Shown here piece by piece: positions 1 through 64,000 of a stretch of 64,000 nucleotides of DNA (position 1 is the first letter of the stretch; each line of letters starts with the position of its first letter). Where the stretch lies: positions 1-64,000 of the forward strand of contig JBFMGO010000015.1 of NCBI GenBank assembly GCA_040752695.1, written 5' to 3'. A program made the position numbers and the translations under genes. The notes under the pieces are model-generated. The model saw only the letters and a list, made by a program, of their open reading frames with translations, was not told where the DNA came from and ran no database searches. The stretch comes from a bacterium (GTDB lineage Bacteria > SZUA-182 > DTGQ01).

Positions 1-349
1 TATTTAAAAATATTAATACTTTATATTATTTTTTAAAGATTATAATGGTATAATAATTGCAAGTATTATATGTTAAATATAAAATTTTGTATATATTGAT
101 ATTAGAGATTTCCCCGGCAATAGGAATCTGGAGCCCGATCTCAACAGTATAAGGACATTTCCCTTTGTATTTTATACAAAAAAGGGATGGCATCCAAGGG
201 TAAGTAAAATAACTATGAACAGATTGAATTGTTAATTAATTGAATAGTTAAGAGATTGAATGATTAACAGATTGAATGATTAATTGATTTGTTGATTAAT
301 CAGTTGAATGATTCATAAAGTAATTTACACGATGAGGAGGATATCGTAT

Positions 350-2287
350 ATGAGGAAGTCACTCTCTCTACTTATAGCCGGACTTATTGGCTTTGTTTTC
401 ATCTCATCATTCGAGCAGGTCTTTTTCGGGCAAGCCTTTTTCGGACAATTCGGGCAAACCTTTTTCCACGAGGCAAGCGCTTCACAAATCCCACAGTTTG
501 ACTGGACGATTCCACCACTTGGGGTATGGTATTTCAACAGCCCCTCCGGCGTAGCTGTAGACAGGAACGGCAATGTCTACGTTGCTGATACGAATAATCA
601 TCGCATCCAGAAATTCAACTCTCAGGGCACCTTCCTGGCCAGATGGGGAAGTTACGGTACAACTGATGGTCAATTCATTTCTCCTGCCGGAATAGCCGTG
701 GATACGAGCGGCAATGTCTACGTTGCTGACACGAATAATCATCGCATCCAGAAATTCAACTCCCAGGGCACCTTCCTGACCAAATGGGGGAGTTACGGCA
801 CAACTGATGGGCAGTTCAATTCCCCTGCCGGAGTGGCCCTGGATACGAGCGGCAATGTCTACGTTGCTGATACGAATAACCATCGCATCCAGAAATTCAA
901 CTCTCAGAGTACCTTTTTAACCAAATGGGGAAGTTTCGGTGCAGCGGACAGGCAATTCAGCAACCCTTCTGGAGTAGCCGTGGATAGCAATGGGAACGTC
1001 TATGTGGCTGATTCCTGGAACCGGCGCATTCAAAAATTCAACTCCTCTGGCTCCTACCTGGCTACATGGGGAATTTGGGGCTCTGAGAGCGGGCAATTTA
1101 ACCTCCCCTCTGGAGTAGCCGTGGATGGCAGCGGTAATGTTTATGTAGCAGATACGTGGAATTACCGCGTTCAGAAATTCAACTCTCAGGGCACCTTCCT
1201 GGCAGAATTTGGAAGCTGGGGCTCAGGGAACGGGCAATTCGATTCCCCTTTGGGAGTGGCCGTAGATACGAGCGGCAACATCCATGTTGCTGACACTGAT
1301 AATAACCGCATTCAAAAGATCCGGTCTGATGGTGCCTTTCTTTCAGCCTGGGAAAACGCGGGCTCAGGGAGCGGGCAATTTTCCTCCCCCTCTGATGGAG
1401 CCGTGGATACGGCTGGCAACATTTACATAGCTGATACTGGTAACCACTGCATTCAGAAATTCAACTCTCAGGGTATCTTTCTGACTAAATGGGGGAGCAG
1501 AGGTTCAGGGAACCTGCAATTCAACTCCCCTTCAGGCGTAGCGGTGGACAGAAACGACAATGTCTATGTATCTGACACGAACAACCATCGCATTCAGAAA
1601 TTTACCATCAATGGTGTTTTCCTGACCAATTGGGGAAATCTGGGTTCAGGGAATGGACAGCTCTATTCCCCTTCGGGAATAACGGTGGATTCGAGCGGCA
1701 ATGTTTACGTAGCTGATACCGGCAACCATCGCATTCAGAAATTCACCCCTCAGGGTACCTTCCTGTCCAAATGGGGAATCGCAGGTTCATCGGATGGGCA
1801 GTTCTACTCCCCGTCGGGAGTAGCCGTGGATGCGAGCGGCAACATCTATGTGGCCGATACTTACAATCACCGCATCCAGAAAATCAGCCCCTATGGCATA
1901 CTCCTGGCCAAATGGGGAACCCTCGGCGCAGGGAACGGACAATTCAATTTCCCCCATGGAGTGGCCATAGACAGCAGCGGTAATGTCTATATAGCCGATA
2001 CGAGTAACCACCGCATCCAGGAATATACCTCTGATGGTACTTTTGTGACCTCATGGGGAGGTTACGGCTCAGGAAATGGGCAATTCAATTATCCTCATGG
2101 GGTGGCTGTGGATGACCATGGAGGCATCTATATTATTGATACGAGTAATCACAGGGCCCAGAAATTTACTCTTGGAGTATCCGCTCTGTCAGTGCCTGTG
2201 TCATCGAGCTCTGTGGCTGTATTTTTATTGGCTGCCGGAATACTCTGTCTAGCGGGGGTAAAGAGAAAACGCCCGGCAGGCGAATAA
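350..2287 (+). CDS. Secreted NHL-repeat (beta-propeller) protein with C-terminal membrane anchor/sorting-like signal
   Basis: 12 repeats of ~47 aa (F.SP.GVAVD..GNVYVADT.NHRIQKF); N-terminal signal; C-terminal VP-linker, TM helix and KRKR; GAGGAGG RBS before ATG 350. Confidence 0.9.
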   Translation: MRKSLSLLIAGLIGFVFISSFEQVFFGQAFFGQFGQTFFHEASASQIPQFDWTIPPLGVWYFNSPSGVAVDRNGNVYVADTNNHRIQKFNSQGTFLARWGSYGTTDGQFISPAGIAVDTSGNVYVADTNNHRIQKFNSQGTFLTKWGSYGTTDGQFNSPAGVALDTSGNVYVADTNNHRIQKFNSQSTFLTKWGSFGAADRQFSNPSGVAVDSNGNVYVADSWNRRIQKFNSSGSYLATWGIWGSESGQFNLPSGVAVDGSGNVYVADTWNYRVQKFNSQGTFLAEFGSWGSGNGQFDSPLGVAVDTSGNIHVADTDNNRIQKIRSDGAFLSAWENAGSGSGQFSSPSDGAVDTAGNIYIADTGNHCIQKFNSQGIFLTKWGSRGSGNLQFNSPSGVAVDRNDNVYVSDTNNHRIQKFTINGVFLTNWGNLGSGNGQLYSPSGITVDSSGNVYVADTGNHRIQKFTPQGTFLSKWGIAGSSDGQFYSPSGVAVDASGNIYVADTYNHRIQKISPYGILLAKWGTLGAGNGQFNFPHGVAIDSSGNVYIADTSNHRIQEYTSDGTFVTSWGGYGSGNGQFNYPHGVAVDDHGGIYIIDTSNHRAQKFTLGVSALSVPVSSSSVAVFLLAAGILCLAGVKRKRPAGE

Positions 2288-2426
2288 TTGATTCTATATC
2301 GTTGCCTGTTTAGCAGTACCGGTATTCATTAACATTCATTAATATTCATTAACATTTATGAATATTCATTTTTCCCGGCAGGCTTGCAGGCTTTCGGCCA
2401 AGGCCGGGAAAAACAGGGAAAAACAA

Positions 2427-2453
2427 GGGCCGGGGAAAAGCCCCCCCGGCCCC
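2427..2453. terminator. GC-rich hairpin between convergent genes (possible terminator)
   Basis: gggccgggg-aaaagcc-cccccggccc inverted repeat. Confidence 0.45.
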
Positions 2454-2517
2454 AAGGCAAGCACAAGAAAGAGATTACCTTGCCAAAGGTTCTCTTATCA
2501 ATCATCCCCAGGTTCTC

Positions 2518-4536
2518 TTACCAATCGTCCCCGTTTCCGTCAGATGGATGATGATATTCCTGACCGTGACACAGAACCGAACACCAGTCGTTACCTCTGC
2601 CAGGGGTGTTGTCATAGCCAGCGGGGTCATCACATTTCCAGAATTTCGTCACCCACATATTTGAAAGGTCGTTGTTAAAGGCGTACCGGCTCGGCATGGT
2701 GCCGTTCTGGTCTCCAATCAATCTGGACAGCTTGGCTCCGTGAGGAACCATGATGTGGCACCTCACGCATTCGGGTCCATCGGGCCATCCGGCAGCATGA
2801 GAGATGTGGACATTGGTGTTATCCTGAACTCCATATTTATTCTTGGAAAAGCTCACCGTTGAATGGCAGTTCAGGCAAAACAGACCATTTCCGTCAGGAT
2901 TTCCGTCTTTCACCGATCTATGATTAGGAGTGGCAGTATTGCCGATTTTTCGTAAGGTGCCTGTTCCCGTTCCGTTCTCTGAAGCCTGAAGGGTGGGCCA
3001 TGCCCTGTTTCTTCCTTTAAGCATCCATTTGACTGTCGAACCGTGCGGTCCCTGGGCTGTAGTCCCGGAAATTTCGTTGTTGCTATGACAGTCGGAGCAC
3101 ATCATGGTTTTGCCTGTTGCGGAGAAGTAGTAACCGACCTTAGATGACGCGTCCGGAGGTACGCCGCCAATAGGGACTCCCGTGGGAGCCTGCCAGGCGA
3201 TCCATTCCTCTACCTCGAACCAGGTAGGCTGACTTTGCACAACCCGGCCTGTGGCAATTTTCTGCGAACTTCCCGGACCATTGCAAATAACGACCCAATA
3301 ACCCACCAGTGATGGCAGGTATTGATGAAAGTTCTTAGAAGTGTCCGTGATTCTGACGCCAGCTTTGGCACCCATCCCTGCGTAGTATTCGATGGAGTAA
3401 ACCACATCGTACTTGTCTGTTCCGGACGCGAGCCCTGTCAAACCCTGCCATGAAATGCTGAGGCTGGTCGCAGTATTCGAGTTGATTTTACCAACCTGGT
3501 TGAAGGTGTAACTTCCGGATCTCGTCAGTGTCCCCACCCGTATTCCCCAATTTGCCCATTGGCCAGGCTGCCATGTCTTGCCATTGCCTGCGGCAGGATC
3601 AATGGTAAGAGAGAAATCGACAGCTTGAGTGGCAAGGCCGGAGTCACCAATGAGAAGGCTCGTAAAGGGGGCAGGCAGCCGGCCGGAACAGCAATCGTTG
3701 CCGGGGTCCGTATCAGGAAGGGCCTGAACGGCGGGGTGATAGGAGTTGTTCTTTGAACTAAACTCCAGAGCAGCATTTGTCCATGATTGAGGCCCGGATC
3801 CGCCCCATGAAGAGAAGCTGGTATTGTAATCGCTGTGGCACTTGAAGCAGATCTGGTATTCTTTTGTTGCCGTGGTTGATGTTACGGGCCATGAGGACAC
3901 TCCACTCCAGTTGCTGCTCCCCCATGCTGCCGGCTCTACGCCAAAGGCACCCTTAAGAGGACCTCCGGCGGTTTCGTTCGTAACGGCTGCAAGATGAAGC
4001 CCTGCATTGGTTGCCAGTTCGTTATGCAAATTATTGGCTGCGCCATGAGGATTATGACAGTCGTCGCACTCTACATGCTTGTTTGCCGACAGGTAGACCC
4101 TGGTTTCCTCTTTCGGCGAAAATTTGTGGAGGCCGCTGTAACCCGTTACATTGTGCCTGTACGTCTTGCTGAACACGGACGGAATGCCGGCAGGAGCGCC
4201 GGACATACCACCAACCTGCTGAGAATCACTATTCGTATGGCACTGCATACAAAAGTCGGGGCTATCCAGGCCAGCAAACAGCATTGTCTGTTCTATACCA
4301 CAAACATTGGGATTAAAAGCATCATGACAGTGGGTGCAGTCTCCTGTCGGACACACCGTGCCCTCCGGACAGTCCGTGTGGCCGGAGCGGTTAACTCCGG
4401 CTGATGTGTTACCATGGGCCGTATCGATATAAGCTGCAAATACCGGATGCTGGAAACCAAAAATCCATACCATCACCGATATGACTACCAAAACTGCGAA
4501 CCGTAAGTATCGGGCTTTATATTCGTTAATTTTCAT
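2518..4536 (-). CDS. Secreted multiheme c-type cytochrome (7 CxxCH + 1 CxxxCH)
   Basis: CTHCH, CMQCH, CDDCH(NPH), CFKCH, CSDCH, CLNCH, CVRCH, CSVLCH; Sec-type signal peptide. Confidence 0.9.
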   Translation of the reverse strand: MKINEYKARYLRFAVLVVISVMVWIFGFQHPVFAAYIDTAHGNTSAGVNRSGHTDCPEGTVCPTGDCTHCHDAFNPNVCGIEQTMLFAGLDSPDFCMQCHTNSDSQQVGGMSGAPAGIPSVFSKTYRHNVTGYSGLHKFSPKEETRVYLSANKHVECDDCHNPHGAANNLHNELATNAGLHLAAVTNETAGGPLKGAFGVEPAAWGSSNWSGVSSWPVTSTTATKEYQICFKCHSDYNTSFSSWGGSGPQSWTNAALEFSSKNNSYHPAVQALPDTDPGNDCCSGRLPAPFTSLLIGDSGLATQAVDFSLTIDPAAGNGKTWQPGQWANWGIRVGTLTRSGSYTFNQVGKINSNTATSLSISWQGLTGLASGTDKYDVVYSIEYYAGMGAKAGVRITDTSKNFHQYLPSLVGYWVVICNGPGSSQKIATGRVVQSQPTWFEVEEWIAWQAPTGVPIGGVPPDASSKVGYYFSATGKTMMCSDCHSNNEISGTTAQGPHGSTVKWMLKGRNRAWPTLQASENGTGTGTLRKIGNTATPNHRSVKDGNPDGNGLFCLNCHSTVSFSKNKYGVQDNTNVHISHAAGWPDGPECVRCHIMVPHGAKLSRLIGDQNGTMPSRYAFNNDLSNMWVTKFWKCDDPAGYDNTPGRGNDWCSVLCHGQEYHHPSDGNGDDW

Positions 4537-4598
4537 CGCCTAACCTTTCATCATGAGTTAATAGTAGCTACTTGTCTTCCTGATATCGAGCAGGTTAG

Positions 4599-4673
4599 GT
4601 ATAAGTCTTTGAATTTATTAAGAATGATGAATCTTCAGCCCTTAAACCAACATACCTAAATTCAGTAACTTAG
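4599..4673. repeat. Copy 1 of a ~75-bp element with terminal inverted repeats
   Basis: Aligns with 5116-5190 (shared TTTGAATTTATTAAGAATGA...AACCAACATAC...AATTCA); imperfect terminal inverted repeat. Confidence 0.75.
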
Positions 4674-4984
4674 CAGGGGCATGCTCAATATCGGTTCTCA
4701 ATACGACTATTTTAAAATATTAACAAAATTGCAAAAAATAATCAAATTGAGCGTAAGAACCACGTCTGTCTTTGGCCTGTATATAACTCTTTATCATCTT
4801 GAAATGGAAACAGATCTCAAAATCAGTTTCATCATTTTTTTGACAGAAGGAAACGAAGAGATATAGAATATTAACAAGAGATGTAGTATATTAATATAAG
4901 ATAGCGGCTTGTCCAAAAATAAGATAAGAGCAGCCACTTATCATCATTAACCACAGTAAAAAAAGACTATATTTTAAGTATAGA

Positions 4985-5052
4985 TAACCCCAGAAACGCA
5001 GAGGAGACCCGGGTATTTTTCTCTTCTGTGTACCTTGTGTCTCTGGGGTTTT
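4985..5052. repeat. REP-like palindromic element
   Basis: aaccccagaaacgcagag ... tgtgtctctggggtt inverted arms. Confidence 0.45.
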
Positions 5053-5115
5053 TATTTTGAGATTTATTAATTCCTTAACGGTCGGGTGCTTAAGACCCAT
5101 AGTGCACAGATGTGA

Positions 5116-5190
5116 GTATAACTTTTTGAATTTATTAAGAATGACGATTTTAGCCCATCGAACCAACATACAATGAATTCAAAAAGTTAG
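5116..5190. repeat. Copy 2 of the ~75-bp element, with a perfect 14-bp inverted repeat
   Basis: TAACTTTTTGAATT (5119-5132) / AATTCAAAAAGTTA (5176-5189). Confidence 0.75.
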
Positions 5191-5616
5191 AAATAATCTG
5201 TTCACCAGGGCCAAAGCCTGCCTTCATCAGGGCAGGCATATTGATCATTGATATTGATGGCAATGGCAAAGGATTACTCTGCCCCGATGTATGGCGTATC
5301 GTAATGCCATACTGGTAACGCCCCATGGTGTCAAGCCAAGTGGAGGGGCAAAAAGCACTCTAGATGCACCGCTGCCCAGTGAGACTTTAGGCCACTGCCA
5401 CGATCGGCTTGATTCTGCTATTGATTCTGCTATCTGTAGCGAGATGACACAGAGAGAAACAAGGTATGCACTCTCTCATCTGTGGTCTGGGTGTGGTGAG
5501 ACGGTATTTGTAATTTTTATATATAATTATGAGCCGTCACGATTATGAACCGTCACTGAAGAGAGCTACACGAGGCAGGGACATCAGGTATTACTTTTGA
5601 CGTAAGGAGAAAAAAG

Positions 5617-8277
5617 ATGAATCTTACAAAGACCTGGTTAGGGTTGCTGACAGCAGGTTTTGTTGTCTTATGCATTGCCTTCTTTCCCGGAAATGCGGCA
5701 TGGTCTGCACCGTTTCATCACCAAAGCGACTGCACGGCATGCCATGATCCTGGCAATGCCACTTCAAATCTGGCTGCAATTGCAGAACAGATACAGGGGG
5801 AAAATGTCGTATTTCAGATTCGACCCGAACACTATGCCGACGGCAGCGGAAGCCGTATCTGTGAAGTATGTCATACCACAACGAAGTATTATCGAACGGA
5901 CGGTACATCTCCGTCCGGCGACCATCATCTTGGAGAGGATTGTTCAGCGTGTCATTCCCATTGCGGAGAATTTTCCCATAATGGCGGTGCAGGGACCGGT
6001 TGCGTAGCATGTCACGGCCACGATAGCGGATACGAGTATGAGCCGGGGCAGCTAAGCCCGGGGGCAGGCACTTTCAGAAGTCACTCCACGCACACGGAGC
6101 ACGATGACGATGATTTAAGAGGACCTTTCATCGATTGCGGTGCATGCCACGATACTGCCAATTTCCCCTTCTTCCAATCCGGAACGGACAGCAACGGAGA
6201 CGGACATTACGATCTTTCGGAAACGGATATCTGCGACGCATGTCACAGCCCGTCCGGTGCCTATGACGGAGTAAGCAATGCGGTGATCGGAGCAAAAGCC
6301 AATTGGCACGGCGGAGTATACCGGCAGGAGGGAGACCAGGAGTTGAAACCCGGTCTGGAAAACTGGTGTGCCGGCTGTCATGACGACGGCCAATCGGTCT
6401 GTGCGGGAATATCCGCTCCGAACGTTATGGGCGATAATGCCACGTATGGATACAACGTTAGCGGCCACAAGATCACCTGCTCAGCCTGTCATATTGTGAA
6501 CGGACCCCATATAGACGGTGATGCCCGTACCTATTCACACGACTCTAATCCGTTCAATCCCGATGATCCTCATAATTACCGGAATGGATATCGCCTTGCA
6601 TATTCCATGATCATTCCTTTGGGCAACGGTCCTCAAGGCGGTTTTGCCGCAGATCGGTTTGCCCTCTGCTTTACCTGCCACAACTATGACCAGATTCTGG
6701 GTGGCAACACTCCTTACATGACCAATTTCCAGGATGACAATGTCAACCGGCACCGGGCACATATCAGCTCCGGGAGGACGTCATGGGATTCGGACTGGGA
6801 TTATTTGCAGGTGCCTGATGAAATCATTGTTGATAATTTAAATGCTCTTGTCGTGGGCGATTGGCCTTCCTCCACTATTCCGGCAGGGTATTATGGAACC
6901 GATTTTCAATGGCATGTTGCTGGAGACGGCAGCAGCACGGTTACCTGGATTTCTCAGATCCCGTGGAGCGGAGATTACAAGGTCTACGCCCGGTGGACTG
7001 CAAGTACCGATCGGGCCACGAATGCCCCGTATTCCATCGTGTACGATGGCGGAACCTATACGGGAACGGTAAATCAACAGGTTAACGGCGGCACCTGGTC
7101 GCTTTTGGGAACGTTCTCTTTTATCGAGGGAACTTCCGGCTATGTCCAGCTCTGTGACCTGGCAGATGGTACGGTTGTAGCTGATGCCGTTAAATTCGGT
7201 GATCCCCTTATCGACTCCCGCATCAGTTGCCCTGCCTGCCATAATGTACATGGCTCTCCCAATCCGGTAATGATTCGCCACGGGGAATTGATCAGCACAT
7301 CCGGAACCGGGGACAAGGTACCTGCCTTGAGCTTCCGCTGGTACAAGGCGGATGGCTACACTCCCACCATCTTTGGTGAAGAAAGCGCGTATGGAGATAT
7401 GCCGGTACTGGGAGGACCTGGAGGCGGAACACTGGAGGAGAGTATGGTGTGCAGCGCCTGTCACAGCGGCCCGGCACCTATCAAATACGACCGGACCTAT
7501 CAGGCACTTGGTGTGCCCACTGGTTCCTGGGACAGACCATCGCTTCCACCTTCGATACGATTTTTAAACCCTCAGCCGGAAAGCCAGAACATTGCCGTAA
7601 ATCGCACCTTAAGCTGTATGCTTCTCTCCAATGGCCAGGATGCTCTTGACTGGACCACCTTCACCATTTCTCTTCAGGGCGATCTCTCTTATTCGCAAAC
7701 CTATACGGATGAAGACACCGGTGTGATTTCGGTAACAGGAACATCGGCCTGTTATCAGGTGACAATTGATCCTGTTTTTGATTTCAACGACCAGGAGCAG
7801 ATTACGGTCACGGTATCGATTGAGGATGCGGCCGGCCACAGCCTGACCTCGCCTGCCTGGGCTTTTACCACAGGGGTTTCCTCTCCGGTCATCTGGAGAA
7901 CTCCCCAGGCGGTTCATTCCGAGGATCTTTTCTGGTTTCCCGAATACCTGATTGACGATCATCCTGAGACGGGAAACAAGTACGCTCCTTTTGCCGGTCA
8001 TTGGGTAATTTTTGATTTGGGACAGAGCTACGAGGTAACCCAGATCCAGCTTCTTCTCTCGTCCGACTATAACAGCAGGCTTTGGGACATCTTTGTCAGC
8101 GACGATCCAGGCGATTTTGGCACTGCGGTGAAAGCCGGCTGGCTGGCGCAGCCTGATCCGGCTGGAACGAGCACTTCTGTCACTCCCAAACAGGGAAGAT
8201 ATCTCAAACTCTTTACAGGAATGGGACCAATAGAAACAGGCACGCTTAAGGAAGTAGACTTTGCCATACAGAACTGA
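5617..8277 (+). CDS. Secreted 11-heme c-type cytochrome with an inserted golvesin/CBM-like domain and C-terminal Ig-like and discoidin-like domains
   Basis: 11 CxxCH motifs; IIVDN...GYYG...Y.VYARW....RATNAPY...VNQQ.NGG.W..LG.F...V.ADAVKF signature; AAGGAG RBS; signal peptide. Confidence 0.88.
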   Translation: MNLTKTWLGLLTAGFVVLCIAFFPGNAAWSAPFHHQSDCTACHDPGNATSNLAAIAEQIQGENVVFQIRPEHYADGSGSRICEVCHTTTKYYRTDGTSPSGDHHLGEDCSACHSHCGEFSHNGGAGTGCVACHGHDSGYEYEPGQLSPGAGTFRSHSTHTEHDDDDLRGPFIDCGACHDTANFPFFQSGTDSNGDGHYDLSETDICDACHSPSGAYDGVSNAVIGAKANWHGGVYRQEGDQELKPGLENWCAGCHDDGQSVCAGISAPNVMGDNATYGYNVSGHKITCSACHIVNGPHIDGDARTYSHDSNPFNPDDPHNYRNGYRLAYSMIIPLGNGPQGGFAADRFALCFTCHNYDQILGGNTPYMTNFQDDNVNRHRAHISSGRTSWDSDWDYLQVPDEIIVDNLNALVVGDWPSSTIPAGYYGTDFQWHVAGDGSSTVTWISQIPWSGDYKVYARWTASTDRATNAPYSIVYDGGTYTGTVNQQVNGGTWSLLGTFSFIEGTSGYVQLCDLADGTVVADAVKFGDPLIDSRISCPACHNVHGSPNPVMIRHGELISTSGTGDKVPALSFRWYKADGYTPTIFGEESAYGDMPVLGGPGGGTLEESMVCSACHSGPAPIKYDRTYQALGVPTGSWDRPSLPPSIRFLNPQPESQNIAVNRTLSCMLLSNGQDALDWTTFTISLQGDLSYSQTYTDEDTGVISVTGTSACYQVTIDPVFDFNDQEQITVTVSIEDAAGHSLTSPAWAFTTGVSSPVIWRTPQAVHSEDLFWFPEYLIDDHPETGNKYAPFAGHWVIFDLGQSYEVTQIQLLLSSDYNSRLWDIFVSDDPGDFGTAVKAGWLAQPDPAGTSTSVTPKQGRYLKLFTGMGPIETGTLKEVDFAIQN

Positions 8278-8326
8278 TGCGTGCATTTTCTGTGTATTCT
8301 AATGTAATGAATGAGGAGAATAATAG

Positions 8327-9025
8327 ATGAAACAATATATATGGAATATCATATTGGGAAGTATAGTAATGCTCGCGGGATTTGCGTATTCCCTGGAAGC
8401 TGCCACCTTTTTTGTTCCCTCCATGAAATATCCTACCATTCAGGAGGCAATTTCTATGGCACAGAATGGAGATAAGATTAAGATTTCTCCTGGGATATAT
8501 CGTGAAAACCTGATCATTGATGGAAAAACCATAGAAATTGATGGTACAAATCGGGAAAAAACTATCCTCGATGGAGGGAATAAGGCACCTTGTATTATCC
8601 TAAAAAACGGGAGCGACTGCCAAATCCAGAACTTGACCATCAGGCATGGAAACGCGAAACCAAATGGAGGTGAGGGCGGCGGCATTGCCTGTTATCAATC
8701 CAGCCCTACGATTCAAAATATTCTTTTTAGCAACAACGTTGCTGATAGAGGGACGGGAGGAGCAATTTTCTGTTTTCAGTCCTCTCCTATCATCAAAAAC
8801 AATGAGTTTTACCAAAACAGAGCCTCTTATGGTGAAGGAGGGGCTATTTATGCCTTTCGATCGAAACCGGCCCTCTCTCATAATACCTTTACTGAAAATC
8901 AGGCATTGCGTGGAGAAGGCGGGGCGGTTTCCCTCATTGAGTCTGAGGCGGATATTAAAGGTAATACTCTTATCGGTAATCGCGCTGATAGGGAGAAAGA
9001 TATTCATTGTTATTGGAAAGAATGA
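8327..9025 (+). CDS. Secreted right-handed parallel beta-helix (pectin-lyase-like fold) protein
   Basis: VP..YPTIQ.AI..A..GD.I.I.PG.Y.E N-terminus; repeated F..N.A...GGAI motifs. Confidence 0.8.
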   Translation: MKQYIWNIILGSIVMLAGFAYSLEAATFFVPSMKYPTIQEAISMAQNGDKIKISPGIYRENLIIDGKTIEIDGTNREKTILDGGNKAPCIILKNGSDCQIQNLTIRHGNAKPNGGEGGGIACYQSSPTIQNILFSNNVADRGTGGAIFCFQSSPIIKNNEFYQNRASYGEGGAIYAFRSKPALSHNTFTENQALRGEGGAVSLIESEADIKGNTLIGNRADREKDIHCYWKE

Positions 9026-9028
9026 AAC

Positions 9029-9092
9029 ATCAGGAAAGATCATCCCGGGAGAATCATCCCAGGAGAATCATTCCAAGAGAATCATTCCAGGA
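9029..9092 (+). repeat. Short degenerate tandem repeat (~14 bp, ATCATCCCAGGAGA-like, ~4 copies)
   Basis: gatcatcccgggagaatcatcccaggagaatcattccaagagaatcattccagg. Confidence 0.7.
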
Positions 9093-9471
9093 GGGATGAG
9101 ATTCCACCAAAAAGGGCGCAGCATGCTGCGCCCTTTTTGCATTCTGCATCCCTGCTGCACCGGAATGTTGTATAAACGGCTTAAGCCTCAATAAGAAAAG
9201 GTGGGGAGGAGGTATTTTTGGAGAAGGACTTATGTTCATCGGATTTGAGTACGTACCATGGGATAGGTTAGGTTGAAAGCATCCGCAGCAAAGGCCGCCG
9301 GAGGATTTCGACAGGTTTTTTGACAGCTCTTTGCCCTTGTGAAACGTGGTTGATTGATCAGCCTGCCCATGCCGATAAAGGAATAAGAATTATCCGGACA
9401 CAGGCAGTATCAGTATGGTGATGTTGGCACAGTTGGCAGATACGCAGGATGCACACGCGGGGGAGGAGGCT

Positions 9472-11269
9472 ATGAATAGCACGGTCATGCTGGCCCTGGG
9501 AGATGATTCTTGGCGCGTAACTTTGAAGTCTGCCCTTCAGGAAATGGATCTCGATGTTCGGGAAGTGAGTCAGGGCCCCCAGGCTATCAAGGATGCGGCT
9601 GTTTTGAAGCCGGCTCTGGTGATTATTGACGATACCTTGCCTTATCTCAGCGGATATCAGTTTTGCAGGTTGCTCAAGTTTGGGCTTCACCTGGACATAC
9701 CGCTGGTTATGATTCTTTCTTCAGAGCAGAAAATGGATCAGTTCTGGGGTAATACGTGTGGGGCGGACTATTGCCTGTCCAAACCCGTCAACCTCAAGGA
9801 ATTAAAAAGAATTGTTCAGGAAGCCTTGAAGTGCAGGAAAGCCCGGCGATCATTTTTTCAGCCACCTCTCATTATCGGACGGAGCATGAGTGATCTGGAC
9901 ATCCTGAAAATGGCCAATGATCTTTTAGATCGGCATCTGTTCCAGGAGAAAGTGATCAATGAGCTGAAATCGATGAGTCGGCAGGTTGACTCTATCCGGG
10001 ATCTGGTCTCGGCCATGATGCCTGTTCTCAATTCCCTCTTTCCCTTTCGAAGCTCTGTGGTCTTTTTGTATCATGAGGCCAGGGCCAGCCTTCTTGTCTC
10101 GATAATGGAAGAGGTTGGGCAGGAGAGGATCGACTCTTTGTATACCTATCTTTTGGCTCATCTCAGCAAAAACGAGGGGCTGGATTTATCTCTGGATGAC
10201 ATTCCCGTCACCCTCGTGGGGCCGGTTTTAGCTGACCCCGAGGCGCAATTAGAGGATCTGGAAAAGAGCGCTGTTTCCATTTTTTTGGGCAAAGGTCTTC
10301 AGAGCGCTCTGTGTTGCGTGGCCTTTGACGGCCTTAATATTGAAACCTTTCCTGAAGAGGAAGTTCAGATCTTTCATCTCATCCTTCAGCAGATCCTTGA
10401 GACTATCGAAGAGAAGATCGTCTTTGAGAAATCCATTCCTTTTTCCATTATCGATACTGTGAGCCACGAGGTTAACCGCTCCTTCTTTCTGAAAATCCTG
10501 GCCCAGAACATGGAGCAGTCCAGAAGATATCAAATCCCTCTGGCTCTGGTCGGTCTGGAACTGGGAAATTATTCGTACGTAGTCAAGCCATTGGACAAAA
10601 AGGCGGAGTTTCATTTCCGCCAGAACATTACAACAACTCTTCTCAATGCTGTCCGAAAAATGGATGTAGTGGCCAGGATCAGTGAGAACAGGTTCATTCT
10701 CATCCTTTTCAAGGCCAATGCCGAACAGGCCAGGACCGTTTATCAGCGGGTGAGGACCATTCTGGAGGATCTGTCCCCACCGGATCTGCCGCTCCGGATT
10801 CAAGGCGGATTTTGGCCCTACGTTGCTTCACTTGGGCTGGAGGCTGAAGATTTTCTCCTGATAGCCTGCTCCAGGATTTTTCAGCAGGAGTCCGGAAAAT
10901 CTGCCAATACCAGGTCAGATACAGAGCACGAGTCGTCCGGTATACCTACGGACGATACATACCGCACACTAACAGTGGGTGAGTCGTCCGGTATACATAC
11001 GGGCGAATCCCGGGGGCTTAAAGAGGATGAATCCTCTGGTGAACAGGCACAAGACATATGCCGCACCCTAGCAGAGGCCGCATCGGCCAGGGCACATACG
11101 GGCGAATCCCGGATGCTTAGGGAGGACGAATCGGCTGGTGAACAGGCACAAGACATATGCCGCCCCCTAACAGTGGGTGAGTCGTCCGGTATACCTGCGG
11201 GTGATACATACCGCACACGTTCCATTTCTGATGAGGATGAAGTGGAAGTGACCGGCGGTGAGGCCGAAC

Positions 11270-11283
<14 letters not shown>
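9472..11283 (+). CDS. Response regulator receiver plus degenerate GGDEF-like domain, with repetitive acidic tail
   Basis: Receiver motifs LVIIDD.LP..SG..FCR and GAD.CLSKP; GGDEF position reads RISENRF; GGAGG RBS before ATG 9472. Confidence 0.75.
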
Positions 11284-13999
<2,716 letters not shown>

Positions 14000-14011
14000 A
14001 GGAGAGACATC

Positions 14012-14335
14012 GTGGACCGGCAAAAGGCGTTACCTGGAAAGAAACCGTATCTTCTGGACCTTTTTCATACCGATCAGCCTGAGTCAAAAAGCACTCCTGG
14101 CTTAAAAGGCATTCCTGGATCGAAAGGCATCACCGGATCGAAAGGCAAACCTGAAAAGGATCCATTTCCCATCAAACGGGATAAATCCATGCATGCGGAC
14201 AACGAGCCCCCGTCTTTACGTCTGAGTGCTTTCAGAAAGGAAGTCCAGACTGAAAAGATAGATTTTGTTACCTATACCGAAGAAATCAGCTTTGAAAATT
14301 TTTGCAGGTACAGGCCGGATAAAGAAAATCGCTAA
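14012..14335 (+). CDS. Hypothetical protein
   Basis: AGGAG RBS and GTG start directly after the ATPase gene; short KGIxGS repeats. Confidence 0.35.
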   Translation: MDRQKALPGKKPYLLDLFHTDQPESKSTPGLKGIPGSKGITGSKGKPEKDPFPIKRDKSMHADNEPPSLRLSAFRKEVQTEKIDFVTYTEEISFENFCRYRPDKENR

Positions 14336-14521
14336 GACAGCCGCATCATCGTTTCCGTTCTCTCTGAGAACACCTGATTAACCTTAAGAATACCCGGTTG
14401 ACTTTAAGAAAATCCAATTAACCTTTGCTGTTTTGAAAAACCTGAAGCTGTTTTGAAAAATCCGAAGCAGGTATAAAAAACCTGAATATGAAACCCTGGA
14501 TTGGTACAGGAGTAAACACAT

Positions 14522-14860
14522 ATGGAAGGGGTACCCGAAAGCAGCAGCGTGGTTGAAGAGATATTGGGAGTGGAAAAAAATGCTGGCAGGGCTTTGGAAG
14601 AGGCCAAAGAAAAAGCAATCCAGATGATTCTTCAGGCGAAAAGTGCCTCGCGCAGGCAGATCGACAAAACCAGAGAGGATCTGCAAAAAAAGCGAGAGAC
14701 TCTGGAGCACAGGCTCCACGCAGAAGGAGAGGCGGAGGTGACCCGGATTATCATCGAGAAAGAGCAGGCTATTCAACGAATCAAAGAAAAAGCCGATCAG
14801 CGGCGTGAACTGGTAATGAAAGAGCTTCGAGAGATACTATTTGGTGATCTGGAATGTTGA
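14522..14860 (+). CDS. V/A-type ATP synthase peripheral stalk subunit G/H
   Basis: Charged helical protein (E.A...LEEAKEKA) at the head of the operon; AGGAG RBS. Confidence 0.7.
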   Translation: MEGVPESSSVVEEILGVEKNAGRALEEAKEKAIQMILQAKSASRRQIDKTREDLQKKRETLEHRLHAEGEAEVTRIIIEKEQAIQRIKEKADQRRELVMKELREILFGDLEC

Positions 14861-15918
14861 AAGCGGCTATCCAATATGCCTACATCAATGCCAAAATCCG
14901 GGCATTGAAAAGCCGAATGCTGTGCGGGGCCGATTACGAAAACCTGCTCGGCGTCTCCGGTTACTGCGGTATGGCCGAGTGTCTCAAGACTACCTGGTAT
15001 GGTGCGGCCTTAAGCCAGTTCCCGGCCTCTTTCGACGGATTGATCCGGTTGTTCTATCAGGATCTGTTTGATTGCTATGGAAAGGTTATCCTCTCCCTGT
15101 CCGGGAACCGGAAATTGCTGATACAGCATCTGTACCAAAAATACGAGTTGGAAAATCTCAAAGCCATCCTGAGAATCATTTGTCAGGCCAAGCCAAAGGA
15201 GAGCATGGAGCAGCTTCTGCTCCCGACAGGTGAGCGTCAGAGCTTTTCTCCCCAGGCATTACTCCAGGCGGGGAGTCTGGAGGAAGTCCTCCTCAAGTTG
15301 AAGGGAACCGGTTACTACAGGCCGCTGAAGAACGCATTCCACCGATTCGAGGAAGAGAAGGAAACCTTCCCCCTGGAAATGGCACTGGACTTGAGTTATT
15401 ACAGCCACTTGTGGAAAATCGTCTCCTCCCTTGGCCGTCGGGATCAAAAGATTGTCAAAAGTATTCTTGGTGTTCAGATGGATGTCTTGAATATCACCTG
15501 GATTTTTCGATTCAAGGAAATATATCACTTTTCACCGGAGGAGATCCTCAATTATGGGCTGACACAAGGGCGCTACATCTCGTCCGAGCTTCGGAAAAAG
15601 ATGGCCTACTCGGTTGATCGAAAAGATGCGGTGGCTCATCTGACAGGGACGCCTTATAAAGCTTTACTGACCGATCCCGCGTCAGCGACCGTCGAGGATA
15701 ATCCCGAGGCATGCTCAATTCAGCTATGGCGCTACCTTTTGGCAGTAATTAAAAAGAACTGGCAGGGATTTCCCTTCCACATAGGCATAATCCTGGATTA
15801 TGTACTCTTCAGAGAGATCGAAGTCAAGGATCTTGTCAGTATCACTGAAGCAAAACGCATGAACCTTTCTCGTGAGCTGGTGAGTAAATACCTGATCCAA
15901 ACGGTGCCTTATGATTAA
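14854..15918 (+). CDS. atpC: V/A-type ATP synthase subunit C (AC39 family)
   Basis: YAYINAKIRALKSRML; ELENLK.ILR; E.ALD..YY; operon context. Confidence 0.85.
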   Translation: MLKAAIQYAYINAKIRALKSRMLCGADYENLLGVSGYCGMAECLKTTWYGAALSQFPASFDGLIRLFYQDLFDCYGKVILSLSGNRKLLIQHLYQKYELENLKAILRIICQAKPKESMEQLLLPTGERQSFSPQALLQAGSLEEVLLKLKGTGYYRPLKNAFHRFEEEKETFPLEMALDLSYYSHLWKIVSSLGRRDQKIVKSILGVQMDVLNITWIFRFKEIYHFSPEEILNYGLTQGRYISSELRKKMAYSVDRKDAVAHLTGTPYKALLTDPASATVEDNPEACSIQLWRYLLAVIKKNWQGFPFHIGIILDYVLFREIEVKDLVSITEAKRMNLSRELVSKYLIQTVPYD

Positions 15919-16135
15919 GGAATCGATATGGTTAGAGAATCGATGAACCTATTTGCTCAAACACCTGCTCCCCCCTTTGCTCAATACCTGCTCCTCTCCC
16001 TTTCTCAAGGGGAATAGGGGGATTTTGGGATAAGTTCATGAGAGAACCGAACCCAGGAAATGAAGCCGGAAAAGTATGGCCGCAGATAAAGCGGATTGCT
16101 CATAATTATAAGACAATACACCTAAGGCATTAGAT

Positions 16136-16167
16136 TTCGTCATTCCCGCGAAGGGGGGAATGACGAA
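16136..16167. repeat. Palindromic repeat with ATTCCC-N8-GGGAAT core
   Basis: ttcgtcattccc-gcgaaggg-gggaatgacgaa, 12-bp stem. Confidence 0.65.
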
Positions 16168-16411
16168 GAGCGGCTATGATGGCTACTATATGAGCGAAGC
16201 GGATTCAGATGACACGGATGTTGATGGCAAGGATGCAGATGGAAAGAACAGAGATGATATAAATGTAGATGGCACTGGCATAGATGAAGAAGATGTTGAT
16301 GATGCGAAGACAGATAACACGGATGTTGATGATACGAATGTAGATAACTCGAATGCAGATGATACGAATGCAGATAACACGGATGTTGATGAAATGGAAT
16401 CGGAGAGCTGA
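16160..16411 (+). other. Asp-rich low-complexity ORF or degenerate 15-bp tandem repeat inside the ATP synthase operon
   Basis: DDTDV/DNTDV/DDTNA pentapeptide repeats; ends 5 nt before subunit I. Confidence 0.4.
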
Positions 16412-16416
16412 ATAAT

Positions 16417-18534
16417 ATGTTTAGACCTGCTAAAATGGCGAAAATCGATCTACAGGTTCCCCAGGACCATGTTGCCAAAACAACCCACATCGTTGCCAAT
16501 CTCGAGGTACTGCACCTGATGAATGTCCGGAAAACCCGGATGGGAGAGCTGGAATCACACGCAGACAGTAATCTGCTGCATAAGTATACGGCTCTGAAAA
16601 GGCGGCTTGAGAAAATTTTCCCCGTGCTGAAAATTGATCAGGGCAATACCGGCAGCGCTTCATCCTCGTCTTCATCAATGAATTCAGATAACTCATCACT
16701 GAATTCAGCCATGGAGATAATTCCCGATGAAGAATTGAATCCCCACAAAGATATCCTCAGGATCGATCAGGAGGTTCAGCGCCTGGAAGAGATAATTTCC
16801 GGTTTAGCCAGAGAAGCGGAAAACATCGAGAAGACCAGGAAAGAAAAAGAACAACTCCTGAGGCAATTGGAAATCCTTTCCACTACAGGGATAGACATCA
16901 ACCGGTTCCATGAGTGCCGGTTTCTGTATGCAGAAGCAGGATTGATACCCATGGAGAACCTGGGGCGGCTGGAGTTCAGCTTGTCAAACGTCTATCACCT
17001 GATTGTCCCCTCCATCTGTTTTGATAAGCAGCGCCTGATCTTCGTTTTTGGTTCGCGCAAGGACCGGCATAACATCGAAAAGGCATTGAAGAGTGCTTAT
17101 TTTGAAAGAATGGAGGTGCTCAGGCTCAACCCGGATCACAACAGCCACAGCGCAGGTTTTAAAAGCACCCGCAGCACAGATTTTAAAGGCCCCCACAGTG
17201 CAAACCTCTGCACTGACAGCAGTGATAACCTGGATGATGTGGGCAGACAGATCCGGGAATTGGATGCGGAAAAAGCCCTGATCCAGGACAGACTGGAAGC
17301 AGTGAAAAAACAATCAACCGGCCAAATGCGGCAATTGATGCGAAAGATCATTTTAGCCATTACTGTTTTGGAGATTGAAAAATCCTATGACCAGGTTGAC
17401 CATATCTATCACATTTCCGGATGGGTCCCGTTGAACGTGTTTCCCTCTCTGGAGAAAAAGATCGCGGAAGCAACCGGTCATCAGGTAATAATTACCGTCG
17501 CATCTCCAAATGATATATGCCAGGCAGGTGATTTTTTTAAAATTCCCACCTGCTTTCAGAATCCATTCCTGTTGAAGCCATTTGAAAAACTGGTTGCCGG
17601 ATATGGCATTCCCTCCTACGGGGAGGTAGAGCCGACCTTTTTCTTCGCGCTGATATTCCTGCTCATGTTTGGCGTCATGTTCGGTGATGTGGGCCAGGGG
17701 ATCGTCCTGTTTCTTCTGGGTTTTTTAGCCTTCAAGCAGTCCGGCAGGGAGAATATACAGGACATGGGCCTGATTGTCATGGAATGCGGAATTATGTCCA
17801 CTGCTTTCGGCTTCCTCTACGGCTCCGTATTCGGCTTCGAGCATCTTATCCCTGCTCTCTGGTTCAATCCTATGAAAAATATCTCTTACTTCATGGAAGT
17901 GACCATAGGCTTTGGTATGGCTATTATCAGTATCGGGCTGGTCTTAAACATTATCAACTCCATCAGGAACAGAGATTACAAAGGGGGAATCTTCGGCGAA
18001 TTCGGTATTATGGGCCTTGTGTTTTATTGGGGATGCATCGGCCTGGTTCTCTCCTGCCTGGCCACGGGAAAAGTACCCATTCATTTTGGTCACTTGCCGC
18101 TGATCCTGTGTCTTCCCCTTTTGGCCATATTTCTGAAAGAACCCTTATTCAACCTGTACGGCAGGCTGATGCTCAAGAAAAATCAGCCGATCATCCCTGA
18201 AAAACCGGGCATCTACTTCATGGAGTCGCTGATTGAAGTAGGAGACACGATCATTGCCTTCCTTTCTCATACGGTCTCCTTTATCCGCGTATCCGCATTT
18301 GCCCTGGCCCATGCCGGCTTGTTTCTGGCAGTTTTTACTCTGGCCAGAACCCTGCAAAATCATACAGGCGGGGTTGTGTGGTACTGGCTCACCATGGTCC
18401 TGGGAAACATCGGAATTATCACCGTAGAGGGGCTTGTTGTCTCTATTCAGACCATCCGCCTGGAGTACTACGAGTTCTTCACTAAATTTTTCCATGGAGG
18501 AGGGGAGATATACAGCCCGCTCAGGGGGATTTAG
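16417..18534 (+). CDS. atpI: V/A-type ATP synthase subunit I (a)
   Basis: MFRP.KM; GWVP; P.YGEVEPT; MFGDVGQG; S..RV.AFALAH; RLEYYEFF.KF. Confidence 0.95.
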   Translation: MFRPAKMAKIDLQVPQDHVAKTTHIVANLEVLHLMNVRKTRMGELESHADSNLLHKYTALKRRLEKIFPVLKIDQGNTGSASSSSSSMNSDNSSLNSAMEIIPDEELNPHKDILRIDQEVQRLEEIISGLAREAENIEKTRKEKEQLLRQLEILSTTGIDINRFHECRFLYAEAGLIPMENLGRLEFSLSNVYHLIVPSICFDKQRLIFVFGSRKDRHNIEKALKSAYFERMEVLRLNPDHNSHSAGFKSTRSTDFKGPHSANLCTDSSDNLDDVGRQIRELDAEKALIQDRLEAVKKQSTGQMRQLMRKIILAITVLEIEKSYDQVDHIYHISGWVPLNVFPSLEKKIAEATGHQVIITVASPNDICQAGDFFKIPTCFQNPFLLKPFEKLVAGYGIPSYGEVEPTFFFALIFLLMFGVMFGDVGQGIVLFLLGFLAFKQSGRENIQDMGLIVMECGIMSTAFGFLYGSVFGFEHLIPALWFNPMKNISYFMEVTIGFGMAIISIGLVLNIINSIRNRDYKGGIFGEFGIMGLVFYWGCIGLVLSCLATGKVPIHFGHLPLILCLPLLAIFLKEPLFNLYGRLMLKKNQPIIPEKPGIYFMESLIEVGDTIIAFLSHTVSFIRVSAFALAHAGLFLAVFTLARTLQNHTGGVVWYWLTMVLGNIGIITVEGLVVSIQTIRLEYYEFFTKFFHGGGEIYSPLRGI

Positions 18535-18643
18535 AATCAGAGTGGTCAGGTCAGAGTGACTCGAAGTCGAGGGATGTGAGGTAAGGGGAATTTGAAATCA
18601 AGGAGATTTTAAGACAATTCATTCTAGGGAAAGGAGCTGATGA

Positions 18644-19015
<372 letters not shown>

Positions 19016-19019
19016 GGCG

Positions 19020-19328
19020 ATGAAATTTTTTCTGGTTGGGGACAAAGAGACGGTCCTGGGCTTTTCTCTGGCCGGGGTAGAAGGGGTGGCAGCAGAGACG
19101 GACTCAGAAATTCTGAGCGCCCTTCGCAAGGCGGCCCGGCGCAGTGACATAGGCATTTGTCTGATCACGGAGAAACTGGCCGAGCGGGTGAGGCCGTTCC
19201 TGGACAAGATGCTGCTTCGCAAAAAAGGCGGGACACTGATTCTGGAGATTCCGGATCGCCTCGGCCCTTTGCCGCAAAGACGGTCGGTTGAGGATTTCGC
19301 CCTCTCGGCCCTGGGAATCAAGGTCTGA
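19020..19328 (+). CDS. atpF: V/A-type ATP synthase subunit F
   Basis: VGD.ETVLGFSLAGV; EIP...G; ALGIK end. Confidence 0.92.
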   Translation: MKFFLVGDKETVLGFSLAGVEGVAAETDSEILSALRKAARRSDIGICLITEKLAERVRPFLDKMLLRKKGGTLILEIPDRLGPLPQRRSVEDFALSALGIKV

Positions 19329-19511
19329 TGCAAGGTCTGATGCGGGGGGGGTATTGACAGGCAGAGGATCGGCAGAGGAAACGGTGTAACAGGATCGGCA
19401 GAGGATATGGTGTAACAGGGTCGGTCAGCGGAGGAAACATTGGTTTGGGTATCGTCAAGATGTGGATAATTCGGTAAGGGCACACACAACTTCGGTATTC
19501 GGTAAGGGTAG

Positions 19512-20159
19512 GTGATTATGTTAAGCAATAATGGAGAAATACTAGCCAGGGTAATCATGGGCGATGCGTTTCAGGAGGCTGAGGCGATTTTAGAGAAAGC
19601 GGAAAAGGAGGCGGTCTCCATTCGCCAGGAATCGGTGCGGATGCAGGCAGAGATGAGGCGTCAGGCCGAGAGTGATCAGAATCAGTTGGACATATTCCTG
19701 GCCAAGGCCAAGATGATATCTCAGGCAGAGTTGCAGGCGAGGATGGAGCTCATTGATCAGAAGGAGGAGATTTTGCAGGGGGTACTGGATACTTTGCGGA
19801 AGGAGTTTTTCTCTTTGCCCGGCCATCCTGACTATCCTTCCATATTGATGCGGCTGACACTTCAGGGGCTGGCGTGGCTGGAGGGGGATGATTTCATCTG
19901 CCAGGTCAACAGCCGGGACCGCGTCTGGTTCACTGCTCCAGTGCTTGAGAGCATGAGTGCGGAGAGCAGGAAGAAGCTCTCTTTGGACGAGCAGGTGATT
20001 GATATTGAGGGCGGGGTAGTAATTGTCCGCCGTGATGGCAGGCTTTTGTATGATAATTCCCTTGGTGCCATTTTCCAGCGCAAGGAGGAGGCCATGCGCT
20101 CTGCTGCTGCCAGGCAGTTTTTCAGGGATGAAGAGTCAGGGATGAAGAGTCAGGGATGA
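19512..20159 (+). CDS. atpE: V/A-type ATP synthase subunit E
   Basis: N-terminal coiled coil; IEGGV......DNS motif; operon position. Confidence 0.85.
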   Translation: MIMLSNNGEILARVIMGDAFQEAEAILEKAEKEAVSIRQESVRMQAEMRRQAESDQNQLDIFLAKAKMISQAELQARMELIDQKEEILQGVLDTLRKEFFSLPGHPDYPSILMRLTLQGLAWLEGDDFICQVNSRDRVWFTAPVLESMSAESRKKLSLDEQVIDIEGGVVIVRRDGRLLYDNSLGAIFQRKEEAMRSAAARQFFRDEESGMKSQG

Positions 20160-20510
20160 AGGGCTTGATGCTGCACGGAGCAGGATGAAAGGCTTGATGC
20201 TGCACGGAGCAGGATGAAGGGCTTGATGCTGCACGGAGCAGGGGGGTGCTTGGGCGCATATAAGCGCACGGTGCTTGGGTGTACATAAGCGCATGGTGCT
20301 TGGGTGCACATAAGCGCATGGTGCTTGGGTGCACATAAGCGCACGGTGGCGGGCAGGGTACGATAAGAGCAGGAGGCAGAGGGCAGGGCTGGGCAAGGGC
20401 TTTAAGGTAAGGATAAAGGGCTGGGCAGGGCTTTAAGGTGAGGATAAAGGGCTGGGCAGGGCTTTAAGGTGAGGATAAAGAGCTGGGCAGGGCTTTAAGG
20501 TAAGGTAAAG
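20122..20510 (+). repeat. Compound tandem-repeat block (14-, 29-, 25- and 31-bp units, ~3-4 copies each)
   Basis: TCAGGGATGAAGAG; GGATGAAGGGCTTGATGCTGCACGGAGCA; GGTGCTTGGGTGCACATAAGCGCAT; GGGCTGGGCAGGGCTTTAAGGTGAGGATAAA; no spacers. Confidence 0.9.
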
Positions 20511-20561
20511 GTAAGGACAAAGGGGCAGGACTCACAAAAGGACGGAGAGGTGTGAATAGCG

Positions 20562-22346
20562 ATGTCGAAGTTGTCGAAGGTAGTAGGAGTAGTGGATTGG
20601 ATCAATGGGCCGGTGGTGAAGGCGGTTGAGATACATTCCGTAGAGATGATGGAGTTGGTGGAGATAGGCGAGGATCGGCTGATTGGGGAGATCATAGAGC
20701 TTGACGAGGACCGGGCCACCATACAGGTGTATGAGAGCACCACCGGGTTAAAGCCAGGATCTCAGGTATATGGCACGGGGATACCGCTTTCGGTGGAGTT
20801 GGGGCCTGGGTTGATAGGCAACATATATGACGGGATACAGCGGCCGTTGAAGAAGATCCACGAGCGGAGCGGAAATTTCATTGGCAAGGGGGTCAAGATA
20901 TCGCCTCTTGACCGGCAGAGAGTGTGGCCATTTGTGCCGGTAGCCAAAGAGGGCGAGTATGTGGGGCCTGGGAGCGTATTGGGGCTTGTGCGGGAGACTC
21001 CGCTGTTTGAGCACCGGGTGTTAGTGCCGCCGCAGGTAGAGGGCAGGGTAGAGTACATCAAGAGGGAGGGTGAGTATGGGATAGACGATGCGGTAGCCGG
21101 ACTTCGCACCCAGCAGGGAGTGATAGAGGTGAGCATGGTTCATCGCTGGCCGGTACGTCTGGCCAGGCCGTATTTACGCAGGCTGATGCCTGATGAGCCA
21201 CTGATTACGGGCCAGCGGGTCATCGACACCTTCTTTCCGATTGCCAAGGGGGGCACGGCCGGGATTCCGGGCGGGTTTGGCACGGGGAAAACCATCACCC
21301 AGCATCAGCTTTCCAAGTGGTGCGATGCGGACATAATCGTGTACATCGGCTGCGGTGAGCGGGGCAACGAGATGACGGGAGTATTGATGGATTTTCCCAA
21401 GCTGATGGATTTAAAGAGGGGTCGTCCCCTGCTCGAGCGGACCATTCTGATCGCCAACACCTCGGATATGCCCCTGGCGGCCAGGGAGGCCAGCATTTAT
21501 ACGGGCATCACCATTGCCGAGTATTTCAGGGACATGGGCTATGACGTAGCCCTCATGGCAGATTCGACATCGCGCTGGGCCGAGGCGCTGCGGGAGATAT
21601 CGGGCAGGCTCGAGGAGATGCCCGCAGAGGAAGGCTTCCCTGCCTACCTTGCCACGCGGCTTGCCAAGTTCTACGAGCGTGCGGGCAGGGTGCAGACCTT
21701 CGGCGAGCGGACCGGATCGGTCAGCGCCATTTGTGCGGTGTCGCCGCCGGGCGGTGACTTTTCCGAGCCCGTCACCCAGCACACCAAGCGCTTTGTGCGC
21801 TCTTTTTGGGGATTGAACAAGGAGTTGGCCAGCGCCCGCTACTTTCCTGCCATCCATTACATGGAAAGCTACAGCGAGTACCTGGACTTTATCCAGAGCT
21901 GGTGGACCAAGGAAGTGGACTCAAACTGGAAGACGCTCAGGGATGAGGCCATGCAGGTCTTGCAGCAGGACTACAAACTGCAGCGAATCGTCAAGCTGAT
22001 CGGCGAGGATGCCCTGCCCGATGCCCAGAGGCTGGTCCTTGAGGGCGCGCGCATACTCAAGAACGCCTTCCTGCAGCAAAGCGCCTTCGACGAGGTGGAT
22101 ATGTACGCCGTACCCCGCAAGCAGTTCCTGATGCTCAAGGCCATCATGCACTTTTATCACCGCGCCCGGGATGTGATCAAAGCCCATATTCCGATCCTGC
22201 GCATCATGCAGCTTCCGGTCATCAACGAGATCAACCGCATGAAGGAGAAAATACCAAACAATAAGTGCGAGCAGTTCGACCTTTTGCTGCAACAGATCGA
22301 TACCTGCATGGATGAGCTGGAAAAGGAGAGCATGGCTATCCTGTAA
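20562..22346 (+). CDS. atpA: V/A-type ATP synthase catalytic subunit A
   Basis: GGFGTGKT Walker [34 protein letters not shown]. Confidence 0.97.
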
Positions 22347-22470
22347 CCATGGCTATCCTGGAGGCATGGCTATCCTGGAGGCACGGCTATCCTGTAAACA
22401 AAAGAAGCGGTCAGCAGTAATAATGATAAGGATATATAGCGAGAAGAGCGAGAAGAGAGGAGCAGCAAAA

Positions 22471-23922
22471 ATGGCAGCGCCGAGTAGTGCTAGTGCAAAC
22501 AGTGTATTGGGAAAAGAGTATGTGGGGGTCTCGAAAGTGGCCGGGCCTCTATTATTCATCGAAGGGATCAGCGGCATAGGGTATGACGAGGTGGTGGAAA
22601 TACGCATGAAGAGCAATGAGCTGCGCCACGGACGGGTACTGATCACCAGCCGCTCCACAGCCCTGATCGAGGTATTTGAAGGTACCGGGGGTCTGACCAT
22701 TTCCACCACCAGAGTGCGGTTTCAGGGAAAGCCCCTGCAGATTCCGGTCTCAACGGACATGCTGGGCAGAGTGTTCAACGGGCTTGGCATCCCCATCGAC
22801 GGCGGGCCTTTGCCGATCTACCAGGAAAAACGCGACATCAACGGCGCCCCGATCAATCCGGTGGTCAGGGACTACCCCGAGGACTTCATCCAGACGGGCA
22901 TCTCCACCATAGACTGCATGAATACCCTGGTGCGGGGACAGAAGCTGCCGATTTTCTCGGGAAGCGGCCTGCCCCACAACGAATTGGCCGCCCAGATCGT
23001 GCGCCAGGCCAGCGTCTGCGGCCGGAGCGAGCGCTTTGTGGTGGTCTTCGCAGCCATGGGAGTCAAAAACGATGTGGCCCAGATGTTTCGAAAAAGCTTC
23101 GAGGAAAGCGGGGTGCTCTCGCGGGTGGTCATGTTCCTGAACCTGGCCAACGATCCTTCCATCGAGCGGCTGGTGGCACCGCGCTCGGCCCTGACCATAG
23201 CCGAGTACCTGGCCTTCGAGCAGGGCATGCACGTTCTGGTCATCCTCACCGATATGACCAATTACTGCGAGGCCCTGCGGGAGATCTCCACCTCCAAGGG
23301 CGAGGTGCCGAGCCGAAAAGGCTACCCCGGCTACCTGTACAGCGATCTGGCCTCGATCTACGAGCGCGCGGGCCGCATCATAGGATGCCCGGGCTCCATC
23401 ACCCAGATCCCCATCCTGACCATGCCCAATGACGATATCACTCACCCCATCCCCGATCTGACCGGATACATCACCGAAGGCCAGATCGTGCTCGACCGCG
23501 AACTGGCTAAAAAGAATATCTACCCCCCCATCAATGTGCTGCCCTGCCTGTCGCGGCTGATGAACGACGGCATCGGAGCGGCCAAAACCAGGGAGGACCA
23601 CGCCAATATCTCGAACCAGCTCTACGCAGCCTACTCCTATGTGAAAAAGGTGGAAACCCTGGCCTCGATCATCGGAGAGAGCGAACTGTCCGACCGCGAT
23701 AGACAGTACCTGGAGTTTGGCAGACAGTTCGAAGAAAATTTCGTGCGACAGGGCCAAAACGAGAACCGCTCCATCGTGAAGACCCTCGACCTGGCCTGGA
23801 AAACCGCCTCCTGCCTGCCCAAGGAAGAATTGATCAGGGTCTCGGAAGCCCAGATCCAAAAGTACTACCCCAAAAACGACACTCCCGACGACAGCCAGTG
23901 CAGCGAGGACGATACGGTATAA
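22471..23922 (+). CDS. atpB: V/A-type ATP synthase subunit B
   Basis: [57 protein letters not shown] favours ATG 22471. Confidence 0.97.
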
Positions 23923-23979
23923 CCAGATGATACAGGTTTGCGCTAAGAGGAACAGTCATGTTGTATAAGAGGAACAGCT

Positions 23980-24618
23980 ATGTCGAATAAATTGAATCTT
24001 TCAGTAACCAGAAGTAACCTGCTGCGACTGAGAGAAGAGCTCGATTTTGCCCAGGAAGGCTACGAATTGCTGGAGCAGAAGCGGGAGGTTCTGGTCATGG
24101 AGGTCATGTCCCTGATCGAAAAACTCAGGGAGTGGAAAAAACAGGCCGAAACAAGCCTTCAGGCAGCCTACCGTGCGCTGGAGGAGGCCAATATCGTCTT
24201 GGGTAAAGAAAGCGTGACCAGAGCCTCTTTGGCCATTCAGTCCGTTGAGAAAATCAGGGTGCGGGAGCGAAGCATCATGGGTGTGTCCATACCCCAGGTG
24301 GCCTTCAGCCGCTGCCAGGGCCCTTGCCACCACCAGTACGGTTTTGCAGGAACCTCGCCCAGCCTGGACAAGGCTGTGTACCTCTTCAGCTCCGCACTGG
24401 AAAAACTGGCCAAACTGGCCGAGGCCGAAGTCTCCCTCTTTCGCCTGGCCACTGAACTGAAAAAAACTCAGCGCCGCGCTAACTCCCTGCACTATATGTT
24501 CATCCCCGAATACCGCGAAACAATCAGATACCTGGAAAATACACTCGAAGAAAAAGAACGCGAAGAATTCTTCCAACTCAAACGCGCTAAGGAGTCGCAT
24601 CAGAAGCAGGTAGAGTGA
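23980..24618 (+). CDS. atpD: V/A-type ATP synthase subunit D
   Basis: TRSNLL.L...L..A..GY.LL..KR; KTQRRANSL...IP; E.EREEF..LK. Confidence 0.95.
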   Translation: MSNKLNLSVTRSNLLRLREELDFAQEGYELLEQKREVLVMEVMSLIEKLREWKKQAETSLQAAYRALEEANIVLGKESVTRASLAIQSVEKIRVRERSIMGVSIPQVAFSRCQGPCHHQYGFAGTSPSLDKAVYLFSSALEKLAKLAEAEVSLFRLATELKKTQRRANSLHYMFIPEYRETIRYLENTLEEKEREEFFQLKRAKESHQKQVE

Positions 24619-25360
24619 AAAAATTCGCCTGGGAAAGATGAGTGATTTTCCATCCTCCCGCAGCATCGGTAATTGTCAGGGTAAATGAAAGGAACCATTG
24701 GCGATCAGTGTCAGTGCTTACTCTGTCCAGTTTCGGGTTTGATCTACCCAGTTCAGGATAAACAGTGGCTGCCAGGGGAGAAGGAGAGATTTTGATCCTG
24801 ACCTGTGTAGTGAACGGGCCGCAATATCCAAAAGATGCAACGGCCGCAGAGGATGCGTTAGAAAAACAAGGGGAATCGGCAGACGCGGGGCAGCAGTGTA
24901 TCTCTGATTTTTCTGACACGTTGAGGCGGCGAAAGATTATGGTCAGTTCCCTGAGGCGGTCAATGCATTGTCGAATCAGCTTATCGCGCTGCAACCTCAC
25001 CTCGCTTTGCCCGCGGGGCGAGAGGATAGCAAAGAGGGGGCGCTGTTGTTCTTTTGAAAGTGGTGGAATTTCACAGTGATCCAGGAGGGTACAGATATCA
25101 CCCTTGAGGATTAATCTCATAAGTTCCTGAAATACTTGCTGCCGGACTGTATGCGGCCAGGCATCCAGATGTCTGAGGTCGGCCAGGGTGGGTTTCGTTT
25201 GATCATGTGGCATGACCTGAGCCTGAGTCTGAACCTCTTGAGGTAAACAGAGCATAAGCAGTAAACAGAGCATGAGCACTAAAAAGTGTAGAACTGTTAA
25301 AAAAGGTGCCAGCCAAAGAATCCGGACATTCTTCATAGAGCTTATTCCGTTCATAGTCAC
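24587..25360 (-). CDS. Hypothetical exported protein
   Basis: N-terminal hydrophobic segment; follows the glycosyltransferase on the same strand. Confidence 0.5.
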   Translation of the reverse strand: MTMNGISSMKNVRILWLAPFLTVLHFLVLMLCLLLMLCLPQEVQTQAQVMPHDQTKPTLADLRHLDAWPHTVRQQVFQELMRLILKGDICTLLDHCEIPPLSKEQQRPLFAILSPRGQSEVRLQRDKLIRQCIDRLRELTIIFRRLNVSEKSEIHCCPASADSPCFSNASSAAVASFGYCGPFTTQVRIKISPSPLAATVYPELGRSNPKLDRVSTDTDRQWFLSFTLTITDAAGGWKITHLSQANFFTLPASDATP

Positions 25361-25372
25361 CCAATAGTTATC

Positions 25373-26779
25373 TTAAGTATACGTCAGAAAGAAGGCTGCA
25401 AAGGAGAGTCCGAAGAGGCACATGAGCAAAAGAAATCCAATTGCTTCCACGCCCTTACTCTGTTGACGAAGCCATCGCAGCACCCCTTGACTCATGAAAA
25501 TGGCCAGGGGAAGGGATGAAACAAGGAAGTAGGATGCTTTGCCAGCAGAAAAATGCGGGGTTTTCAGGTTAAAGAAGATAAAAGAGCCAAGATTCAGGAA
25601 AAAGAGCACAAGGAGCGGCAGAGCAGGAGTATTGAGCTTTTGCCGGAGAGCCGACATGCTTTCCTTTCCGATCTGCGCACCAAGGAGTAATGTAGGTAAA
25701 ATACCAAGCCAAAGCAGTATTTTTCCAAGCCGTTGACGCCAGGGATCGCAGTGCAGCAGAAAAAAGTGGCTGAACGATTCGAACCAGAAATTGGAGTAAA
25801 CCAGTGTCCAGACATACCGTGACCGTGTGTAAGGCATATCTTCCCTGACCTTGCGTATAATGGGATCGCGAAAGATCCGGAAGTCAAACCCAAGAAAATC
25901 CGTCCATCGCCTCTCTCCGGGAGGCTGCCTGCTCATTACCTCATTGACATAAGGATAATTCTGGCTTAAGGCAAAAGGGTGTCCGAAAAGGAATATATTC
26001 CGGCTATAAACGCCAGCCGTCAGAAGAAGGCAAAGTATGAGAACGATCACCAGGGCAAAACCGTGCTCTTTCCGGCTGCCGGCCTTAAAGCTGTAACCAG
26101 CAGCGGTTTTGAAAGATATTTTTGACAAAAGGCAGATGATCGTGGTCATGAAAAGAAGAATACCGCTATATTTTGTCAATAAGGCGAGGCCGCAGACAAT
26201 GCCCATAGCTGCTGCCAGATGCAGGCGAAGTCTGGGCTTTTTATCGTACAAGATCAACAGGAAAAGGCCCATTGATGTCAGAAAGGCAACCATCTGTTCA
26301 TTCCCGATCATGGAGCTTGTATAGATATGGAGCGGCACAAAGAGGACAAAACAAAGGCCGAGGATCGACAGCGAAAAATCCCCCGGCCACAAAAGAGCAA
26401 TCGAGAAAAGAACCAGTGCGGCCATACCAAGATTCAGGAGAGTAGAGACAAGGCGAAAGAGAAGATGTACCGGCCAGGGAGACAAGGGACCCAGGAACTT
26501 CCAGATACCTGCCATGATATAATAGTAAAGGGGAGGATGAAAGGTTGACCACCCCTCATTGGCCAAGGGCGTACCCCAGCCGGCTTTTATCTGGCAGATA
26601 TAGGATAGATGCCCACTGGCATCGTAACCACAGGCCGGAGCAAACCGGATATTGTTATTAATACGAATAAAGGCGGCCAAAAGGAAACAGAGCAGAAGCG
26701 CGGCAGCCTGAAGGGTAATCTTTTTTTCCGATTCTTTGGCTGGCATGCCGGATGACGAAAACCATCGAAGGTGATTCAT
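25373..26779 (-). CDS. Multi-TM GT-C glycosyltransferase (ArnT/PMT-like)
   Basis: YD..GH..YI; HPPLYY; GLALLTKYSG; many TM helices. Confidence 0.8.
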   Translation of the reverse strand: MNHLRWFSSSGMPAKESEKKITLQAAALLLCFLLAAFIRINNNIRFAPACGYDASGHLSYICQIKAGWGTPLANEGWSTFHPPLYYYIMAGIWKFLGPLSPWPVHLLFRLVSTLLNLGMAALVLFSIALLWPGDFSLSILGLCFVLFVPLHIYTSSMIGNEQMVAFLTSMGLFLLILYDKKPRLRLHLAAAMGIVCGLALLTKYSGILLFMTTIICLLSKISFKTAAGYSFKAGSRKEHGFALVIVLILCLLLTAGVYSRNIFLFGHPFALSQNYPYVNEVMSRQPPGERRWTDFLGFDFRIFRDPIIRKVREDMPYTRSRYVWTLVYSNFWFESFSHFFLLHCDPWRQRLGKILLWLGILPTLLLGAQIGKESMSALRQKLNTPALPLLVLFFLNLGSFIFFNLKTPHFSAGKASYFLVSSLPLAIFMSQGVLRWLRQQSKGVEAIGFLLLMCLFGLSFAAFFLTYT

Positions 26780-26816
26780 AATCCTAGACTTTGAGCCGTA
26801 GAACGGCTATGATATT

Positions 26817-27251
26817 TCATGTGAGAATTTGATCCGCAATGCTGGAAACCGGTACTGAGGCATCGGTTGCTCCTTCGCTACAGGAGGATCGGATGCAGGA
26901 ACAGGAACAGAAGCAGATAAGGTAGATGGAGCGATAGCCAATATTCTTGAAGGCGTGGGTAACAGCGGGTGGAATCAGAATCAATTCCTTGACGATTCCA
27001 TCATAGACAAATTCTTCATATATGCCGGTAGCCCTGTTCCTGGTTGCTACCAGGCATTTTCCACCCAGGATGATTACCGCTTCAGAGTGATGTTCGTGGT
27101 AGTGATTCCCTCGGACAGCCTGGGGACGAAGACTGGGAATATGCATGTCGGCGCTGGCAAAGTCCTTGATCACAGGGGGAGTAATAATCCAGCCACGATC
27201 ATCCTTTCTGGTTGGCAAAGGGATTCGTTCGATGTTTTGCATGAATCTCAT
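26817..27251 (-). CDS. Cupin, nucleotide-sugar isomerase/epimerase-like (FdtA/WxcM or CapF C-terminal type)
   Basis: D.RG; RGNHYH....E; IPP.V.HAFKN. Confidence 0.75.
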   Translation of the reverse strand: MRFMQNIERIPLPTRKDDRGWIITPPVIKDFASADMHIPSLRPQAVRGNHYHEHHSEAVIILGGKCLVATRNRATGIYEEFVYDGIVKELILIPPAVTHAFKNIGYRSIYLICFCSCSCIRSSCSEGATDASVPVSSIADQILT

Positions 27252-27379
27252 TATATAAATTTTTTCAGAAAAGGCAAGCTTGTTTATACCATAATTTCTC
27301 AGTATCAGTACAGGTCGCGTGAATTACGCAGCCAATAGATGTGTACTTCAAGGATGCCAATGCCAAGGATGGATTATCT

Positions 27380-29353
27380 ATGGATTCATTTTTCATAAAA
27401 GCTTTGGGACAGGAACTGAAGTCTGCAATTACGGGGGCCAGAGTAGGGATGCCCTTCCTTGAGGATCCTTTCCGGATTATCTTTCCTCTGACGGTTTCGG
27501 GGAAAAAAGTGTATCTGTACTGCTCGTGCCACCCTTCTCTTCCAGTTCTTTATCTTATGGAGGAAGAGCCTCCCTGCAAAGAGGAGAAAGGGCACGATCA
27601 GGCAGAAACGCTCATCCAAAAATACCTGACCGGAGCCGACATTACCGAAATCCGGGTTGTAGAGATGGAGCGAATCCTGATTTTACGATTGCAGATAGAC
27701 AGGCGGCATCGGGACCTTCCTCCTGAGTACCCTGCAATGTATTTGATCTTTGAACTCATAGGCAGGTATGCTAATGTTATCGTAACCGCAGAGCAGGGGG
27801 CGGGATTGTCTGCCGAGCCAGCATCGCTCATAGATTCAGCAAAGAACACCAGGCCATCAGCAGCTATTGTGCCATCAGTGACAACTGAACCGTTACCAAC
27901 CGGCAAATCGCCGGCTACCATGGGAAAGATTCTGGTAGCTCTGCGCTATGTTCCTGCATATAAAAACCGGTATCGCCAGATTCTCCTGGGACACCCCTAC
28001 CGTTTTCCTCCGCCGCCAAAGGGTAAGGCAGATCCATTATCGCAGACCGAAGAGACTTTTTTCCGGTTTCTTGAGGCCTATGAATGTACGATCCCTTTGC
28101 CCGAATTTTTGCATCAACATATGGCGGGTCTTGATCTTCTTGTTGCCAGGGAGATCTGCCAGAGAGCCAGGATCAGAAGTGATAACAGAAGGGATAACGG
28201 AAGGGATAAAATCCATGAAGAGAAAAAATCTCTTTGGACAGCTTTTCAGGAAGTTTTGGACATATATCGGGAGGGGATCTTTTCTCCCAGAATTCTGCAT
28301 TTTGATAATGGAAGCGTGCGGCTGTTCTCCTTTCCTCTTGACAAGCATCCTGACAGGCCAGGCCAGGAGGGAAAAGAGCGCAGTGAAGAGTACATCGAAG
28401 AACACTCGGACAGTGTTTTCCAGAGTGCCAGTGAAGCAGCCAGACATTTTGAAAGGATAGAGCAAAAGCATGATGCTGCGCAAGTACTGCGTGATTTTCT
28501 CAGGCAAAGGATTCGTCTTGCCCTGGAGCGAGTCAGATCGCGGCAGTCTGCTCTTGAGGAAGATTTCATGAAGGCTGATCAGGCCGAGGAATACAGGCAA
28601 AAAGGTGATATCATTACCGCGAACCTGCACCAGCTCAAGAAAGGAATGGATCACCTTGAAGCAGAAAATTTCTTCGATCCCCGGCAGTCTGCTCTCATAA
28701 CCATCCCCCTGGACCCGCTTTTGACTCCTGCCCAGAACGCTCAAAGTTACTACAGGAAGTATACCAAGGCCAAAAAATCGGCTGATATCGTTTTACAGCG
28801 CCTGGAAGCGGCTCAGGAAGAGGCGGCCTTTCTCTCTTCACTGAAAGATAAGATAGAGGCCGAAAGCAGGCTGCCCCTGCTGCATGAGCATGAGAGTCTT
28901 TTGAGAGAAAAAGGATTCCTTCATCTTGAAGGCAGTCAGGCATCTATTTCTCAGAGGACTGCCGGGAGGCGGTCTGATGAAAGATCGGTCTTCAAGGATA
29001 TCCGCAGGTATGTATCAACCGATGGGATGGAGATTCTGGTGGGGAAAAACGACCGGGGCAACGATGCCCTGACGTGCAAAATCGCCCAGAAGGATGACCT
29101 ATGGCTTCATACGCAGGATGTGGCCGGGTCCCATGTCCTTATTCGGAACCCGGAGCGGCTGTCCCAGATTCCTTTTTCTACCATTTTACAGGCCGCCTCG
29201 CTGGCGGCCTATTTCAGCAAGGCCAGGAAGGATACCAAAGTGGCCGTAGATTATGCCTTCAGGAAATATATCACCAAACCGAAAGGGGCAAGGCCTGGCC
29301 TGGTCCTGATGACCCGCAAAAGCACCGTCTTAGTCCCTCCTCAATCTCTTTAA
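27380..29353 (+). CDS. rqcH: Ribosome quality-control protein RqcH (NFACT/FbpA family)
   Basis: ERIL; ELIGR.ANVI; IPLDP..TP.QNAQ.YY.KY.KAK; VGKN..GND.L; WLH....GSHV. Confidence 0.92.
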   Translation: MDSFFIKALGQELKSAITGARVGMPFLEDPFRIIFPLTVSGKKVYLYCSCHPSLPVLYLMEEEPPCKEEKGHDQAETLIQKYLTGADITEIRVVEMERILILRLQIDRRHRDLPPEYPAMYLIFELIGRYANVIVTAEQGAGLSAEPASLIDSAKNTRPSAAIVPSVTTEPLPTGKSPATMGKILVALRYVPAYKNRYRQILLGHPYRFPPPPKGKADPLSQTEETFFRFLEAYECTIPLPEFLHQHMAGLDLLVAREICQRARIRSDNRRDNGRDKIHEEKKSLWTAFQEVLDIYREGIFSPRILHFDNGSVRLFSFPLDKHPDRPGQEGKERSEEYIEEHSDSVFQSASEAARHFERIEQKHDAAQVLRDFLRQRIRLALERVRSRQSALEEDFMKADQAEEYRQKGDIITANLHQLKKGMDHLEAENFFDPRQSALITIPLDPLLTPAQNAQSYYRKYTKAKKSADIVLQRLEAAQEEAAFLSSLKDKIEAESRLPLLHEHESLLREKGFLHLEGSQASISQRTAGRRSDERSVFKDIRRYVSTDGMEILVGKNDRGNDALTCKIAQKDDLWLHTQDVAGSHVLIRNPERLSQIPFSTILQAASLAAYFSKARKDTKVAVDYAFRKYITKPKGARPGLVLMTRKSTVLVPPQSL

Positions 29354-29523
29354 GGAAAAATTTTAAAATTATTATCATGGTGTGAAGGCTCGGTTTCATC
29401 AAAACATACAAATTGTCGGCATCTTCTCTCCGATTTATTATCTCGGCCATGCTTTAGTATTTTTCGGTAAGTGCTTGAAATATAGATAGTATCTTTGTAC
29501 ATAACAGCTAAACACCAAAAAGC

Positions 29524-30273
29524 TCACCCGATCTGGAGAAAGCGGTAGGAGCGGATTTCCTTATCCAGGTGATAAACGATGAAGGAGTGCAGCAGGCTCT
29601 GGAGTTCTTTCCTGTTGGCTGCGGTGAGGTGAAGACGGTCGGTCTTCAGGAGCTGAAATCGTATTGCCTGGCGAAGGAAATTCAAACTCCCCGGTGATAC
29701 ACCGATACCGGAGATATGCTTTTTCTGTGCGCATGCAGAGCAGACAATCCCCCCCATCGAGGGGATAAATCCGACTTTGAATGACAGGGGAGGGGCAGAA
29801 CAAAACAGACATTTTTCAATCTGCGGCTGATATCCCAAGAGGGTCAGCAGGCGGACTTCGAAGACAAGGATCACCTTTTCCTTATCCTCACCCTTTTGGA
29901 GCATCTCCATTTGTCGCAGGAAGAGGGTCAGAATTTCCGGTCTTTTATCCTCGAGGGAGGTAAGCTCATAGATAAGTTCAGCCATATAAAAGGCCGCATA
30001 CAAGCGGGGTGGATCATCGTACAGGCGATGATATGATTGAGCAATGATCGCTTCACGAAGGGGATAGATATTTTTGATTCCCCGTTTCACGATAACCATT
30101 TCCGCGTGGGTGAGTAAATCTATATTGGAGGTGAAATTGCTCTTTTGTTTTCTGGCTCTTTTGGCAATGCACTGAATTTTTCCGTATTCTTCCGTATAGC
30201 AGGTAATGATTCTATCGGTATCGCTGTATTTGATACTTTTGAGAACAATTCCCTTCACTTTCTCAAGAGACAT
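29524..30273 (-). CDS. recO: DNA repair protein RecO
   Basis: GIVLK...YSDTDRII..YT..YGKI..IAK.AR; CxxC...GG..CxxC; next to era. Confidence 0.95.
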   Translation of the reverse strand: MSLEKVKGIVLKSIKYSDTDRIITCYTEEYGKIQCIAKRARKQKSNFTSNIDLLTHAEMVIVKRGIKNIYPLREAIIAQSYHRLYDDPPRLYAAFYMAELIYELTSLEDKRPEILTLFLRQMEMLQKGEDKEKVILVFEVRLLTLLGYQPQIEKCLFCSAPPLSFKVGFIPSMGGIVCSACAQKKHISGIGVSPGSLNFLRQAIRFQLLKTDRLHLTAANRKELQSLLHSFIVYHLDKEIRSYRFLQIG

Positions 30274-30390
30274 GATTTAACTGAATACTTCTTTCTCGGA
30301 TCGTAGTAATGTAATTGATAATAATACAATTGATTATAAAATAATCGACAGCCGTATAATCGCCGGTCATCAGTAGCCGAATATCGGTCA

Positions 30391-31284
30391 TCAGTAACCG
30401 AGTTCATTCAAAGATCTTTCATTATCGGGCCAATCCCTGTTCACCTTTACCCATAGTTCGAGAAATACCTTTGCGTCGAGGTAGTGCTCGATCTCAAGAC
30501 GGGCCGACTGGCCGATTTGTTTCAGCATTTTTCCTCCCTTGCCGATCAGTATCCCTTTTTGAGACTCACGTTCTACGAAAATGGTGGCTGAAATCCGGAT
30601 AACTCCATTGGGAGTATTCTCTTCGAAGGATTCGATCGCCACTGCCGTGGAATAGGGAATTTCCTGCATGGTCATGCAGATGACCTGCTCTCTGATCATT
30701 TCAGCCACGATAAAGCGGGTTGACCGGTCAGTCAGGGTATCATCCGGGTAGTAGTGCGGGCTTGAGGGAAGATAATGGATAATTTTGGGAACGAGCTCTT
30801 CCATGTTTTCTCCTTTCAGTGCGGAGATGGGGAAGATATCAGCCAGGTTGAGCTGCGAGTTGTATTTATCCATAATGGGCAGGAGGGCGCCTTTGGAAAC
30901 CAGATCGATTTTATTGATGATTAAAATGATCGGGCATTTGGTTTTTTGCAGGACCGTGACAAGATATCCTTCATCCGGCTGATGAGGTCTGGAGGCATCG
31001 GTTATGAAAAGTATCAAATCCGATTCGCCAATGGCTTCAAGGGCGCGTTTGATCATTCTCTGGTTGAGTCTGATTTTGGATTGATGGATTCCCGGAGTAT
31101 CAAAAAAAATCATCTGGGCCTGACCTTCCGTCCTGACGCCCAGAATCTTGTTTCTTGTCGTCTGCGGCTTGTGAGTAACAATAGCCAGCCTTTCTCCTAC
31201 CAGCAGATTGAGGAGAGTGGATTTGCCGACATTCGGAGCTCCGACAATGGAAATATAGCCTGATTTGGAAAGTTTTGTGCTCAT
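30391..31284 (-). CDS. era: GTPase Era
   Basis: GAPNVGKSTL; KPQTTR; DTPG; NKID; KH domain SQKGILIGKGG. Confidence 0.97.
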   Translation of the reverse strand: MSTKLSKSGYISIVGAPNVGKSTLLNLLVGERLAIVTHKPQTTRNKILGVRTEGQAQMIFFDTPGIHQSKIRLNQRMIKRALEAIGESDLILFITDASRPHQPDEGYLVTVLQKTKCPIILIINKIDLVSKGALLPIMDKYNSQLNLADIFPISALKGENMEELVPKIIHYLPSSPHYYPDDTLTDRSTRFIVAEMIREQVICMTMQEIPYSTAVAIESFEENTPNGVIRISATIFVERESQKGILIGKGGKMLKQIGQSARLEIEHYLDAKVFLELWVKVNRDWPDNERSLNELGY

Positions 31285-31536
31285 TATAAAACATCCAATA
31301 AGTTAACAAGTTATGTCTAAAACAATAGCACAGATTCACTAAAAACTCAATACGGCTTTTTTTTGGCAGGTCGGCTGGCCTGAAGAGACAAAAGGAAGGG
31401 AAATTTTCATACCGTTGACTTCCGATGCAGTGAGGACAGGGATTCCGATAAGAATAATATAGTCTTTGGTGAGGTTTTTTGCCTTGAAACCTGACAGGGG
31501 ATATTGAAAAAAGGCAACGGCAGAAGGAAATACCTA

Positions 31537-31854
31537 ATGGGCAATCTCATAGGAGAGTGGTTGGGGGTTATTCCCGGGGCTTATCTGTGGGAAAACAGCC
31601 TCGTAGTTCCCCTATGGCAAATGGGGCTTTACATAATCGTTATATCTTTTTGTTTACTTTTCAAAAGGTATCGCCTGGGCTTATCGACTTCCTTTATTTT
31701 TTGTTTCTATTGGGGATTTGTGGCCAATAGAAGCCTGCTTGTGGAGTGTACGAAAAGTGCCGACCGTTTTTCCCTCCCTTTTTTTCTGTATGTTGCAGGT
31801 GGCTTTGTGCTGGTCGTATTATCGGTGATTGCCTTTTTTTCCTCTGATGATTAA
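31537..31854 (+). CDS. Small membrane protein (about 3 TM helices)
   Basis: Hydrophobic helices; plausible RBS. Confidence 0.55.
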   Translation: MGNLIGEWLGVIPGAYLWENSLVVPLWQMGLYIIVISFCLLFKRYRLGLSTSFIFCFYWGFVANRSLLVECTKSADRFSLPFFLYVAGGFVLVVLSVIAFFSSDD

Positions 31855-31861
31855 GAGATTG

Positions 31862-33622
31862 TCACGCATCAGGACATGCACTTGATTGGATGCAGGCGAG
31901 GAATGATCGGACCTTATGCAGGGTCTCCATGTATTCCAGATAGGGACTTGAGTCCGTAACCACACCGCCGCCGGCATTAAACCAGATGTTAGGTCCCTGC
32001 TTGAGTATGGTCCGGATAGGGATATTGAAATCCGAGACCTGATTGAAGCCGAAGTAGCCGAGAGCTCCGCAATAGACGCTTCGTCTGACATTTTCAAGTT
32101 CGGCAATGATTTGCATGGCCCTGATCTTGGGTGTGCCGGTAATCGATCCGCCTGGAAAGCAGGCCCGAAGGCATTCAAGGTGATCGATTCCCGGTCGCAG
32201 ACGGCCGCTCACCGTAGAGACCAGGTGAAAAACAGTGGCGTATTTTTCCACCTCGAAAAGCTGATCCACGCACACGGAGTTAAGAGCACAGACCTTTGCG
32301 AGATCGTTTCTCTCCATATCCACGACCATCAGCAATTCTGCCTGGTCCTTTTCGCTCTGCCATAGTTGTTTGGCCAGGATAAGATCCTCCTGTTCCGTTC
32401 GCCCCCTTGGCACCGTGCCTTTAATCGGCCTGGTCTGGACTCTGTCTCCTTCCATGCGCAGGAAGCGCTCCATGGAAAAGCACAGGATTTCTCTCTGCTC
32501 GAATCGAAGGTATCCTCCATAAGGGACGCGATTTATCTTACGGATCTTTCGGTAAAGGTCGAATCCTTCTTCTGTCGTTTCGGTGGAAAATTGCTGGGAG
32601 AGATTTACCTGATAGACATCTCCACGGGCAATATAGTCTTTGATGGTCCCGACCGCTTTTTGATAAGTGCTGGAGGTGAAGTTGGAGCGTAGATCCGTTT
32701 TCGCTGAGAGATTCCAGAAACTGCTTCCTGAAGCACCATCTGATATATTTTCCGAAGCCGCTCCTGAAAAAACTTTTTGAGACCTCCTTGAAAAATCACC
32801 TGCAAGATCGCCTGTACCACCCCCTGAAGCCACCCCGAAAGTAACTTCCGAAGGAGTGATCAACACATGGCCGCCGGTATTTGAGCAGCTTGGAAAGAAA
32901 TTGCCAGCAAAGATTTGTTCCTCATAATGTTGCGCATCTTTTGCCGGTATCTTTTCCAGCAAAGAAAGGAAATGAGAAAACCGCTCATGAGCCCATCGAT
33001 CCTGCATGGCGCCAAGGAAGGGAAACCCGGTGGAAACAAGAGTGAGTATCCTCCGGCGATGGTCAAAGACTAAAAGGGTGTCATAAAATCTCCATTCCAT
33101 CTGCGGCCAGTCCTCGAATCCCTGAAGAGGCGGGATGCCAGCTTCCCATGATGCACCAAAGTCATAGGAGATGTATCCTATGGCTGCTCCCAGCGGCAGG
33201 AGAGAATCCAAAGACCCCTGGTGTGAAAGGGGGGGAGATGATGGGGAGGAGGGAAGGGGGACCCGGAACCTGTTTATAAGTTCCCTGAGTGTACGGAAAG
33301 GATCGCCCTCACTGGCGGCCACCTTGAACTGGTCAATCCAGGAGGTCCGGTCAAGCGGGTCCCCGGAAAAGACCGGACTTTCGCCGCCCTGACCCTGGCA
33401 GGATATACCAGAAGGGTCTTCGCAAATATGACCGGGGCAAGACAGGTGACTTTTCCCCTTATGCCAGGAAAACTTCAGGAATGGCTCAAGAGCTATCAGG
33501 GAGTAACGGGCAAGGCCGTGCTGATGATCGCTGCTGTCAAGGAAAGCGAAGTCGGGCCGGTCAGCCAGATGCGAGGCTACCTGCAAAGGATCGGGGTAAT
33601 AGTTCAGGGGTTGAATAATCAT
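31862..33622 (-). CDS. pabB: Aminodeoxychorismate synthase component I
   Basis: FLDS; GDVYQVNLSQ; TRPIKGT.PRG; AELLMVVDMERNDL; FPGGSITGTPK. Confidence 0.9.
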   Translation of the reverse strand: MIIQPLNYYPDPLQVASHLADRPDFAFLDSSDHQHGLARYSLIALEPFLKFSWHKGKSHLSCPGHICEDPSGISCQGQGGESPVFSGDPLDRTSWIDQFKVAASEGDPFRTLRELINRFRVPLPSSPSSPPLSHQGSLDSLLPLGAAIGYISYDFGASWEAGIPPLQGFEDWPQMEWRFYDTLLVFDHRRRILTLVSTGFPFLGAMQDRWAHERFSHFLSLLEKIPAKDAQHYEEQIFAGNFFPSCSNTGGHVLITPSEVTFGVASGGGTGDLAGDFSRRSQKVFSGAASENISDGASGSSFWNLSAKTDLRSNFTSSTYQKAVGTIKDYIARGDVYQVNLSQQFSTETTEEGFDLYRKIRKINRVPYGGYLRFEQREILCFSMERFLRMEGDRVQTRPIKGTVPRGRTEQEDLILAKQLWQSEKDQAELLMVVDMERNDLAKVCALNSVCVDQLFEVEKYATVFHLVSTVSGRLRPGIDHLECLRACFPGGSITGTPKIRAMQIIAELENVRRSVYCGALGYFGFNQVSDFNIPIRTILKQGPNIWFNAGGGVVTDSSPYLEYMETLHKVRSFLACIQSSACPDA

Positions 33623-34068
33623 ATTCTAAAAATACCACAAATTTCATTCTGGTTCCACTATCAAATATCAAAATAAATTTGTCAACTAGTATTTTAAAGG
33701 TATATAATATAAAGAGGTAATTATCGCTCTGACTTTCCAGTTTTAAGGAGGATGGCATGATGAGCTAGTCCAGGTTATTGAAAAAAAACAGGCTCCTATT
33801 CTTTTAATCTCATTCTCCAGCATTCAATAGCCTTTCACCTTTTCTCTTTCGTAGGCTGTACTTCCCGCTTTTATTGAACTTCATGCAGTAATTTTCAGGA
33901 TAATTTCTTAAGCACCATCGCTCGTGTAGCTTAAAAGACAAAATACAGTTGTGTATTTTGTGTCAAAGGAGGTGGTGAGATAAGGCAAATTTTACACTTT
34001 CTCATTTCGTCTATTATCATTAAAGGCTTATTGATAATACTTGGCATTACAGTCTTAAGGAGGTAGTT

Positions 34069-34977
34069 ATGCGTCTATCCAAAGTGAAGTTTTTAGCTAT
34101 TACGCTCTTTTGTATATCGGTTCTGTTTTGTATGCCCCTGAATGGACAGGCTTACTATGGTAGCTTGTATGGCAGTTATGGTTTGTATGGTGGTCTGTAT
34201 GGTGGTCTGTACGGTGGTCTGTATGGCGGGCTCTATGGCGGCCTGTACGGCGGCAGCTATGGCCTCTATGGCGGGCTGTATGGCGGCCTGTACGGCAGCT
34301 ATGGCTTGTATGGCGGTTTGTATGGCAGCTATGGCTTGTATGGCGGTTTGTATGGCAGCTATGGCTTGTATGGCGGGCTATACGGCAGCTATGGCCTCTA
34401 TGGCGGCCTGTACGGCGGCCTCTATGGCAGCTATGGCCTCTATGGCGGCCTGTACGGCGGCCTCTATGGCAGCTATGGCCTGTATGGTGGTCTATATGGT
34501 GGTCTGTATGGCGGGTTGTCGCGCTACCCGTTTGAGTCAGCATCAACACCACTGGTAGAGCCTGTACGCACTTCGGCTGCCCTGACAACACTTCTGGGCG
34601 GAGGAGGTGGAGGTTTGAGTCCAGCCGGAACCTGGAGTGGTACCTGGCTCAGCTATATCAGCCTCAAGGGTGGTATCTGCAACATGAACCTGCTCTACAA
34701 CTCACTCACCAGAACGGTTTCAGGAACCGCCGGTTTGCTTCTGAATAAACTGATCCCGCTTCCCATCAATGTATCCGGCTTATACCTTGGGAGCCCCTTT
34801 ACCCTGAGCGGCTCTTATCTTGATCCTGTATCTTTAGTTACCTATTATGAAGATTTGACCTGCACGCTGGTCTCTGCTTCCTTCATGACCGGCACGTATT
34901 TAATTCATGACGCTCTTTATCTCAAATCGGACGCTGGAGAATTTAACGTAAGCCTGGCTGTTGCTCCGGTCATATAA
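34069..34977 (+). CDS. Secreted protein with (GLYG/SYG)n low-complexity region and a C-terminal beta-rich domain
   Basis: AAGGAGG RBS; signal peptide ending GQA; about 25 LYG and 8 SYG motifs with synonymous codon variation; own terminator. Confidence 0.85.
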   Translation: MRLSKVKFLAITLFCISVLFCMPLNGQAYYGSLYGSYGLYGGLYGGLYGGLYGGLYGGLYGGSYGLYGGLYGGLYGSYGLYGGLYGSYGLYGGLYGSYGLYGGLYGSYGLYGGLYGGLYGSYGLYGGLYGGLYGSYGLYGGLYGGLYGGLSRYPFESASTPLVEPVRTSAALTTLLGGGGGGLSPAGTWSGTWLSYISLKGGICNMNLLYNSLTRTVSGTAGLLLNKLIPLPINVSGLYLGSPFTLSGSYLDPVSLVTYYEDLTCTLVSASFMTGTYLIHDALYLKSDAGEFNVSLAVAPVI

Positions 34978-35019
34978 CCGGCAGCGGGAAAATCCGATCT
35001 TCGGTTTTTGGAAGAGAAT

Positions 35020-35060
35020 GAAAGGGGTGAGCCTCTTTATGAGGCTCACCCCTTTTTGTT
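35020..35060 (+). terminator. Intrinsic terminator
   Basis: aaaggggtgagcctc-tttat-gaggctcacccctttttgttt. Confidence 0.9.
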
Positions 35061-35239
35061 TAAGCGGGCAGTGATTTGGGGTGAGGAGGGTGGAGGTGTT
35101 TTCAGGATATGCTTTATGAAGAGGATATCCTTCTTTTTCCTGTAGACGGTTCTGTTTTTTTTATGATAAATTAGCGATTTATGTAAGGGTTTACCTTTTG
35201 AATTCTCACACAAAAATCATAGGAAGGAGAGAGAGCGAT

Positions 35240-36361
35240 ATGCTTCAGAGAAAAAAATGGAGTGCTTTTGGACATATTCAAATAACTGGCCTTTTGTTGG
35301 CGATTTGGATTTCCCTGGCCCTGACCGGCTGCGGTACCGTGACTCAACAGGTCAAATCCTCGCTCGGATTTTATCCAGAGCAGGAACTGGCACAAGCTTT
35401 GACCCGCACGCCGGAGCAGTGGAAGACTGCCATGGGGCAGGCTGCTGCCGTAGATCCCAAAGTAACCGAGGGCCAGCGCCTGAATAAAGATCCTGCCCTC
35501 AACAAAAGGCTGCAAGCCATGGCGGACCGCTTACGGGCCGTTTCCCATGCACCTGAAATTCCGTTTCAGGTTAAGATTATCGAAAGCAAGCAGATCAACG
35601 CCTTCAACACGGGCGGGGAGCTTTTGTATGTTTATACCGGCCTCATTGATTATGTCAAGAGCGACGATGAACTGGCCGGTATTCTGGCTCATGAGATGGC
35701 TCATGGAATCGGTGCTCACTTGCAGAGAGAGCAAAAATCCATGTTTCTTCCGACTATTGGCGCAATCCTGGCTGACGTGGCTTTTCAGAACCAAACCGCG
35801 GACCAACTGATCGGTCTGACCAATCAGGCGATCTCCTCCGGGTACTCACGAAGGCATGAACGGGAGGCGGACATTCTGGCCGTTGTATATACCTATCGGG
35901 CAGGTTATAATCCTCTCAGCTTTGAAGAATTTTTCGAGAGGATGAGCCAAAAAGCCAGTCAGGTAAAGCAGGAGAAAGAGAAGGAGTTGCGCCAAAGCTA
36001 TGCCAGCTTTCGGCAGACGGCTCAAAAGGTGAATCAGGAGAAGCAACGATACGCGACTTCTTACCACCGTTTCCAGGCTGATCCCGATTCTCCTGTGGCA
36101 CGTCAGGAATTCCAGCAGGCTAAAAAGCAACTGGAGAAAAGCCAAAATCAATATGACAGCCAATCCCAGCAGTATCGCAAGGCTTATCAGAACTATGCCC
36201 AATCCATCAATGAGTTGTTTCCTATATTCCAATCTCATCCATCCGATCCGGAACGGATTGATATCATCACCAGGACGTTGAAATACTTAAAGAAGGAAAT
36301 ACCCCTTTCTCAGACACCTCCTTCTGTCCAGTACGTAATCGAAGCTATAGGGGAAATTTGA
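35240..36361 (+). CDS. M48-family Zn metallopeptidase lipoprotein with coiled-coil insertion
   Basis: Lipobox LTGC; INAF..GG; ELAGILAHEMAH; YSR.HEREAD; SHP....RI. Confidence 0.9.
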   Translation: MLQRKKWSAFGHIQITGLLLAIWISLALTGCGTVTQQVKSSLGFYPEQELAQALTRTPEQWKTAMGQAAAVDPKVTEGQRLNKDPALNKRLQAMADRLRAVSHAPEIPFQVKIIESKQINAFNTGGELLYVYTGLIDYVKSDDELAGILAHEMAHGIGAHLQREQKSMFLPTIGAILADVAFQNQTADQLIGLTNQAISSGYSRRHEREADILAVVYTYRAGYNPLSFEEFFERMSQKASQVKQEKEKELRQSYASFRQTAQKVNQEKQRYATSYHRFQADPDSPVARQEFQQAKKQLEKSQNQYDSQSQQYRKAYQNYAQSINELFPIFQSHPSDPERIDIITRTLKYLKKEIPLSQTPPSVQYVIEAIGEI

Positions 36362-36628
36362 GTATGTAGTGTAAATTAAGCGGGGGCCATCCGTGGCCAA
36401 AAGCTTGACTGGATGGCCCCCTTCTAGGGGATGATAAATGGGAGTGTTTAACTCCTTTATCAAGGGAGGGCAAATGGAAACTTATATATTCACTTTATTT
36501 TATTTTCAATTTATTTGCTGTTGAAAGCGTATTTGACCTTATAGACGTTGTTTTTGGATATTCATTACGAAAAATATCATAATTTTTATGAATAGGGATC
36601 ACTGTGGATGAGCAGGGTCTTTTCACGG

Positions 36629-36676
36629 ACAGGCGAAGCCTTTGACATCTCCAGCAATGTCAAAGGCTTTCGCCTG
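36629..36676 (-). terminator. Strong hairpin downstream of the putative precursor gene
   Basis: caggcgaagcctttgacat-ctccagca-atgtcaaaggctttcgcctg; a second hairpin at 36384-36420. Confidence 0.7.
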
Positions 36677-36696
36677 ATATTCAATCTCCCTCCCCA

Positions 36697-37401
36697 TTAA
36701 TAGGTAAGGGCGGAAGGCCAGGAAGCGGGCCAGGAAGTGGAAGAAGTCGTCGGCAGACTTATTCCGTAGAGAGCCCAGACGGTAGATCCAGGCGGTGTAT
36801 AGGATGTATCAGGAAGAGTAGGTGCGGAGATCCCATACAAGGGGCCGAAAGCAGTAGTCGGGGGAGAATAGATTGTTTTTGGCGTAGGTATATTGACACC
36901 ATAATAGGTAGTCGGGCTGGGGACTTGCGCGGCATAGAGAGGCACGATTTGCCCGGGAGAAGTATTTCCGGAATTACCGGGATAGGTGCCCCAGGGATAA
37001 GATCCAAAAAATCCTCCCAGGATATTCCACAAGGGAGAAAGAAAGCTGTTGACGCTGCCCCATAGATTCGTGATTGGACTTGACCAGGGAGAGGTATAGG
37101 ATGTGATGGGATTGTTCCAGAAAGGGAGCGTGTTGTAGGGAGAATAACTGCCAAATCCGTAGGGATTATATCCATAGCCATATCCGCCCCAGCCTCCCCA
37201 CGGGTACCAGCTTGTGGGAGAAATGCGGTTATATTCATAAGGCAGTGGAAATTCATAATACTTTTTCAGTTCACTGATAGGTGTAGGCGCTCCATAATAA
37301 AGTCTGAATTCGCTGTCGGGTGTGCTATATCCACTGTATCCACTATACAGCGATTGAGTGCTTCGCCGGTTTTCCAGTTTTTCGAAAAAAATATGAGCCA
37401 T
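36697..37401 (-). CDS. Putative RiPP precursor / radical SAM substrate (234 aa, Y/G/P/S/T/W-rich, repeated xYG motifs)
   Basis: GGAGGT RBS, starts 5 nt after the radical SAM stop; charged N-terminus AHIFFEKLENRR; motifs LYYGA, TYYGV, PLYGI, ALYGI. Confidence 0.7.
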   Translation of the reverse strand: MAHIFFEKLENRRSTQSLYSGYSGYSTPDSEFRLYYGAPTPISELKKYYEFPLPYEYNRISPTSWYPWGGWGGYGYGYNPYGFGSYSPYNTLPFWNNPITSYTSPWSSPITNLWGSVNSFLSPLWNILGGFFGSYPWGTYPGNSGNTSPGQIVPLYAAQVPSPTTYYGVNIPTPKTIYSPPTTAFGPLYGISAPTLPDTSYTPPGSTVWALYGISLPTTSSTSWPASWPSALTY

Positions 37402-37406
37402 AATGA

Positions 37407-38459
37407 TTACCTCCTTTCCTTTGCCATTTTTTCCACACGGTAAAGGCAATAAGGATTGTTGAAGATCGATCCTGAAAAGCAAAAAGCCGTGGACTTACAG
37501 CCTCCCCGGCAGACATGGTTATACTCACATTCTTGGCAGTCACCTTCGAGCAGGCCGGTACGGAAGTTGCGATTGTAGGCGAAATTCCCCGGTTTGTTCC
37601 AGATGTCGGCCAAAGGCTCCTTGCGGATGTTACCTTCGATGAATTCGGGGCTGGAAGGCATGGACAGGCAGCCCTTAATGTCTCCGTTGGCTTCGACGCC
37701 AAGAGCCTGTATTCCGGCAAAGCAGCCGGTCCAGAAGGGAAGCCTGCCGGGTACGCTTTGCCGCAGAACTTCTTCATTGCGGCCAAAATAGCCGATGTTA
37801 TCGGCAATATCAAGGCGGAGCCGGCTCTCCTGCCTGACCTTGAGTACAAATTGTTCGAGGAGGAAAAGGTCCTGCGGCTGAATGATGTAATCGGAGTGCT
37901 CGCATAGTCTCCCGCGCGGGACGCCGATTTGCAGTTGCCAGATTTCCACACCCTCCTCCAGTGCCACCAGGTAGATCCGGTCAAGCTCAACCAGGTTGTC
38001 TTTGCAGACCGTAGTGACCAGGGCAGAAGAGACTCCGTTTTGGCGGAGCAGGGACAGGCTGTTGAGAACCCTTTGATATGCCCCTGTCTTTCGCCTAATT
38101 TTTTCATGGGTTTGCTGGAGGCCGTCCAGGCTTACGGCAACATTGGCAAGCTGAGCCTTTTTGATCCGCTCAACCAGGGCCTGATCCATAAGATAGCCGT
38201 TGGTAATGGCATTGACCTTGACACCATACCCTTCAAGGCACAGGGCCAGATCATCCCAGTCTTCCCGCATGAAGGGCTCGCCACCCAAAAGGGTCAGGAC
38301 TTCACAGCCCATCCGGCCTAACTGATGGCATAGGTCCAGGGCTTCCTCATGGTCGAGTTCCTGGCCTCGCTCCGGCCCTGCTTCGGAGCCGCAATGAGCA
38401 CAATTCATGTTACAGCGTAAGGTTAATTCCCAGACTACACTTCTGGGATAATACTTCAT
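37407..38459 (-). CDS. Radical SAM/SPASM peptide-modifying enzyme, PlpX (splicease)-like
   Basis: VWELTLRCNMNCAHCGS.AG; LLGGEP; NIGYFG..E..LR; WTGC.AG...LGVEANGDIKGCLS; CxxCxxxxxCxGGC...C. Confidence 0.85.
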   Translation of the reverse strand: MKYYPRSVVWELTLRCNMNCAHCGSEAGPERGQELDHEEALDLCHQLGRMGCEVLTLLGGEPFMREDWDDLALCLEGYGVKVNAITNGYLMDQALVERIKKAQLANVAVSLDGLQQTHEKIRRKTGAYQRVLNSLSLLRQNGVSSALVTTVCKDNLVELDRIYLVALEEGVEIWQLQIGVPRGRLCEHSDYIIQPQDLFLLEQFVLKVRQESRLRLDIADNIGYFGRNEEVLRQSVPGRLPFWTGCFAGIQALGVEANGDIKGCLSMPSSPEFIEGNIRKEPLADIWNKPGNFAYNRNFRTGLLEGDCQECEYNHVCRGGCKSTAFCFSGSIFNNPYCLYRVEKMAKERR

Positions 38460-38460
38460 C

Positions 38461-40593
38461 TTATCCAGGTAATATCTGGGATTTTCCTTCAGTAGCTTGA
38501 GGATATAGCGCATAAGAAATCTCCTGATAGACGTGTTCTGCCTCCGGAAGGAAACAGGGGTTTAACCCTTGAGCACGAAAAAGCCAGCAGCCTCCCCGGC
38601 ACATTGGAAGGTGTTCACACTTTTGGCAGGCTTCGAAAAGCCCGTCCGGCACATTCTGTCGGAAAGCGGCAAATTTTTGTTCCCAGATTTCCTTGAGGAG
38701 ATCGGTTCGGATATTTCCTTCTTTCTGGCCGGAAAACTTGGACATTGCACAGCCCAAAACATCCCCCTCGTGGGTGATGCAAAGGGTGTTCCATCCGCAG
38801 CCGCAAAAGAACGGCCCGCTCCGGATAAACGGCTCTAGCGGTCCGAGATAGCCGAAAGATTCCGATGGCTCTACAGGGAATCCGCGCTTTCTTGCCTCCA
38901 GCACGAAACGAAAGGCATTTTTGACAAGTTCGGAGCTGTTTCGTGCTGGTCTGCCATGCTGAAAGAGGAGTGGCTGAAGCTGAAGGCTCTGTGCTCCGGC
39001 ACGAAAAACTTCCTCGGTCAATTGCGGAAGCTCCATGATGTTTTCAGCAAGCAGGGTGGTGCTTACCGCAATGGAAGGGGCGCCTAGATCATGGAAAAAT
39101 TCGATGGTTCGGATTCCCCGCTCAAAGGAGCCTTCATCGTTAGTTTCTCCCGTAGATGGCCGGTCAACACCACGCAGGCGGTTTTGTGTACTTTTAAAGC
39201 CATCGAGAGTGATGATCACAGAATCAAAGCGCGCCTGCTCCAGTGCCAGGAGGTTTTCTTCCGTGGCCTGGCCATTGGTAGTGAGCCCCACTTTCATTCC
39301 CCGCTGATGAGCGTGGCGGGCAATGGAAAAGATGTCGGGACGCAGGAGGGGCTCTCCGCCGGTAATAGAAAAGAATTCACATCCCATCGATGCAAGTTCA
39401 TCCAGAGCTTTTTGGACTGCATCCATACTCAGCTCCTTCGGACTGGCCTGGCTGGACGTGGTTTCGCAGTGAGCGCAGCGAAACTGGCAGCGGTCCGTGC
39501 TCAGCCATTGCACATACAGGGGCTGCAGCCGGCCGTCCCGCCACTCTTTTTGGTATTGAGTAAGCAGCATCTTATGCGGCGGGATCTGTTGGGATGCCTG
39601 CTGTGAAACCTGCTGAGATGACTGCGGTGGAACCTGCCGGGATGCCTGCTGTGAAACCTGGCGAGGCCGGGGTTTCTGATTCCGTGAAGCGGAGTCATCC
39701 GGCACGGATTCATTCACAGAAGCCGGTGCTGTAGGTATTTCCTCAGGCAGGGGAGGCATACTACTCTCCACCTCCTGGATCGTTTTTTCCTGTTTATCGC
39801 TCTGAGGCTCATTTTTCTCTTTATGCAAAAATTCTTTAATTCCATCCGTAAAGGGGCCGACCAGGTCCAGGGGAAAGGGAAAAAGGATGGTGGAGCTTTT
39901 TTGGGTGGAGATTTGCCTCAGGGTCTGGAGATAGCGTAATTGAAGGCTTTGCGGATTGCCGGACAGAATCTGACCGGCTTTGGCCAGAGTTTGAGCTGCC
40001 TGAAACTCACCCTGTGCATCGATCAGGAGCGCGCGCCTCTCCCTTTCGGTCTCCGCCTGTTTAGCCATGGCGCGCTTCATCTCTTCGGGCAGGGTAACTT
40101 CCTTGATTTCGACAATGGGAATGGCGATTCCCCAGGGGGCTGTGGTAATAGTGATGATTTGCTGCAACCTTTGATTGATACTGGTCTGCTGACTGAGCAG
40201 GTCATCCAGCTCCACCTGGCCAAGGACACTGCGCAAAGTGGTCTGGGCGATCAGGAATGTGGACTGGTAGATGTTTTGAATGCCAACGACCGCTCTGGCC
40301 GGATCAGTGATATTGAAGTAAACGACCGCATCCACCGTTACCGGAACATTATCTTTGGTCATGATGTCCTGGCGGGGAACATCTACGGATACCAGCCGTA
40401 AGTCGATCCTCTGCATCCGGTCAACCAGCGGTATCAGGAAAACCAATCCAGGCCCCTTGGTGCCTGCCAATTTTCCCAGCCGAAAGATGACTGCACGCTC
40501 ATATTCTTTCAGTATCCTGACAGCAGAGCAAACAAGGGCGGCCAAAGCCATGAGATAAAGAAAAGTCTTTAAATATTCCAACTGCATAGGCAT
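38461..40593 (-). CDS. SPFH (stomatin/slipin)-radical SAM/SPASM fusion protein
   Basis: EYERAVIFRLG...QTTLRSVLG...AE.ERERRA...LQLRYLQTL; Q/P-rich linker; CQFRCAHC; TGGEPLLRPD; SPASM cysteines; GAGGAG RBS at 40593. Confidence 0.88.
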   Translation of the reverse strand: MPMQLEYLKTFLYLMALAALVCSAVRILKEYERAVIFRLGKLAGTKGPGLVFLIPLVDRMQRIDLRLVSVDVPRQDIMTKDNVPVTVDAVVYFNITDPARAVVGIQNIYQSTFLIAQTTLRSVLGQVELDDLLSQQTSINQRLQQIITITTAPWGIAIPIVEIKEVTLPEEMKRAMAKQAETERERRALLIDAQGEFQAAQTLAKAGQILSGNPQSLQLRYLQTLRQISTQKSSTILFPFPLDLVGPFTDGIKEFLHKEKNEPQSDKQEKTIQEVESSMPPLPEEIPTAPASVNESVPDDSASRNQKPRPRQVSQQASRQVPPQSSQQVSQQASQQIPPHKMLLTQYQKEWRDGRLQPLYVQWLSTDRCQFRCAHCETTSSQASPKELSMDAVQKALDELASMGCEFFSITGGEPLLRPDIFSIARHAHQRGMKVGLTTNGQATEENLLALEQARFDSVIITLDGFKSTQNRLRGVDRPSTGETNDEGSFERGIRTIEFFHDLGAPSIAVSTTLLAENIMELPQLTEEVFRAGAQSLQLQPLLFQHGRPARNSSELVKNAFRFVLEARKRGFPVEPSESFGYLGPLEPFIRSGPFFCGCGWNTLCITHEGDVLGCAMSKFSGQKEGNIRTDLLKEIWEQKFAAFRQNVPDGLFEACQKCEHLPMCRGGCWLFRAQGLNPCFLPEAEHVYQEISYALYPQATEGKSQILPG

Positions 40594-40600
40594 CTCCTCA

Positions 40601-41566
40601 TCAACGAAGGAAAGGAAGAATAAACTTTCCCAGAATATTGGCAGCGAACCAGACAAGGCCCATTATGGAAAGGAGAGAAAAGATCAAGGAGAGCAACCCA
40701 TACAGGGAAAGCCAGTGAAATTCTCCCTTGACCAGGCGCTCCCGCCCCCTTTGCCGCAGGTTGACGGTTTTGGAAAGATCTGACAACAGCCAGTACCCAT
40801 CTCCATTGACCATGGGGTTGAGAATAATGGTCCAGCGGGTGTATTGAAGGATCAATAAAGGGGTAACGTAATATTCCAGGGGAGGGGAATAGAGAACGAG
40901 AGCTACCAAAAGAGCGTTAAAAATCAGGTCTGCCAGAAGGCCGGCAGAATTAATGAGTAGTCTGACGTTTTGCGGCAGACACCAGGCCGGGTGAGTATCC
41001 ATGTACACGGCCGGGAAAAAAAGGAGGTGGGTAAAACCCAGCCGGGGTGAAAAATAGGATCTGGCTACCAGGTAATGCCCCAGTTCATGCAGAATAATGG
41101 GTAAAAGACCGAAAAGACCGATCACCAACCCTTCGTACCCGCGATTCAGGGTGACTGTGCGGGCCAGGGTTCGGAAATATTCGACCTGGACAGCGGCAAG
41201 CAGTAGGAAAAGAAAGATAAAGGGCAAAAGATGAATGTCGTCTCTCTGCCGTCCCATGGTGATTTTCCCCTGGCGGGCAGGAACGATTGCACCTTCCTTC
41301 TCAAGACTCACGATAAGGGAGCGCAATTCCTGCTGCTCGACTTTGTACTTTTGGGCAGCGCCGCTTACCGACACCCCGCCGTTCAGCTCCAGAAGAATCC
41401 GCAGCGTCAGCCAGTCTACGTGAAAAAGTCCCCGGTTGGGTGTGCGTATCCAGAGGGTTCCGTCATCCAGGGGGCCATACTCGAAACGGAAACAGAGGCG
41501 GTAATTTTCCTGCTCTGCTGAATGGGGCGAAAGGGGAGGAGAGGTTTGGGGCGAAGAATTCTTCAT
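40601..41566 (-). CDS. Membrane site-2 (M50) metallopeptidase with N-terminal PqqD/RRE-like domain
   Basis: HELGH; AG...D; NP....DGY; N-terminal strands followed by helices ending L..LEKEGAI; AGGAGG RBS. Confidence 0.8.
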   Translation of the reverse strand: MKNSSPQTSPPLSPHSAEQENYRLCFRFEYGPLDDGTLWIRTPNRGLFHVDWLTLRILLELNGGVSVSGAAQKYKVEQQELRSLIVSLEKEGAIVPARQGKITMGRQRDDIHLLPFIFLFLLLAAVQVEYFRTLARTVTLNRGYEGLVIGLFGLLPIILHELGHYLVARSYFSPRLGFTHLLFFPAVYMDTHPAWCLPQNVRLLINSAGLLADLIFNALLVALVLYSPPLEYYVTPLLILQYTRWTIILNPMVNGDGYWLLSDLSKTVNLRQRGRERLVKGEFHWLSLYGLLSLIFSLLSIMGLVWFAANILGKFILPFLR

Positions 41567-41832
41567 CTCCTTATCCTCCTTCAATAGGGAAGTTTGATTG
41601 TCATGTCGAAATCTCAGTAAACCTAAGGCTGCCACAAGAAACGTACAATACACAACAAGTGATACCGGTAATACATGCACATCAATACTTTTACATCGGG
41701 GGGATTTTTTGCCGGATATCTATGCATCTACAGTAGACGACGGTTTTGAGAGAAAAACATTATGGAGAAAATTCCTTACGGAAGCAATTCCTGCCGGAAA
41801 AATTATCCCGATCCTGCCATTCTCCTTTGTTA

Positions 41833-42480
41833 TTACCCGTAAAAAAGGGAATAAGAAGGGCACAGTTCCGCCACAGGGCATCGGGGACAGAGGGGTTTTG
41901 GTGCCTTGCAGATTTGCCGGCCATGAAAGATGAGAAGATGGGAAAACAAGGTCCACTCTTCCCGTGGGATGATTTTCATTAATTCCTGCTCGATCTTATC
42001 AGGATCTTTTTGGCTGGTCAGCCCGAGTCTTGCCGCCACGCGCTTGACGTGGGTATCCACAACCAGTGCCGGGATGTGAAAAGCATTGCCGAGAACTACA
42101 TTGGCGGTTTTGCGGCCTACTCCGGGCAATCGGGTCAGATCCTCGATCTTTTCGGGAACCTCGCCATGGAATTTACTCTCCAGCAGTTCACAGCAGGCCT
42201 TGATGTTTTTGGCCTTATTATGGAAAAATCCAGTGGGCCGGATATCCTGCTCCAGCTCGGTGAGGTCAGCCTTTGCATATGCCTTTGCAGAAGGATATTT
42301 GACAAATAGTTTTTCGCTTACCTCATTTACCCGCGTATCCGTGCATTGGGCCGAGAGAATGGTAGCAATGAGCAGTTCCAGCGCAGAAGAAAAATGCAGA
42401 GCGGTTTTGGCATCAGGATAGGTTTTTTTTAATATGGAGATGATTTTTGCGATCCTCTCCGGTTCAGCATCTATTTTCAT
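41833..42480 (-). CDS. nth: Endonuclease III
   Basis: LSAQCTD.RVN; LPGVGRKTANVV; VDTHV.R; CxxxxxxCxxCxxxxxC. Confidence 0.97.
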   Translation of the reverse strand: MKIDAEPERIAKIISILKKTYPDAKTALHFSSALELLIATILSAQCTDTRVNEVSEKLFVKYPSAKAYAKADLTELEQDIRPTGFFHNKAKNIKACCELLESKFHGEVPEKIEDLTRLPGVGRKTANVVLGNAFHIPALVVDTHVKRVAARLGLTSQKDPDKIEQELMKIIPREEWTLFSHLLIFHGRQICKAPKPLCPRCPVAELCPSYSLFYG

Positions 42481-42607
42481 AATTTCATAATTATATTATA
42501 ATTATATAATTCATGATACACCATATGTTTTTAGATCCTCCGGATCATATGGTTCTTAAACCTATTCTAACCAACAGGCCCTCACCCTGTCAACCTGTTC
42601 TCTCACG

Positions 42608-43762
42608 TTATTTTCCTGTTTTATCCTTTTTGTGCTTATGGCTGCTGCCGCCGTGTTCCTGTTCACAGGTACAGGAGCTGCAACCGGCCCGCTCCAAAGA
42701 AGAAGGACGAGTCATCCTTGCCCAGCATCGGCCCAATCCCTCCTGGATATGCCCGATGGGGCCGGTACAGCCGTATTTGCAGACTGATCCGTCCGGCATG
42801 ATAGTGCACAGATGACTGTCCCTGGAAAGAATTTCATTGCTGCTGTGGATGCTTTCTCCAAAGGCTAATTTTAAACAGGGAGCGATCCGCCCGGCAGTGA
42901 GCCCATAAAAACGGCATTTTTCTTCAGCGTTGTTGTCCCTTGGAACATTGATTCCCCACTCCTTCACTCCCATCTTATGGAGGAGAAAGGAGAGTTGCTC
43001 GATTTCATCAAGATTATCCTGGTGAAGAGTCGTAGCCACGGAGACCACGAACCCCTCACTGCGGCACAGACCAATAGAATCGAGAGCCTGCTCGAAGGTT
43101 CCTTCCCCCCGGAGGCGTTCATGCCCCTTTTTCAGGCCATCCAGGCTGATTCGTACTTCCTGAATCCCCTTGAGAAGACGAAGCACCTCTAAAGTGACCG
43201 GCGTGTCGATGATCTGGATTATCTTTCGAAGCTTCATGCTGCTCATAAGTTCCAGGATTTGTTCTCTATCGGGGTGGAGCAGCGGCTGACCGGAAATGAT
43301 TACCTTAAGGCCCTGGAGGTGATAAAATTCGATCAATAATGTTTGGATATCAGCCGGTGACAGGTCCTGTAGCCGGGGTACATCAAGGTTGCAGTGGCTG
43401 GACTGGAAGCTTCGTCTTGAAGTGATCTTAAGGTCCAGATAGCGTAAGGATGGAGAAAACAAAAGTACAGGCTCCATGGGCCTGGGCTGAGCGTCGGTCC
43501 GCAGCTCCGGGTGCAGTTTCAGGATTCCTTCTTGCAGGCAAAAACGAAAAAATTCGGGCTCTGGCTTGAGCTGATCGATCCTTCGACTTCCATCGCATTG
43601 AATTAAAAATGCAAAGGCTGCATTATCGATTTCATAAAGTACGTCTTTCTGGATATTATAGAGATGAGGTCTCTCCAAAAGGCGGATAGTGCAGTCCGGA
43701 GAGAGAGATACGTACCTTTCCTGTTTTCTTAAGATATCTTTGCTCTTTGTTGTGTCAGCCAT
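42608..43762 (-). CDS. Degenerate radical SAM/SPASM homolog lacking CxxxCxxC, with RRE-like N-terminus
   Basis: LRYLDLKITSRRSFQSSHC in place of ..CN..C.HC; SGQPLLHP; ISLDG....H..LRG.GTF; ORF is intact. Confidence 0.75.
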   Translation of the reverse strand: MADTTKSKDILRKQERYVSLSPDCTIRLLERPHLYNIQKDVLYEIDNAAFAFLIQCDGSRRIDQLKPEPEFFRFCLQEGILKLHPELRTDAQPRPMEPVLLFSPSLRYLDLKITSRRSFQSSHCNLDVPRLQDLSPADIQTLLIEFYHLQGLKVIISGQPLLHPDREQILELMSSMKLRKIIQIIDTPVTLEVLRLLKGIQEVRISLDGLKKGHERLRGEGTFEQALDSIGLCRSEGFVVSVATTLHQDNLDEIEQLSFLLHKMGVKEWGINVPRDNNAEEKCRFYGLTAGRIAPCLKLAFGESIHSSNEILSRDSHLCTIMPDGSVCKYGCTGPIGHIQEGLGRCWARMTRPSSLERAGCSSCTCEQEHGGSSHKHKKDKTGK

Positions 43763-44193
43763 GGTATGTACTCCTTACCTATTCGGGCATCACAGGCCGC
43801 TTTTGTCCGGCCGGAAAGTTCCTATGATGCCCGATAAAAAATCCCTTTATGGCATGGCTTACGAAAAGCCATCTCACTAGCCGAACTTTTGAGCACATTT
43901 TTATTTTCCCGATTCCTCATTTCCTCAACCTCCGTTCTTACGTTAACCTGTTCAGGTTTCTCTTCCAGATTTCTTTCTTTTTCTGTTTATTACTCGGCCC
44001 TCACCTTGAGAGGGAGCTACCCAAAGAGCAGGACAAGAGTTCTCTTCTGAATGCTTTGATTGCAACGGCGTGTTCAGGATGGAGTTCATTTTTTCATCAT
44101 TGACTTTTCTGCAACATTTTGTCATTATGTTATATAAATACATCTGACCTACAAATTCATGTCATTTATCATGCCCCCAGCATAAGGAAGGTT

Positions 44194-45243
44194 ATGAAAA
44201 AAATAGTCGCCATAATGATGAGAGGCTTCCTTTCCGCAATAATAATTCTGTTCGTTGTTCATAGTGCAGCGGCAAAGATCACTTCTGATTTAGAGAAGAA
44301 GCCACCTAAAGAGAATACCAAAGAGAAGAGTGCTCCCTCTTCGAAGGATGATTCCGCCCAGGCAAAGGAGCATTTTCAAAAAGGCGTGGAATATTCCCGA
44401 TCTGATAAAGCAGATCTGGCTATCCTTGAATACCGCAAGGCATTGGAATTTGATCCTAACTTATCCCTGGCCTATGTGAATATCGGCATGAGCTATATTC
44501 AAAAGAAAGATTTTGATACTGCCGTGCAGGAATTGAAAAAGGCAATCGGAAGGGATCCGAAATTAAAAATTGCTCGTTTTAACCTCTGGTGGGCCTATCG
44601 GCAAAAGGGCAAGTACGATGAGGGAATCAGCGAGCTCAAAAAGGTCCTCGAGATAGATCCAAATGATGGTAATGCTTACCAAAACCTGGGAGACAGCTAT
44701 CTGTCCGACAAGAAGGTGTTTCCTGATGCTATACGTGCCTATGCGAAAGGACTGGCTCTCAATAAGGAGAGCGTTGCACTCCGCCAGAAACTTGGCAAGG
44801 CGTACGAGCTCAACGGTGAGTGGAGTAAAGCTGTCGAGCAGTTTCAACAGGCTATAGATTTGAACAGGACTAATCTTTATAGTTATTTATTTCTTTATAT
44901 TACACTTATGAAGACCAAGGAACATGCCAAGGCACAAGAGGTTATCAAGAAGGGCCTTGCTGTCTTTCAGAGCGATCCCCTTCTGGCCGATTCGTCTTAC
45001 AAAGATATCGCCCACCTTTTAGAGTATCTCTTGGGAAAATACCCTGAGAAGGATCTGTTGTCCATCAAAAACCCCATTATTGCATGCCAGGCCAGTTATT
45101 ACATCGGGATGAATTATCTGTTTCAGAACAAGAGCAAAGAGGCTATCCAACATTTAGAAAAAGCGATTAATGACCAGATAAATTTCATTTCCGAATATGA
45201 ATATGCAAAGATCGAGTTAGGGCTGATCCAGGTACAAAAATAA
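44194..45243 (+). CDS. Secreted TPR-repeat protein
   Basis: Signal peptide; several A...Y.KAL..DP...AY.NLG repeats. Confidence 0.85.
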   Translation: MKKIVAIMMRGFLSAIIILFVVHSAAAKITSDLEKKPPKENTKEKSAPSSKDDSAQAKEHFQKGVEYSRSDKADLAILEYRKALEFDPNLSLAYVNIGMSYIQKKDFDTAVQELKKAIGRDPKLKIARFNLWWAYRQKGKYDEGISELKKVLEIDPNDGNAYQNLGDSYLSDKKVFPDAIRAYAKGLALNKESVALRQKLGKAYELNGEWSKAVEQFQQAIDLNRTNLYSYLFLYITLMKTKEHAKAQEVIKKGLAVFQSDPLLADSSYKDIAHLLEYLLGKYPEKDLLSIKNPIIACQASYYIGMNYLFQNKSKEAIQHLEKAINDQINFISEYEYAKIELGLIQVQK

Positions 45244-45387
45244 TACTGATAACATCGCCCTTTCCTTCCGATTTATAAATATCCAGAGGGAAAAGACTGA
45301 CCATATGCCGAAAATCTGCCTTGAGGCAGGCTTTTAAGGGATATTCTCTCTGGGAAGAGGGAAGATTCGGAAAAATTGAAGCAGGGC

Positions 45388-45417
45388 TTGACAACCACCT
45401 GGACTTTCAAATAAGAT
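45388..45417 (+). promoter_or_regulatory. Possible sigma70 promoter for the tat genes
   Basis: TTGACA-N18-TAAGAT. Confidence 0.4.
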
Positions 45418-45514
45418 GATCTCGACTAAAAGATCATCTTAATAGACAAAGAATGCGTACCTTGACATCCTTGGGGTGTAGGGAAAATACCCTGGATTGA
45501 AGGAGGAAAAGAAG

Positions 45515-45961
45515 ATGTTTGGCATAGGGACCGGAGAGCTTCTTATTATCCTTGTGGTAGCCCTGATCATTATCGGGCCAAACAAACTGCCGGAGTTAGC
45601 CAGAGTACTGGGCAGGGGTCTTGCGGAATTCAGAAAGGCCGCCGATGATCTGAAATATTCCGTATCGAAGGAAATGCATATTGAGGAGGAGAAACGCAAA
45701 CTGGTGGATATCCAAAGCAGTCAGGTAATTAAGGAGACGGACAGTCAAGCAGAGAATAAAACGGAGGGTGTACAGACTGAAGGCAGATCTTCAGAGCCGG
45801 CGGCAGGAAATCCTGGTGAGCCAGGAGACGCTGGTGAGCACGTACATGGAGTTGGACACGTACATGGAGTTGAGTCAGTAAATCACTATGCGCCTGTGAA
45901 ACCAACCGATGAGAAAGGAGATAAACCCGAGGATGCTGAAAAACCAGAAGATATCCTTTGA
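45515..45961 (+). CDS. tatB: Twin-arginine translocase TatB/TatA-family subunit
   Basis: MFGIG..ELL.ILVVALI..GP.KLPELAR.LGR. Confidence 0.85.
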
Positions 45962-46694
45962 TGATAAACTTCCCGTTACGCAGCACCTGGCTGAGATTCG
46001 TCATCGGCTGATTATTGTCCTCATTGTAGTGGCGGTTTTTTTTGCCATAGTCTATACCTTCTCAGAATATATCCTGGCCTTTATCAAAGGCCCTCTTCAG
46101 GATAGTGCGTGCGAATTTATCTTCACCTCTCCTACGGAAGTTTTTTACGCACATGTAAAGATGTCGTTTTTCGTTGCCATAGCTCTTTCAGCTCCCCTCA
46201 TTTTTTATCAGATCTGGGCGTTTATCGCGCCTGGACTCCATCAAAGGGAAAAACAATACACTTTTCCCGTTATCATCTTTACCTCGGTATTTTTTATCAT
46301 CGGCCTGATCTTTGGTTCTCTGGTTATCGTGCCGTATGGCATGCGATTTTTACTGACTTATAAGGTTTCGCCTGAATTGGTGTCGGCAAAAATCAAAATA
46401 AGTGAATATCTCGATTTTTATGGCCTGACCGTATTAATCAACGGGGTTATTTTCGAGTTGCCATTTGTCGTTTTATTCCTTACCAAAGTTGGTCTGCTTA
46501 CACCGGACATGCTGACCAGAAATCATAAATGGGCTATTCTCGTCATTTTTATTGTCTCCGCGATTCTTACGCCTCCGGATATATTCTCCCAGTTTCTCAT
46601 GGCTATTCCATTAGTCATTTTGTATGAAATCAGCATCGTAGGAAGCAAGCTTGTCCACTGGCAAAAACGAAAGTCGAGCGCAAGCGAAGCTTAG
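45933..46694 (+). CDS. tatC: Twin-arginine translocase TatC
   Basis: HL.E.R.RL; YQIWAFI.PGL...EK; FELP; TPPD..SQ. Confidence 0.96.
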
Positions 46695-46771
46695 CCCGGC
46701 AGGCAAATCCTTTACGGAATTGACATACTGTTTGCATCAATAACCTGAAGAAAAAGAGAGGAAGTCTTGTT

Positions 46772-47860
46772 ATGAGTCACAAAATTACCCTGATTCCCGG
46801 AGATGGCATTGGCCCGGAGATCAGCCAGGCTACCAGGATGGTCCTGGAAGCGACCGGGGTTTCTTTCGATTGGGAAGTCGTCCATGCCGGAGCCGAGGTG
46901 ATGGACCGATACGGCACACCGCTGCCGAATGAGGTTTTGGAATCCATCCGCAGGAATAAGGTGGCCATCAAAGGACCGATCACGACTCCGGTCGGGAGCG
47001 GTTTTCGCAGTGTAAACGTTGCCCTTCGCAAGGAGTTGAATTTATATGCGTGCTTGCGCCCCTGCAAGACCTACCCCGGTGTCCGGTCCAAATATCAGGA
47101 TATCGATCTGGTCATTGTCCGGGAAAATACCGAGGATTTATATGCAGGGATCGAGTTTGAACAGGGCAGCCCGGATACCCTTAAGCTTATCCAGCTTGTC
47201 AATCAGGCTAAAGGGCTCAGTATCAGTGAAGATTCGGGAATCAGCCTTAAAAATATTTCGGTCAGGGCCACGGAGAGAATCGTGCATTATGCCTTTTTGT
47301 ATGCACGGGAAAACAATCGCCGGAAAGTGACCATTATCCATAAGGCCAATATTCTTAAGTACTCGGATGGACTTTTCCTAAAGGTTGGCCGCCAGGTGGC
47401 GGAGCATTATCCGGACATCGAAGCGGAAGACCGCATTGTGGATAACATCTGTATGCAACTGGTCCAGAAGCCGCACCTGTATGATGTGCTCGTTTTGCCT
47501 AACCTCTATGGGGATATCATCTCCGACCTTGGAGCAGGACTCGTCGGCGGACTGGGTCTGTCGCCAGGGGCCAATATCGGGGATGGAGTGGCTGTTTTCG
47601 AGCCTACACACGGCAGCGCACCAAAATATAAAGGCATGAACAAGGTCAACCCCATGGCCATGATGCTTTCGGGGGTTTTGATGCTGCGCTACCTGAAAGA
47701 GCTGGATGCTGCGGACCGGCTGGAAAAGGCTATTGCCGCCGTGATTCGAAAAGGAGAGAGGGTAACCTATGATTTATTACCCGATCTGGATATGCAAAAG
47801 GCGGCATCCACCTCTGATGTGGCTGAGGCAGTAATCCAGGTCCTTGCATCGTTATCGTGA
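46772..47860 (+). CDS. icd: Isocitrate/isopropylmalate dehydrogenase family, probably isocitrate dehydrogenase
   Basis: [47 protein letters not shown]; adjacent to mdh. Confidence 0.8.
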
Positions 47861-47909
47861 AACCCATTAAGACCCGCTAATGGAAAGAGTCAAAAAGAGT
47901 GAGGGAAAT

Positions 47910-48869
47910 ATGCAGAAAGAGAAAATTGCCATCATCGGTGCCGGGCATGTAGGTGCCACTACGGCTTATCTGTGCAGTTTGCAGGAACTTGGCGAGGTGG
48001 TACTGGTCGATATCGTTGAAGGACTTGCTCAGGGTAAGGCCCTGGATATCGAGCAGTCTCTCGCCGTTCTCCAGCGTGACACCACCATTACGGGAACGAC
48101 CGACATTTCTCAAATAGCCGGCTCCAGGGTGGTGGTGATCACTGCCGGTCTTGCCCGCAAGCCCGGCATGAGCCGGGATGATCTGGTAAAGGTCAATGGT
48201 GAAATCATCCGCGGTATTGCAGAAAAAGTAGCTGCCTCCGCTCCCGACGCCATCATTATCAATGTTACCAACCCCATGGACGCTATGACCTATCTTGTGC
48301 AAAAGGTGAGCCAGATTCCATCGCACAGGGTGCTGGGAATGGGGGGAGTTTTGGACAGCGGCCGGTTCGCAGCCGCGATCGCCCGGAAAACCAATGTATC
48401 GACAAGCCAGATATTCGCCCTGGCCATTGGCATGCATGGAGATTTAATGGTGCCCCTGCCGCGACATTCCACCATCTACGGTCAACCCCTGCCATCGGTG
48501 CTTTCCCACGATGCAATCGAGGATTTGATCAGCCAGACCATACACGGCGGAGCCAGGATCGTCAAGCTCCTTCAAACCGGCAGCGCCTATATCGCTCCGG
48601 CAGCGGCTATCGTGGAAATGCTGCGGTGCATTCTGCATGACAGAAAGAAAATTCTTCCCTGTGCAGCTTATCTTCAGGGTGAATACGGGCAGAGAGACAT
48701 TTATCTTGGGGTTCCGATACGCCTGGGCTCCCATGGGCTTGAAAAGATCGTGGAACTGGAACTGGATCCTTCGGAAAAAACAGCCTTCGAGCGGTCTGCC
48801 GAATCGGTAAGGGGAATGATTCAGGTGCTGAAAAATTCGTCCATTCTTCCAGGGCAGCATCTGAAATAA
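47910..48869 (+). CDS. mdh: Malate dehydrogenase (LDH-like)
   Basis: GAGHVG; TAG.ARKPGMSRDDL; VTNP.DAM; LDSGRF; HGD. Confidence 0.93.
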   Translation: MQKEKIAIIGAGHVGATTAYLCSLQELGEVVLVDIVEGLAQGKALDIEQSLAVLQRDTTITGTTDISQIAGSRVVVITAGLARKPGMSRDDLVKVNGEIIRGIAEKVAASAPDAIIINVTNPMDAMTYLVQKVSQIPSHRVLGMGGVLDSGRFAAAIARKTNVSTSQIFALAIGMHGDLMVPLPRHSTIYGQPLPSVLSHDAIEDLISQTIHGGARIVKLLQTGSAYIAPAAAIVEMLRCILHDRKKILPCAAYLQGEYGQRDIYLGVPIRLGSHGLEKIVELELDPSEKTAFERSAESVRGMIQVLKNSSILPGQHLK

Positions 48870-48929
48870 AAGGGGCGGTTGTCATTTATCATTAATTAAT
48901 ATATGAAACTCTCATAGCATGGAGGAGCA

Positions 48930-49349
48930 ATGGAAAAAACACTTATTATGGTTAAGCCTGATGGCGTAATCAAGGGTTCTGTCGGGAAGGTCTTGACCCA
49001 CTTTGAAGAAAAAGGATTGAAGATTGTCGCAGCCAGGATGGTGTACCTCAGTAAAGATGATGCCAAAAAGTTCTATTTTGTCCATCGTGAGCGGCCCTTC
49101 TATGATTCTTTGACCGATTTCATGTCCTCTGCCCCAATTCTGGCGGCAGTTCTGGAAGGGGAAAACGCCATCAGCCGCGTTCGGGAGATTATGGGAGCAA
49201 CCAACCCGAAAGATGCCAAGCCGGGAACGATCCGCAGCACTCTGGCGGAAAACGTAGAACGAAATGTCGTGCATGGATCAGACTCGCCGGAGTCGGCAGC
49301 CTGTGAAATCCCCTTCTTCTTCAACCAACTGGAGTTATGCTCGTATTAA
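48930..49349 (+). CDS. ndk: Nucleoside diphosphate kinase
   Basis: KPDG; MGATNP..A.PGTIR; NVVHGSDS. Confidence 0.97.
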   Translation: MEKTLIMVKPDGVIKGSVGKVLTHFEEKGLKIVAARMVYLSKDDAKKFYFVHRERPFYDSLTDFMSSAPILAAVLEGENAISRVREIMGATNPKDAKPGTIRSTLAENVERNVVHGSDSPESAACEIPFFFNQLELCSY

Positions 49350-49367
49350 CTCCTTCGAGATAAAAAG

Positions 49368-50303
49368 ATGAAAAAGGGAATAACAATTGTTGCACTCTTA
49401 GCAGTGCTCATCACCCTGTATGAGGTAGCGGACTTTCTTACCCATGGAAATATCATAGGCTATTTTTTTCAAAAAAAAGCCTCGGTTTTTCAATCTGCGT
49501 CTGATTTTACTCCCAAATACCTGGGGCTGTGGACACAGGGCGGATTGGAAATCCAAAAGTGCCGTGTGGGCAGTGTGCTTGATTTCACCGGCCTTGATCC
49601 TGCTGCGATTGTAAAGCAGGGATCACGGCTGATCTATGCAAAGAGTGATGGGAGTAATGTCGATGCATTGATGCTGACCCGCCTGGAGTGGTCGGAATCG
49701 AAAGAGGTATATATGGAAGGGGACACCATTCCCTTTCATATTGCCCCTGGGTATAAAATGAAACCCAATATGTATGAGATCATTTTCGATCCTGTTTTGA
49801 GGCAAGGCTATTATGCCTTGCATTTTGGACAGAATACGGCTGGTTATGCCTATGGGTTCATCGTTATTGATGATGCCGAGGAATCCCGATATACTGATGC
49901 GATAGGGGTCTGTGAAAATTTCTGGAAATATCTGCTGGCCGAAAAGTATTCGAAGCTGTCAGACCTTTTGAGCAGCGACTTGGCCGGAAGAGGCTCCGCT
50001 CAGGGAGCTGAACCTGCAAAGTTCAGAAGCGAAATTTTGGACAAGGTGCTCATAGCCATTAAGGGGAAATGTGAGCAGACAGACCCCTTTTGGGTGAACT
50101 TCCCTCAATATGAGGCCAAAAAAGACACACTGGAATACTCGCCTGCCCTCAGGCTGGACAAAATCCGGCCTATCAATGCAGTGAGGGGCAAGATCGTGAT
50201 ACCATATGAGGTGAACGTCATCTCGGATAAGCAAACCCGCAGCGGAGCGGAGGCGGATATAGAGGTAATGGATGGGAAAATAAGCGGCTACGAGATCTTT
50301 TAA
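49368..50303 (+). CDS. Hypothetical membrane-anchored protein
   Basis: Long ORF with N-terminal TM helix; no recognised motif. Confidence 0.65.
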   Translation: MKKGITIVALLAVLITLYEVADFLTHGNIIGYFFQKKASVFQSASDFTPKYLGLWTQGGLEIQKCRVGSVLDFTGLDPAAIVKQGSRLIYAKSDGSNVDALMLTRLEWSESKEVYMEGDTIPFHIAPGYKMKPNMYEIIFDPVLRQGYYALHFGQNTAGYAYGFIVIDDAEESRYTDAIGVCENFWKYLLAEKYSKLSDLLSSDLAGRGSAQGAEPAKFRSEILDKVLIAIKGKCEQTDPFWVNFPQYEAKKDTLEYSPALRLDKIRPINAVRGKIVIPYEVNVISDKQTRSGAEADIEVMDGKISGYEIF

Positions 50304-50388
50304 TATATTTATCTGAAGGTATTGGCTTTTATAAGAACTTGTAGTTGATCACCTTGACAGAAGTTTTTGTGATACCTTGGAGCCCAGA

Positions 50389-50823
50389 ATGGCCAAAGTC
50401 GTTGATTTCTCTGGTGCCAGCAAACGGCATTACCATGATGCAGAACTGCTTTTAACAAATAGTCGAATTCCTAATGCCGGGCATCTCTTCGGATTTGCCG
50501 CAGAATGTGGCATAAAGGCATTATTGGTTTCTTATGGGTTGCAGGTTGATAAAACAACCGGGGATATTATTGAAAAGAAACCTTTTAAATACAAAACACA
50601 TATCAATGTTCTCATAAACAATGTGCAAACCTTCCCAGGCAGCCCAGCATATTTCCAGTACGTACAAATGATGCCCAAGCTTATGGCATTCTCAAATTGG
50701 CATACAAGCCATCGGTATCACGAGGAATCTTCTATTCCGGGTTCACATAATAATTGGCATGAAGCCGCAAAGGAAGTTATAAAAATGCTCGATCAGGCAC
50801 TGGCTGACGGGGTGATCGTATGA
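50389..50823 (+). CDS. HEPN-like domain protein
   Basis: RH..DA..L; AGHL.G.AAEC.IKA; K.H; W....RY. Confidence 0.7.
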   Translation: MAKVVDFSGASKRHYHDAELLLTNSRIPNAGHLFGFAAECGIKALLVSYGLQVDKTTGDIIEKKPFKYKTHINVLINNVQTFPGSPAYFQYVQMMPKLMAFSNWHTSHRYHEESSIPGSHNNWHEAAKEVIKMLDQALADGVIV

Positions 50824-52151
50824 GAAAAAAGATTATTTTTTTCAATGATATATTAAAAAATACGGCAGACATCTTGTCAAAGCTATCATTCAAAGAAGCT
50901 CCACTCATTATTCGCGACATTTACGGACGTATTCGCCTGGCCTTTGATCGAGAAGGTAAGGATATTCGGGAATACGAGGAAGCAATTGTTAAAGAATGGA
51001 GTAATCTCGGATCTTATGGAGAACACGAAGGTAAAAAAGTTCTCTCAAGAGATGATTTTTTCGATCCTGATAGTATATTCAAGAGTGCCGATATCCTCGA
51101 TTATCAGGTTCCGGAAACTGGAAATACGATTAGAATTCTCGACCGGCCAATTACTGGCCAAGATTGGACTCGCCTTGCTTCTTCGGACATTACCCGGATT
51201 GGTGGGACATCGCGGCTGGTTTTCTATGGACTTAAGGGCGGCGTCGGTCGATCAACGGCTATGGCTATTCTGGCTTATCACCTGGCAAAGAAAGGAAAAG
51301 ACGTTCTCCTTATTGACTTTGATCTCGAATCTCCCGGTTTGTCCGGGTTGATGCTGCCACCCGATCGCATGGCAGAATTCGGCATCGTAGATTGGTTTGT
51401 TGAAGACGCGATTGGGCAGGGGAATGAAATACTTCCGGCCATGATGTCGATCTGTCCCCTATCGCAGGCGGAAGGGGTAACGGGCAAAATTCACGTCGCG
51501 GCAGCATCAGGAATGAATGAACCCGCCTACCTTGCCAAACTTTCCCGCGTATACGCGGATATACCCGGCAAGGAGGGAGGCATAGAGCGCTTTCCAGAAC
51601 GTATGGTCAGGCTTGTAAAAGCCCTTGAAGAACAGGTAAAACCAGATGTTATTCTAATTGACAGCCGAGCCGGACTGCATGATCTTGCTGCTGTGAGTGT
51701 TGTCGGCCTTGGAACAAAAACCTTTCTTTTTGCTGTCAATTCGGCTCAGACGTGGCAGGGATATCGCCTGTTATTCTCCCATTGGCAGTTTTATCCCGCT
51801 ATTGCAATAAAAGTAAGGGAACACCTAAAAATTGTCGGGACCCTTTTCCCGGAGACGAATCAGGAATCGCACGCCCGCAGTTTCCTGGAACATTCCTATG
51901 ACCTTTTTTCCTCAACTCTTTATGATGAAATTCCACCTGGCAGTGATAGCCTGAGTCCTGATGTCTTCAACTTCGATATAGGTGATCCTGAAGCTCCCCA
52001 TTACCCGCTCCGTATCAAGTGGAATGCTCGTTTTCAGGAGTTCAGTGTGAATCTCTTATCCGAAAAAATTCTTACCCATGCCGATATTGAGGCGGCCTAC
52101 GGTGATTTTTTGTCCGGTGCGGAATTACTCATTGAGGAAGAATACCTATGA
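50820..52151 (+). CDS. ParA/MinD-like ATPase, KGGVGR variant, with N-terminal extension
   Basis: FYGLKGGVGRST; IDFDLESPGL; ILIDSRAGL; ATGA overlap with the upstream gene. Confidence 0.88.
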   Translation: MRKKIIFFNDILKNTADILSKLSFKEAPLIIRDIYGRIRLAFDREGKDIREYEEAIVKEWSNLGSYGEHEGKKVLSRDDFFDPDSIFKSADILDYQVPETGNTIRILDRPITGQDWTRLASSDITRIGGTSRLVFYGLKGGVGRSTAMAILAYHLAKKGKDVLLIDFDLESPGLSGLMLPPDRMAEFGIVDWFVEDAIGQGNEILPAMMSICPLSQAEGVTGKIHVAAASGMNEPAYLAKLSRVYADIPGKEGGIERFPERMVRLVKALEEQVKPDVILIDSRAGLHDLAAVSVVGLGTKTFLFAVNSAQTWQGYRLLFSHWQFYPAIAIKVREHLKIVGTLFPETNQESHARSFLEHSYDLFSSTLYDEIPPGSDSLSPDVFNFDIGDPEAPHYPLRIKWNARFQEFSVNLLSEKILTHADIEAAYGDFLSGAELLIEEEYL

Positions 52152-53626
52152 AAAATCCTTTCCCAAGAGAAGAAACAAGACAGGCATTGCAGGATGCGTT
52201 GCCCGATACTGACCAGGCAGACTCAACACCGCAACAGGCAGCCCAGTTTACTTATGTTCCGCCAGGCCACGCGCTTGCATTGGATCCTGCAAATCCGATT
52301 GTCGAGGGGATTAGGGGCGCAGGAAAAAGCTTCTGGTGGGCTGCACTCAATTCGGAATCACACCGGCTGTTTGTTGCTTCGGCTTTTCCGAAGGCGAAAA
52401 TCGACAATAATATTATACCCTCACAAGGTTTCGGGGGCAGTCCCTCTCCTGCCATGTATCCTGGTAAGGATACCATTGCAGGACTAGCGAATGAATTCGA
52501 TGCGAGGCACATATGGCGGGCTATTATTGCTGCTCATATACAATTACCTGCTCCATTTCCTCAACAAAGCATAAACTGGCAGGAGAGAGTACGATGGGGG
52601 AAAGAACATCCAGAAGAACTTGATAATTTGCTCTATAAGAAAAATGAGGAACTTACACAACAAAACAAAGTCAGACTGATCCTTTTCGATGCACTTGATC
52701 GGCTCGCTGACGATTGGGCTGCTATCAGACCTCTTGCACGATCCCTATTTCAAGTGGCGCTTGACTTTCGGGGGTATCGGAACATTCGTCTGAAAATATT
52801 TGTACGTCCCGATATGCTTGAAGATAGAGATATCCTGGCGTTCCCTGACTCTTCCAAGCTGCTGGCTGGCAAGACCGAGCTTGTCTGGCATCGTGCCGAT
52901 TTTTACGCCCTGGTATTCCAGTGCCTGGGAAACGCAGAACCAGGGGGAGATACGTTCAGAAATCATTGCCACAGCGAATTTGGTTTATCCTGGAACCGTG
53001 CCGCAGATAACATCGCTTGGGTGCTTCCAGGTGATTTGCGCACCGATGAGAGCCTTCAGAAAGAAGTATTTCACGCTATCGCAGGTCCGGCTATGGCAAA
53101 AGGAACCAGCGGCCACAAGCGAGGGTATCCTTACACCTGGCTTCCTAATCACCTGATGGATGGGAGAAACCAGGTGAGCCCCCGCAGTTTCTGCGCTGCC
53201 CTGCGCCTCGCCTCCCGGCAGGATGTACTCAAGGATTGGAAATATCCCCTTGATTATAAGGCTATCCAGGCTGGTGTCAAGGAAGCTTCCCGTATTCGTG
53301 TTAATGAAATTCATGAGGATTATCCCTGGATAGCGAAAGTCATATCCCCTTTGCGGAATAAAATTACTGTTCCCTGCGCGGTAAGCGATATTATTACCCT
53401 CTGGAAAGATGAACGTGTTATTGATGAATTGAGAAGTGGAATAGAAGCGGGCGATATTGTTAAGCTGCCACCTCAGCATATCGATGAAGGCGCTAAGGGT
53501 GTTCTGAGAGATTTGGAAACGCTGGGTATCATTCAGTTTCTTTCAAACAATCGTATTCAAATGCCCGACGTTTATCGAATTGCTTTCAGCCTTGGCCGCA
53601 AAGGAGGCGTTAAACCTTTAAGGTAA
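52148..53626 (+). CDS. P-loop NTPase (STAND/KAP-like)
   Basis: G.RGAGKS Walker A; LILFDALDRL Walker B; K.F.R.D; PR; ATGA overlap. Confidence 0.8.
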   Translation: MKNPFPREETRQALQDALPDTDQADSTPQQAAQFTYVPPGHALALDPANPIVEGIRGAGKSFWWAALNSESHRLFVASAFPKAKIDNNIIPSQGFGGSPSPAMYPGKDTIAGLANEFDARHIWRAIIAAHIQLPAPFPQQSINWQERVRWGKEHPEELDNLLYKKNEELTQQNKVRLILFDALDRLADDWAAIRPLARSLFQVALDFRGYRNIRLKIFVRPDMLEDRDILAFPDSSKLLAGKTELVWHRADFYALVFQCLGNAEPGGDTFRNHCHSEFGLSWNRAADNIAWVLPGDLRTDESLQKEVFHAIAGPAMAKGTSGHKRGYPYTWLPNHLMDGRNQVSPRSFCAALRLASRQDVLKDWKYPLDYKAIQAGVKEASRIRVNEIHEDYPWIAKVISPLRNKITVPCAVSDIITLWKDERVIDELRSGIEAGDIVKLPPQHIDEGAKGVLRDLETLGIIQFLSNNRIQMPDVYRIAFSLGRKGGVKPLR

Positions 53627-53683
53627 TCTACTGTCGCGAAAGATTGGGGGATTGCTTTGTCTCCTGTCCTTCTTACGATTTTT

Positions 53684-55381
53684 CTACCACCAGAGAAAAT
53701 TGATCATTCCGCCAATGGTTATAGCCACAGCTACCATGATGAGCGAGGCTTTGATCATATCTTTCAATCCCAGTTCCTTGAGCAGGATAAAGAACGTGGC
53801 CACACAGGGAAAGTAAACCGTCAGTATGGTCGAAGCAGTGACTAACTGTTTTACGGAGAGGTGCAAAGGCTCCAGCATTCCCACGGCCACATCTTTTCTC
53901 AAGAATCCGATGATCATGGCTGGCACGACCTCCTGAGGAAGGCCCCAAACCTTTGTCGCTACCGGTGCAGCCACAAGGCTGATGAATTTCATGACACCGA
54001 TGGCATTCAAAACATTAATGATAAAAATGCCGAGCAGCACCAGGGGCACGGCCTCGTCTAAAAATTCGAATACCCGCACCCTCAGTTTTTTAATGAGAGC
54101 ACCGAGGTGCGGCACATGGTAAGAGGGAATTTCCATGAAGATTTCGGGGCTTCCGCCTTTGAGGACCTTGTCCAGGATTGTGCCGGTCACGATGCCGATG
54201 GCCATTAATATCCCATAGACCAAAAAGACATAAACAAGTCCGTACCTTCCGACCAGACCGATAATCATGGCACTCTGGGCCATGCAGGGCACCGAGATGC
54301 ACAAAAGGGTCGAGGCGATGAATTTTTCTCTCCGCGTTTCCAAAACACGGGTAGATAGGGCGCCGGGAACATTGCATCCAAGGCCCAGGACAATCGAGAT
54401 GATGGCAAAGCCGTGCAACCCTACCCGGTGCATGATGGTATCGGCCAGAACCGCCAGCCGCGGAAGGTATCCCACATCCTCCAGAATGCCAAGAATAAGG
54501 TAAAAAGAGAAAATATAGGGAAGCACCATTCCAAGGGGCACATAAAGCCCTGTGGTTAGAAGCCCCAGAGATTCGATAAAGTTGGTCGAATTCCCGATCA
54601 GAATATTGTACATCATCCCTGAAGGGAAGGCGATTTTTACCAGCCTGATAATCCAGGGGCCATAAACCCGGTAGAAAAAAGGGTCCATAACGTAATGGAT
54701 CAGTGATTCTCCCAGAAATCGAATGATGGCAAAACAGAGGAGTAAGATCAGGATGGCAAGAGGAATTCCGGTATGGGGCATGAGGCTGGCATCGCTAATT
54801 TTCTCTAAGAAGGTATGGTGGCGATGGGTGATAAGCTGGACATCCATGATGATTTTCCCGATATCGACCCATCGCTCTTCATCGGAGTGCTGACGAACGT
54901 GAGGAGCCCTGGCCTGGCTGATATGGGCCACCAGTTCCTTAATGCCTTCTCCAGCCACGGCAACTGTCGGAATAATCGGGACCTGCAAAAACTCTCTCAA
55001 TTTTTCAAGGTCAAGATTGATCCCCTTGTGTTTGACATCGTCCCACATATTCAGAGCCAGAACCATGGGGATGCCCCGCTCCATCAACTGCATGGTGAGG
55101 TAGAGGCTTCGCTCCAGGTTGGTGGCGTCCACGACATTGATGATAATGTCTCCCTCAGCCAGCATCTTTACCGCCACTTCATCCGCCCTGGACAGGGGCT
55201 CGAGGCGGTAAATGCCGGGAACGTCGATTATTTCGGCTTCATTTCCTTCGATCCATATTCGCCCTTTCGTGAATCCTACCGTAGTACCGGGATAGTTGGA
55301 AGATACCACATGGGCACCGGTAAGGCGGGAAAAAATAACGCTCTTACCTACATTCGGGTTGCCCATGAGCAGGATCTTCAT
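53684..55381 (-). CDS. feoB: Ferrous iron transporter FeoB
   Basis: GNPNVGKS; NYPGTTV; DVPG.Y; LED.GYLPR.A; GCNVP; YFPCVAT. Confidence 0.96.
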   Translation of the reverse strand: MKILLMGNPNVGKSVIFSRLTGAHVVSSNYPGTTVGFTKGRIWIEGNEAEIIDVPGIYRLEPLSRADEVAVKMLAEGDIIINVVDATNLERSLYLTMQLMERGIPMVLALNMWDDVKHKGINLDLEKLREFLQVPIIPTVAVAGEGIKELVAHISQARAPHVRQHSDEERWVDIGKIIMDVQLITHRHHTFLEKISDASLMPHTGIPLAILILLLCFAIIRFLGESLIHYVMDPFFYRVYGPWIIRLVKIAFPSGMMYNILIGNSTNFIESLGLLTTGLYVPLGMVLPYIFSFYLILGILEDVGYLPRLAVLADTIMHRVGLHGFAIISIVLGLGCNVPGALSTRVLETRREKFIASTLLCISVPCMAQSAMIIGLVGRYGLVYVFLVYGILMAIGIVTGTILDKVLKGGSPEIFMEIPSYHVPHLGALIKKLRVRVFEFLDEAVPLVLLGIFIINVLNAIGVMKFISLVAAPVATKVWGLPQEVVPAMIIGFLRKDVAVGMLEPLHLSVKQLVTASTILTVYFPCVATFFILLKELGLKDMIKASLIMVAVAITIGGMINFLWW

Positions 55382-55610
55382 CCACCACCTCCAGGAAAAT
55401 TTTCCGGGCCATACCCATCCCGATAGCTACCAGAGTATTATCAACTTCAACCACTACCGGGCTGTTCAGGATCGATTTGCCGATTTTTTTTATTCGTTTC
55501 CCGATCCGGAAATTCAAAGAATTCATTTTGGCCTGAAATTGAGCTCCTTCACCCAACTGTCTGATAACACCGATCGTATTAATTTTCATTTCCGCGAGAG
55601 AAATCATCAT
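55344..55610 (-). CDS. feoA: FeoA family protein
   Basis: G....A.M.SL..R.G..I.......P.VV.V......IG.GMA.KI; directly upstream of feoB. Confidence 0.85.
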   Translation of the reverse strand: MMISLAEMKINTIGVIRQLGEGAQFQAKMNSLNFRIGKRIKKIGKSILNSPVVVEVDNTLVAIGMGMARKIFLEVVDEDPAHGQPECR

Positions 55611-55629
55611 TAAGAGGACCTTTTTCCAT

Positions 55630-55677
55630 GTCAATATTTGGTATTATTGACCGAGTCACAATATTAGTATTATTGAC
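55630..55677. promoter_or_regulatory. Two tandem AT-rich palindromes upstream of feoAB (candidate metal-repressor operators)
   Basis: GTCAATA-tttggtat-TATTGAC and CAATA-ttagtat-TATTG. Confidence 0.5.
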
Positions 55678-55801
55678 TGAAGATAATTCAGTGCATAATA
55701 AACAAATTTTCCATTACTTAGCGATTGTATTATAATGGCTAAGAACTTTTTTAGCAAGGGATAAATTCTCTCCTTGACAATCTGAAAGAGACTCCTTTAG
55801 A

Positions 55802-57157
55802 ATGGGGCACATGCCCACGCAGGTTAAGATCTATTCAATTTCTCAAATTACTTCCCGTATCAGAAATAATCTGGAATCAGAATTTGGCGATGTCTGGATC
55901 GAGGGAGAAATCTCCAATCTGAAGGCCCCTTTTTCCGGCCATATATATTTCATTTTAAAGGATTCAGCCAGCCAGATACGGGCCGTCGCCTTCCGCTACC
56001 AATGCCGCTCTTTTACCTTCCGGCCCCAGGATGGCATGAAGGTTTTAGTGCGAGGCAGAATTACGGTTTACGATGCCCGGGGCGAATATCAGATTGTCGT
56101 AGAGCGGATGGAAGTGCGAGGGGCCGGAGCGCTCCAGGCTGCATTCGAGCAGCTCAAGGCAAAGCTCCAGGCCGAAGGGCTCTTTGCTCCCGAGGCGAAA
56201 AAGCCGATACCCCTTTATCCGCAAACCATCGGTATTGTCACCTCTCCGACCGGAGCGGCCATCCGGGACATTTTACAGGTTATCCGCCGCCGGTTTTCCA
56301 CCGTTTCGATCGTTATTTACCCGGTGCGGGTCCAGGGTGAGGAAGCCCCAGGGGAAATTGCCCGGGCTGTCCGCGAGTTTAACGAATGGCCGGACATCGA
56401 TGTCCTTATCGTCGGCCGTGGAGGAGGCTCCATCGAAGACCTGTGGGCCTTTAACGAGGAAGTCGTGGCCAGAGCCATTTTTGAATCCCGCATTCCGATT
56501 ATCTCCGCGGTAGGGCATGAGATCGATTTTACGATTGCCGATTTCGTGGCTGACTTAAGAGCCCCTACTCCTTCTGCGGCTGCTGAACTGGTTGTCAAAA
56601 ATAAAAAAGATCTTCTCGATCGCATCGAGGCTGTTCAAAAAAAGATGCACCGCATTCTGCGGCACAAGGTAGATCTTTATACAAGCCGCGTTCAGCGCTA
56701 CAGCCAGACCTTGGTATCGCCCCGTTCCCTGGACCGGTTTTTTCAAGGGCATCAGCAGACAGTGGATACTCTGGAATTGCGTTTGCGAAAATCCCTTGGG
56801 CACAAACTTTCATTGGCCAGAGGGCAGGCACAGCACACCATGGATACCTTTTATCGGTTCACTCCCCTGGCCCGTATCCGCGCCTGGCAGGAGAGGGTAG
56901 GGCTCCTTGGGCAAGAGCTCTATCGGCGGCAGGAGAAGTATCTGGAAAATCGAAAAGCGCGCCTTTGCACCGCAGCGGCAAAACTCGACTCCTTAAGTCC
57001 ACTGGCAGTATTGAAGCGAGGGTATGGCATCTGTCGAAAATTACCGGATCTTACCATTATCACTGACTCAAAGAGCCTTGGTCCCAGAGATTTAGTAAAT
57101 ATTAAGCTGTTTTGCGGAGAAATTATTTGCGAGGTAAAAAATAATGGCGAAATTTAA
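55802..57157 (+). CDS. xseA: Exodeoxyribonuclease VII large subunit (start may be 55811)
   Basis: GEISN....SGH.YF.LKD; TSPTGAAIRD; RGGGS.EDLW.FN.E; SAVGHE.D; PTPSAAAE. Confidence 0.96.
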   Translation: MGHMPTQVKIYSISQITSRIRNNLESEFGDVWIEGEISNLKAPFSGHIYFILKDSASQIRAVAFRYQCRSFTFRPQDGMKVLVRGRITVYDARGEYQIVVERMEVRGAGALQAAFEQLKAKLQAEGLFAPEAKKPIPLYPQTIGIVTSPTGAAIRDILQVIRRRFSTVSIVIYPVRVQGEEAPGEIARAVREFNEWPDIDVLIVGRGGGSIEDLWAFNEEVVARAIFESRIPIISAVGHEIDFTIADFVADLRAPTPSAAAELVVKNKKDLLDRIEAVQKKMHRILRHKVDLYTSRVQRYSQTLVSPRSLDRFFQGHQQTVDTLELRLRKSLGHKLSLARGQAQHTMDTFYRFTPLARIRAWQERVGLLGQELYRRQEKYLENRKARLCTAAAKLDSLSPLAVLKRGYGICRKLPDLTIITDSKSLGPRDLVNIKLFCGEIICEVKNNGEI

Positions 57158-57440
57158 ATTCGAGGAAGCCCTGGAGCGGTTAGAGCAGATTGTCCGCCAG
57201 TTGGAGGAGGGGTCTTTAGGCCTGGACGAATCCCTGAAGATATTTGACGAGGGGATCAAGCTTACTCAAGCCTGCACGAAAAAGCTGGAGGAATCGGAGA
57301 GGAAAATTCAGATCCTCCTGAGAAACGAACAGGGAGAACAATCCCTTCAGCCCTTTGTGATTGGTGATGATGACGGCTCCGTCTCTTCGGTCGATGAGGC
57401 TGAAGAAACAGCGTTGAAGAACGAGGAGAGTTTCGAGTGA
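57144..57440 (+). CDS. xseB: Exodeoxyribonuclease VII small subunit
   Basis: FEEAL.RLE.IV..LE.G.L.L.ES...F.EG..L...C. Confidence 0.93.
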   Translation: MAKFKFEEALERLEQIVRQLEEGSLGLDESLKIFDEGIKLTQACTKKLEESERKIQILLRNEQGEQSLQPFVIGDDDGSVSSVDEAEETALKNEESFE

Positions 57441-58039
57441 TCCTTCTGGCCGGGGCAGATCTCAAGGCCGCTGCTCGCATCCACTCCCCAGGGTCGGACA
57501 AACTGAATGGCCTGGGCTACATTGACCGGATTCAGCCCTCCTGAAAGGATAATCCGTCCATAGCGTTTAGCCGATATGGCCAATCTCCAGTCGAATGTCT
57601 GGCCAGTGCCCCCCATTCTGTCCACGGTAAAGGTGTCCAGTAAATAAACGGGAAGCGAATAATCCGCAAGGCTGGCAAGATCGCTTTCTTTTTGAATCCG
57701 AAAGGCCTTGATACCCCTGCGAGGAAACTTGCGGCAATACTCCGGGGTCTCGTGGCCGTGAAACTGAAGGTAATCCAGCGAGCAATAATCAAGGATTTCA
57801 CGCACAAGCCGAATGTCCTCATCGACAAACACTCCTACCCGGCTCACCCAGGGGGGGAGCAACTCGATAATCTGCCGGGCCGCTTCAGGGGTAACCTTTC
57901 GGGGGCTTTCAGCAAAGATAAACCCGACCGCATCGGCACCTAACTCCGCCGCCTTGAACGCGTCTTCTGACCGGGTGATCCCGCAAATCTTCACCCTGGT
58001 TTTCGGTTTTCCTGGTGATTCTTTAATCATCATCATCAT
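57347..58039 (-). CDS. trpF: Phosphoribosylanthranilate isomerase
   Basis: VKICGIT; SPR.V; QFHG.E; GGTG..FDW; LSGGL...NV; VD.SSG.E. Confidence 0.95.
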   Translation of the reverse strand: MMMMIKESPGKPKTRVKICGITRSEDAFKAAELGADAVGFIFAESPRKVTPEAARQIIELLPPWVSRVGVFVDEDIRLVREILDYCSLDYLQFHGHETPEYCRKFPRRGIKAFRIQKESDLASLADYSLPVYLLDTFTVDRMGGTGQTFDWRLAISAKRYGRIILSGGLNPVNVAQAIQFVRPWGVDASSGLEICPGQKDHSKLSSFFNAVSSASSTEETEPSSSPITKG

Positions 58040-58078
58040 AATTCCCTCAAAGAAAGTAGGCACGTTACTCCACGTTAC

Positions 58079-58873
58079 TCATGGACGGCCCCTTAGTTCC
58101 TGAATTGCCCGGCCGATATCCTCTTTGGCCATGAAAGCTTCACCGACCAGGACGGCATGTACCCCCAAGGACTTCAAAAAATGCAGGTCTTGCGCATGGT
58201 GGATACCGCTTTCACTTACGATAACGCGATCGTGGGGGATGAGGGGGGCAAGCCGGCCAGTGACCGACAGGTCCACCTGGAAGGTTTTCAGGTCACGGTT
58301 ATTGATTCCGATGATCGGCGCTTCGGTCATGAGAGCTTTTTCCAGTTCTTCCTGATTATGAACTTCCAGAAGAACATGGAGGCCAAGACTCGAAGAAAGG
58401 GCGAGAAAATCGGAAAGCTCGGCCCTAGACAAAGCTGCCGCAATCAGTAAAAGAGCGTCCGCTCCGGCCACTTTCGCCTCATAGATCTGATAGGCATCTA
58501 TGATAAAGTCTTTCCGCAGCAGGGGGATGGAGGTAATGTCCCGGACCATTTGAAGGTAGGCCAGATCTCCCTGAAAGAATTTCCGGTCAGTCAGGATGGA
58601 AATAGCTGCTGCACCATTTTGCTGGTAACACTCGGCTATGGAGAGGGGATCGAAGTCCTTCCGGATGACTCCCCGGGAAGGTGATGCCTTCTTGATTTCG
58701 GCAATGATGGATATCTCATCCTGTTCATTTGACCCCTTCAGTGCTTTTTGGAAGTCTCGGGCTGGAGGCGAAGCTTTGGATTTTTCCTCCAGTTCCCGAA
58801 GAGGAACCGAGAGTTTTTTTCGGGCTACTTCACTCCTTTTATGGGCCAGGATTTCGTCAAGCATTGCTTTCAT
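58079..58873 (-). CDS. trpC: Indole-3-glycerol phosphate synthase
   Basis: IAEIKKASPSRG; LRKDFI; GINNRDL; SESGI; start near the trpD stop. Confidence 0.96.
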   Translation of the reverse strand: MKAMLDEILAHKRSEVARKKLSVPLRELEEKSKASPPARDFQKALKGSNEQDEISIIAEIKKASPSRGVIRKDFDPLSIAECYQQNGAAAISILTDRKFFQGDLAYLQMVRDITSIPLLRKDFIIDAYQIYEAKVAGADALLLIAAALSRAELSDFLALSSSLGLHVLLEVHNQEELEKALMTEAPIIGINNRDLKTFQVDLSVTGRLAPLIPHDRVIVSESGIHHAQDLHFLKSLGVHAVLVGEAFMAKEDIGRAIQELRGRP

Positions 58874-59882
58874 TTTTCCCCTGGATACATTGCCGCAAGG
58901 AATCCAGTTTGGCCAGGGCTGCGCCGGTGTCGATGGACTGGGCAGCCAGTTTGATGCTTTCGGCCAGATTTTCGGCTTTTCCATAGACATAGAGAGCGGC
59001 TCCGGCATTGAGCAGAACGATGTCCCTGGCCGGGCCTTTTTTCCCTCCCAGGATGTCCAGTATCAGTCTGGCGTTTTCTTCGGCAGTCCCGCCGGTAAGG
59101 TCCTCTTTTTTGGCCAGCGGGATTCCAAAATCTTCGGGATTCAGCTCGTAATCGACGACCTGACCATCTTTCAGTTCCGATACCCAGGTACGGGTGGTGG
59201 TAGTGATCTCATCAAAACCATCGAGCCCGTGAACCACCATGGCCCGGGTGCTTCCCAGATTTTTGAGTACATTGGCCAGCGGTTTGACCAGCGCTACGTC
59301 GTAGACCCCCAGCAATTGGCATTGAGCCCCTGCCGGGTTGGTCATTGGGCCGAGGATATTAAAGACTGTCCGAATGCCAATTTCTTTTCTGGGTCCAATC
59401 GCATATCGCATGGACTTATGCCAGATCGGGGCAAAGAAAAAGCCTATTCCTGCTTCCTTAAGACATTTCTCCACAACGGGCGGTTCGGCCGTAAGATCGA
59501 TTCCGAGGGCAGACAGGCAATCCGCACTGCCGCATTTACTGGAGACCGACCGGTTTCCATGCTTGGCAACGACAGCGCCCGCCCCTGCGGCCACAAGAGC
59601 TGCCGCAGTGGAAATATTAAAGGTGTGGGCACCGTCTCCGCCGGTTCCGCAGGTATCCAGCACCGGTGAATCCACTGTTACCCTTTCGACTTTCTCCCGC
59701 ATGACCTGAGTGAACCCGGTGATTTCCTCTACGGTTTCCCCCTTCATACGCAAGGCGGTAATAAAGCAGGCGATCTGAGCATCAGTAGCCATGCCTTCCA
59801 TGATCTGTCTCATCACTTCGGTCGCTTCCTGACGGGACAGATCTCCTCCTGCTACAACCTGAGCAATAGCCTCCTTGAGCAT
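58857..59882 (-). CDS. trpD: Anthranilate phosphoribosyltransferase
   Basis: DTCGTGGDG..TFNIST; KHGNRS.SS..GSAD; RT.FN.LGP..NP. Confidence 0.97.
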   Translation of the reverse strand: MLKEAIAQVVAGGDLSRQEATEVMRQIMEGMATDAQIACFITALRMKGETVEEITGFTQVMREKVERVTVDSPVLDTCGTGGDGAHTFNISTAAALVAAGAGAVVAKHGNRSVSSKCGSADCLSALGIDLTAEPPVVEKCLKEAGIGFFFAPIWHKSMRYAIGPRKEIGIRTVFNILGPMTNPAGAQCQLLGVYDVALVKPLANVLKNLGSTRAMVVHGLDGFDEITTTTRTWVSELKDGQVVDYELNPEDFGIPLAKKEDLTGGTAEENARLILDILGGKKGPARDIVLLNAGAALYVYGKAENLAESIKLAAQSIDTGAALAKLDSLRQCIQGKNESNA

Positions 59883-59920
59883 AGCGGTATGTTCCTCCTA
59901 TTTCTTACATTTTCTGGTTC

Positions 59921-60496
59921 TTACATTTCCAGAAAGTTTTTCAAAAGCAGTTTTCCTTCCTTGGTCAAAATAGACTCCGGATGGAACTGAACTCCTTCAA
60001 TGGGGAGATCCCTGTGCCGGATTCCCATGATTTCTCCTTCTTCGGTACGGGCAGTAATCTGAAGGCATGGGGGAAGAGTGTCACTCTTAACGATCAGGGA
60101 ATGATAGCGGGTGGCGATAAAAGGGTTACTCAACCCTCTGAACAATTTTTGTCCATCGTGATAAATCATCGAGGTTTTCCCGTGCATCAGCCGGTCGGCT
60201 CTTACCACTTCACCACCAAAACAATGGGCAATGCATTGATGTCCAAGGCAAACGCCAAGGGTCGGGATGGAGGGGCCTAACTCCTTGATTACTTCATTCG
60301 AAATTCCTGCTTCACGTGGCGTACAGGGCCCGGGTGAGATGACGATCTTGTCGAGAGCGAGCTCCATAATGTGCTCCAGCGTAAGATCATCATTGCGGAA
60401 TACCAGAACTTCTGCCCCTAATTCTCCCAGGTATTGAACAATATTATAGGTGAAAGAATCATAATTATCGATCATGAGAACATTCGGACGAATCAC
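59921..60496 (-). CDS. trpG: Anthranilate synthase component II (glutamine amidotransferase)
   Basis: [27 protein letters not shown]. Confidence 0.95.
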
Positions 60497-61994
60497 TGTT
60501 TACCTTTCTAATAGCCTCAATCAAGGCCCTTGCTTTGTTTAACGTTTCCTGATATTCCAATTGAGGGTCGGAATCAGCTACGATTCCAGCGCCAGCCTGT
60601 ATATAAGCGGTGCTTCCCTTGATAACGATCGTGCGAATAGTAATACAGGTATCCATATTCCCGGAAAAGCCGAAATAACCAACCGCTCCGGCGTAGGGAC
60701 CTCTTTTGACCGGCTCAAGCTCTTCGATAATCTGCATGGCCCGCACCTTGGGTGCCCCGGATACGGTCCCTGCAGGGAAGCATGCGGTAAGCGCGTCATA
60801 GCAGTCCTTGTCATCCCTCAGTATTCCTTTGACATTAGAGACAATATGCATAACGTGAGAATATCTTTCAATCACCATCAGTTCGGTCACGTGAACGGTA
60901 CCGGGCCGACAGACGCGGCCCATGTCATTTCTTCCCAGATCTACTAGCATAATATGTTCCGCACGCTCTTTGGGGTCTGCCAGAAGGTTTTCAGCCAAAA
61001 ACCGGTCTTCCTCCTCCGTAGTGCCCCGTTTCCGGGTGCCGGCGATGGGACGTTCTTCTACGACGCCATCCTCGACCCGGACAAGGAGTTCCGGAGACGC
61101 TCCTACGATCCTGAAGTCTTCATGCTGTAGGTAATACATATAAGGTGATGGGTTTAAAAGCCGAAGCGCCCGGTAGAGGTCAAAAGAATTACAGGAAATC
61201 CCGGTGGATAACCGCTGGGAGAGGACGACTTGAAAAATATCTCCTGCCGCGATATATTCCTTTGCGGTTTTTACGCATTGTTCAAAATCGGCCTGTGTGT
61301 AATTCGAGGAGATATTGAGCTGTCCCAGGACGGTATCGGTCGATGGGTGCGTTCGATTCATGACATCGCCATCAAGGATCTGGAATGTAGCCGCTGCCGG
61401 GGATTGCAGTTTTTTATAGAGCTGATTAATCTTTTCAATAGCCTGCTCATAGGCCCGATCAACCGAATCCTCGATAAAGGCATTGGAAATTATTTTGATC
61501 GTATGGGCCATATGGTCAAAGATGAGAAGAGTGTCGGTAATAAAAAATAAGAATTCCGGCACATTCAATTCGTCCGGATTTTCCTCCGGTATGGGCTCAA
61601 AGCTGCGGACATGGTCATAACCGATATATCCAACCGCTCCTCCAAAGAATCGCGGCAGCCCGGCCACTGGTGCGGTTCGAAATCTGGCCATCTGCTCTTT
61701 TAATACTTTCAGGGGATTTTCCGTGGAAATCACAGTGCTTGGATGAGACTTTTCCTGAATTTCCACTTGACCTTTACGGCCCAGGATAACTACCATCGGA
61801 TCAGAGCCCAGGAAAGAGTATCGGGCGATTTTTTCACCACCATCCACACTTTCGAGAAGGAAAGACTTGCCGCTGTCGATTTTTTTGAAAGCTGAGACAG
61901 GGGTGTCCATATCAGCACAGATCTCCCGATAGACAGGGATTAAATTACCCCTTTGGGCTATTTTTTGAAATGTTCCTTTGTCTGGGTAATACAT
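60465..61994 (-). CDS. trpE: Anthranilate synthase component I
   Basis: [41 protein letters not shown]. Confidence 0.96.
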
Positions 61995-62107
61995 ATATCC
62001 TCACGTATCTTCAATTGATTTGAAAAGGTTACTTTTCAGTCCGCCCCAAAAGAACAAAAAGGAAAAAATTATACTGTAAAAATTATGCGCTGGGATGACT
62101 AAGGTCT

Positions 62108-62151
62108 AAAAAGCAAAAAGCCACAGAATCCCCTTGTAAGGACCCTATGGC
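62108..62151 (-). terminator. Attenuator terminator upstream of trpE
   Basis: Minus strand GCCATAGGGTCCTT-ACAA-GGGGATTCTGTGGC followed by TTTTTGCTTTTT. Confidence 0.75.
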
Positions 62152-62196
62152 TTAAGAGCCTTCTTTGTGAAATCAGGCAGCCAAAAGGGACCCTTA

Positions 62197-62265
62197 TTAA
62201 GCCAAAAACCGCCACCCTTTCCATTCCCTCCCTTTTTTCAAGAGGGATGGAGGGATTTTCAACAT
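62197..62265 (-). CDS. trpL: Putative trp leader peptide MLKIPPSLLKKGREWKGWRFLA
   Basis: GGGAGG RBS 8 nt before ATG; two Trp codons near the end; lies just before the terminator/antiterminator pair. Confidence 0.65.
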   Translation of the reverse strand: MLKIPPSLLKKGREWKGWRFLA

Positions 62266-62354
62266 TGAACATACCTCCCGAACATATATTTACATTCAGA
62301 TGGATCTACTTTTATTTCTTTTTACAAAAAATTACTTCCTTTTTCAAAATAATT

Positions 62355-62383
62355 AGAATAACCAAAAGCCTTTCATTTGTCAA
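62355..62383 (-). promoter_or_regulatory. Putative sigma70 promoter of the trp operon
   Basis: TTGACA-N17-TATTCT on the minus strand. Confidence 0.55.
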
Positions 62384-62932
62384 GGATAATCAGCATCTTT
62401 TCGGTAGAAAGACCGTAACCGTTTTTTATCTTGCATTTTTTCCTCTCCTTACATGCAAGTATTTACAAGATGTGAATATGATTTCATAGTTCATAACATA
62501 TTGAATTACAATGGCAAAAAAAATGCTGTCTGGACCATGAAATATCTTGCATACTTTTTTCCCCAACCTTCTTTTTTCCGTGATGAGCACACCTCTTTAT
62601 CATTTTGAAAAAGATGCCATAATGCAAATCTCTTATCTCCGTCTTGTTTAGGTATAAGGATAGTATGTTCTCCTTTTCAGGAAGAAAAGCAGGCATATAT
62701 ATTGCAAAGTCTTTTTATAGTCTTTTTATAACCTTAAGACGGGTGATAACAAGTGATTTTTCTTGTTTTTTTATTTCCAGGAATGAGAAGCCATAAAAGT
62801 GCCTGGTACTTTTGAAGAGGAGGTGAACATATAGGGGTCTTTTGTCCTGCATAATAATTCGTAATGAATCTTCACCGAGCGTAACAGCGTGCGACATATC
62901 CCAATGAGGATATTTATTGAGGAGGGAACTTA

Positions 62933-64000
62933 ATGAAAAAAATATGGTTTTTGAAGGCGTTGGGAATGGTCCTTTTTCTTTTTACCGCTTTATTTTTTAC
63001 AGCCAACCAGATTCTGGCTGCTACTACCGACACGTATATTGAGTTTGATAATATAGACGAGTCTGCCCAAAATGCGCAATACATTCGATGGGAAGCCAAA
63101 GCCAAGCTGGCTTATGACGTAGTGGTTACCATGATTGATGATGACGGTAATAAATTTACGGTAACTTTCTCAACGAAAGATGACAGCAATCCCTATACGG
63201 TGTCGTCTTCATCATATGTCAATAACATCGGAACCAGCTACTATAATACCAATCCAAGCATCCAGACATTCGAGGCAAGCTTTAACACTCTCATGAGCAA
63301 TTTCTTTATCCTGGGAGGAACCCATTTCTATACTCCCGGAAATTCACGGGCCAAGATTGATAAAATCCGTATTTACGGTGATGACATTTACCTTTATTAC
63401 TTCGGCCTGGCAAACGGTTTGGGTTCCCCTGTCTGGGAAATCGATGATTCTGATTTCAGCAGTTGGTCGGATGTTTCCGATTTCAAATCTGATGACGGAG
63501 ATTTATCGGATACGGCAACGATCGATTTCCAGGATACTTACCTGCGTTTGACCAAAAAAGTGGCTAGCGTGACTACCGGTACCACCTATCAGATCGATCC
63601 GGCCACAGGACTTCCCTATGGTTATGGAACAAGCGGTTATCCGACCACTGGTTATTATCCCTACGGCTATTATCCGACTACTGGCTATCCAACGACCTAT
63701 CCGACTACTGGCTATCCAACTACTGGCTATCCGACGACGACCGGCTACGCAACCTATGTCGATCCACGCACCGGACAGCAATATCTTGTTCCTACTACGG
63801 GTTCTACGACTACAGGTTATCCGACTACAACAGGATATTACCCGACCACCACTGGCACGGGATATTATCCGACCACTGGCACGGGATATTATCCGACCAC
63901 AGGCACAGGATACTATCCGACTATGGGTACTGGGTACTACCCAACCACGAGTACGGGTACGGGGTACTACCCGACCACAGGCACAGGATATTATCCGACA
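62933..64000 (+). CDS. Secreted protein with (G)YYPTT(GT) repeats, truncated by the window edge (not in the ORF track)
   Basis: GAGGAGG RBS; MKKIWFLKALG... signal peptide; frame open to the window end; YPTTG/GTGYYPTT repeats from about 63620. Confidence 0.85.
   Translation, partial: MKKIWFLKALGMVLFLFTALFFTANQILAATTDTYIEFDNIDESAQNAQYIRWEAKAKLAYDVVVTMIDDDGNKFTVTFSTKDDSNPYTVSSSSYVNNIGTSYYNTNPSIQTFEASFNTLMSNFFILGGTHFYTPGNSRAKIDKIRIYGDDIYLYYFGLANGLGSPVWEIDDSDFSSWSDVSDFKSDDGDLSDTATIDFQDTYLRLTKKVASVTTGTTYQIDPATGLPYGYGTSGYPTTGYYPYGYYPTTGYPTTYPTTGYPTTGYPTTTGYATYVDPRTGQQYLVPTTGSTTTGYPTTTGYYPTTTGTGYYPTTGTGYYPTTGTGYYPTMGTGYYPTTSTGTGYYPTTGTGYYPT

Follow-up and report, generated by a model that had tools for sequence, protein, structure and literature searches.

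The 64,000-nucleotide stretch of bacterial DNA analysed here (the window) carries a four-gene operon whose last gene encodes P0001, a protein that is best read as the substrate of its own operon. We put at about one in two the probability that P0001 is a protein-sized, multi-site spliceotide-like substrate, one that its leader would recruit for splicing at Tyr sites and for trimming by a protease. The genes of the operon and the hairpin that follows it are listed below.

36697..37401, including the stop codon, minus strand: substrate gene P0001, 234 aa, a single open frame
37407..38513, minus strand: rSAM1, a stand-alone radical SAM/SPASM protein of 368 aa (PF04055 and PF13186), candidate Tyr-site enzyme
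38461..40656, minus strand: rSAM2, a stomatin/SPFH domain, a Q/S/P-rich linker and a radical SAM/SPASM part (PF01145, PF04055, PF13186)
40601..41680, minus strand: HExxH intramembrane metalloprotease (M50-like) with an N-terminal RRE-like domain at about residues 56-135; start codon uncertain
36631..36676, minus strand: hairpin of 20 bp, 3' of the P0001 stop, without a U tract

The gene order is the RRE-bearing M50-like protease, the stomatin-fused rSAM2, rSAM1 and finally P0001, with the hairpin behind it. Positions 36697-37401 hold many stops when read on the plus strand, and on the reverse strand they form one frame of 234 aa. The ATG of P0001 lies 5 nt from the rSAM1 stop and is preceded, 8 nt upstream, by an AGGAGG within the final rSAM1 codons; as read from the sequence, the two genes are translationally coupled. 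The rSAM2 and rSAM1 genes overlap by 53 nt. The rSAM2 reading frame spans 731 aa from a TTG, and the database gene call gives 708 aa with a start at 40587. Over 91 nt the hairpin folds with an energy of -42.5 kcal/mol (z -5.5), a stability that none of 200 shuffles equalled. The terminator scan made no call at this hairpin, which is likely a transcript end or stabiliser.

P0001 begins with MAHIFFEKLENRR and contains 27 Tyr, 24 Gly and 11 Trp residues and no Cys. It matched no family in Pfam or NCBIfam. Its AF2 model has a mean pLDDT of 46.6 and lacks a fold, the sole short helices lying at residues 113-128. The ESM Atlas (model pLDDT 0.41) returned no feature-based look-alikes, and its structure rows all had a TM of 0.30 or less. 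The body is predicted to be disordered, which would suit a role as a multi-site substrate. Judged by eye, the N-terminus is charged, with no hydrophobic stretch, in keeping with an earlier statement that the protein has no Sec signal; inspection likewise revealed neither a signal peptide nor a lipobox.

About 60 relatives of P0001 were found (62 members analysed), all in one order of an uncultivated phylum. A database of 1.84 billion proteins holds 44 representatives of the family, and another search returned 14 homologues. Their bodies are rich in Tyr, Gly, Ser, Pro and Trp, free of Cys, disordered and fast-diverging. What they have in common is the N-terminus.

37348..37401, minus strand: leader, residues 1-18 (MAHIFFEKLENRRSTQSL), near-invariant in 62 members

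The consensus of this segment is M-[AP]-H-I-F-F-E-x-L-E-x-R-x-[SN]-T-Q-[ST]-L, in which R12, T15 and Q16 vary hardly or not at all, though the pattern used for selection left them free. Information content over residues 1-18 is 2.1-4.3 bits per position (at least 2.65 except at position 11) and falls below 2 after residue 18 (n = 62). The preliminary description had proposed a charged leader, and the family bears this out with a conserved 18-residue N-terminus followed by a hypervariable region. At the DNA level, the exact leader pattern gave 24 matches, spread over 11 of the 13 genomes examined from the order, and none in 7 other genomes of the phylum; a reversed control also gave none. We infer that the 18-residue tag acts as a leader. 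In the AF2 model of the free protein, residues 1-18 have no predicted helix, which counts against splicing if the helix needed by binary spliceases is taken as the standard, although this prediction does not exclude that the leader folds into a helix upon binding. A complex prediction of rSAM1 with residues 1-60 of P0001, run without controls, gave a score of 0.00 and a mark of 0.32 and counts neither way.

Beyond the leader, the features that recur in the body are short Tyr sites.

37288..37302, minus strand: site 1, residues 34-38, LYYGA (Tyr36); Tyr in 14 of 15 homologues, next residue G (10) or A (3)
37147..37191, minus strand: Gly-Tyr block, residues 71-85, with three more YG without hydrophobic context; present in the closest homologues
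36928..36942, minus strand: site 3, residues 154-158, PLYAA (Tyr156, followed here by Ala and not Gly); Tyr in 13 of 15, next residue A (7) or G (6)
36895..36909, minus strand: site 4, residues 165-169, TYYGV (Tyr167); kept in the closest homologues
36829..36843, minus strand: site 5, residues 187-191, PLYGI (Tyr189); Tyr in 14 of 15, next residue G (12) or A (2), the one after it I (6) or V (8)
36760..36774, minus strand: site 6, residues 210-214, ALYGI (Tyr212); Tyr in 12 of 15, followed by G in 8 and A in 3

The five segments named previously, RLYYGAPTP (33-41), VPLYAAQVP (153-161), TTYYGVNIP (164-172), GPLYGISAP (186-194) and WALYGISLP (209-217), are all present in P0001. The protein carries seven YG and one YA, five of them in a hydrophobic context. 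Within residues 19-234, sites of the form [LYMIVFW]-Y-[GA]-[AIV] number 5 against a shuffle mean of 0.14, and none of 20,000 shuffles reached 5, while plain YG numbers 7 (shuffle mean 3.0), which 345 of 20,000 shuffles reached. Across the 62 members the top tripeptides exceed their shuffled counts 15- to 22-fold (YGV 80 versus 3.6, LYG 94 versus 6.4, YGI 90 versus 6.0), and among the 242 YG of the family the next residue is I or V in 68% and the preceding one L or Y in 60%. Tyr is conserved by position at five places in 15 aligned homologues; Tyr49 marks the best-conserved site, yet P0001 itself has YE there. The one motif of the body that survives family divergence is [L/Y]-Y-[G/A]-[I/V]-x-x-P, so the x-Y-G-[I/V] sites first noted in P0001 alone turn out to be what selection keeps. 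Nine of the 62 members are free of sites, and Gly is not fixed, with Ala following Tyr156 in 7 of 13 homologues; both count against splicing, as does the YE of P0001 at Tyr49.

The sites flank a conserved middle segment.

36982..37128, minus strand: Trp/Asn/Pro/Phe-rich segment, residues 92-140, conserved, holding the short AF2 helices at 113-128

A Trp-periodic segment had been described here. Its Trp residues (W95, W106, W114, W125 and W137) are present and the segment is conserved, with little or no variation at W95, N96, P123, N126 and G130 among 15 homologues, while the Trp patterns themselves occur at the level of shuffles (WxxP 2 versus 1.6). The segment is thus real because of its conservation and not because of its Trp pattern counts. 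SPW, NPF, LWN and GLF/LFG/FGG are enriched family-wide.

The enzyme encoded directly before P0001 is a radical SAM/SPASM protein (PF04055 86.7 bits, PF13186 35.3 bits) with a CX3CX2C motif (C34, C38, C41) and seven further invariant Cys of the SPASM part in 35 aligned sequences. Its best NCBIfam match is TIGR04103, 'nif11-class peptide rSAM maturase 3', which we take to be IPR026482, the PlpX family (284.1 bits, below the cut-off of 725), and its second is TIGR03913 (238.1 bits, below the cut-off of 591.75). These two lead the next family by more than 60 to about 110 bits, the other matches including TIGR04133 (161.6 bits) and NF050035, a Trp-Gly-Lys cross-linking maturase (126 bits). Relatives at 41-53% identity share the same top two families in 7 of 7 cases. 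TIGR04103 had no hit above cut-off in 14 control genomes. The link to spliceases drawn in the preliminary description holds in that rSAM1 comes closest, among curated families, to the PlpX splicease model, though below its cut-off, and rSAM1 is probably a relative of the tyramine spliceases, enzymes that excise tyramine from the backbone of proteins. The distance to the curated cut-offs counts against splicing. A PDB sequence search with rSAM1 found no splicease structure, the best match being SkfB at 62.6 bits. PlpX itself is reported in IPR026482, next to Nif11/NHLP precursors. A literature search for TIGR04103, TIGR03913 or rSAM_nif11_3 found nothing, and the list of Scott et al. [quoted passage not shown]

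Tyr-Gly proteins also adjoin more remote rSAM1 relatives. In metagenomes, 80 loci of relatives in the 41-53% identity range were surveyed for YG-dense ORFs. Among neighbouring ORFs these numbered 20 out of 747 on the same strand and 4 out of 865 on the opposite strand, compared with 4 out of 2019 farther away, and 17 of the 80 loci had one. Distant relatives adjoin x-Y-G-x-P repeat proteins with Y, G, A or M at the +2 position after Tyr (KYGYP, LYGGP, MYGAP). The nearest outgroup in a quick tree, L021, has short multi-core peptides with TT[YL]YGIxEE repeats beside a membrane protease and a transporter-sized gene, and peptides of a sister clade, L038, carry only a Y-A-[IV] site, a further point against splicing.

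These variants bear on which chemistry would take place at the Tyr sites. The backbone might stay intact, the radical enzyme instead forming a Tyr-to-Ile/Val C-C or C-O cross-link (cyclophane- or triceptide-like, Omega-X-X) or carrying out beta-hydroxylation or epimerisation. We regard this as unlikely, though it retains real weight: the +2 residue is mostly Ile/Val in the rSAM1 subclade (always so in L021 and L038), Gly and Ala interchange between the two as a small spacer would, the L038 site has no Gly at all, and rSAM1 matches NF050035 as well as falling short of the splicease cut-offs. It is opposed by the lead of more than 60 to more than 110 bits that the splicease-type models hold over every other family, NF050035 included, and by the wider clade, where +2 varies and may be Gly, which has no beta-carbon to link, so that only Tyr-Gly is shared. 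Genuine PlpX sites are also reported with aliphatic residues after YG (LYGLPI, YGVVFP); the Ile/Val of the P0001 family is therefore no argument against splicing.

The number of sites raises a further question, namely whether P0001 is a true multicore precursor whose modified body is cut between sites into small one-site peptides. The 3-6 sites per protein with P/T/S-rich spacers and the regular TTxYGIxEE units of the outgroup would agree with this, as would an M48 protease gene that lies convergent downstream in the window and in a same-genus genome. The spacers of P0001 show no regularity in either length or sequence, a recurring cleavage motif (GG, acidic linkers) is not seen, the conserved non-site middle segment is retained, the M48 gene is not kept beside the module outside the genus, and no exporter or peptidase-exporter is part of the conserved module across the compared loci; we consider cutting into peptides quite improbable. 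The earlier alternative of a multicore precursor or a multiply modified structural protein narrows to its second half: with irregular spacers, no cleavage motif and a body kept whole, a multiply modified protein fits better.

The other two genes of the operon would place this modification at a membrane. The SPFH part of rSAM2 matches PF01145 at 124.1 bits (cut-off 23.6) and human stomatin (9oh9_A) at 218.5 bits. Its best NCBIfam match is TIGR04133 (120.4 bits, below the cut-off of 425), and it is 30% identical to rSAM1. Fusions of SPFH and rSAM domains were found in 19 protein clusters, all from MAGs; a literature search returned no account of radical SAM with SPFH in RiPPs, nor of a stomatin-rSAM/SPASM fusion. 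In the protease, HE[LMF]GH and LNPxVxGDG are kept in five full-length orthologues, PF02163 scores 19.7 bits (cut-off 27.2), and the only named NCBIfam matches are NF041824 and NF058609, both weak at 42-43 bits where their cut-offs are 300 and 225.

A structure search with protease residues of about 54-143 retrieved TigE (8vpo, Z 8.7) and lasso B1 (6jx3_B, Z 8.7, rmsd 2.4 over 74 residues), followed by TbiB1 (7.7), ThcOx (7.3), MibB (7.1), PqqD (6.9), TbtB (6.7) and the PbtF RRE (5.6). The Foldseek top 10 were all RRE-bearing RiPP proteins, with E values of only 0.09-0.95. On the predicted model, whose pLDDT is 45.5 overall and 60-79 in this domain, the N-terminal domain is RRE-like, RRE proteins topping both structure searches. 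[quoted passage not shown] The gene for the latter (42608..43762) was considered as part of the module and set aside, having no orthologue in related loci.

The family profile identified 16 loci. The full protease-rSAM2-rSAM1-substrate module occurs in three of them (L002, L008, L012), two more (L010, L013) have the rSAM1-substrate pair at a contig end, and one same-genus genome has the same module order. Between loci the enzymes are 55-76% identical and the substrates 31-41%. A tagged substrate stands directly behind rSAM1 orthologues in every case with enough downstream DNA. Conserved leader and YG motifs beside homologous rSAMs were looked for and found, so the preliminary description stands on this point. 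Among substrates directly behind rSAM1-type enzymes, 7 of 8 hold 4-5 sites (two slightly different patterns were used), and two family members adjoining rSAMs of other types have 0-1. The latter pair is the one indirect hint at the division of labour floated in the preliminary description, in which one rSAM might target the YG sites and the other the Trp-rich segment. rSAM1 was found in 9 of 12 same-order relatives and in none of 28 others. In L016 the protease-stomatin pair is kept though rSAM1 is absent. A paralogous module on another contig of the same genome (C18) has an rSAM1 76% identical to that of the window and a truncated protease; its tagged protein, of 99 aa, has no [L/Y]YG[I/V] site, and this motif-free substrate counts against splicing. 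A tagged protein encoded on contig C106 likewise lacks Tyr sites.

Tagged genes lie distant from any rSAM in 9 of the 16 loci, which would fit an unmodified low-complexity structural or phase-separating protein, its tag being a sorting or degradation signal for the stomatin-protease pair and the rSAMs serving something else. SPFH proteins classically pair with membrane proteases in turnover control (HflK/C-FtsH, stomatin-NfeD), and the genome encodes a great many other Tyr-Gly repeat proteins. We nevertheless give an unmodified P0001 little credence. In this operon the stomatin and an rSAM domain form one fusion protein, translation of the P0001 gene is coupled to that of rSAM1, and the tag does not extend beyond the order in which the enzymes occur. 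The L008 substrate has an unrelated Pro-rich body and still carries five Tyr sites; that so short a Tyr motif persists while the rest of the body changes argues for recognition by an enzyme and not for an effect of overall composition. As for the distant genes, one enzyme set often serves scattered extra substrates in RiPP-like systems.

The other Tyr-Gly repeat proteins of the genome include secreted LYG-repeat ones, which also abound in genomes of the phylum. One of these, the (G)LYG-repeat protein at 34069..34977, was considered as a part of the system and rejected: it is one of at least 20 paralogues scattered over the genome, its synteny is limited to the genus, and its family and rSAM1 each occur in a relative where the other was not found.

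The reading of P0001 as a spliceotide-like substrate can be set against known systems, which comprise type I (PlpA/PlpX/PlpY and PcpAXY of Pleurocapsa) and binary type II (RhaX/RhaA, RcsX/RcsA and RasX/RasA of Rheinheimera). Known spliceases are described on X-Y-G, and the binary ones are reported to need a leader helix; in PlpX, PcpX and RhaX the Tyr is reported to lie at the 5'-dA position, and PlpXY is reported to act on MYG and LYG, with published splice tags ending in ...PLYGLPI and ...YGVVFP. As in these systems, a radical SAM/SPASM gene adjoins a substrate with X-Tyr-Gly sites (Leu/Met-like X, aliphatic residues and Pro after), and as in the binary ones the module of the window has a leader and no separate Y protein. 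The differences are considerable. The leader of P0001 is a new 18-residue tag, neither Nif11 nor NHLP; the substrate is a disordered protein of 170-260 aa with 3-6 sites in which Gly and Ala alternate; the module adds a stomatin-fused rSAM and an intramembrane protease that bears the RRE-like domain, which does not lie beside the candidate splicease; and rSAM1 scores far below the PlpX-family cut-off.

Single parts find parallels elsewhere. In daptides the leader is reported to be removed by MpaP, an 'RRE-dependent intramembrane peptidase', and like MpaP and the YydH/LiaK epipeptide protease, the protease of the window is a polytopic HExxH membrane metalloprotease in a RiPP-type cluster; unlike theirs, its partner enzymes are rSAMs and its substrate is protein-sized, and its NCBIfam scores are far below cut-off. 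A stomatin-type SPFH domain encoded beside a membrane protease recalls stomatin-NfeD/STOPP, HflK/C-FtsH and QmcA, but the SPFH protein here bears a C-terminal radical SAM/SPASM part and the protease is of an RRE-bearing, M50-like type. Both rSAMs of the window match TIGR04133, and YG-repeat proteins stand beside SPASM rSAMs, as in the TIGR04133/TIGR04134 rSAM/lipoprotein pairs, although the scores stay below 425 and P0001 has a cytoplasmic leader in place of a lipobox or signal peptide. Triceptides and WgkB share repeated aromatic-X-X motifs in a precursor beside a SPASM rSAM, but rSAM1 scores 126 bits with the WgkB model against 284 with the splicease model, and the +2 residue varies in the wider clade.

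In the mechanism that we propose, the leader would recruit disordered P0001 to a membrane-bound set made up of the RRE-protease, the stomatin-anchored rSAM2 and the soluble rSAM1. Acting leader-dependently without an RRE of its own, rSAM1 would modify the Tyr of [L/Y]-Y-[G/A]-[I/V]-x-x-P sites, of which P0001 would bear five or six. rSAM2 may carry out a second modification or couple modification to the protease on the stomatin scaffold, and the RRE-protease would remove the leader after modification. This would yield a single polymer of protein size, spliceotide-like and carrying several modifications, as opposed to a collection of small peptides. A bolder form, which we hold to be rather doubtful, envisages an SPFH cage displaying many rSAM copies round the RRE-guided protease, together with the soluble splicease-like partner, and making poly-keto-amide (beta-amino-acid) proteins in which five or more backbone sites are electrophilic and a second modification is directed at Trp.

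According to reviews, no native host has so far yielded a mature spliceotide, and the natural substrates known are peptides; whole-protein splicing is reported so far through engineering. If the stomatin-scaffold form were true, P0001 would yield the first natural protein-sized multi-site spliceotide, and its product could be a multivalent covalent protease trap or a self-cross-linking matrix material. If P0001 is spliced as proposed, a natural leader-tagged substrate of more than 200 residues with five or six candidate sites would mean that backbone-rewritten proteins exist in nature, and its portable 18-residue tag and compact site motif would be available for engineering. It would also tie splicing chemistry to an SPFH-fused rSAM and an RRE-guided intramembrane protease, parts previously unlinked to it.

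The interval 36697-37401 has no open frame on the plus strand and an uninterrupted frame of 234 codons on the minus strand, encoding the protein P0001. We place its true start at the ATG at 37401, because AGGAGG lies 8 nt 5' of this codon and because it begins 5 nt past the stop of the gene for rSAM1, a stand-alone radical SAM/SPASM enzyme. A longer ORF from a mechanical list (36697..37482, TTG start) extends into that upstream gene and was rejected. The P0001 gene is the fourth in one tight minus-strand unit of four and has a 20-bp hairpin on its 3' side; nth and a third radical-SAM-like gene lie upstream of the unit.

Genes of the four-gene unit and the radical-SAM-like gene upstream of it
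42608-43762, minus strand: third radical-SAM-like gene; Pfam match from profile position 23 onward
41680..40601, minus strand: polytopic HExxH protein (the protease); weak M50, YydH/LiaK and daptide-protease matches
40656 (or 40587)..38461, minus strand: rSAM2; stomatin/SPFH domain, Q/S/P-rich linker and radical SAM/SPASM domain
38513..37407, minus strand: rSAM1; radical SAM/SPASM enzyme, 368 aa; 53-nt overlap with the rSAM2 gene
37401..36697, minus strand: P0001 gene

The radical SAM domains of rSAM1 and rSAM2 are 30% identical. The third radical-SAM-like protein has an additional N-terminal domain of ~100 aa and, by eye, a single Cys at the expected CX3CX2C place; its gene has no counterpart in related loci and is possibly a pseudo-rSAM. 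An M48 metalloprotease gene (35198-36361, plus strand) lies convergent with and just downstream of the P0001 gene, as it does in a same-genus genome. An unrelated M48 gene is in a similar position beside another member of the P0001 family (L004:945-3056, minus strand), and these adjacencies may be coincidence.

P0001 contains 27 Tyr, 24 Gly, 32 Ser, 32 Pro, 11 Trp and no Cys, with only two charged residues beyond residue 59. Two independent models predict it to be disordered (ESM Atlas, pLDDT 0.41; AF2 using 15 sequences, pLDDT 46.6). All five Tyr-centred motifs quoted in the preliminary description are found in the translation. Sites of the form hydrophobic-Y-[G/A]-[A/I/V] number five, against a shuffle mean of 0.14, and none of 20000 shuffles reached five. 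The Trp-periodic segment described there does have that spacing, but within P0001 alone simple Trp patterns are no more frequent than in shuffles; the segment is significant because it is conserved among homologues.

A word-based search with P0001 found 14 homologues, a profile run against 1.84 billion representatives found 44 proteins at E <= 0.001 (21 at E <= 1e-10), and a scan of species-representative genomes found 16 loci with family members. Requiring the leader pattern and dropping duplicates and fragments <80 aa left 62 of 70 pooled sequences. These share the N-terminus M-[AP]-H-I-F-F-E-[KR]-L-E-x-R-x-[SN]-T-Q-[ST]-L (the leader, or tag), in which R12, T15 and Q16 are invariant or nearly so although the selection pattern left them free. 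Information content falls sharply past residue 18. The bodies diverge fast and are 6% charged and 19% aromatic, with 20 Cys in 10399 residues. The tripeptides most enriched over shuffles are YGV (80 observed, 3.6 expected), LYG (94 and 6.4) and YGI (90 and 6.0); SPW, NPF, LWN and GLF/FGG are also enriched and mark a conserved middle segment. The logo over 242 YG is [L/A/T]-[L/Y]-Y-G-[I/V]-[S/N]-x-P. At least two sites are present in 44 of the 62 proteins, and 9 have none. In an alignment of 15 sequences, five Tyr are positionally conserved, each in 12-15 sequences, followed by G or A and then by I, V or A. P0001 lacks one of these sites, with YE at Tyr49, and the L008 substrate keeps five sites despite an unrelated Pro-rich body.

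The complete protease-rSAM2-rSAM1-substrate module is present at 3 of the 16 loci, and two more have rSAM1 and substrate at a contig end. At one locus (L016) two other radical SAM enzymes accompany the protease and rSAM2, and one (L014) has an rSAM2-like enzyme with another radical SAM enzyme. At the other nine, the DNA flanking the tagged gene, as far as examined, holds none of the module's enzymes, and the neighbours are unrelated. The same-genus genome has the order nth, protease, rSAM2, rSAM1, substrate, a 23-codon remnant of a similar tagged gene (L118:9366-9437) and a second substrate. In the window's own genome there are three tagged genes. A second, partly decayed copy of the module is also present there (C18:31113-35434), in which rSAM2 and rSAM1 are intact, the protease is reduced to its N-domain and the tagged protein has 99 aa and no site. 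Substrates directly behind an rSAM1-type gene carry 4-5 sites in 7 of 8 cases, and two tagged proteins beside other radical SAM enzymes carry 0-1. Orthologues of rSAM1 (>=71% identity) occur in 9 of 12 same-order relatives; the 7 genomes from elsewhere in the class and 21 more distant ones yielded none. Across 20 species representatives of the phylum, the leader DNA pattern occurs in 11 of the 13 that belong to the order and is missing from the remaining 7; a reversed control gave none.

Variant tagged proteins are encoded at L014:2861-3643, L016:1712-2371 and L024:4163-4654. Two variants have a conserved helix-like C-terminal tail and adjoin a SPASM enzyme (rSAM2-like, without SPFH) and a PqqE-like radical SAM enzyme; FtsX permeases flank the one at L016. 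One variant with a diverged tag (MKKILFERLEKRFSTQ...) adjoins a methyltransferase-sized N-domain fused to a radical SAM domain. An orphan tagged gene has a gene for a protease-inhibitor protein of the chagasin family (I42) on one side and one for a YcaO-domain protein on the other (L015:7515-8321 and 9402-11267).

The core idea of the preliminary description, a leader-bearing radical SAM substrate with repeated YG sites, is borne out at the sequence level. P0001 is very probably (roughly 0.85) a leader-tagged substrate of its own operon's radical SAM enzymes, whose target would be Tyr in the repeated sites. Of the two forms then considered, it looks like a single protein bearing several modifications and not like a multicore precursor.

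rSAM1 has CX3CX2C and seven invariant SPASM cysteines; its radical SAM core starts at about residue 29, and an N-terminal RRE domain is absent. Among curated families it scores highest against TIGR04103 (284 bits, full length), then against TIGR03913 (238) and heme b synthase (171); the first two scores are far under the curated cut-offs. The top two families are identical in all seven relatives at 41-53% identity. We take TIGR04103 to be InterPro IPR026482, the PlpX entry. A review assigns PlpX, a splicease (a radical SAM enzyme cutting tyramine from protein backbones), to IPR026482, beside Nif11/NHLP precursors. In published accounts, type I spliceases require an RRE-like Y protein, and in binary types the leader helix is the activator. 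These accounts give MYG and LYG as PlpXY substrates, LYG as the RasA splice position, and ...PLYGLPI and ...YGVVFP as splice tags. Because known sites read this way, the P0001-family context [L/Y]-Y-G-[I/V]-x-x-P is of the same kind, and Ile or Val past Gly does not by itself argue for another chemistry. What departs from described spliceases is the frequent replacement of Gly by Ala in the family and its relatives. Tyramine splicing would be the single most likely chemistry, at about even odds for the full chain of inference, with a Tyr-centred cross-link as the main rival.

We counted YG-dense ORFs (at least 2 YG, at least 1 per 100 aa, at most 320 aa) in 80 metagenome loci of rSAM1 relatives, many on short and mutually related contigs. 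Of the ORFs nearby, they account for 20 of 747 on the same strand and 4 of 865 on the opposite strand, and of the distant ORFs for 4 of 2019 (same-strand versus distant, Fisher odds ratio 13.9), and 17 of these 80 loci have at least one. Their repeats include KYGYP, LYGVP, YYGV, MYGAP and FYGIANP. In a quick tree, YG-neighboured enzymes fall in at least four well-supported subclades, and rSAM1 and its C18 paralogue are sister to the L021 and L038 enzymes (SH-aLRT 87). The L021 enzyme adjoins two peptides (84 and 87 aa) with TT[YL]YGIxEE units, and the L038 enzyme adjoins peptides whose sole site is TT[RK]YA[VI]NEES (Tyr-Ala). This clade may already figure among the 939 published predicted splicease systems.

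Short peptides beside the nearest outgroup enzymes
L021:4056-4310 and 5454-5717, plus strand: short peptides
L038:5291-5482 and 5522-5659, minus strand: short peptides

These peptides are multi-core and combine a leader of helical appearance with TTxY[G/A][I/V]xEE units; in their vicinity are a CPBP-like membrane protein and a gene of transporter size. Two further substrate types accompany distant rSAM1 relatives (L090, L095, L100, L111; L096, L102, L103, L105, L113): one has 7-14 KYGYP or YYGV repeats after a globular N-domain, and the other is a membrane protein with a zinc ribbon and 2-3 xYG[GAI]P sites.

Within the window, 34069-34977 (plus strand) encodes a secreted protein that has ~34 (G/S)LYG(G) repeats and ends in a conserved domain. 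It is one of at least 20 paralogues in its own genome (20-38 YG each; contigs C1, C3, C12, C33, C37, C45, C54, C77, C94 and others), and members of the C-domain family are present in 11 of the 12 relatives from the order and in 0 of 28 other genomes. The paralogues carry signal peptides and lack the leader, and their co-occurrence with rSAM1 is not strict; their LYG is a known splice motif.

Protease orthologues keep the two M50 signatures, HE[LMF]GH and LNPxVxGDG, and the N-terminal cytoplasmic domain is conserved more strongly than these. In an AF2 model of poor overall quality (pLDDT 45.5), residues 60-134 form a beta-beta-beta(-beta)-alpha-alpha-alpha domain (pLDDT 60-79). Exhaustive structural search placed TigE and lasso-peptide B1 on top (Z 8.7), followed by TbiB1, ThcOx, MibB, PqqD, TbtB and PbtF. 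The best ten Foldseek matches are all RRE-bearing RiPP proteins, none reaching E 0.001, and Pfam detected no RRE domain in the protease. With RRE domains leading the matches to the model, the domain appears RRE-like. [quoted passage not shown] Because of this peptidase the architecture has precedent, and it supports a leader function for the tag.

Band 7 and Radical_SAM domains are both present in 19 of 22 proteins related to the radical SAM domain of rSAM2, and these 19 fusions all come from bacterial MAGs or the window's own genome. The fusion adjoins the protease even without rSAM1 (L016). Partnerships between SPFH proteins and membrane proteases are well established, and the structural matches of the rSAM2 stomatin/SPFH domain accord with them. 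Candidate targets of its radical SAM domain are the conserved Trp/Asn-rich segment or the residues directly past the leader.

Judged from its genes, the system is a new variation on the splicease/spliceotide theme. New relative to known spliceotide systems are the leader family, the protein-sized multi-site substrates with predicted disorder, a second radical SAM enzyme fused to a stomatin scaffold, and an intramembrane protease that is putatively RRE-guided.
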